From a virus (Duplodnaviria; Heunggongvirae; Uroviricota; Caudoviricetes): a DNA stretch of 9,070 nt. The notes beneath the pieces were generated by a model. That model saw only the letters and a list, made by a program, of their open reading frames with translations. It was not told where the DNA came from and searched no databases. How positions within the stretch are numbered: position 1 is the stretch's first letter; the number at the start of each line of letters is the position of its first letter. Position numbers and translations under genes: made by a program. Location of the stretch: IMG/VR virus record IMGVR_UViG_2606217111_000011. The stretch is one strand, 5' to 3'. Below, piece by piece: positions 1 through 9,070 of this stretch.

Positions 1-15
1 AGGTCAATAACAAGA

Positions 16-887
16 TCACCAACCGGCTGGGACATATCTCACACCTCCCGGAATCCCCGCTGAAGCCATCATTAATGCGGCATCATCCACCATGACATCC
101 GCCACATCCGCAGACGATAAAATATCGCCCCCTCCGTCCCCACCGAACCGGACGCCTCCGGCAAGTCCTGCCGCTTTCTGCATCAGCATTTTGTCCTCAT
201 CCGGCCTCTCCACCTGCTCTTCCTCATGCCGGGGGACAAGCAGACTGAAATCAGAGGGATGCATATCCGGATCGCAAAAAAACAGGCTGAGTACAGCGTA
301 CGTCAGCCCGGAAAAATGCATATCCAGCTGGGTATCCTGAAAATAATGCGTGCGGTAAAAACGGTGCCAGTCGGCATATTCGGTGGATGTCATCCCGGCA
401 AGCATGGTGCGCCAGTCGGGTCTCCCCATCTCACGCGCCAGTCTGAGGGCAAAGTTCAGCTCACCGTCGAAGACTTTCCCGCAGAAAAATCATCATCAGT
501 CAGCGTGTTATTTTTCGCCACTTCAGTAATATCAGTATCCGGACGAACAGCTTCGATCATCCCGGACAGACGCAACACCACGTCTTCCGCCCGGGCAATG
601 GCATCAGCAGGCCAGGTGGTGAGCACTTCCTGCTCTATCTTCATCACGGCCTCATTCATTGACGGTGACTGCGTTTTCTGTGGATGGTTATGCCACAGGG
701 ACATCGCCACCAGAAACGCGCCGGTTCTGACAAGATCTTCCACACTCACCTGCAGGTTGCCGCTGGCTTCAGCCTCTTCTGCCCGCCGTTTCAGGAGGGC
801 AAGATGCTCAATACGCTGCAGCGCAGACAGCTCAGAAAGCGTGACAGACACACCGTTATATTCAAATTGTTCTGTTTTCAGGAACAT
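16..887 (-). CDS. T: Tail assembly chaperone G-T fusion, made by -1 frameshift at 474-480 (T segment 16-477)
   Basis: The T frame has no ribosome-binding site or start of its own upstream of the frameshift site and is contiguous with G in the -1 frame. The T-segment translation (DWRTMLAGMTSTEYADWHRFY, LDMHFSGLTY, DPDMHP, LMQKAAGLAGGVRFG) matches recalled lambda gpT. Confidence 0.82.
456..887 (-). CDS. G: Tail assembly chaperone G
   Basis: 143 aa. Recalled lambda gpG blocks: MFLKTE-FE-NGV-VTLSELSALQRIEHLA, GAFLVAMSLWHNHPQKTQ-PSMNEAV, EQEVLTTWP. It ends just after the slippery heptamer. Confidence 0.9.
   Translation of the reverse strand: MFLKTEQFEYNGVSVTLSELSALQRIEHLALLKRRAEEAEASGNLQVSVEDLVRTGAFLVAMSLWHNHPQKTQSPSMNEAVMKIEQEVLTTWPADAIARAEDVVLRLSGMIEAVRPDTDITEVAKNNTLTDDDFSAGKSSTVS
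474..480 (-). promoter_or_regulatory. -1 programmed ribosomal frameshift slippery heptamer G GGA AAG (G to G-T)
   Basis: The minus-strand sequence GCG GGA AAG TCT lies 5 codons before the G stop. The -1 frame is open from this site (VFDGELNFALRLAREMGRPDWRTM...) down to the TGA at 16-18. This is the canonical lambda G/GT arrangement. Confidence 0.85.
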
Positions 888-905
888 CGCTTATCTCTCA
901 GCTCT

Positions 906-1655
906 TTAGCCACCCGGCACATTATTAACGGTAATTTCAGCCACCGCAGCAAACTGACCATTACCGGAAATCACAGGGATCTGCACCTTACCTGTCGCCA
1001 CGCCGTTCACAGTAATTGTCATATCTTTCACACTAATGGTGGCTTTCGACGGATCGGCGGAAACCGCTCTGAACGTCTTGTCGGTTGCACTTTCCGGTTC
1101 AAAAGAAACCGTCAGGGTGGTTGTTTTCCCTTTTGCCACCGTACCGGATGTCGGCGTCACCTTAATCGCACTGACCGGCGTAATTTTGCTGCGTTCTTCC
1201 GCTACAGAAGGTTTACCCACGTTAGTGACTTTCACCGTGCGGGTGATCACTTCTTTCGCCGTCACGGCCTTACCGATACTGCTGACCCAGCCACGAAACA
1301 CATCCACCGTGCCATTCGGAAAACGGATTTTATAGGCCCGGACATCGCCGCTTTCAAACCAGCCTATAAGCCCTTTCTGGCCTTCCTCTCCCGGTTTCCA
1401 GGCCAGCGTAAAACTGGTATCACCTGCAGATTTCTGCCCCTGCCCGGTCGCGGTCCAGTCTGCGTCTTCATCATCCAGGTAGTTATCATCGTAGGATTCT
1501 GCCGTCATCTCGCCCGGCGTCAGATCCTTCACCTTAGCCAGTCGCTGCCAGTCATCGTCTGACAACGGGTTTGCATAAGCATCACCCTTGCCGTTGTAAA
1601 CCCACAGAGTGGTACCGGCACCTTTTACCGGCTCAAGAGGATTTGGTGTTGCCAT
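906..1655 (-). CDS. V: Major tail tube protein V with C-terminal Ig-like domain
   Basis: 249 aa. Recalled lambda gpV blocks: [112 protein letters not shown] ribosome-binding site before the ATG at 1653-1655. Confidence 0.93.
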
Positions 1656-1662
1656 ATCGTCC

Positions 1663-2058
1663 TCACATCTCGTATGTAATGGAATAAGTCAGATCTGCAG
1701 AGCTCCATAACGCCATATCGTCATCACGACGATACTCATAGCCCTGCGTAACCATCGTGGTAATCAGTCCAGCCAGTGCCGGGATCGCAGTCATCGCCGG
1801 ATAAATCCGGCTTTCCATCCACTGATCAAGCTCTGAATCCGGTACCTGTGCCGGTAAAAACACCTCAATATGCAGCGTGGCCCGCCAGGTATCTGCATCC
1901 AGCTCTTCACCGGTATACTCTGCATCCGTCAGATAAACCGCGATCGCAGGAAAATCCTCTTCGTCAAAAACAACGGGGCGACCATCAAACAGCGTCGCCC
2001 CGTGTTCATGCTGCTCGAGTGCATCCAGCACTGCAGCACGGATATCAGTGTGTTTCAT
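1663..2058 (-). CDS. U: Tail terminator protein U
   Basis: 131 aa, the same length as lambda gpU, with near-collinear recalled similarity ([71 protein letters not shown]). Confidence 0.92.
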
Positions 2059-2588
2059 CGTTTTATCGCAATCCTCAGTTGTTGTTTCAGCGCGGATGCC
2101 AGTTCTCCGGGCAGGCGTTCACGCCGGATACGGTCAACATTCTCATCAAACGCCTGTTTCAGTGGGGCCGCCATCGGGATTTTCACCACATCAATAGGGT
2201 AACGGTTTTTCCCGGCCACACGCTGCATAACATGCCAGCGCCCATTATTTAATCGCTGGATAAATGCCCGCTGATACCGATGCTGACCGGCTTTAAGTAT
2301 GCTGTTCGGACGACGGCCCAGCATCCTGATCCCCAGCTTAATCACTGGAAGATCACCGCGGTTAACGATAATTCTGGCATTCGGATTTCTGACCGTGGCC
2401 CGTTTCAGTCTGGACCGTTCCTTAACCAGTTTCCGGCGTACCTTTGTCTCCCGGGCAACCTGTGATGAAGACTGATTAATCGCCGTTGTGGCCACGCGGT
2501 TAATCGTCATTGCTGAAGCCGCCGGAATGGCGTTTTTACGAACCCGGCTCAGATTATCAATCGCCTGATCAAGCCCTTTTATCGCCAT
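2055..2588 (-). CDS. Z: Tail assembly/completion protein Z
   Basis: 177 aa. N- and C-terminal blocks recalled from lambda gpZ: MAIKGL, QVARETKVRRKLVKER-RLKRATV, NRGDLPVIKLG, NGRWHVMQRVAGKNRYPIDVVKIPMA, RIRRERLP. GGGGGA ribosome-binding site before the ATG at 2586-2588. Its TGA overlaps the U start in an ATGA arrangement. Confidence 0.9.
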   Translation of the reverse strand: MAIKGLDQAIDNLSRVRKNAIPAASAMTINRVATTAINQSSSQVARETKVRRKLVKERSRLKRATVRNPNARIIVNRGDLPVIKLGIRMLGRRPNSILKAGQHRYQRAFIQRLNNGRWHVMQRVAGKNRYPIDVVKIPMAAPLKQAFDENVDRIRRERLPGELASALKQQLRIAIKR

Positions 2589-2603
2589 AATTTCCCCCTG
2601 CGT

Positions 2604-2957
2604 TTATCGTCGCCGGTTAACAGCGGGTGGTTGCCCACGGTTGAGCCAGAGATAACAGCTTCCCCCGTCATCCGGAGAAACACGATCCACCCAGAACATC
2701 TCGCCGTTAATGGTCAGCGTGTCACCACGCCGCACGGCACGCACCGTATCCGTCCGCACAAATAATGACGGGCTGCTTCCTTCAATACGGACCCCGCCAC
2801 CGGCAAAACCCAGCGACTCCGGATCGTCAAAAACCCCCTGAACTTCGCCGCCACGTTGTGCTCCGGAGGTGAACTGCGCACGGATCCCCATCACTTCAAC
2901 AATCGTACTGTCCACCCCGGCAAGGGCGGCATCAAAGGCATTCTGAAAATCACGCAT
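2604..2957 (-). CDS. FII: Head-tail joining protein FII
   Basis: Motifs recalled from lambda gpFII: FDAA, GVFDDPE, GVRIEGSSPSLFVRTD, RRGDTLTI, FWVDRVSPDDGGSCYLWL, PPAVNRRR. I place the start at the ATG at 2955-2957 (MRDFQNAFDAA..., 117 aa, as in lambda) rather than the upstream ATG at 2993, which has no ribosome-binding site. Confidence 0.85.
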   Translation of the reverse strand: MRDFQNAFDAALAGVDSTIVEVMGIRAQFTSGAQRGGEVQGVFDDPESLGFAGGGVRIEGSSPSLFVRTDTVRAVRRGDTLTINGEMFWVDRVSPDDGGSCYLWLNRGQPPAVNRRR

Positions 2958-3160
2958 AAACAGCCATTCCACCATCAACGTGTGTTTTTGCATCTGAGGA
3001 CATAATCAGAATCACCCGACCAACATCCGCAAGCTCAACGGATTCCCCCGTTTCACCATCAACGCCACAGAGATGGAGGCAGGTCAGAACTCTGATGCGT
3101 TAACGCGCCGGATGTTTCCTCACCATTGAGCCGCGGTTTCCCGCTCCCGGATATCCATAT

Positions 3161-3316
3161 TCATAACCTGTACATCATCGCCGAGGCGCAAACCTCCTCT
3201 TCCCATTCTGCCACCCGCTGCGCTATCTCTGCGGCACTCCCGGATATATCCGGCTCACGCCCCAGAATCAGGGCCAGTTCATCAAGCCGTTTCAGATTTT
3301 GCTCTTTCGTTGCCAT
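3161..3316 (-). CDS. FI: FI-like DNA-packaging protein, N-terminal domain only (51 codons); possibly a truncated gene or pseudogene
   Basis: Not in the ORF track because it is under 60 aa. ATG at 3314-3316 is preceded by AGGGGG with a 5-nt spacer. My translation is MATKEQNLKRLDELALILGREPDISGSAAEIAQRVAEWEEEVCASAMMYRL, ending at the TGA at 3161-3163. It resembles the lambda gpFI N-terminus as I recall it (MTKDELIARLRSLGEQLN...EELALRVAELKEE). It lies at the FI position between E and FII. Confidence 0.5.
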   Translation of the reverse strand: MATKEQNLKRLDELALILGREPDISGSAAEIAQRVAEWEEEVCASAMMYRL

Positions 3317-3330
3317 ATCAGCCCCCTGTG

Positions 3331-3358
3331 AAAAAAACACGGGGGCATTTCGCCCCCG
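3331..3358 (-). terminator. Candidate rho-independent terminator immediately downstream of E
   Basis: On the minus-strand RNA: CGGGGGC GAAAU GCCCCCG, a 7-bp all-G/C stem (3340-3346 paired with 3352-3358) with a 5-nt loop, followed by UG and seven U (plus-strand A-run 3331-3337). It begins 8 nt after the E stop. Confidence 0.55.
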
Positions 3359-3366
3359 CTCACGGA

Positions 3367-4395
3367 TTATTTCACCTGTACCACCACAAACTCATCCGGA
3401 TCCGGCAGCACCATCAGCGGCGCGGACTGCGTCATGGTGAATTCACAGGACGGATCGCCCACGGTCAGCCAGTGTTTCGGGTAACGGGAAGAAGCCACCA
3501 CTCCTTCAGATAACGCCTGTGCATCCTTAATGGCTCCATAGCAACGAATCCCCTCTGCTGCCGTATTCCCCAGCACCAGCGTGCCCTCCGGCAGATAACG
3601 TTTTTCGGTACCGTCCTCTGCCACATAAGACGTTTTCGCTACCACAATGGCCAGATCGCCGTAATACCCCTTGAAGGATACCACTGCGCCCAGATCTTTC
3701 ACTGCCGTTTCGAGTTGTGAATTTGAACCGCGACGGGTATCCAGTTTTTCGCGGAAAAGCTTAAAGCCATTCAGCAGACGCCAGACGGTACCGTCCATAA
3801 TGGCAATATTCACAAGACCACTGGCCTGATCACAGAAAAGGTCGATATCATATGTCGGGTCGAACGTGTCACGATCCTGTTTTGACCACTCCTTACCGCT
3901 ACCTTGTATGATGTTATTCTTCGTCGATCGGCCAAAATCGACTTCAATTTTCTCGAACTGGTCTCCTTCCATCGTATATTTGCCATACAGCACGGCATTC
4001 ACCGCCTGCATTTCTTCCACCTGGACAATAGCGTGCTCTTCCTGTTTGAGGTTATCGGTAATGATACGCAGACGACGGTAGGCCGGGTCGTTCAGCTGAG
4101 CCGGATCTTCACCAGGAAGGCGCTCAACCGCCTGCTGGTAATTAAATTCGTGTTTGGGCTTGACGTAGCCCGGACGTAACACGCGGGTTTCACCACCGCG
4201 ATGGCGAAGCACTTTTCCTTCAACGATCGGGGAGACATAGGCCGCCACCGGCGTTTTTCCGGTAATTTTGTCCAGCATCACCTCTTCGGTGTGGAAATTC
4301 ACCGTACGGCGGAAAAACAGCTCCAGAAACAGCGCACGGAATTTCACTTTTTGTTCGGTATAACCGAGTAACTGGCGGGTCGTAAACAATCCCAT
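3367..4395 (-). CDS. E: Major capsid protein (lambda gpE family)
   Basis: 342 aa; lambda gpE is 341 aa. Recalled conserved blocks: YVSPIV, PGYVKPKHE, DPAYRRLRII, VEEMQAV, GKYTM, LDTRRGSNS, LETAVKDLG, FTM-QSAPLM. ATG at 4393-4395 with AGGA upstream. Confidence 0.95.
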   Translation of the reverse strand: MGLFTTRQLLGYTEQKVKFRALFLELFFRRTVNFHTEEVMLDKITGKTPVAAYVSPIVEGKVLRHRGGETRVLRPGYVKPKHEFNYQQAVERLPGEDPAQLNDPAYRRLRIITDNLKQEEHAIVQVEEMQAVNAVLYGKYTMEGDQFEKIEVDFGRSTKNNIIQGSGKEWSKQDRDTFDPTYDIDLFCDQASGLVNIAIMDGTVWRLLNGFKLFREKLDTRRGSNSQLETAVKDLGAVVSFKGYYGDLAIVVAKTSYVAEDGTEKRYLPEGTLVLGNTAAEGIRCYGAIKDAQALSEGVVASSRYPKHWLTVGDPSCEFTMTQSAPLMVLPDPDEFVVVQVK

Positions 4396-4423
4396 AAATC
4401 AGTTCCTTTCATTAAGAAATCAG

Positions 4424-4445
4424 TCAGGCCAACGCGGTGGCCTGA
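4424..4445 (+). other. Dyad symmetry in the D-E intergenic region
   Basis: tcaggcc (4424-4430) pairs with ggcctga (4439-4445), giving a 7-bp stem and an 8-nt loop. It sits between the D stop (4453-4455) and the E ribosome-binding site and start (4393-4395). Confidence 0.5.
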
Positions 4446-4452
4446 TAACGTG

Positions 4453-4800
4453 TTACGGCAGCGCCGCGTGACTCAGGGCACTGCCGGTAAAGGCGTTGGC
4501 CTTTTTGTGTTCATCCACACTTTCAGGCCAGCGGATTGCCTCCGTCGCAAAGGTCCCCGACTTGTAATACGTCAGCACCGCCTCTGTGCCTTCAAGCGGC
4601 AGTACCAGTATGCCAACCGCACTACCGGCTTTCTGTCCGTCCCAGACCACCAGTTTCCCGGTGGCCCCATCCAGCATCAGGGGTGTCAGTGCTGGTGTTG
4701 CCGAGGAAATCCCGCTGCTGCCTGTGGCGGTGTGAGCCGGATCATTACCGGCAAAAATACGTACTTCCGCACGCTGTTCAGTGATGGTTTTCGTCACCAT
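4453..4800 (-). CDS. D: Head decoration protein
   Basis: 115 aa. Motifs recalled from lambda gpD: NDPAHTAT, TPLMLD, KLVVWDG, AVGILV, YKSGTF. ATG at 4798-4800. Confidence 0.9.
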   Translation of the reverse strand: MVTKTITEQRAEVRIFAGNDPAHTATGSSGISSATPALTPLMLDGATGKLVVWDGQKAGSAVGILVLPLEGTEAVLTYYKSGTFATEAIRWPESVDEHKKANAFTGSALSHAALP

Positions 4801-4836
4801 ATTGTTAAAACCTCGTATTGATGTTCAGCACTGACT

Positions 4837-5439
4837 TCATGGCATGGCCATGAGCATTTTCACGTCCGCATCACCGTCTTCTGACGCCTGTGACACGCCC
4901 CCCTGGACCGCAGCCGGTGAATGGTTCGCCATGAAATGTTCAAACAGGGCGGTTGTGGATGCAGAGACCGGTTCTGCCTTACCTGAGCCCGCAGCCAGCA
5001 CAGCCCGGGCGCTCTCCACGGTCATTCCCGGGCAGGCAGCCAGCTGTTCAGCCTGCGCCTCAGCCCCTTTTGCCTCATCCAGTGCCATGATCTGATCACG
5101 GAGTGATGGTCCGGCATTCGCCTGCGGTGAAGCAGCCAGGATCGGGCGGGCTTTTTCCACCGTCATCTCCGGCATCGCCGCCAGCGTTACTGCCAGTTGT
5201 TCACGACCGTTCGCTTCTTCACACGCCATAATGCGATCGGCTTCACTCTGCGCGGATGCCACCGGCTGCTGCGGTGCCGCCGCGGCCAGAATAGCCCGGG
5301 CCTGTTCAACGCTCATGCCCTGTTGCCCTGCCAGCATCGTGGCAAGCTGTTCACGTCCTTTCGCTTCCTGGCATGTCAGGATCCCCATCACTCGCTGGTT
5401 CTCCTGCACGGCGGCTTCCGTTGCAGTTAATTGCGGCAT
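4837..5439 (-). CDS. Nu3: Nested in-frame scaffolding protein (Nu3-like), sharing the C-terminal 200 codons of C
   Basis: An internal ATG at 5437-5439 (MPQLTATEA...) is preceded by a perfect GAGGAGG (complement of 5444-5450) with a 4-nt spacer. Its position corresponds to the recalled lambda Nu3 start (MTKETQ...) inside C. Confidence 0.7.
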   Translation of the reverse strand: MPQLTATEAAVQENQRVMGILTCQEAKGREQLATMLAGQQGMSVEQARAILAAAAPQQPVASAQSEADRIMACEEANGREQLAVTLAAMPEMTVEKARPILAASPQANAGPSLRDQIMALDEAKGAEAQAEQLAACPGMTVESARAVLAAGSGKAEPVSASTTALFEHFMANHSPAAVQGGVSQASEDGDADVKMLMAMP

Positions 5440-6342
5440 AGTGCCTCCTCTGACATTACTGTTCAGCGCCGTGGCCATCACACTGATGGCATCCGACGCA
5501 TTGATTAATTCATCCGCCAGCCCGGCCTCAATGCCGGACTGACCTTCAAAAACGGCGGCCTCTGTTCCCGTGACCGCATCCACAGACAACCCGGTATACA
5601 TCGCCACTTTTTCGGCAAACATCCGGTGCGCCGCATCAATCCGCTGCTGCATATCCTGGCGAACCTCTGCCGGCAACGCTTCAAACTGATTGCCATCCAC
5701 CTTGTGCGCCCCGGCATAAATCAGCGTGATATCCACACCGGCCTGCGCCAGATGACCGGCATAGCTGACATGGCTCATCATCACGCCAATGGAGCCGATA
5801 CGGGATGTCTGGGTAACCAGCCGTCGGGAGCAGGCCGACGCCAGCAGCATGGCTGCAGAACAGGCAGTGTCATTGCACAGTGCCCAGACCGGCTTCTGCT
5901 GACGGAGGCGGTAAATCATGTCAGCGCAGTCAAACGCGCCGGCGGCCTGCCCGCCCGGACTGTCAATGTCCAGCAGTATGCCCCGCACCTGGCTATCTGC
6001 CATTGCCTGCTGAAGACAGGCGACAATGCCGTCATAGCCAGTCATTCCGGAAAATGGCCGCATCCCCCCCAGCCGGTGCACCAGCGTGCCGCTCACCGGC
6101 AGTACCGCAATACCGTTCACCACCCGGTAAACACGGGCCGGTCGTTTACCTCCGGCCATGTACTCGTCCGTTTCAGCCAGCATTCCGGGAGCATCAAGCT
6201 GTACCTGCTGTTGTGGTACCGAAAGACTTGCTGCCCCCATCTCGCGCCCGAGCGCGCAAAAGAAAACCCGCGCATAGGCGGGCTCCAGAAGCAGCGGTTC
6301 ATTGAATGCTGCGGCAATAATGTGTGAAAGATTACGTCTCAC
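4837..6342 (-). CDS. C: Prohead maturation protease (S49/ClpP-like) with C-terminal scaffold domain
   Basis: 501-codon ORF. The N-terminal and central regions (NLSHIIAAAFNEPLLLEPAYARVFFCAL; GIAVLPVSGTL; PVWALCNDTACSAAMLLASACSRRLVTQTSRIGSIGVMM) match recalled lambda gpC. The start is a GTG at 6340-6342, 11 nt upstream of the portal stop, with AGGAG about 10 nt upstream; the exact start is uncertain. Confidence 0.88.
   Translation of the reverse strand: MRRNLSHIIAAAFNEPLLLEPAYARVFFCALGREMGAASLSVPQQQVQLDAPGMLAETDEYMAGGKRPARVYRVVNGIAVLPVSGTLVHRLGGMRPFSGMTGYDGIVACLQQAMADSQVRGILLDIDSPGGQAAGAFDCADMIYRLRQQKPVWALCNDTACSAAMLLASACSRRLVTQTSRIGSIGVMMSHVSYAGHLAQAGVDITLIYAGAHKVDGNQFEALPAEVRQDMQQRIDAAHRMFAEKVAMYTGLSVDAVTGTEAAVFEGQSGIEAGLADELINASDAISVMATALNSNVRGGTMPQLTATEAAVQENQRVMGILTCQEAKGREQLATMLAGQQGMSVEQARAILAAAAPQQPVASAQSEADRIMACEEANGREQLAVTLAAMPEMTVEKARPILAASPQANAGPSLRDQIMALDEAKGAEAQAEQLAACPGMTVESARAVLAAGSGKAEPVSASTTALFEHFMANHSPAAVQGGVSQASEDGDADVKMLMAMP
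4981..5388 (-). repeat. Three diverged tandem repeats of about 150 nt (47-50 aa) inside the C/Nu3 scaffold-coding region
   Basis: Protein-level units: CQEAKGREQLATMLAGQQGMSVEQARAILAA / CEEANGREQLAVTLAAMPEMTVEKARPILAA / LDEAKGAEAQAEQLAACPGMTVESARAVLAA. The DNA periodicity is visible on the plus strand, for example cagttgttcacgaccgttcgcttc near 5193 against caagctgttcacgtcctttcgcttc near 5343, and cagctgttcagcctgcgcctcagc near 5041. Confidence 0.8.
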
Positions 6343-7924
6343 GTGGTGTTGTCTCCTCTTCCGGCCTGCGACTCTCCGCTATCTGCTGCTGATACGCCTG
6401 CGCTATCCACACCGGACGTGAGAGTCCGGCTTTTTCCCGCTCTGCAGATTCCCTGACCTGCTGGCGGAAAATGTCCTGATAATCCTCGCCCATCAGCGCC
6501 AGCTCTTTCTCATACGTGCTCAGTCCGGCCTCAATGCGCATCACTGATTCCTGAACCTCCTTGAGCCCGTCAATGGCCATTCTTCCGGCACCAATCCACT
6601 CTGCCCGTGACCAGGCTGATCGCGCCTGATAAAAATCAAAACGTGCCCGTGGCGGACGAATAATCCCCCGAAGAAGTGCCTCTTCCAGCCAGCAGGAAAA
6701 CATCTGCGTGGCCAGCCGGGACGCAATAAATTTTCGCCGCCCCATAAAATAGCGCCACGACTCATTGGCGGATGCGCGGGCACTTGAGTAACTGACCTTC
6801 GAGTAATCACGGGACAACTGTTCGTAGGAAACGCCAAGACCGGCGGCGATATACCGCAGCAGCGCCTGTTCAAGCGCAGAAAATCCATTGTCTGAATCCT
6901 GCGCAGTCTGTAGTTTCAGATCATCACCGGGGAAAAGGTGCGGAATTTTGACACCGCCCAGTGTCACGTTATTCGTGTCATACCAGCTGGAAAACTTCTC
7001 CAGAATATTAATAAGCGGATTATCCTTCTGCTCCTGTGGCGCGCCGGCGATATATTCAAAGGCCTTTTCGGTATCAAGTTCACTTTCAATCGTCGCTGCA
7101 TACATCGCCTTCACTATGGCCGACTGAAGCTGTGTTGCCTGCAGGGAATCGAGCATCTTCAGCCGTTCCATGACGCTGTAAAACTGATTAGCCCCACGGG
7201 TCTGCCCGTCCTCCACCGGCTCGAAAATATGCAGCATGGCCGGACGCCCGGTGGGAAGTTCACGCGGGATCCGTTCCCATCGTCCACTACCAGAGAACGG
7301 AAAATCATCCTCACAGATATGGTACGCGACGGCACGGCCATATCGATCGACCTCCACACCGGCCCGCAGAAAACGGTTCCCCATACCGTGTCCAGGCGTG
7401 TCCACCCGTTTCGGACTCACGGCTTTAAAACGCGTACGGAATAACTGCGTGGTTTCCGTATCCCAGACCGGCTGCACAAAGATTTCGCCGTTAAACGCAT
7501 GAACGCCCACACCTTCACGGATAAATTCCGTGAACGTGCGTTTTCCTTCCACGTCGATCTCGCCAAACATCCCTTCGGCGTATTCCGACCAGGCCGCCTC
7601 CACCTCATCGACAAAGCTTTTTGCTGCGGTCTCCCGCATCCCCAGCCAGCGCCAGTTCGGACGGTAGCTGATCAGAAACATATGCCCGACAATGTGATCC
7701 TTATGCAGAGCCACCGCATTAGCCGCTATTCCGTTATTGCGCACCAGATCATCTGCCCGGGCATTCCCCAGACGCAACGCGGGCAGCAGGGCCGCATCGG
7801 CACTCTGCGCCGGTGGCAACCACTCAGCCATTTGCCCGCCAAATCCTGCACCGCCCCCGTTGTAGCTGAGACTCTCACGAAGCGGAACGCCGTTCACATC
7901 AATCAGGACAGGCGTTCGTTTCAT
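6332..7924 (-). CDS. B: Portal protein
   Basis: Long minus-strand ORF. I place the start at the ATG at 7922-7924 (MKRTPVLIDVNG...), which has a GGGAG ribosome-binding site about 7 nt upstream and overlaps the W stop, rather than the upstream GTG at 7954 used by the track. Conserved blocks recalled from lambda gpB: ARADDLVRNNG, HAFNGE, FEPVEDGQTRGANQFYSVME, AMYAATIESELDT, RYIAAGLGVSYEQLSR, GRMAIDGLKEVQE. Confidence 0.93.
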   Translation of the reverse strand: MKRTPVLIDVNGVPLRESLSYNGGGAGFGGQMAEWLPPAQSADAALLPALRLGNARADDLVRNNGIAANAVALHKDHIVGHMFLISYRPNWRWLGMRETAAKSFVDEVEAAWSEYAEGMFGEIDVEGKRTFTEFIREGVGVHAFNGEIFVQPVWDTETTQLFRTRFKAVSPKRVDTPGHGMGNRFLRAGVEVDRYGRAVAYHICEDDFPFSGSGRWERIPRELPTGRPAMLHIFEPVEDGQTRGANQFYSVMERLKMLDSLQATQLQSAIVKAMYAATIESELDTEKAFEYIAGAPQEQKDNPLINILEKFSSWYDTNNVTLGGVKIPHLFPGDDLKLQTAQDSDNGFSALEQALLRYIAAGLGVSYEQLSRDYSKVSYSSARASANESWRYFMGRRKFIASRLATQMFSCWLEEALLRGIIRPPRARFDFYQARSAWSRAEWIGAGRMAIDGLKEVQESVMRIEAGLSTYEKELALMGEDYQDIFRQQVRESAEREKAGLSRPVWIAQAYQQQIAESRRPEEETTPRET

Positions 7925-8127
7925 AACCTCACTCCCAGCGGACGACGGCGACACCGGGTTGTCCCCAGTACCGACTCCGCATCATTGATCGCACGGTTAA
8001 GCTCATCCAGAGAAGCCGCCGTATATTCAATTCTGCGACCATCTTTCTGGACAGACACCACCCGTTTACCGGTTAATAAATCAAGGCGCGCCTGACGCAG
8101 CGCCTGCAGTTCAGCGACTGTAACCAT
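7921..8127 (-). CDS. W: Head completion / head-tail joining protein W
   Basis: 68 aa, the same length as lambda gpW, with a recalled similar motif (LLTGKRVVSVQKDGRRIEYTAASL). ATG at 8125-8127 is preceded by GGAGGAG. Its TGA stop overlaps the portal ATG in an ATGA arrangement at 7921-7924. Confidence 0.9.
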   Translation of the reverse strand: MVTVAELQALRQARLDLLTGKRVVSVQKDGRRIEYTAASLDELNRAINDAESVLGTTRCRRRPLGVRL

Positions 8128-9070
8128 TCACTCCTCCGGACAGCTTCGCTGCCAGTTCTTTAAGGGTTGGCCGGGTCGTCTCTTCTTCCCGGGATTTTGC
8201 CAGTACAGCCAGATCAAGCTGCCAGCGTTGCACGGACACACGTAATGCCGCGTAGGCATACACCAGGCAGTCCAGCGCTTCGTTACGCCGCTTTTTGTTA
8301 TCCCACAGCAGACGCATCTTTCCTTTTTCCCACTTCTCCACAAGCTCTTCCGCGACCAGTTGCTGCGCCTCTGTCTGCGAAAAAATCTCCGGATCATCAG
8401 GAAAACGGATAGCATACGACGTGGCTTCATCCACAGGCGTGGGATCGGCTTTCATACGGGCATAGAGAATTTCTTTTGCGGTGTCCGTCCCCACTTCACA
8501 CAGATACACGCCCCGCTGATTGCGGGTTTTTGGCATGGTGATCACCGGCTTGCCATAGACAGATGCGCCTTTTACCGGCAGCACCCGGAAAACACCGTGT
8601 TTTTTTGACCTCTGATAAACGATTTCGCCATCGATCCCCCCGATGTCCCAGCAGACACGGGAAATGGTCATTTCGGTTCCGTCTGCATGGCGGTATTTTT
8701 TGTTGATCGCCGCATCCACACGTAACAGCGTCTCTTCCTCATCGGGACGCCCCATAATGATGATTTTATCCACCAGAAAGGCTTCCTCTCCCGGAGCCCA
8801 TCCCCAGACATACATCTCAAAACGGTTTCGCTGCGAGTCAATGCCCGCCGTCAGATAAACCACCCGGGCAGGCACCGCCGCCGTGTAACGCACAACCTTA
8901 TCCATCAGCACCTGGTGATCGAGTTTTTCGCCCACAGCCTCTTCCCAGGTCTCGCCCAGCGTGGTGTTCACAAAGGTTTTCAGGCCGTTGGGATCTTTCA
9001 GTGCATCCAGCCAGTCATAGACAATCTGTACCCAGGTGGTGAACGGACTGTACGCCGTCCAGATATGGAA
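8111..9070 (-). CDS. A: Terminase large subunit, C-terminal part (gene continues beyond the window end)
   Basis: Minus-strand frame is open from 9070 down to the TGA at 8111-8113. Translation (FHIWTAYSPFTTWVQIVYDWL...FVNTTLGETWEE...VYLTAGIDSQ...ILWDNKKRRNEALDC...) matches my recollection of the lambda gpA C-terminal region. The M at 8971 in the ORF track is an internal GTG, not the true start. Confidence 0.9.
   Translation of the reverse strand, partial: FHIWTAYSPFTTWVQIVYDWLDALKDPNGLKTFVNTTLGETWEEAVGEKLDHQVLMDKVVRYTAAVPARVVYLTAGIDSQRNRFEMYVWGWAPGEEAFLVDKIIIMGRPDEEETLLRVDAAINKKYRHADGTEMTISRVCWDIGGIDGEIVYQRSKKHGVFRVLPVKGASVYGKPVITMPKTRNQRGVYLCEVGTDTAKEILYARMKADPTPVDEATSYAIRFPDDPEIFSQTEAQQLVAEELVEKWEKGKMRLLWDNKKRRNEALDCLVYAYAALRVSVQRWQLDLAVLAKSREEETTRPTLKELAAKLSGGVNGYSR

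What the first reader, a model, noticed from the sequence alone, without database searches (positions are those of the whole stretch)
2958..3316. FI-like gene reduced to a 51-codon N-terminal fragment, followed by about 165 nt with no intact reading frame
At the position where lambda carries the roughly 132-aa FI gene, I find only a 51-codon ORF (3161-3316) with a good ribosome-binding site and an N-terminus that resembles FI. It stops at a TGA where the acidic linker would begin. The remaining 2958-3160 has stops in all three minus frames within 50 codons or fewer. The same frame after the TGA reads ...RLNGEETSGALTHQSSD..., which faintly resembles a lambda FI linker as I remember it. This suggests either a decayed FI, with implications for packaging efficiency or a defective prophage, or a naturally short single-domain variant. 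The FI stop also forms an ATGA motif (3161-3164), but the ORF it opens is only 14 codons.
Basis: partly seen in the sequence, partly recalled or inferred. Interest (0 to 1): 0.5.

Follow-up and report, generated by a model that had tools for sequence, protein, structure and literature searches.

The report
Frameshift-broken phage FI packaging gene
This is an ordinary, complete phage-21-type FI DNA-packaging gene whose reading frame is broken in three places in this draft contig, probably by an assembly error; it is not a new short form of the protein.

Summary
A 51-codon ORF (3161-3316, minus strand) with a GGGGG ribosome-binding site matches the first 40 positions of Pfam Packaging_FI and stops at TGA.

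The rest of FI is not missing. Window 2950-3316 is identical to the 124-aa FI gene of phage 21 and to many E. coli prophages, except at three small lesions in the disordered linker: L1 (3181-3194, net -1 nt), L2 (3123-3127, -5 nt) and L3 (3097-3100, -2 nt). The C-terminal domain, which has the lambda gpFI 2LSM fold, is intact but out of frame at 2950-3099. It ends in the usual ATGCGTGA overlap with FII.

The lesions are not random decay. L1 is an exact patch of a second natural FI allele (14EC017/PhiR5_1 type). Z and V in the same contig are also unique mosaics of the same two haplotypes.

The lesion sequences were not found in 5,426 complete E. coli genomes, 50,697 phage records or IMG/VR. 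The 59-aa product occurs on this contig only. Two other draft assemblies of the same project also carry unique, frame-broken hybrid FI genes.

I lean towards a mixed-allele assembly artefact (about 0.6). The alternative is a very recent gene-conversion pseudogene (about 0.3). Either way the finding is ordinary.

The parts
3367..4395 (-). Major capsid protein gene E (342 aa), the upstream neighbour of FI.
   Evidence: ORF. It hits PF03864 Phage_cap_E. The exact protein is found on 383 contigs. Its 3' part (4000-3337) is of the 14EC017 (B) haplotype.
3331..3359 (-). Terminator-like hairpin GCGGGGGCGAAATGCCCCCGT followed by a T-run, lying between E and FI. The T-run lacks the C that phage 21 carries (GTGTCTTTTTT) and matches the 14EC017 allele instead.
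3322..3326 (-). FI ribosome-binding site, GGGGG, 5 nt upstream of the ATG.
   Evidence: The equivalent site is annotated as the ribosome-binding site in phage 21.
3161..3316 (-). FI N-terminal ORF as deposited: 51 codons plus TGA. Codons 1-41 are authentic FI (the helical N-domain). Codons 42-45 (VCAS) are read from the allele-B patch, and codons 46-51 (AMMYRL) are frameshifted backbone sequence.
   Evidence: Pfam PF14000 positions 1-40 are matched. The AlphaFold2 model of the intact allele has helices at 4-18 and 28-44.
3181..3194 (-). Lesion L1. The sequence GGTTTGCGCCTCGG replaces AATGCAGTCATCCGG of phage 21 (net -1 nt). It is an exact patch of the 14EC017/PhiR5_1-type FI allele and rejoins the phage-21 backbone out of register at a 3-nt CGG match.
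3123..3127 (-). Lesion L2. Phage 21 GCTCA[TG]ATG[TTC]GTGAGG becomes GCTCAATGGTGAGG (net -5 nt). It follows the gap structure and GGTGAGGA of the second allele. Together with L1 it returns the gene to the original frame, but only after the in-frame TGA.
3097..3100 (-). Lesion L3. AACGCGCATC becomes AACGCATC (CG lost, -2 nt). This puts the C-terminal domain in a third frame.
2950..3099 (-). FI C-terminal domain coding segment (RIRVLTCLHLCGVDGETGESVELADVGRVILIMSSDAKTHVDGGMAVYA plus TGA). It is intact but out of frame. Its stop overlaps the FII start (ATGCGTGA).
   Evidence: Translation. It is 100% identical to phage 21 DNA. The intact allele folds as a beta-rich domain at residues 74-123 with pLDDT 83-91. 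Its best PDB match is 2LSM, the lambda gpFI C-terminal domain (TM 0.73).
2604..2957 (-). FII head-tail joining gene (117 aa), intact, the downstream neighbour of FI.
   Evidence: It hits PF05354. The exact protein is found on at least 1000 contigs.

Best explanation
Shown:
- The window is the whole 9,070-bp contig JOMY01000146.1 of the draft assembly GCA_000711355.1, from E. coli 2-427-07_S4_C3.
- It carries a lambda/phage-21-type head-tail module.
- Between E and FII it holds a complete phage-21-type FI gene: an N-terminal helical domain, a disordered acidic linker and a C-terminal beta domain with the lambda gpFI fold.
- The reading frame is broken by three small lesions, all within or at the edges of the linker.
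- As deposited, translation yields only the N-domain plus 10 residues that differ from phage 21 FI. The C-domain, which in lambda is the prohead-binding part according to the literature, is not translated. The deposited gene therefore could not supply FI chaperone function.
- The lesions are patches or gap states of a second natural FI allele (14EC017/PhiR5_1 type), set out of register into an otherwise 100% phage-21-type backbone.

Inferred:
- The strain carries two related lambdoid prophages, here called haplotypes A and B.
- The deposited consensus of this repeat-bounded contig mixed reads of both.
- The frameshifts are therefore most probably an assembly or consensus artefact, and the real FI gene is intact.
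For: Gene identity and completeness:
- FI identity and synteny.
- Window 2940-3345 is identical to phage 21 and ATCC 25922 except at L1, L2, L3 and one base in the T-run.
- These are the only frame-changing indels in the 9 kb.
- The C-domain fold matches 2LSM.

Hybrid origin of the lesions:
- L1 is an exact 14EC017-type patch, including a rare C.
- Z and V in the same contig are also unique mosaics of haplotypes A and B.
- There are no isolated point substitutions in FI, which argues against gradual decay.

Uniqueness:
- None of 911 complete E. coli genomes or 19 phage records carrying this FI shares any lesion.
- The lesion sequences are absent from IMG/VR, and L1 is absent from GTDB species representatives.
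- The 59-aa product occurs on this contig only, whereas W, B, C, D, FII, U and G are each on at least 1000 contigs.

Project effect:
- Two other draft assemblies of the same isolate-naming series have unique, frame-broken hybrid FI genes.
- In JNPZ01000054 the junction joins 14EC017-type and PhiR5_1-type sequence, net +1 nt.
- In JOQE01000058 the FI blends two alleles with 21 switches in 150 informative columns, and its best match in complete genomes is only 86%.
Against: - No reads are available, so the artefact is inferred and not shown.
- The assembler is unknown. A de Bruijn graph assembler could not create junctions at 3-11 nt of shared sequence, so the artefact needs an alignment-consensus or polishing step.
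- Outside the patches, FI is pure A-type (124 of about 136 informative columns). A simple majority consensus of mixed reads does not obviously predict that.
- I could not show that a B-type FI allele is present in the same assembly.
- Real recombination between co-resident lambdoid prophages is plausible from general knowledge, and one heteroduplex with patchy repair could give the same picture.
- An FI annotated as frameshifted also exists in a complete genome.
Confidence: 0.6

Rival explanations
1. Real, very recent pseudogene. Recombination or gene conversion between two co-resident (or co-infecting) lambdoid prophages formed heteroduplex DNA across FI, Z and V. Patchy repair, or template switching at microhomologies, then left short B-type patches in an A-type gene. 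Some patches are out of register, which inactivates FI. The prophage would then package DNA poorly unless FI is supplied in trans by the other prophage or bypassed by fin-type suppressors.
For: - The patches come from a natural second allele.
- One event could explain several lesions with no point substitutions.
- All other genes of the module are intact.
- The V joint is in register and leaves an intact 249-aa ORF.
- The FI linker is a natural recombination joint: some database proteins (P0060, P0065) combine a phage-21-like N-terminus with a lambda-like C-domain.
- A de Bruijn graph assembler could not fabricate such junctions.
- Literature: gpFI is essential in vivo and can be bypassed by suppressors (PMC13595911).
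Against: - The lesions, and the Z and V variants, are unique to this one draft contig.
- Three out-of-register junctions within 100 nt are not expected from homologous exchange, which is normally in register.
- The same class of defect recurs in FI in two other assemblies of the same series. In contrast, every complete-genome FI opened here except L008 is annotated intact, and the top 40 hits all have the intact length.
Confidence: 0.32
2. Gradual neutral decay of FI in a defective prophage, through independent random mutations accumulated over time.
For: - There are three separate frame-disrupting lesions.
- Defective prophages are common in E. coli (general knowledge).
Against: - FI has zero isolated substitutions relative to the widespread allele, while three or four indel events cluster within 240 nt.
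- The other 12 genes are intact.
- L1 is an exact patch of another allele, not a random change.
Confidence: 0.03
3. A naturally short, single-domain FI variant, or an FI expressed through programmed frameshifting or recoding across the lesions.
For: - The short ORF has a good ribosome-binding site and a conserved N-domain.
- This module does use programmed frameshifting elsewhere: the G/GT slippery site GGGAAAG lies at 474-480.
Against: - No relative has a conserved ORF of about 50 aa. All the ones examined encode a single 122-127-aa ORF.
- The product is unique to this contig.
- Three successive shifts (-1, -5, -2 nt) plus read-through of a TGA would be required.
- There is no conserved two-frame architecture.
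Confidence: 0.02

Closest known systems
Phage 21 ORF1 / FI-like DNA packaging protein (M81255 AAA32347.1; OL657228 CPT_21_09, 124 aa) and the identical gpFI of E. coli prophages, for example WP_000201530.1 in ATCC 25922
   Same: - Same position between the major capsid gene and FII.
- The ribosome-binding site and the start and stop contexts are the same, and the intergenic hairpin is the same apart from one base in its T-run.
- DNA is 100% identical outside three lesions and that one T-run base.
   Different: The window has L1 (-1 nt, a foreign patch), L2 (-5 nt) and L3 (-2 nt). It therefore encodes only residues 1-41 in frame.
Bacteriophage lambda gpFI (Pfam PF14000 Packaging_FI; C-terminal domain structure PDB 2LSM)
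   Same: - Same family by Pfam: N-domain positions 1-40 for the window ORF and full length for the intact allele.
- Same three-part architecture.
- The C-domain fold of the intact allele matches 2LSM (TM 0.73).
- Same genomic position.
   Different: - The C-domain sequence type differs (it ends MAVYA, against LARMQ in lambda), and there was no sequence-level PDB hit.
- The linker differs.
- In the window the C-domain is not translated.
14EC017 / PhiR5_1-type FI allele (WP_096174551.1; XSB41323.1, 122 aa)
   Same: It is the donor type of the L1 patch (GAGGAGGTTTGCGCCTCGG, exact in 14EC017), of the T-run state at 3337, and of the gap and G at L2.
   Different: It is only about 78% identical to the window's FI overall. 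The window backbone is phage-21 type.
Frame-broken hybrid FI genes in draft assemblies JNPZ01000054 (E. coli 2-177-06_S4_C3) and JOQE01000058 (E. coli 3-475-03_S3_C2), and the annotated 'frameshifted' gpFI of strain Z1323HEC0067
   Same: All are FI genes at the same locus, disrupted in or near the linker by junctions between different natural alleles. For the two draft assemblies, each is unique to its assembly.
   Different: They involve different allele pairs and different lesions.

Membership tests
Packaging_FI (PF14000; lambda gpFI family) | Conserved N-terminal segment of about 40 aa that matches the family profile. | tested here: met
   The 51-aa ORF matches PF14000 positions 1-40 of 131 at 48.6 bits against a cut-off of 27, E = 1.4e-12. 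Residues invariant across 32 homologues are present.
Packaging_FI (PF14000; lambda gpFI family) | One ORF of about 120-135 aa that joins the N-domain, the variable acidic linker and the C-terminal domain. | tested here: not met
   As deposited, the ORF stops after 51 codons and the three parts lie in three frames. All the coding DNA is present, and correcting 8 nt restores the 124-aa protein.
Packaging_FI (PF14000; lambda gpFI family) | C-terminal domain with the gpFI fold (PDB 2LSM). | tested here: met
   This was tested on the intact allele P0001, whose C-domain DNA is identical to window 2950-3099. The AlphaFold2 model has pLDDT 83-91 for residues 74-123. The best PDB match is 2LSM, with probability 1.00 and TM 0.73. 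The fragment alone gives no Pfam hit.
Packaging_FI (PF14000; lambda gpFI family) | Position between the major capsid gene E and the head-tail joining gene FII, with the FI stop overlapping the FII start. | tested here: met
   The ATGCGTGA overlap lies at 2950-2957.
Packaging_FI (PF14000; lambda gpFI family) | Chaperone activity that promotes docking of the terminase-DNA complex on proheads. | not testable with these tools
   Known only from the literature on lambda (PMC4856287, PMC13595911).
Assembly or consensus artefact from two co-resident alleles | The aberrant sequence is unique to the assembly. | tested here: met
   No lesion occurs in 911 complete E. coli genomes or 19 phages carrying this FI. 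The lesion patterns were not found in IMG/VR, and L1 was not found in GTDB representatives. The product occurs on one contig only.
Assembly or consensus artefact from two co-resident alleles | The aberrant bases derive from a second natural allele or haplotype. | tested here: met
   L1 is exact in 14EC017, and L2 and the T-run follow that allele. Z and V alternate between the same two haplotypes. L3 is not clearly allele-derived.
Assembly or consensus artefact from two co-resident alleles | The same class of defect recurs in other assemblies from the same pipeline. | tested here: met
   JNPZ01000054 and JOQE01000058 each carry a unique hybrid, frame-broken FI. That they share one pipeline is inferred from the strain-naming series, not documented.
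Assembly or consensus artefact from two co-resident alleles | Reads show two clean alleles, and no read spans the hybrid junctions. | not testable with these tools
   No read data could be reached. Logan contigs carrying the window's T protein are not the same sequence.
Programmed ribosomal frameshift gene | A two-frame architecture and slippery site conserved in relatives. | tested here: not met
   The relatives examined have one uninterrupted FI ORF.

The most novel reading that the evidence does not exclude
The lesions are real. A single recombination event between two co-resident lambdoid prophages left multiple short, partly out-of-register conversion patches across FI, Z and V. It knocked out the packaging chaperone of one prophage while every structural gene stayed intact. 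This would be a snapshot of prophage-prophage gene conversion creating a defective but trans-complementable prophage.
Probability: 0.3. Interest if true: 0.3.

Novelty: already known. Interest (0 to 1): 0.1.

Why it matters
It matters little biologically. FI is a well-studied lambda packaging chaperone, and frameshifted copies are routine in databases.

The practical value is for annotation. The 59-aa 'DNA packaging FI family protein' KEJ38730.1 should be read as a fragment of a frameshifted, probably mis-assembled, 124-aa gene and not as a short FI family member. The unique Z and V proteins of this contig deserve the same caution.

If the lesions were real, they would mark this prophage as defective in packaging. 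They would also document very short, out-of-register conversion tracts between co-resident lambdoid prophages. That would be of modest interest for prophage evolution.

Tried and rejected
- **Exact look-up of the 51-aa product:** not on record. The 59-aa GTG-start product is only on the source contig.
- **Exact DNA patterns of the lesions:** L1, L2 and L3 gave no hit in IMG/VR viral contigs, and L1 gave no hit in GTDB species-representative genomes.
- **Search for the same prophage in other assemblies through rare exact neighbour proteins:** V is on this contig only. T is on 7 contigs, but the Logan and ENA contigs are short, differ by 1-40 mismatches and do not reach FI. No independent assembly of the same strain was obtained.
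- **Literature search for the strain name:** no paper found. Popovic et al. 2012 on the gpFI structure is not held.
- **Sequence search of phage 21 FI against PDB chains:** no gpFI hit. Only the fold comparison found 2LSM.
- **Family searches:** NCBIfam gave no model hit for the fragment or for a conceptually repaired protein. The C-terminal 49-aa fragment alone has no Pfam hit.
- **Simple de Bruijn graph path chimera, rejected:** the A/B junctions share only 3-11 nt.
- **Whole-contig fine-scale read mixing, rejected:** identity to relatives runs in long blocks outside the FI-Z-V region.
- **Gradual decay, natural short variant and recoding, rejected:** see the rival explanations.
- **Looking for a B-type FI protein named for the same strain among cluster members:** none listed.

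Full report
**What the window is.** The minus strand carries a lambda/phage-21-type morphogenesis module. In order it holds the terminase A 3' part, W, portal B, protease/scaffold C, D, major capsid E (3367-4395), the FI region, FII (2604-2957), Z, U, V, G and T. The window is the entire contig JOMY01000146.1 (9,070 bp) of the draft assembly GCA_000711355.1, from E. coli 2-427-07_S4_C3.

**Check of the observation.**
- ATG 3316-3314 opens a 51-codon ORF that ends at TGA 3163-3161. GGGGG lies 5 nt upstream.
- The product matches Pfam PF14000 Packaging_FI over profile positions 1-40 of 131 (48.6 bits, cut-off 27, E = 1.4e-12).
- The ATGA motif and its 14-codon ORF are there.
- No frame stays open for more than about 50 codons downstream.

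**What is really there.**
- The closest phage record is phage 21, at 96.6% over 521 nt. Its annotated FI (ORF1 in M81255, CPT_21_09 in OL657228) has 124 aa.
- Aligned to it, window 2940-3345 is identical at every base except four places:
  - One C is missing from the intergenic T-run (3337).
  - L1 (3181-3194): a 14-nt replacement, net -1 nt.
  - L2 (3123-3127): GCTCA[TG]ATG[TTC]GTGAGG becomes GCTCAATGGTGAGG, net -5 nt.
  - L3 (3097-3100): CGCG becomes CG, net -2 nt.
- After L1 the frame hits TGA. L3 then shifts the rest into a third frame.
- That third frame reads RIRVLTCLHLCGVDGETGESVELADVGRVILIMSSDAKTHVDGGMAVYA*. This is exactly the phage 21 FI C-terminus, and it ends in the ATGCGTGA overlap with the FII start. 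The gene is therefore complete at DNA level but frameshifted, not truncated.
- Against the ATCC 25922 prophage (97.0% over 9 kb), these are the only frame-changing indels in the whole window.

**Domain context.**
- An alignment of 32 FI homologues shows an almost invariant N-terminal 41 residues, a hypervariable linker of variable length, and several C-domain types.
- An AlphaFold2 model of the intact allele gives helices at 4-18 and 28-44, a linker with pLDDT below 50 at residues 47-70, and a beta-rich C-domain at residues 74-123 with pLDDT 83-91.
- The best PDB fold match of the model is 2LSM, the lambda gpFI C-terminal domain (probability 1.00, TM 0.73 normalised to the target).
- L1 falls at codons 42-46, L2 at 63-66 and L3 at 75-76. 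All three lie in the linker or at its edges.
- According to the literature, gpFI sits on the gpE lattice of the prohead and helps the terminase-DNA complex to dock (PMC4856287). It is essential in vivo, stimulates packaging about 200-fold in vitro, and can be bypassed by suppressors in terminase and capsid genes (PMC13595911).
- A fragment that lacks the C-domain should therefore be non-functional. This is an inference.

**Nature of the lesions.**
- They are not random. The L1 patch GAGGAGGTTTGCGCCTCGG (encoding EEVCAS) is the sequence of a second natural FI allele family, the PhiR5_1 type. It is exact, including a rare C, in the prophage of strain 14EC017. That prophage also has the C-less T-run and the 5-nt gap plus GGTGAGGA at L2.
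- The patch rejoins the phage-21 backbone at a 3-nt CGG match, one base out of register.
- Outside the patches, FI is purely phage-21 type (124 A-type against about 12 B-type informative columns) and carries no isolated substitutions.
- The same two haplotypes alternate further along the contig. A is ATCC 25922-like and B is 14EC017-like:
  - The E 3' part (4000-3337) is B.
  - FI and FII are A.
  - Z carries B patches at 2402-2374 and 2262-2229.
  - V is B down to 981 and A from 971, with the joint in 9 nt of identity.

**Uniqueness.**
- None of 911 complete E. coli genomes (of 5,426) that carry this FI, and none of 19 phage records, shares any lesion. The best identity is 96.2-96.6%, which is the intact allele.
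- The lesion patterns are absent from IMG/VR, and L1 is absent from GTDB representative genomes.
- In a collection of about 15 billion proteins, the FI remnant, Z and V of this contig occur on this contig only. W, B, C, D, FII, U and G each occur on at least 1000 contigs, E on 383 and T on 7.
- Z reaches only 98.3% identity in any complete genome.

**A project effect.** Two other draft assemblies with the same strain-naming scheme also carry unique, internally truncated FI genes.
- JNPZ01000054 (E. coli 2-177-06_S4_C3) has a +1 junction made of a 14EC017-type half and a PhiR5_1-type half.
- JOQE01000058 (E. coli 3-475-03_S3_C2) has FI split into 64 and 55 aa and a truncated FII. Its FI blends 14EC017-type and PhiR12_1-type alleles, with 21 switches in 150 informative columns. 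Its best match in complete genomes is only 86.2%.
- By contrast, every complete-genome FI opened here except L008 is annotated intact, and the top 40 hits all have the intact length.

**Interpretation.**
- With high confidence (above 0.95), this is a phage-21-type FI gene, full length at DNA level, whose frame is broken by three linker lesions. It is not a naturally short FI.
- The cause is less certain. I favour a consensus or assembly artefact that mixed reads from two co-resident lambdoid prophages (about 0.6). The reasons are the uniqueness of the lesions, the out-of-register hybrid junctions, the absence of point substitutions, the parallel unique mosaics in Z and V, and the recurrence in sister assemblies.
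- The main rival (about 0.3) is a real, very recent gene conversion between the two prophages with patchy repair. It predicts the same sequence pattern and cannot be excluded without reads.
- Two points count against the artefact. A de Bruijn graph assembler could not make junctions at 3-11 nt of identity. And the rest of the contig is a clean mosaic of long blocks.
- Gradual decay, a natural short variant and recoding are each disfavoured by the comparison with relatives.

**Novelty and interest.** The gene family, its position, and the phenomenon (a frameshifted or mis-assembled prophage gene) are all known. Interest is low. The useful outcome is a caution for annotation: KEJ38730.1, and probably the unique Z and V proteins of this contig, should be treated with care.

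Noticed in passing
window 3331-3359 (minus strand): A strong terminator-like hairpin (9-bp stem with 7 GC pairs, followed by a T-run) sits between the major capsid gene E and FI. It is conserved in all relatives aligned. Its T-run differs by one base between FI allele types. It might lower FI expression relative to E.
   Followed up: partly
window 971-1010 (V gene, minus strand): The V gene is a recombinant of two common alleles: UPEC957C/14EC017-like upstream and ATCC 25922-like downstream. The joint lies in only 9 nt of shared sequence (ATCCCTGTG). The resulting 249-aa protein is found on no other contig.
   Followed up: partly
window 2229-2402 (Z gene, minus strand): Z is a fine mosaic, with two B-haplotype patches of about 30 nt in an A-haplotype gene. 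The exact 177-aa protein is unique to this contig. The best DNA identity in 5,426 complete E. coli genomes is 98.3%.
   Followed up: partly
window 474-480 (minus strand): The lambda-type slippery heptamer G GGA AAG lies 13 nt upstream of the G stop codon. This fits the conserved G/GT -1 programmed frameshift of the tail assembly chaperones.
   Followed up: no
window 1-15 and 8972-9070 (contig ends): The contig starts inside terminase gene A and ends just past T, at the start of the tape-measure gene. This is typical of a repeat-bounded contig in a genome with several related lambdoid prophages.
   Followed up: no
L012 (JNPZ01000054.1) 4613, 6203, 6726; L024 (JOQE01000058.1) 3001-3710: Other draft assemblies of the same strain series have broken D, FI, FII and Z genes in the same module. 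The FI lesions there are again junctions between different natural alleles.
   Followed up: partly
proteins P0042, P0043, P0044: Three database proteins (Logan contigs; P0042 also in NCBI) fuse FI residues 1-55 (...VMNMD) directly to fragments of T or V. These look like assembly chimeras at a short repeat. They show that FI is a frequent break or mis-join point in short-read assemblies.
   Followed up: no
alignment A5; P0060, P0065: Some E. coli FI proteins combine a phage-21-like N-terminal domain with a lambda-type C-terminal domain. The linker is therefore a natural module boundary between the conserved N-domain and the C-domain types.
   Followed up: no

What the first reader, a model, noticed from the sequence alone, without database searches (positions are those of the whole stretch)
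3321..3358. Terminator-like hairpin after the major capsid gene, overlapping an alternative hairpin that covers the FI ribosome-binding site
Eight nt after the E stop, the minus-strand RNA can form a 7-bp all-G/C stem (3340-3346 with 3352-3358) followed by UG and seven U, which is an intrinsic-terminator architecture in the middle of what is normally one late operon. The stem segment 3341-3346 can alternatively pair with 3321-3326, which contains the GGGGG ribosome-binding site of the FI-like ORF. The two structures are mutually exclusive. This could tune the ratio of capsid to downstream transcript, or couple FI translation to RNA folding.
Basis: seen in the sequence. Interest (0 to 1): 0.45.

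Follow-up and report, generated by a model that had tools for sequence, protein, structure and literature searches.

The report
Terminator-like hairpin after lambdoid capsid gene
A stable G+C-rich RNA hairpin followed by seven U sits just after the major capsid gene of a phage-21-like prophage; relatives keep the structure at this spot with quite different sequences, it is already annotated as a putative terminator in phage N15, and the proposed competing fold over the next gene's ribosome-binding site is possible on paper but not supported as a regulator.

Summary
On the minus (sense) strand, 8 nt after the capsid (E-like) stop codon, GCGGGGGC-GAAAU-GCCCCCGU (3359-3339) folds at -17.3 kcal/mol and is followed by G plus U7. 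It is the most stable 24-nt local fold on the sense strand of the 9-kb window and the top terminator-like site.

About 15 sequence types of E-family capsid genes carry a different-sequence G+C hairpin in the same place. These include lambda, N15/phi80, Providencia, Serratia, E. whittamii, Aeromonas and chi-like phages. Several stem changes preserve pairing (G-C to A-U; A-U to G.U to G-C). Enteric lambdoids mostly keep a U-rich tail. N15's GenBank record already calls it a putative rho-independent terminator.

I read it as an intrinsic-terminator-type hairpin inside the Q-antiterminated late operon. It most likely gives capsid mRNA a protected 3' end and stops RNA polymerase that lacks Q.

The alternative hairpin over the FI ribosome-binding site exists geometrically (-16.3 kcal/mol). 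Its equilibrium occupancy is 2% or less, and it is absent outside the phage-21 clade. Its partner is transcribed after the termination decision, so it cannot modulate termination. FI is frameshifted in this window. This is an ordinary member of a known kind.

The parts
3367..4395 (-). E-like major capsid protein gene (342 aa), stop TAA at 3369-3367
   Evidence: ORF list. Global alignment gives 328 of 342 residues identical to the phage 21 capsid protein; tblastn gives about 61% identity to lambda E.
3360..3366 (-). UCCGUGA spacer between the stop codon and the hairpin. In the MFE it pairs with UCAC-A-GGG (3331-3324), extending the hairpin and partly covering the FI SD.
   Evidence: the extended structure is -21.9 kcal/mol, with pair probabilities 0.3-0.7. 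In the 21 clade 96% of cells pair, but there is no two-sided covariation.
3339..3359 (-). Terminator-type hairpin: 5' arm GCGGGGGC (3359-3352), loop GAAAU (3351-3347), 3' arm GCCCCCGU (3346-3339)
   Evidence: 100% of cells pair across 15 distinct 21-clade variants, with one G-C to A-U double change.
3331..3338 (-). G followed by a U7 tract (terminator tail). It would be the loop of the alternative hairpin.
   Evidence: Most relatives have UCUUUUUU here.
3321..3330 (-). CACAGGGGGC: the FI Shine-Dalgarno region (GGGGG 3326-3322).
   Evidence: The SD varies among close relatives (GGGGGC, GGGGGA, GGGAGC, GGAGGC).
2994..3316 (-). FI-like DNA-packaging gene, disrupted. ATG at 3316-3314; the reading frame stops at 3161 after 51 codons, and the remaining FI homology is spread over the two other frames.
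   Evidence: Alignment to phage 21 shows indels of -1, -5 and -2 nt. Three-frame translation.
4423..4446 (-). Second intercistronic hairpin UCAGGCCA-CCGCGU-UGGCCUGA, between the D-like decoration gene and the capsid gene. The capsid gene is therefore flanked by hairpins.
   Evidence: An equivalent stem-loop is annotated in N15, and lambda has a canonical hairpin plus U run there.

Best explanation
The element is an intrinsic-terminator-type RNA hairpin placed at the 3' end of the major capsid cistron. It is a positional feature shared by E-family (lambda-like) head modules.

Shown here:
- The hairpin is exceptionally stable.
- It sits 0-21 nt after the capsid stop codon in nearly all relatives examined, with unrelated sequences.
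- Its stem tolerates only pair-preserving changes.
- In enteric lambdoid phages it is usually followed by a U-rich run.

Inferred mechanism:
- During lytic growth the late operon is transcribed by Q-loaded RNA polymerase. Its narrowed RNA-exit channel prevents terminator hairpins from acting, so most polymerases read through to the essential head-completion and tail genes downstream. No promoter-like site exists in the window to restart transcription.
- The hairpin then forms behind the polymerase. It gives capsid RNA a protected 3' end, either from the minority of termination events or by blocking 3'-to-5' exonucleases after cleavage. This favours capsid mRNA over the downstream, low-copy genes.
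- For polymerases without Q (prophage state, spurious initiation) it acts as an ordinary terminator.
- The overlap with the FI ribosome-binding site is a by-product of a C-rich arm lying next to a G-rich SD. At most it gives weak local occlusion of the SD.
For: Anatomy and statistics.

Structure conserved without sequence conservation:
- lambda AUGGCCC-UUCG-GGGCCAU
- N15 and phi80 GUGGCCC/GGGCCAC
- PhAER-5, chi, pPM_01, Vibrio K251, Salvo and AH2
- Providencia GGCGGG-GAAA-CCCGCC, Serratia GGGGC-UACG-GCCCC, E. whittamii GAGCC-GAAA-GGCUC plus U7
- L190 and L192 GGGGCC/GGCCC

Pair-preserving changes:
- G-C to A-U in L098/L099
- G-C to G.U in L070 and L059, and C-G to U.G in L189
- Both arms shortened together in L018
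- A-U, G.U and G-C at the basal pair across lambda, L134 and N15

Other support:
- U-rich tails in the enteric types.
- The only long intergenic gaps in the tightly packed operon flank the capsid gene, and both contain hairpins.
- No sigma-70-like promoter anywhere in the window, so downstream genes need read-through.
- The N15 record annotates the homologous stem-loop as a putative rho-independent terminator.
- Q proteins block terminator hairpins via an RNA-exit nozzle (PMC9388147; bioRxiv 10.1101/651190).
- Intra-late-operon terminators after the procapsid module are noted for P22 and L, with the same two candidate roles (PMC8022706).
Against: - No transcript data were available. Termination efficiency, read-through and RNA half-lives are all inferred.
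- If a 3' exonuclease barrier were the only role, the U tract would not need to be kept. If attenuation were the role, the canonical hairpin plus U run between D and E in lambda would reduce E relative to D, although both are needed in equal numbers.
- Chi-like, Xylella and Burkholderia relatives keep the hairpin without a U tract. The terminator and stabiliser roles may therefore differ by lineage.
- One relative (Vibrio R19R) has overlapping genes and no hairpin.
- From memory, not checked here: Sampson et al. 1988 attributed lambda late-protein ratios mainly to translation initiation.
Confidence: 0.55

Rival explanations
1. Insulator only. The hairpin matters solely as a terminator for RNA polymerase that lacks Q. 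It keeps late genes silent in the lysogen and stops spurious or read-in transcripts. It has no effect on lytic expression ratios.
For: - U-rich tails are kept in most enteric lambdoid types.
- Q-loaded polymerase ignores terminators (PMC9388147).
- The same suggestion is made for phage L.
- The capsid gene is bracketed by two such sites.
Against: - This does not explain why such sites sit precisely at both ends of the most highly expressed gene rather than at module or prophage borders.
- Relatives without U tracts keep the hairpin.
Confidence: 0.2
2. The 3' arm alternates between the terminator hairpin and a hairpin with the FI SD (GCCCCCGUG-U7-CAC-A-GGGGGC). FI translation would then be coupled to RNA folding or to ribosomes finishing E.
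For: - The alternative hairpin is nearly as stable in isolation (-16.3 against -17.3 kcal/mol). It fully sequesters the SD if the 5' arm is blocked down to 3355.
- 92% of cells pair in the 21 clade. L098 shows a U-A replacement that matches its changed arm.
- The MFE extension helix links the stop-proximal UCCGUGA to the SD.
Against: - Equilibrium occupancy is 0.4-2%.
- The partner is made after the termination decision.
- A ribosome at the stop codon should reach only about 3358, and in that simulation the alternative fold does not form.
- Mismatches occur in the natural GGGAG, GGAGG and GGGGGA variants with no compensation.
- SD-to-3'-arm pairing is about zero in lambda, N15, PhAER-5, Serratia, E. 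whittamii and chi.
- Only one informative sequence supports covariation, and its alignment downstream of the hairpin is doubtful.
Confidence: 0.1
3. Efficient partial terminator (attenuator). A substantial, fixed fraction of late transcripts ends here even with Q, stepping down transcription of FI and everything beyond.
For: - Good terminator anatomy in this copy: 8-bp stem and U7.
- By analogy, T7 places its single terminator T-phi immediately after capsid gene 10 (PMC6938266).
Against: - Q-loaded complexes are termination-deficient (PMC9388147; 10.1101/651190).
- A cumulative loss at two sites around E would starve about 15 essential downstream genes.
- Most 21-clade relatives have an interrupted U tract, UCUUUUUU. 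Lambda and N15 have weak tails.
Confidence: 0.12
4. Chance inverted repeat with no function.
For: The loose terminator pattern finds 21 sites in the window against 7.3 in shuffles, so weak matches are common.
Against: - It is the strongest local fold in 9 kb, and 0 of 200 shuffles reach it.
- The position is conserved across about 15 unrelated sequence types, with pair-preserving changes.
Confidence: 0.03

Closest known systems
Phage N15 stem-loops flanking gene 8 (major capsid), annotated 'putative rho-indep. transcription terminator' in NC_001901 (7053-7073 and 5980-6004)
   Same: Homologous gene context (D-like, E-like and FI-like genes). There is a hairpin a few nt after the capsid stop and a second one before the capsid gene.
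   Different: Unrelated stem sequence (GUGGCCC/GGGCCAC) and a weaker U tail (CUUUCU). The 3' arm is not complementary to the FI SD.
Lambda E-FI intergenic hairpin AUGGCCC-UUCG-GGGCCAU (J02459 about 7166-7183)
   Same: Same position in the same operon, with a 7-bp G+C stem and a pyrimidine/U-rich tail before the FI SD.
   Different: It starts 2 nt after the stop codon, has a UUCG tetraloop and a tail UUGUUUCUCU, and has no alternative pairing with the SD. It is not annotated in the record I read.
Intra-late-operon terminator at the end of the procapsid module in P22-like phages (phage L paper, PMC8022706)
   Same: A predicted intrinsic terminator inside a single-promoter, antiterminated late operon just after the capsid-building genes. 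The authors propose partial termination or blocking of non-antiterminated transcripts.
   Different: Unrelated capsid gene family and sequence, and also untested.
T7 terminator T-phi immediately after capsid gene 10 (PMC6938266)
   Same: A terminator placed right after the most abundant structural gene, with essential genes downstream that depend on read-through.
   Different: It acts on T7 RNA polymerase and needs no antiterminator. Its efficiency has been measured experimentally (from memory), whereas nothing has been measured here.
Intercistronic 3' stabiliser hairpins in polycistronic mRNAs (pap papA, Rhodobacter puf, malE-malF REP), recalled from memory and not checked here
   Same: A stable hairpin after the high-copy cistron yields a longer-lived upstream RNA segment.
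   Different: Those cases have measured decay intermediates. Here the role is only an inference.

Membership tests
Intrinsic (Rho-independent) terminator | G+C-rich stem of about 5-14 bp with a short loop | tested here: met
   8 bp (7 G-C plus G.U), 5-nt loop, -17.3 kcal/mol.
Intrinsic (Rho-independent) terminator | U-rich tract directly after the stem | tested here: met
   G then U7 at 3338-3331, which is 7 U in the first 8 nt.
Intrinsic (Rho-independent) terminator | Lies on the sense strand downstream of a stop codon | tested here: met
   It begins 7-8 nt after the capsid TAA on the coding strand. On the opposite strand the tail is not U-rich.
Intrinsic (Rho-independent) terminator | RNA 3' ends or polymerase release at the U tract | not testable with these tools
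   No transcript data are available. This needs Term-seq or in vitro transcription.
Terminator/antiterminator attenuator (mutually exclusive folds deciding termination) | The competing partner is transcribed before the terminator is complete | tested here: not met
   The competing segment 3330-3321 lies 3' of the U tract.
Terminator/antiterminator attenuator (mutually exclusive folds deciding termination) | The alternative fold is conserved among relatives | tested here: not met
   SD-to-3'-arm pairing is about 0 in lambda, N15, PhAER-5, Serratia, E. whittamii and chi. It is eroded in 21-clade SD variants.
SD-sequestering structure giving translational coupling (MS2 coat-replicase type) | The SD is stably paired at equilibrium and is opened by the upstream ribosome | tested here: inconclusive
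   The SD bases are on average 0.55 unpaired. The extension helix (3366-3360 with 3331-3324) lies within reach of a terminating ribosome and opens when 3358 and above are blocked. It adds only about 4.6 kcal/mol and shows no covariation.
Intercistronic mRNA 3' stabiliser hairpin | A stable hairpin at the 3' end of the high-copy cistron, conserved in structure rather than sequence | tested here: met
   About 15 sequence types with the same placement.
Intercistronic mRNA 3' stabiliser hairpin | The upstream RNA segment outlives the downstream one, and 3' ends map at the hairpin | not testable with these tools
   Requires RNA decay and 3'-end mapping.
Rfam families | Match to any curated RNA model | tested here: not met
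   No relevant hit in the window at E <= 1.

The most novel reading that the evidence does not exclude
In phage-21-clade phages the C-rich 3' arm may be a toggle. While the capsid-gene hairpin is intact, the FI SD is accessible. Once the 5' arm is removed or occupied (RNA processing, or ribosomes stalled at the E stop), the arm captures the FI SD in a 9-bp hairpin whose loop is the U tract. FI would then be silenced on processed or stalled transcripts. This would be a post-transcriptional switch built from a terminator.
Probability: 0.08. Interest if true: 0.45.

Novelty: new member of a known kind. Interest (0 to 1): 0.2.

Why it matters
It is a clean example of structure, not sequence, being conserved at the 3' end of the capsid gene across lambda-like head modules. 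Hairpins flank the most highly expressed late gene on both sides. The role of such terminator-like sites inside antiterminated late operons is acknowledged as unknown (PMC8022706). Phage 21 or lambda would be a convenient system to settle whether they act through residual termination, RNA stabilisation or prophage silencing. For this window specifically it adds little. The element is inherited unchanged from phage-21-like relatives, and the downstream gene it was proposed to regulate is broken.

Tried and rejected
- Rfam scan of the whole window at E <= 1 gave only an irrelevant lncRNA hit.
- The genome-contig scan with the capsid protein returned only 7 loci. These were useful but too few for statistics.
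- Lambda ribosome-profiling and review papers (PMC3718152, PMC4424060) are not held. I found no transcript-level data for the E/FI junction. PMC5737525 and PMC2147009 contain nothing on this site.
- An automatic 'best hairpin' scan merged the core stem with its extension and gave misleading tail scores. I redid it with core stems.
- The d'Aubenton-Carafa-style d score uses a formula recalled from memory with modern energies. Only its ranking is meaningful, not its sign.
- I considered a bidirectional terminator and rejected it: the plus-strand tail UCACGGAUUAUU is not U-rich.
- I considered an RNase III site and rejected it: the stem is far shorter than the roughly 20 bp such sites need (general knowledge).
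- I considered an internal promoter for FI and rejected it: no promoter-like site was found.

Full report
**What the window is.** The window is the head-to-tail late region of a phage-21-like lambdoid prophage, read on the minus strand.
- A segment spanning the E/FI junction is 93.8% identical to Escherichia phage 21.
- The gene order matches the phage 21 annotation: large terminase, portal, protease/scaffold, decoration protein, E-like major capsid protein, FI, FII, Z, U, V, G.
- Similar copies occur in 1,563 of 5,426 complete E. coli genomes.

**Checking the observation.**
- The capsid ORF is 4395..3367, with TAA at 3369-3367.
- The stem C3358-C3352 pairs with G3340-G3346. G3359.U3339 adds an eighth pair, and the loop is GAAAU.
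- G3338 and U3337-3331 follow the stem.
- The FI Shine-Dalgarno GGGGG is at 3326-3322, and the FI ATG is at 3316-3314.

The consensus scan ranks this as the best terminator-like site in the window. The 38-nt core folds at -17.3 kcal/mol with z = -3.27, and 0 of 200 shuffles fold as well. Among all 24-nt windows on the sense strand it is the most stable: -17.5 against a mean of -3.5 and sd of 2.6. Rfam has no model for it.

**Comparative evidence for the hairpin within the phage 21 clade.** Phage 21 has the identical hairpin, with a C interrupting the U run. Eighty close relatives from IMG/VR keep it almost invariant. The few stem changes preserve pairing.
- G-C becomes G.U in L070/L074 and L059.
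- C-G becomes U.G in L189.
- Both arms are shortened by one base in L018.
- A two-sided G-C to A-U change occurs in L098/L099.

These are seen. On an alignment of 15 distinct variants, 100% of stem cells pair.

**Comparative evidence outside the clade.** More telling, divergent E-family capsid genes carry a hairpin of unrelated sequence at the same place.
- Lambda: AUGGCCC-UUCG-GGGCCAU.
- A lambda variant: GUGGCCC/GGGCCAU.
- N15 and phi80: GUGGCCC/GGGCCAC. Across these three, the basal pair runs A-U, G.U, G-C.
- Providencia: GGCGGG-GAAA-CCCGCC.
- Serratia: GGGGC-UACG-GCCCC.
- E. whittamii: GAGCC-GAAA-GGCUC followed by U7.
- Aeromonas PhAER-5: a 10-14-bp stem followed by UUUUGUUUU.
- Two IMG/VR types: GGGGCC/GGCCC.
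- Chi, pPM_01, Vibrio K251, Xylella Salvo and Burkholderia AH2.

Only Vibrio R19R, whose genes overlap, lacks a hairpin. Enteric lambdoid types mostly keep a U- or pyrimidine-rich tail. Chi-like, Xylella and Burkholderia phages keep the hairpin without one.

**The second hairpin.** The operon is otherwise tightly packed. Its only long spacers flank the capsid gene (57 and 50 nt), and both hold hairpins. The second is at 4446-4423. Lambda has a canonical hairpin plus U run at that position, and N15 has one too.

**What is already known.**
- The N15 GenBank record annotates both stem-loops around its capsid gene as putative rho-independent terminators.
- The phage L genome paper notes a predicted terminator at the end of the procapsid module inside the single-promoter late operon. 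[quoted passage not shown] It suggests partial termination, or stopping transcripts that lack antitermination (PMC8022706).
- T7 places its only terminator right after capsid gene 10 (PMC6938266).
- Q proteins of lambda and phage 21 form a nozzle on the RNA-exit channel that prevents terminator hairpins from acting (PMC9388147; bioRxiv 10.1101/651190).

**Mechanism I favour.** The window has no sigma-70-like promoter on either strand. Essential genes lie downstream, so late transcription must pass this site, which fits Q-mediated read-through. The conserved item is the hairpin itself, at the end of the highest-copy cistron. I therefore infer two roles. It provides a protected 3' end for capsid RNA, through residual termination or as a 3' exonuclease barrier after cleavage. 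It also terminates polymerases that lack Q. The retained U tracts in enteric phages argue that real termination matters at least for polymerases without Q. The canonical hairpin plus U run between D and E in lambda argues against efficient termination during lytic growth, because D and E are needed in equal numbers. All functional steps are inference; no transcript data could be found.

**The alternative hairpin.** GCCCCCGUG (3346-3338) can pair with CAC-A-GGGGGC (3330-3321), with the U7 run as the loop. That fold is -16.3 kcal/mol, against -17.3 for the terminator stem. Several points count against a regulatory role.
- The MFE instead extends the terminator hairpin, pairing UCCGUGA (3366-3360) with UCAC-A-GGG (3331-3324) for -21.9 kcal/mol. 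The alternative fold then has pair probabilities of 0.004 to 0.02.
- It appears only if the 5' arm is blocked down to about 3355. A ribosome with the E stop codon in its A site should cover mRNA only to about 3358 (established footprint geometry). With that block the alternative fold does not form, and the SD becomes more open.
- Its partner is transcribed after the U tract, so it cannot influence termination.
- Close relatives with SD variants GGGAGC, GGAGGC and GGGGGA introduce mismatches with no compensation.
- With the 5' arm blocked, SD-to-3'-arm pairing is about zero in lambda, N15, PhAER-5, Serratia, E. whittamii and chi.

The single apparent covariation (U-A in L098) rests on one sequence, and its alignment downstream of the hairpin is doubtful. 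A C-rich arm next to a G-rich SD is enough to explain the complementarity.

**State of FI in this window.** FI is disrupted. Relative to phage 21 there are indels of 1, 5 and 2 nt. The frame from ATG 3316 stops at 3161 after 51 codons, and the rest of the FI homology lies in the other two frames. Of the neighbouring genes, C, D, E, Z, U, V and G align full-length to their phage 21 counterparts with no internal stops, apart from a 15-residue shorter segment in Z. FII is an uninterrupted ORF, but its alignment used a mis-set frame and is uninformative. Any FI-specific regulation is therefore not currently under selection in this copy.

**Verdict.** The terminator reading is supported as architecture and as a conserved structural element. 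The switch idea is not supported. The element is a further member of a known, repeatedly noted but functionally untested class, so interest is low.

Noticed in passing
window 2994-3316 (-): The FI-like DNA-packaging gene is a pseudogene, or carries sequencing errors. Three indels (-1, -5, -2 nt) relative to phage 21 spread the FI homology over three reading frames. Of the neighbouring late genes, C, D, E, Z, U, V and G align full-length without internal stops, and FII is an open ORF.
   Followed up: yes
window 4423-4446 (-): A second stable hairpin (UCAGGCCA-CCGCGU-UGGCCUGA, about -13.6 kcal/mol) lies in the 57-nt spacer between the decoration gene and the capsid gene. The capsid gene is therefore bracketed by hairpins. 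N15 annotates the equivalent as a putative terminator, and lambda has a canonical hairpin plus U run there.
   Followed up: partly
window 3331-3337 (-) compared with loci L001, L019, L033 and others: There are two alleles of the tail. U7 is seen in this window and in the 14 IMG/VR loci whose capsid protein is 100% identical to it. UCUUUUUU is seen in phage 21 and most other relatives. This copy has the stronger terminator tail.
   Followed up: partly
window about 474-480 (-): The slippery heptamer GGGAAAG sits near the end of the G-like gene. This is the expected site of the conserved G/GT -1 frameshift for the tape-measure chaperones.
   Followed up: no
window 2055-2588 (-): The Z-like tail-completion protein is 177 aa, against 192 aa in phage 21. 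It has a divergent, 15-residue-shorter internal segment but no frame disruption.
   Followed up: partly
L083 (N15) 1626-1672; L084 (phi80) 1626-1672: In N15 and phi80, pyrimidine-rich bases between the capsid stop and the hairpin (UUCC/UCCA) can pair with the FI SD (GGAG/UGGA). This resembles the extension helix in this window. It is probably just generic SD complementarity.
   Followed up: partly
literature (PMC2147009): That paper cites an earlier array study (Chen et al.) reporting high gpE signal in lambda lysogens, which the authors did not reproduce. If real, the hairpin-flanked E segment might be separately transcribed or unusually stable.
   Followed up: no

Follow-up and report, generated by a model that had tools for sequence, protein, structure and literature searches.

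The window (the whole stretch of DNA analysed, 9,070 nucleotides) contains a threefold repeat, in the 3' third of a protease/scaffold fusion gene. Judged by sequence, this is the known Tri1/Tri/Tri3 triplication of phage 21 gene 6. Furthermore, the triplication is normal for the prophage head module in question, which is very common.

Gene content of the window

The list of open reading frames identifies the window as a lambda-like head and tail module, encoded on the minus strand. Head-completion and tail genes come after the major capsid protein gene. The upstream genes are as follows:

8111-8971, minus strand: large terminase gene, 3' part (ORF list)
7921-8127, minus strand: gpW-like gene (ORF list)
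6332-7954, minus strand: portal gene (ORF list)
4837..6342, minus strand: protease/scaffold fusion gene, 501 aa, GTG start, homologous to lambda C and corresponding to phage 21 gene 5
5464..5907, minus strand: S49 (SppA-like) serine protease domain, aa 146-293, best stretch for Pfam PF01343
4453-4800, minus strand: decoration protein gene (SHP), 115 aa (ORF list)
3367-4395, minus strand: major capsid protein gene, 342 aa (ORF list)

The order terminase, W, portal, gp5/gp6, SHP (115 aa), and major capsid protein (342 aa) was found using three sources: the window ORFs, loci encoding a protein identical to the 501 aa protein of the window (which carry matching Pfam labels), and the phage 21 annotation.

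The 501 aa protein matches Peptidase_S49 (PF01343, aa 146-293) with an E value of 1.3e-35, above the gathering score. It also matches the head maturation protease family PHROG 53 (E = 5.9e-228). When solved structures were searched by sequence, aa 77-290 matched crystal structures of SppA (3rst and 4kwb, E = 1e-16). The protease domain alone was matched in this search, and no solved structure was matched by the scaffold part. By homology, the gene is a protease-scaffold gene of the lambda C/Nu3 type.

Two other features of the window should be mentioned. First, the C/gp5 gene, from its GTG start, shares 11 nt with the end of the portal gene (window 6332-6342). Phage 21 and lambda show this overlap too, and the arrangement is consistent with translational coupling. 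Second, a slippery heptamer, GGGAAAG, is found at window 474-480 (minus strand), just upstream of the stop codon of a G-like tail chaperone ORF (456-887). A T-like ORF (16-429) comes after the G-like ORF. The heptamer is expected to be a lambda-type G/GT -1 programmed frameshift site; note that one GGGAAAG match, taken alone, is not above chance.

Three repeat units in the scaffold part of the gene

The repeat units, and the tail that follows them, are located as follows:

5272..5403, minus strand: repeat unit 1, aa 314-357, ENQRVMGILTCQEAKGREQLATMLAGQQGMSVEQARAILAAAAP (HMM i-Evalue 9e-26)
5119..5247, minus strand: repeat unit 2, aa 366-408, SEADRIMACEEANGREQLAVTLAAMPEMTVEKARPILAASPQA (HMM i-Evalue 1e-28)
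4978..5103, minus strand: repeat unit 3, aa 414-455, LRDQIMALDEAKGAEAQAEQLAACPGMTVESARAVLAAGSGK (HMM i-Evalue 6e-27)
4840..4977, minus strand: acidic C-terminal tail, aa 456-501, with 6 acidic residues and 1 basic residue

Successive units are spaced by 49-50 aa and then by 47 aa. A first-pass annotation, made from the sequence alone, had placed three consecutive units at 4981-5388. The intervals given here (5403-5272, 5247-5119, and 5103-4978) fit that description. The motif originally proposed, C-x-EA-x-G-x-E-Q-L-A ... G-M-T-V-E-x-A-R-x-I-L-A-A, is also correct.

At the protein level, the similarity between units is strong. Pairwise Smith-Waterman scores were 86-101, compared with 24-26 +/- 5 for 2000 shuffles (z = 11.5-16.4), and none of the 2000 shuffles reached the observed score. 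A unit HMM found exactly three matches in the 501 aa protein (78-87 bits, i-Evalues 1e-24 to 1e-27). Similarly, PHROG scaffold profiles 8399 and 17040 identified three matching stretches in the 200 aa scaffold part. In the DNA, the repeat is faint: codon-aligned units are 55-63% identical and share exact runs of at most 8-9 nt. TRF did not pick up a tandem repeat of this period. When the unit region was autocorrelated in frame, the peak was at an offset of 150 nt, with a value of 0.453 (in 500 codon shuffles, the mean maximum was 0.371 and the highest 0.440). The first-pass description of the repeat is therefore correct. Since the DNA repeat is faint, and the protein repeat strong, we conclude that this is a protein-level repeat.

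All three units match the consensus of the Nu3-type scaffold unit, I-x4-EA-x-GRE-x2-A-x2-LA-x4-M-x4-A(K/R)-x2-L. Note that this is an uncurated family (PHROGs 8399/8940/17040), and neither Pfam nor NCBIfam has a model covering the unit. Members occur from Escherichia to Xylella and Aeromonas phages. Using 150 units from 141 representatives, we derived the family consensus RxRILxCxEAKGRExLAxxLAxxPGMTVExA(K/R)xILAAAP. Conservation in the family profile is 92% or higher at positions I4, E9, A10, G12, R13, A17, L20, A21, A31, and L35, and ~85% at E14 and M26. Unit 3 has no Arg at profile position 13, which is 93% conserved across the family.

Unit 3 also contains a weak Pfam helix-hairpin-helix match (aa 427-450, window 4993-5064), where LAACPGMTVESARAVLAA resembles an HhH motif. 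We rejected kinship with the HHH family (PF00633). The E value was 0.095, the score was 13 bits against a cut-off of 24, and the units are net neutral to acidic. Foldseek matches to the HhH regions of RecR and RuvA were not significant.

The units coincide with the Tri boxes of phage 21

A 724-nt segment of the window aligns, at 97.5% identity and without gaps, to GenBank entry M81255.1 ("Bacteriophage 21 head gene operon"). In gene 6 of that entry, three repeat_regions are annotated: "Tri1 box" (5542-5645), "Tri box" (5682-5792), and "Tri3 box" (5823-5936). Their label reads "function unknown; putative". We placed the boxes on the window through the ungapped alignment:

5269-5372, minus strand: Tri1 box, within unit 1 (mapped from M81255.1)
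5122-5232, minus strand: Tri box, within unit 2 (mapped from M81255.1)
4978-5091, minus strand: Tri3 box, within unit 3 (mapped from M81255.1)

The mapped boxes coincide with the three units, which were found independently, and do not fall elsewhere. Since the Tri boxes are the three units, and occupy the reported interval, the feature had already been described and annotated. The first-pass annotation had implied that the triplication was novel, and this does not hold. Our search of the open-access literature found no text discussing the Tri boxes or the Nu3 start.

Phage 21 (M81255.1 and OL657228.1) resembles the window in its gene 6 start and ribosome binding site, its 200 aa scaffold, and the positions of the three repeats. 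The neighbouring genes are also alike, and encode a portal, a 115 aa SHP decoration protein, and a 342 aa major capsid protein. Annotated as the head-tail preconnector, phage 21 gp5 differs from the protein of the window by only fifteen amino-acid substitutions (486 of 501 residues are identical, 97% protein identity); gp6 is annotated as the scaffold. Unlike phage 21, the window carries a prophage-type allele. In OL657228.1, the depositors have marked two 'CII binding site' matches inside gene 6 (locus 2314-2327 and 2548-2561). Both lie on the opposite strand and are no more than matches to the pattern ttgynnnnnnttgy.

A putative internal start for the scaffold

The repeats lie within a predicted nested gene:

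4837..5439, minus strand: predicted scaffold gene, nested and in frame, encoding 200 aa from Met302; it corresponds to phage 21 gene 6 and is an analogue of lambda Nu3
5444..5450, minus strand: internal Shine-Dalgarno sequence GAGGAGG, upstream of the nested ATG at a spacing of 4 nt (from sequence)

The nested ATG, at 5439, is the gene 6 start of M81255.1 (5475..6077) and the start of CPT_21_06 in OL657228.1. The GAGGAGG sequence, encoded by conserved Gly-Gly codons, is marked as the putative ribosome binding site for gene 6 in both entries. The arrangement GGAGG-N4-ATG is kept in lambda, 434, phage 21, D2, and Gifsy-1. This supports an in-frame internal start, annotated as putative, that would yield a scaffold sharing its C-terminus with the protease. 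From the conserved ATG, the scaffold is 131 aa in lambda and 434 (from Met309), 197 aa in Gifsy-1, and 200 aa in the window. The first-pass annotation had put the nested scaffold at about 200 aa rather than about 130. This agrees with our result because the conserved GGAGG-N4-ATG gives 200 aa and 131 aa, respectively.

The conserved ATG of lambda is at position 5342 of NC_001416. In RefSeq, lambda nu3 is instead annotated from an upstream ATG at 5132 (5132..5737) and encodes 201 aa. Hence, the RefSeq nu3 start and the phage 21 gene 6 start disagree on which start is homologous. A scaffold function for lambda Nu3-type proteins comes from data for lambda (PMC3224144). For the protein of the window we infer, by homology only, the same role in capsid protein polymerisation, followed by removal by the protease.

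Selection acts on the protein

All three units are under purifying selection. Comparing the window with PhiR5_1, dN/dS was 0.10, 0.31, and 0.17 for units 1, 2, and 3, respectively. The protease region (aa 1-295) is alike, with a value of 0.15. Between paralogous units, the same codon is used at only 7-8 of the 18-22 amino acids in common. The repeat region contains no promoter-like site, inverted repeat, or Rfam family. The only terminator-like matches, of which there are two, are downstream of the repeat region in the neighbouring gene. The repeat is maintained for the protein and not the DNA.

These data bear on the possibility that the boxes are repeated binding sites, or a structured RNA, in the late operon, with the protein repeat a by-product. 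The original annotation does speak of 'boxes', and the CPT annotation of phage 21 marks the two CII-site pattern matches inside gene 6. Even so, we find this reading scarcely credible. DNA identity is 55-63% with exact runs of 9 nt or fewer, TRF finds no repeat with the unit period, and synonymous positions are randomised between units. Promoter-like and terminator-like sites, inverted repeats, and Rfam matches are all missing from the repeat region, and conservation tracks the amino-acid pattern across distant phages.

Note that, in the comparison with PhiR5_1 (window 4978-5247), dS is 0.10 for unit 2 and climbs to 0.87 for unit 3. A jump of this kind suggests that a mosaic breakpoint lies between units 2 and 3, with the 3' part apparently drawn from a more distant lineage. 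The C gene of D2 (OM475427.1, locus 1486-3000) is also mosaic. Residues 1 to ~110 are lambda-like and the remainder, including the three units, is phage 21-like. Hence, a recombination joint lies within the protease domain.

Unit number across the family

The lambda C/Nu3 gene (NC_001416, 4418..5737) has the same layout as the gene of the window: an S49 protease domain and a nested, in-frame scaffold with a common C-terminus. Overall, the two proteins are 58% identical (439 aa in lambda versus 501 aa in the window). However, the C proteins of lambda and 434 have one unit each, while the window has three. Both alignment and the unit HMM confirm the single unit in lambda C, as the first-pass annotation had stated. 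The lambda unit is 59-63% identical to units 1 and 2 of the window (59% to unit 1). An insertion of 3 residues is common to unit 1 (VMG, within VMGILTC) and lambda (IMG), and is missing from units 2 and 3. In lambda, the unit is preceded by a Ser/Thr/Ala-rich linker 36 residues longer than that of the window. It is followed by a 39 aa tail unrelated to the acidic tail of the window; comparison of the two tails gave no significant similarity. We considered whether the lambda tail (DRLMQGAPAPLAAGNPA..., which MAFFT aligned to unit 2) might be a vestigial second unit. This was rejected, with Smith-Waterman z = 0.4-1.2, relative to shuffles, for all candidate segments.

A different picture emerged for the gpC homologue of Gifsy-1 in Salmonella (STM2605.Gifsy1, 498 aa), which is ~65% identical to the protein of the window. 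Gifsy-1 has three units, whose order and register match those of the window, along with an equivalent nested Shine-Dalgarno sequence and ATG yielding 197 aa. The tail and linkers have diverged from those of the window. Compared by position, units 1, 2, and 3 of the window and Gifsy-1 are 77, 78, and 59% identical, whereas paralogous units are 41-56% identical. Given this position-wise orthology, the triplication arose before the lineages of phage 21 and Gifsy-1 diverged. Together with the low DNA identity between units, it bears out the earlier proposal that the expansion is not recent.

To place these examples in the wider family, the unit profile was searched against 1.84 billion representatives clustered at 50% identity, with a cut-off of E <= 1e-3. 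The search returned 462 proteins. Among the best 150 of these, 136 have one unit, 10 have two, and four have three. More than one unit was present in only 2 of 65 S49-fused representatives. We conclude, from these two counts, that one unit is the family norm and that three units are specific to the 21/Gifsy lineage. Hence, lambda Nu3 and its relatives do not uniformly carry three units, which the first-pass annotation had named as the outcome that would make the triplication unremarkable.

Within E. coli, the triplication is frequent. Of 5,426 complete genomes, ~1,860-1,870 (about a third) matched the segment and 1,812 had an intact unit 2. The exact 501 aa protein of the window was found in 4,212 blocks of the assembly collection. 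Since the triplication is annotated in phage 21, and occurs in about a third of complete E. coli genomes, it is ordinary in this setting.

The stronger resemblance between orthologous than paralogous units raises the possibility that the units have diverged to bind different partners (capsid protein, portal, protease, or scaffold), so that the array serves as an adaptor. Unit 1 alone keeps the lambda-like VMG insertion, while unit 3 is without the 93%-conserved Arg13 and evolves faster. Lambda Nu3 has several reported partners: E, B, C, and itself (PMC3224144). Conversely, the core consensus is common to all three units and fusions of units 1 and 2 are frequent in nature (see below). On balance, we consider such a division of labour improbable.

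Natural alleles with different unit numbers

We next surveyed the 120 closest homologues of the protein of the window. Four kinds of variant allele were apparent:

451/452 aa allele: in-register deletion of 49-50 aa that fuses units 1 and 2 (2 units), with at least three junction registers
482 aa allele: second half of unit 2 removed by a 57-nt deletion (window 5140-5196), which lies between two CTGGCGGC microhomologies
551 aa allele (4 units): duplication of 150 nt, joined within ATGACnGTGGA, in two sequences from draft contigs
657 aa allele: 468-nt duplication, in complete genome CP007136.1 (locus 4001-5974)

Unit 2 is therefore the site of both the common 57-nt deletion and the 150-nt in-register deletions. 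Since the 451/452 aa alleles have at least three different junction registers, they result from independent events. For the 551 aa allele, DNA was inspected for one of the two sequences, and its junction contains an N. The in-frame duplication in the 657 aa allele starts at the end of the protease domain, extends into unit 3, and gives six unit matches; it is possibly an assembly artefact. The 482 aa allele (KE700344.1, locus 4001-5449) is about as widespread in assemblies as the full allele, with the exact protein in 3,592 collection blocks compared with 4,212. It may mark non-inducible or unsampled prophage lineages.

The first-pass annotation had proposed that the tandem DNA repeats are a substrate for copy-number change by recombination. 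Copy number does change, since alleles with 2, ~2.6, 4, and more units exist. However, DNA alignments place the junctions at microhomologies of 5-11 nt, rather than in long homologous tracts. The comparison of unit number among related lambdoid prophages, suggested at the same time, showed that copy number varies among near-identical E. coli genes; lambda and 434 have one unit and Gifsy-1 has three.

All variant alleles are in otherwise intact head modules, beside E proteins of 342 aa. One 2-unit allele adjoins a major capsid protein identical to that of the window at 341 of 342 residues. For the other variants, 326-329 of 342 residues are identical. An effect of repeat number on capsid size, raised as a possibility in the first-pass annotation, is thus not borne out. 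Because alleles with 2 or ~2.6 units are common beside near-identical capsid genes, a strict need for three units is doubtful.

Perhaps, then, one module suffices, as it does in lambda. The extra two would be tolerated duplicates or spacers, whose number drifts while assembly is unaffected. Lambda and most relatives do work with one unit, and the alleles with 2 units, a truncated unit 2, 4 units, or the 468-nt duplication all sit beside intact head genes (E identical at 326-341 of 342 residues). Nevertheless, there is purifying selection on all three units (dN/dS 0.10-0.31), and Gifsy-1 has retained the units position by position at 65% overall identity. Furthermore, the 3-unit form is present in each of the 19 records from isolated phages with full coverage of the query, and alleles with 2 or ~2.6 units were found in bacterial genomes only. 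Close homologues also include singleton in-frame deletions within the protease domain. Given the 19 phage records, and these protease-domain deletions, some variant alleles may belong to defective or decaying prophages. Overall, we think redundancy unlikely, while still the most serious of the alternatives.

The same alleles, with 2, ~2.6, 3, 4, and more units beside a capsid protein that hardly varies, could also be read as a series, within one phage 21-type head lineage, in which valency measurably tunes assembly and recurrent in-register gains and losses reflect selection instead of decay. We regard this as rather doubtful. If true, scaffold valency would tune assembly fidelity, kinetics, portal incorporation, or protease loading.

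A proposed model for a trivalent scaffold

To consider what the units might do, we used a single-sequence AF2 model of the 200 aa scaffold. Each unit is predicted to form a long helix, a loop (around P-G-M-T), and a helix of 9-11 residues. Confidence is moderate for the units, with pLDDT of 70-85 (74-85 for unit 1), and falls below 50 in the linkers and the last 25 residues. Within the tail (pLDDT 38-57), a short helix is predicted at scaffold residues 160-172. The pTM was 0.30. The model suggests that the units may be independent modules on a flexible string. Foldseek comparison of the model with the PDB and BFVD (viral models) found no match at E <= 0.001. This says little, because the global model is of low confidence.

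Lambda Nu3 is reported to interact with E, B, C, and itself (PMC3224144). In other scaffolds, helical or helix-turn-helix C-terminal motifs bind coat protein (PMC11565965). By analogy, we infer that the unit is an assembly module of Nu3-type scaffolds, most likely one that contacts the capsid protein.

Our working model has several steps. The 3' third of the gene would also be translated alone, from the internal GGAGG-ATG, to give the 200 aa scaffold. This would consist of three tandem helix-loop-helix modules of ~42 aa, with short, flexible linkers rich in Pro, Gln, and Ala, and then the acidic tail. The three copies are the product of ancient in-frame tandem duplication, and selection on protein, rather than DNA, keeps them. 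The module is probably the only conserved, folded-looking element of Nu3-type scaffolds. Inside the procapsid, each copy would dock on the major capsid protein E or mediate self-association of the scaffold, and a single chain of the phage 21 type would be trivalent, making three contacts in cis. At the C-terminus of the full-length protease (gp5), the modules would tether the protease inside the procapsid. Rare slippage, at microhomologies of 5-11 nt between units, would lead to the loss or gain of units. Taken as a whole, the known Tri box triplication, combined with trivalent capsid binding or self-association, is in our judgement the probable explanation, held with some reserve.

As a discovery, the repeat has little weight. 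The triplication was annotated decades ago and is standard in a head module that is among the most common in E. coli prophages. What is new here is descriptive, and comprises the survey of natural alleles that differ in unit number and the result that, in the wider family, a single unit is the norm. The natural alleles with 2, 2.6, 3, and 4 units could be a means to probe how module number per chain affects lambda-like procapsid assembly.

Comparison with other scaffolding proteins

No sequence or fold match of the units to coat-binding domains of the P22 type was detected. In general form, the P22 scaffolding protein does resemble the predicted unit: toward its C-terminus, in a helical scaffold that is mostly disordered, lies a short helix-loop-helix proposed to contact coat protein (PMC11565965). 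The scaffolds of phi29, SPP1, and 80-alpha have helical coat-binding ends, and the principle may be likened to that of the predicted units. There is also a difference. P22 has one such domain per chain and becomes multivalent by oligomerising. In the window, three units are covalently linked, and are also fused to the protease.
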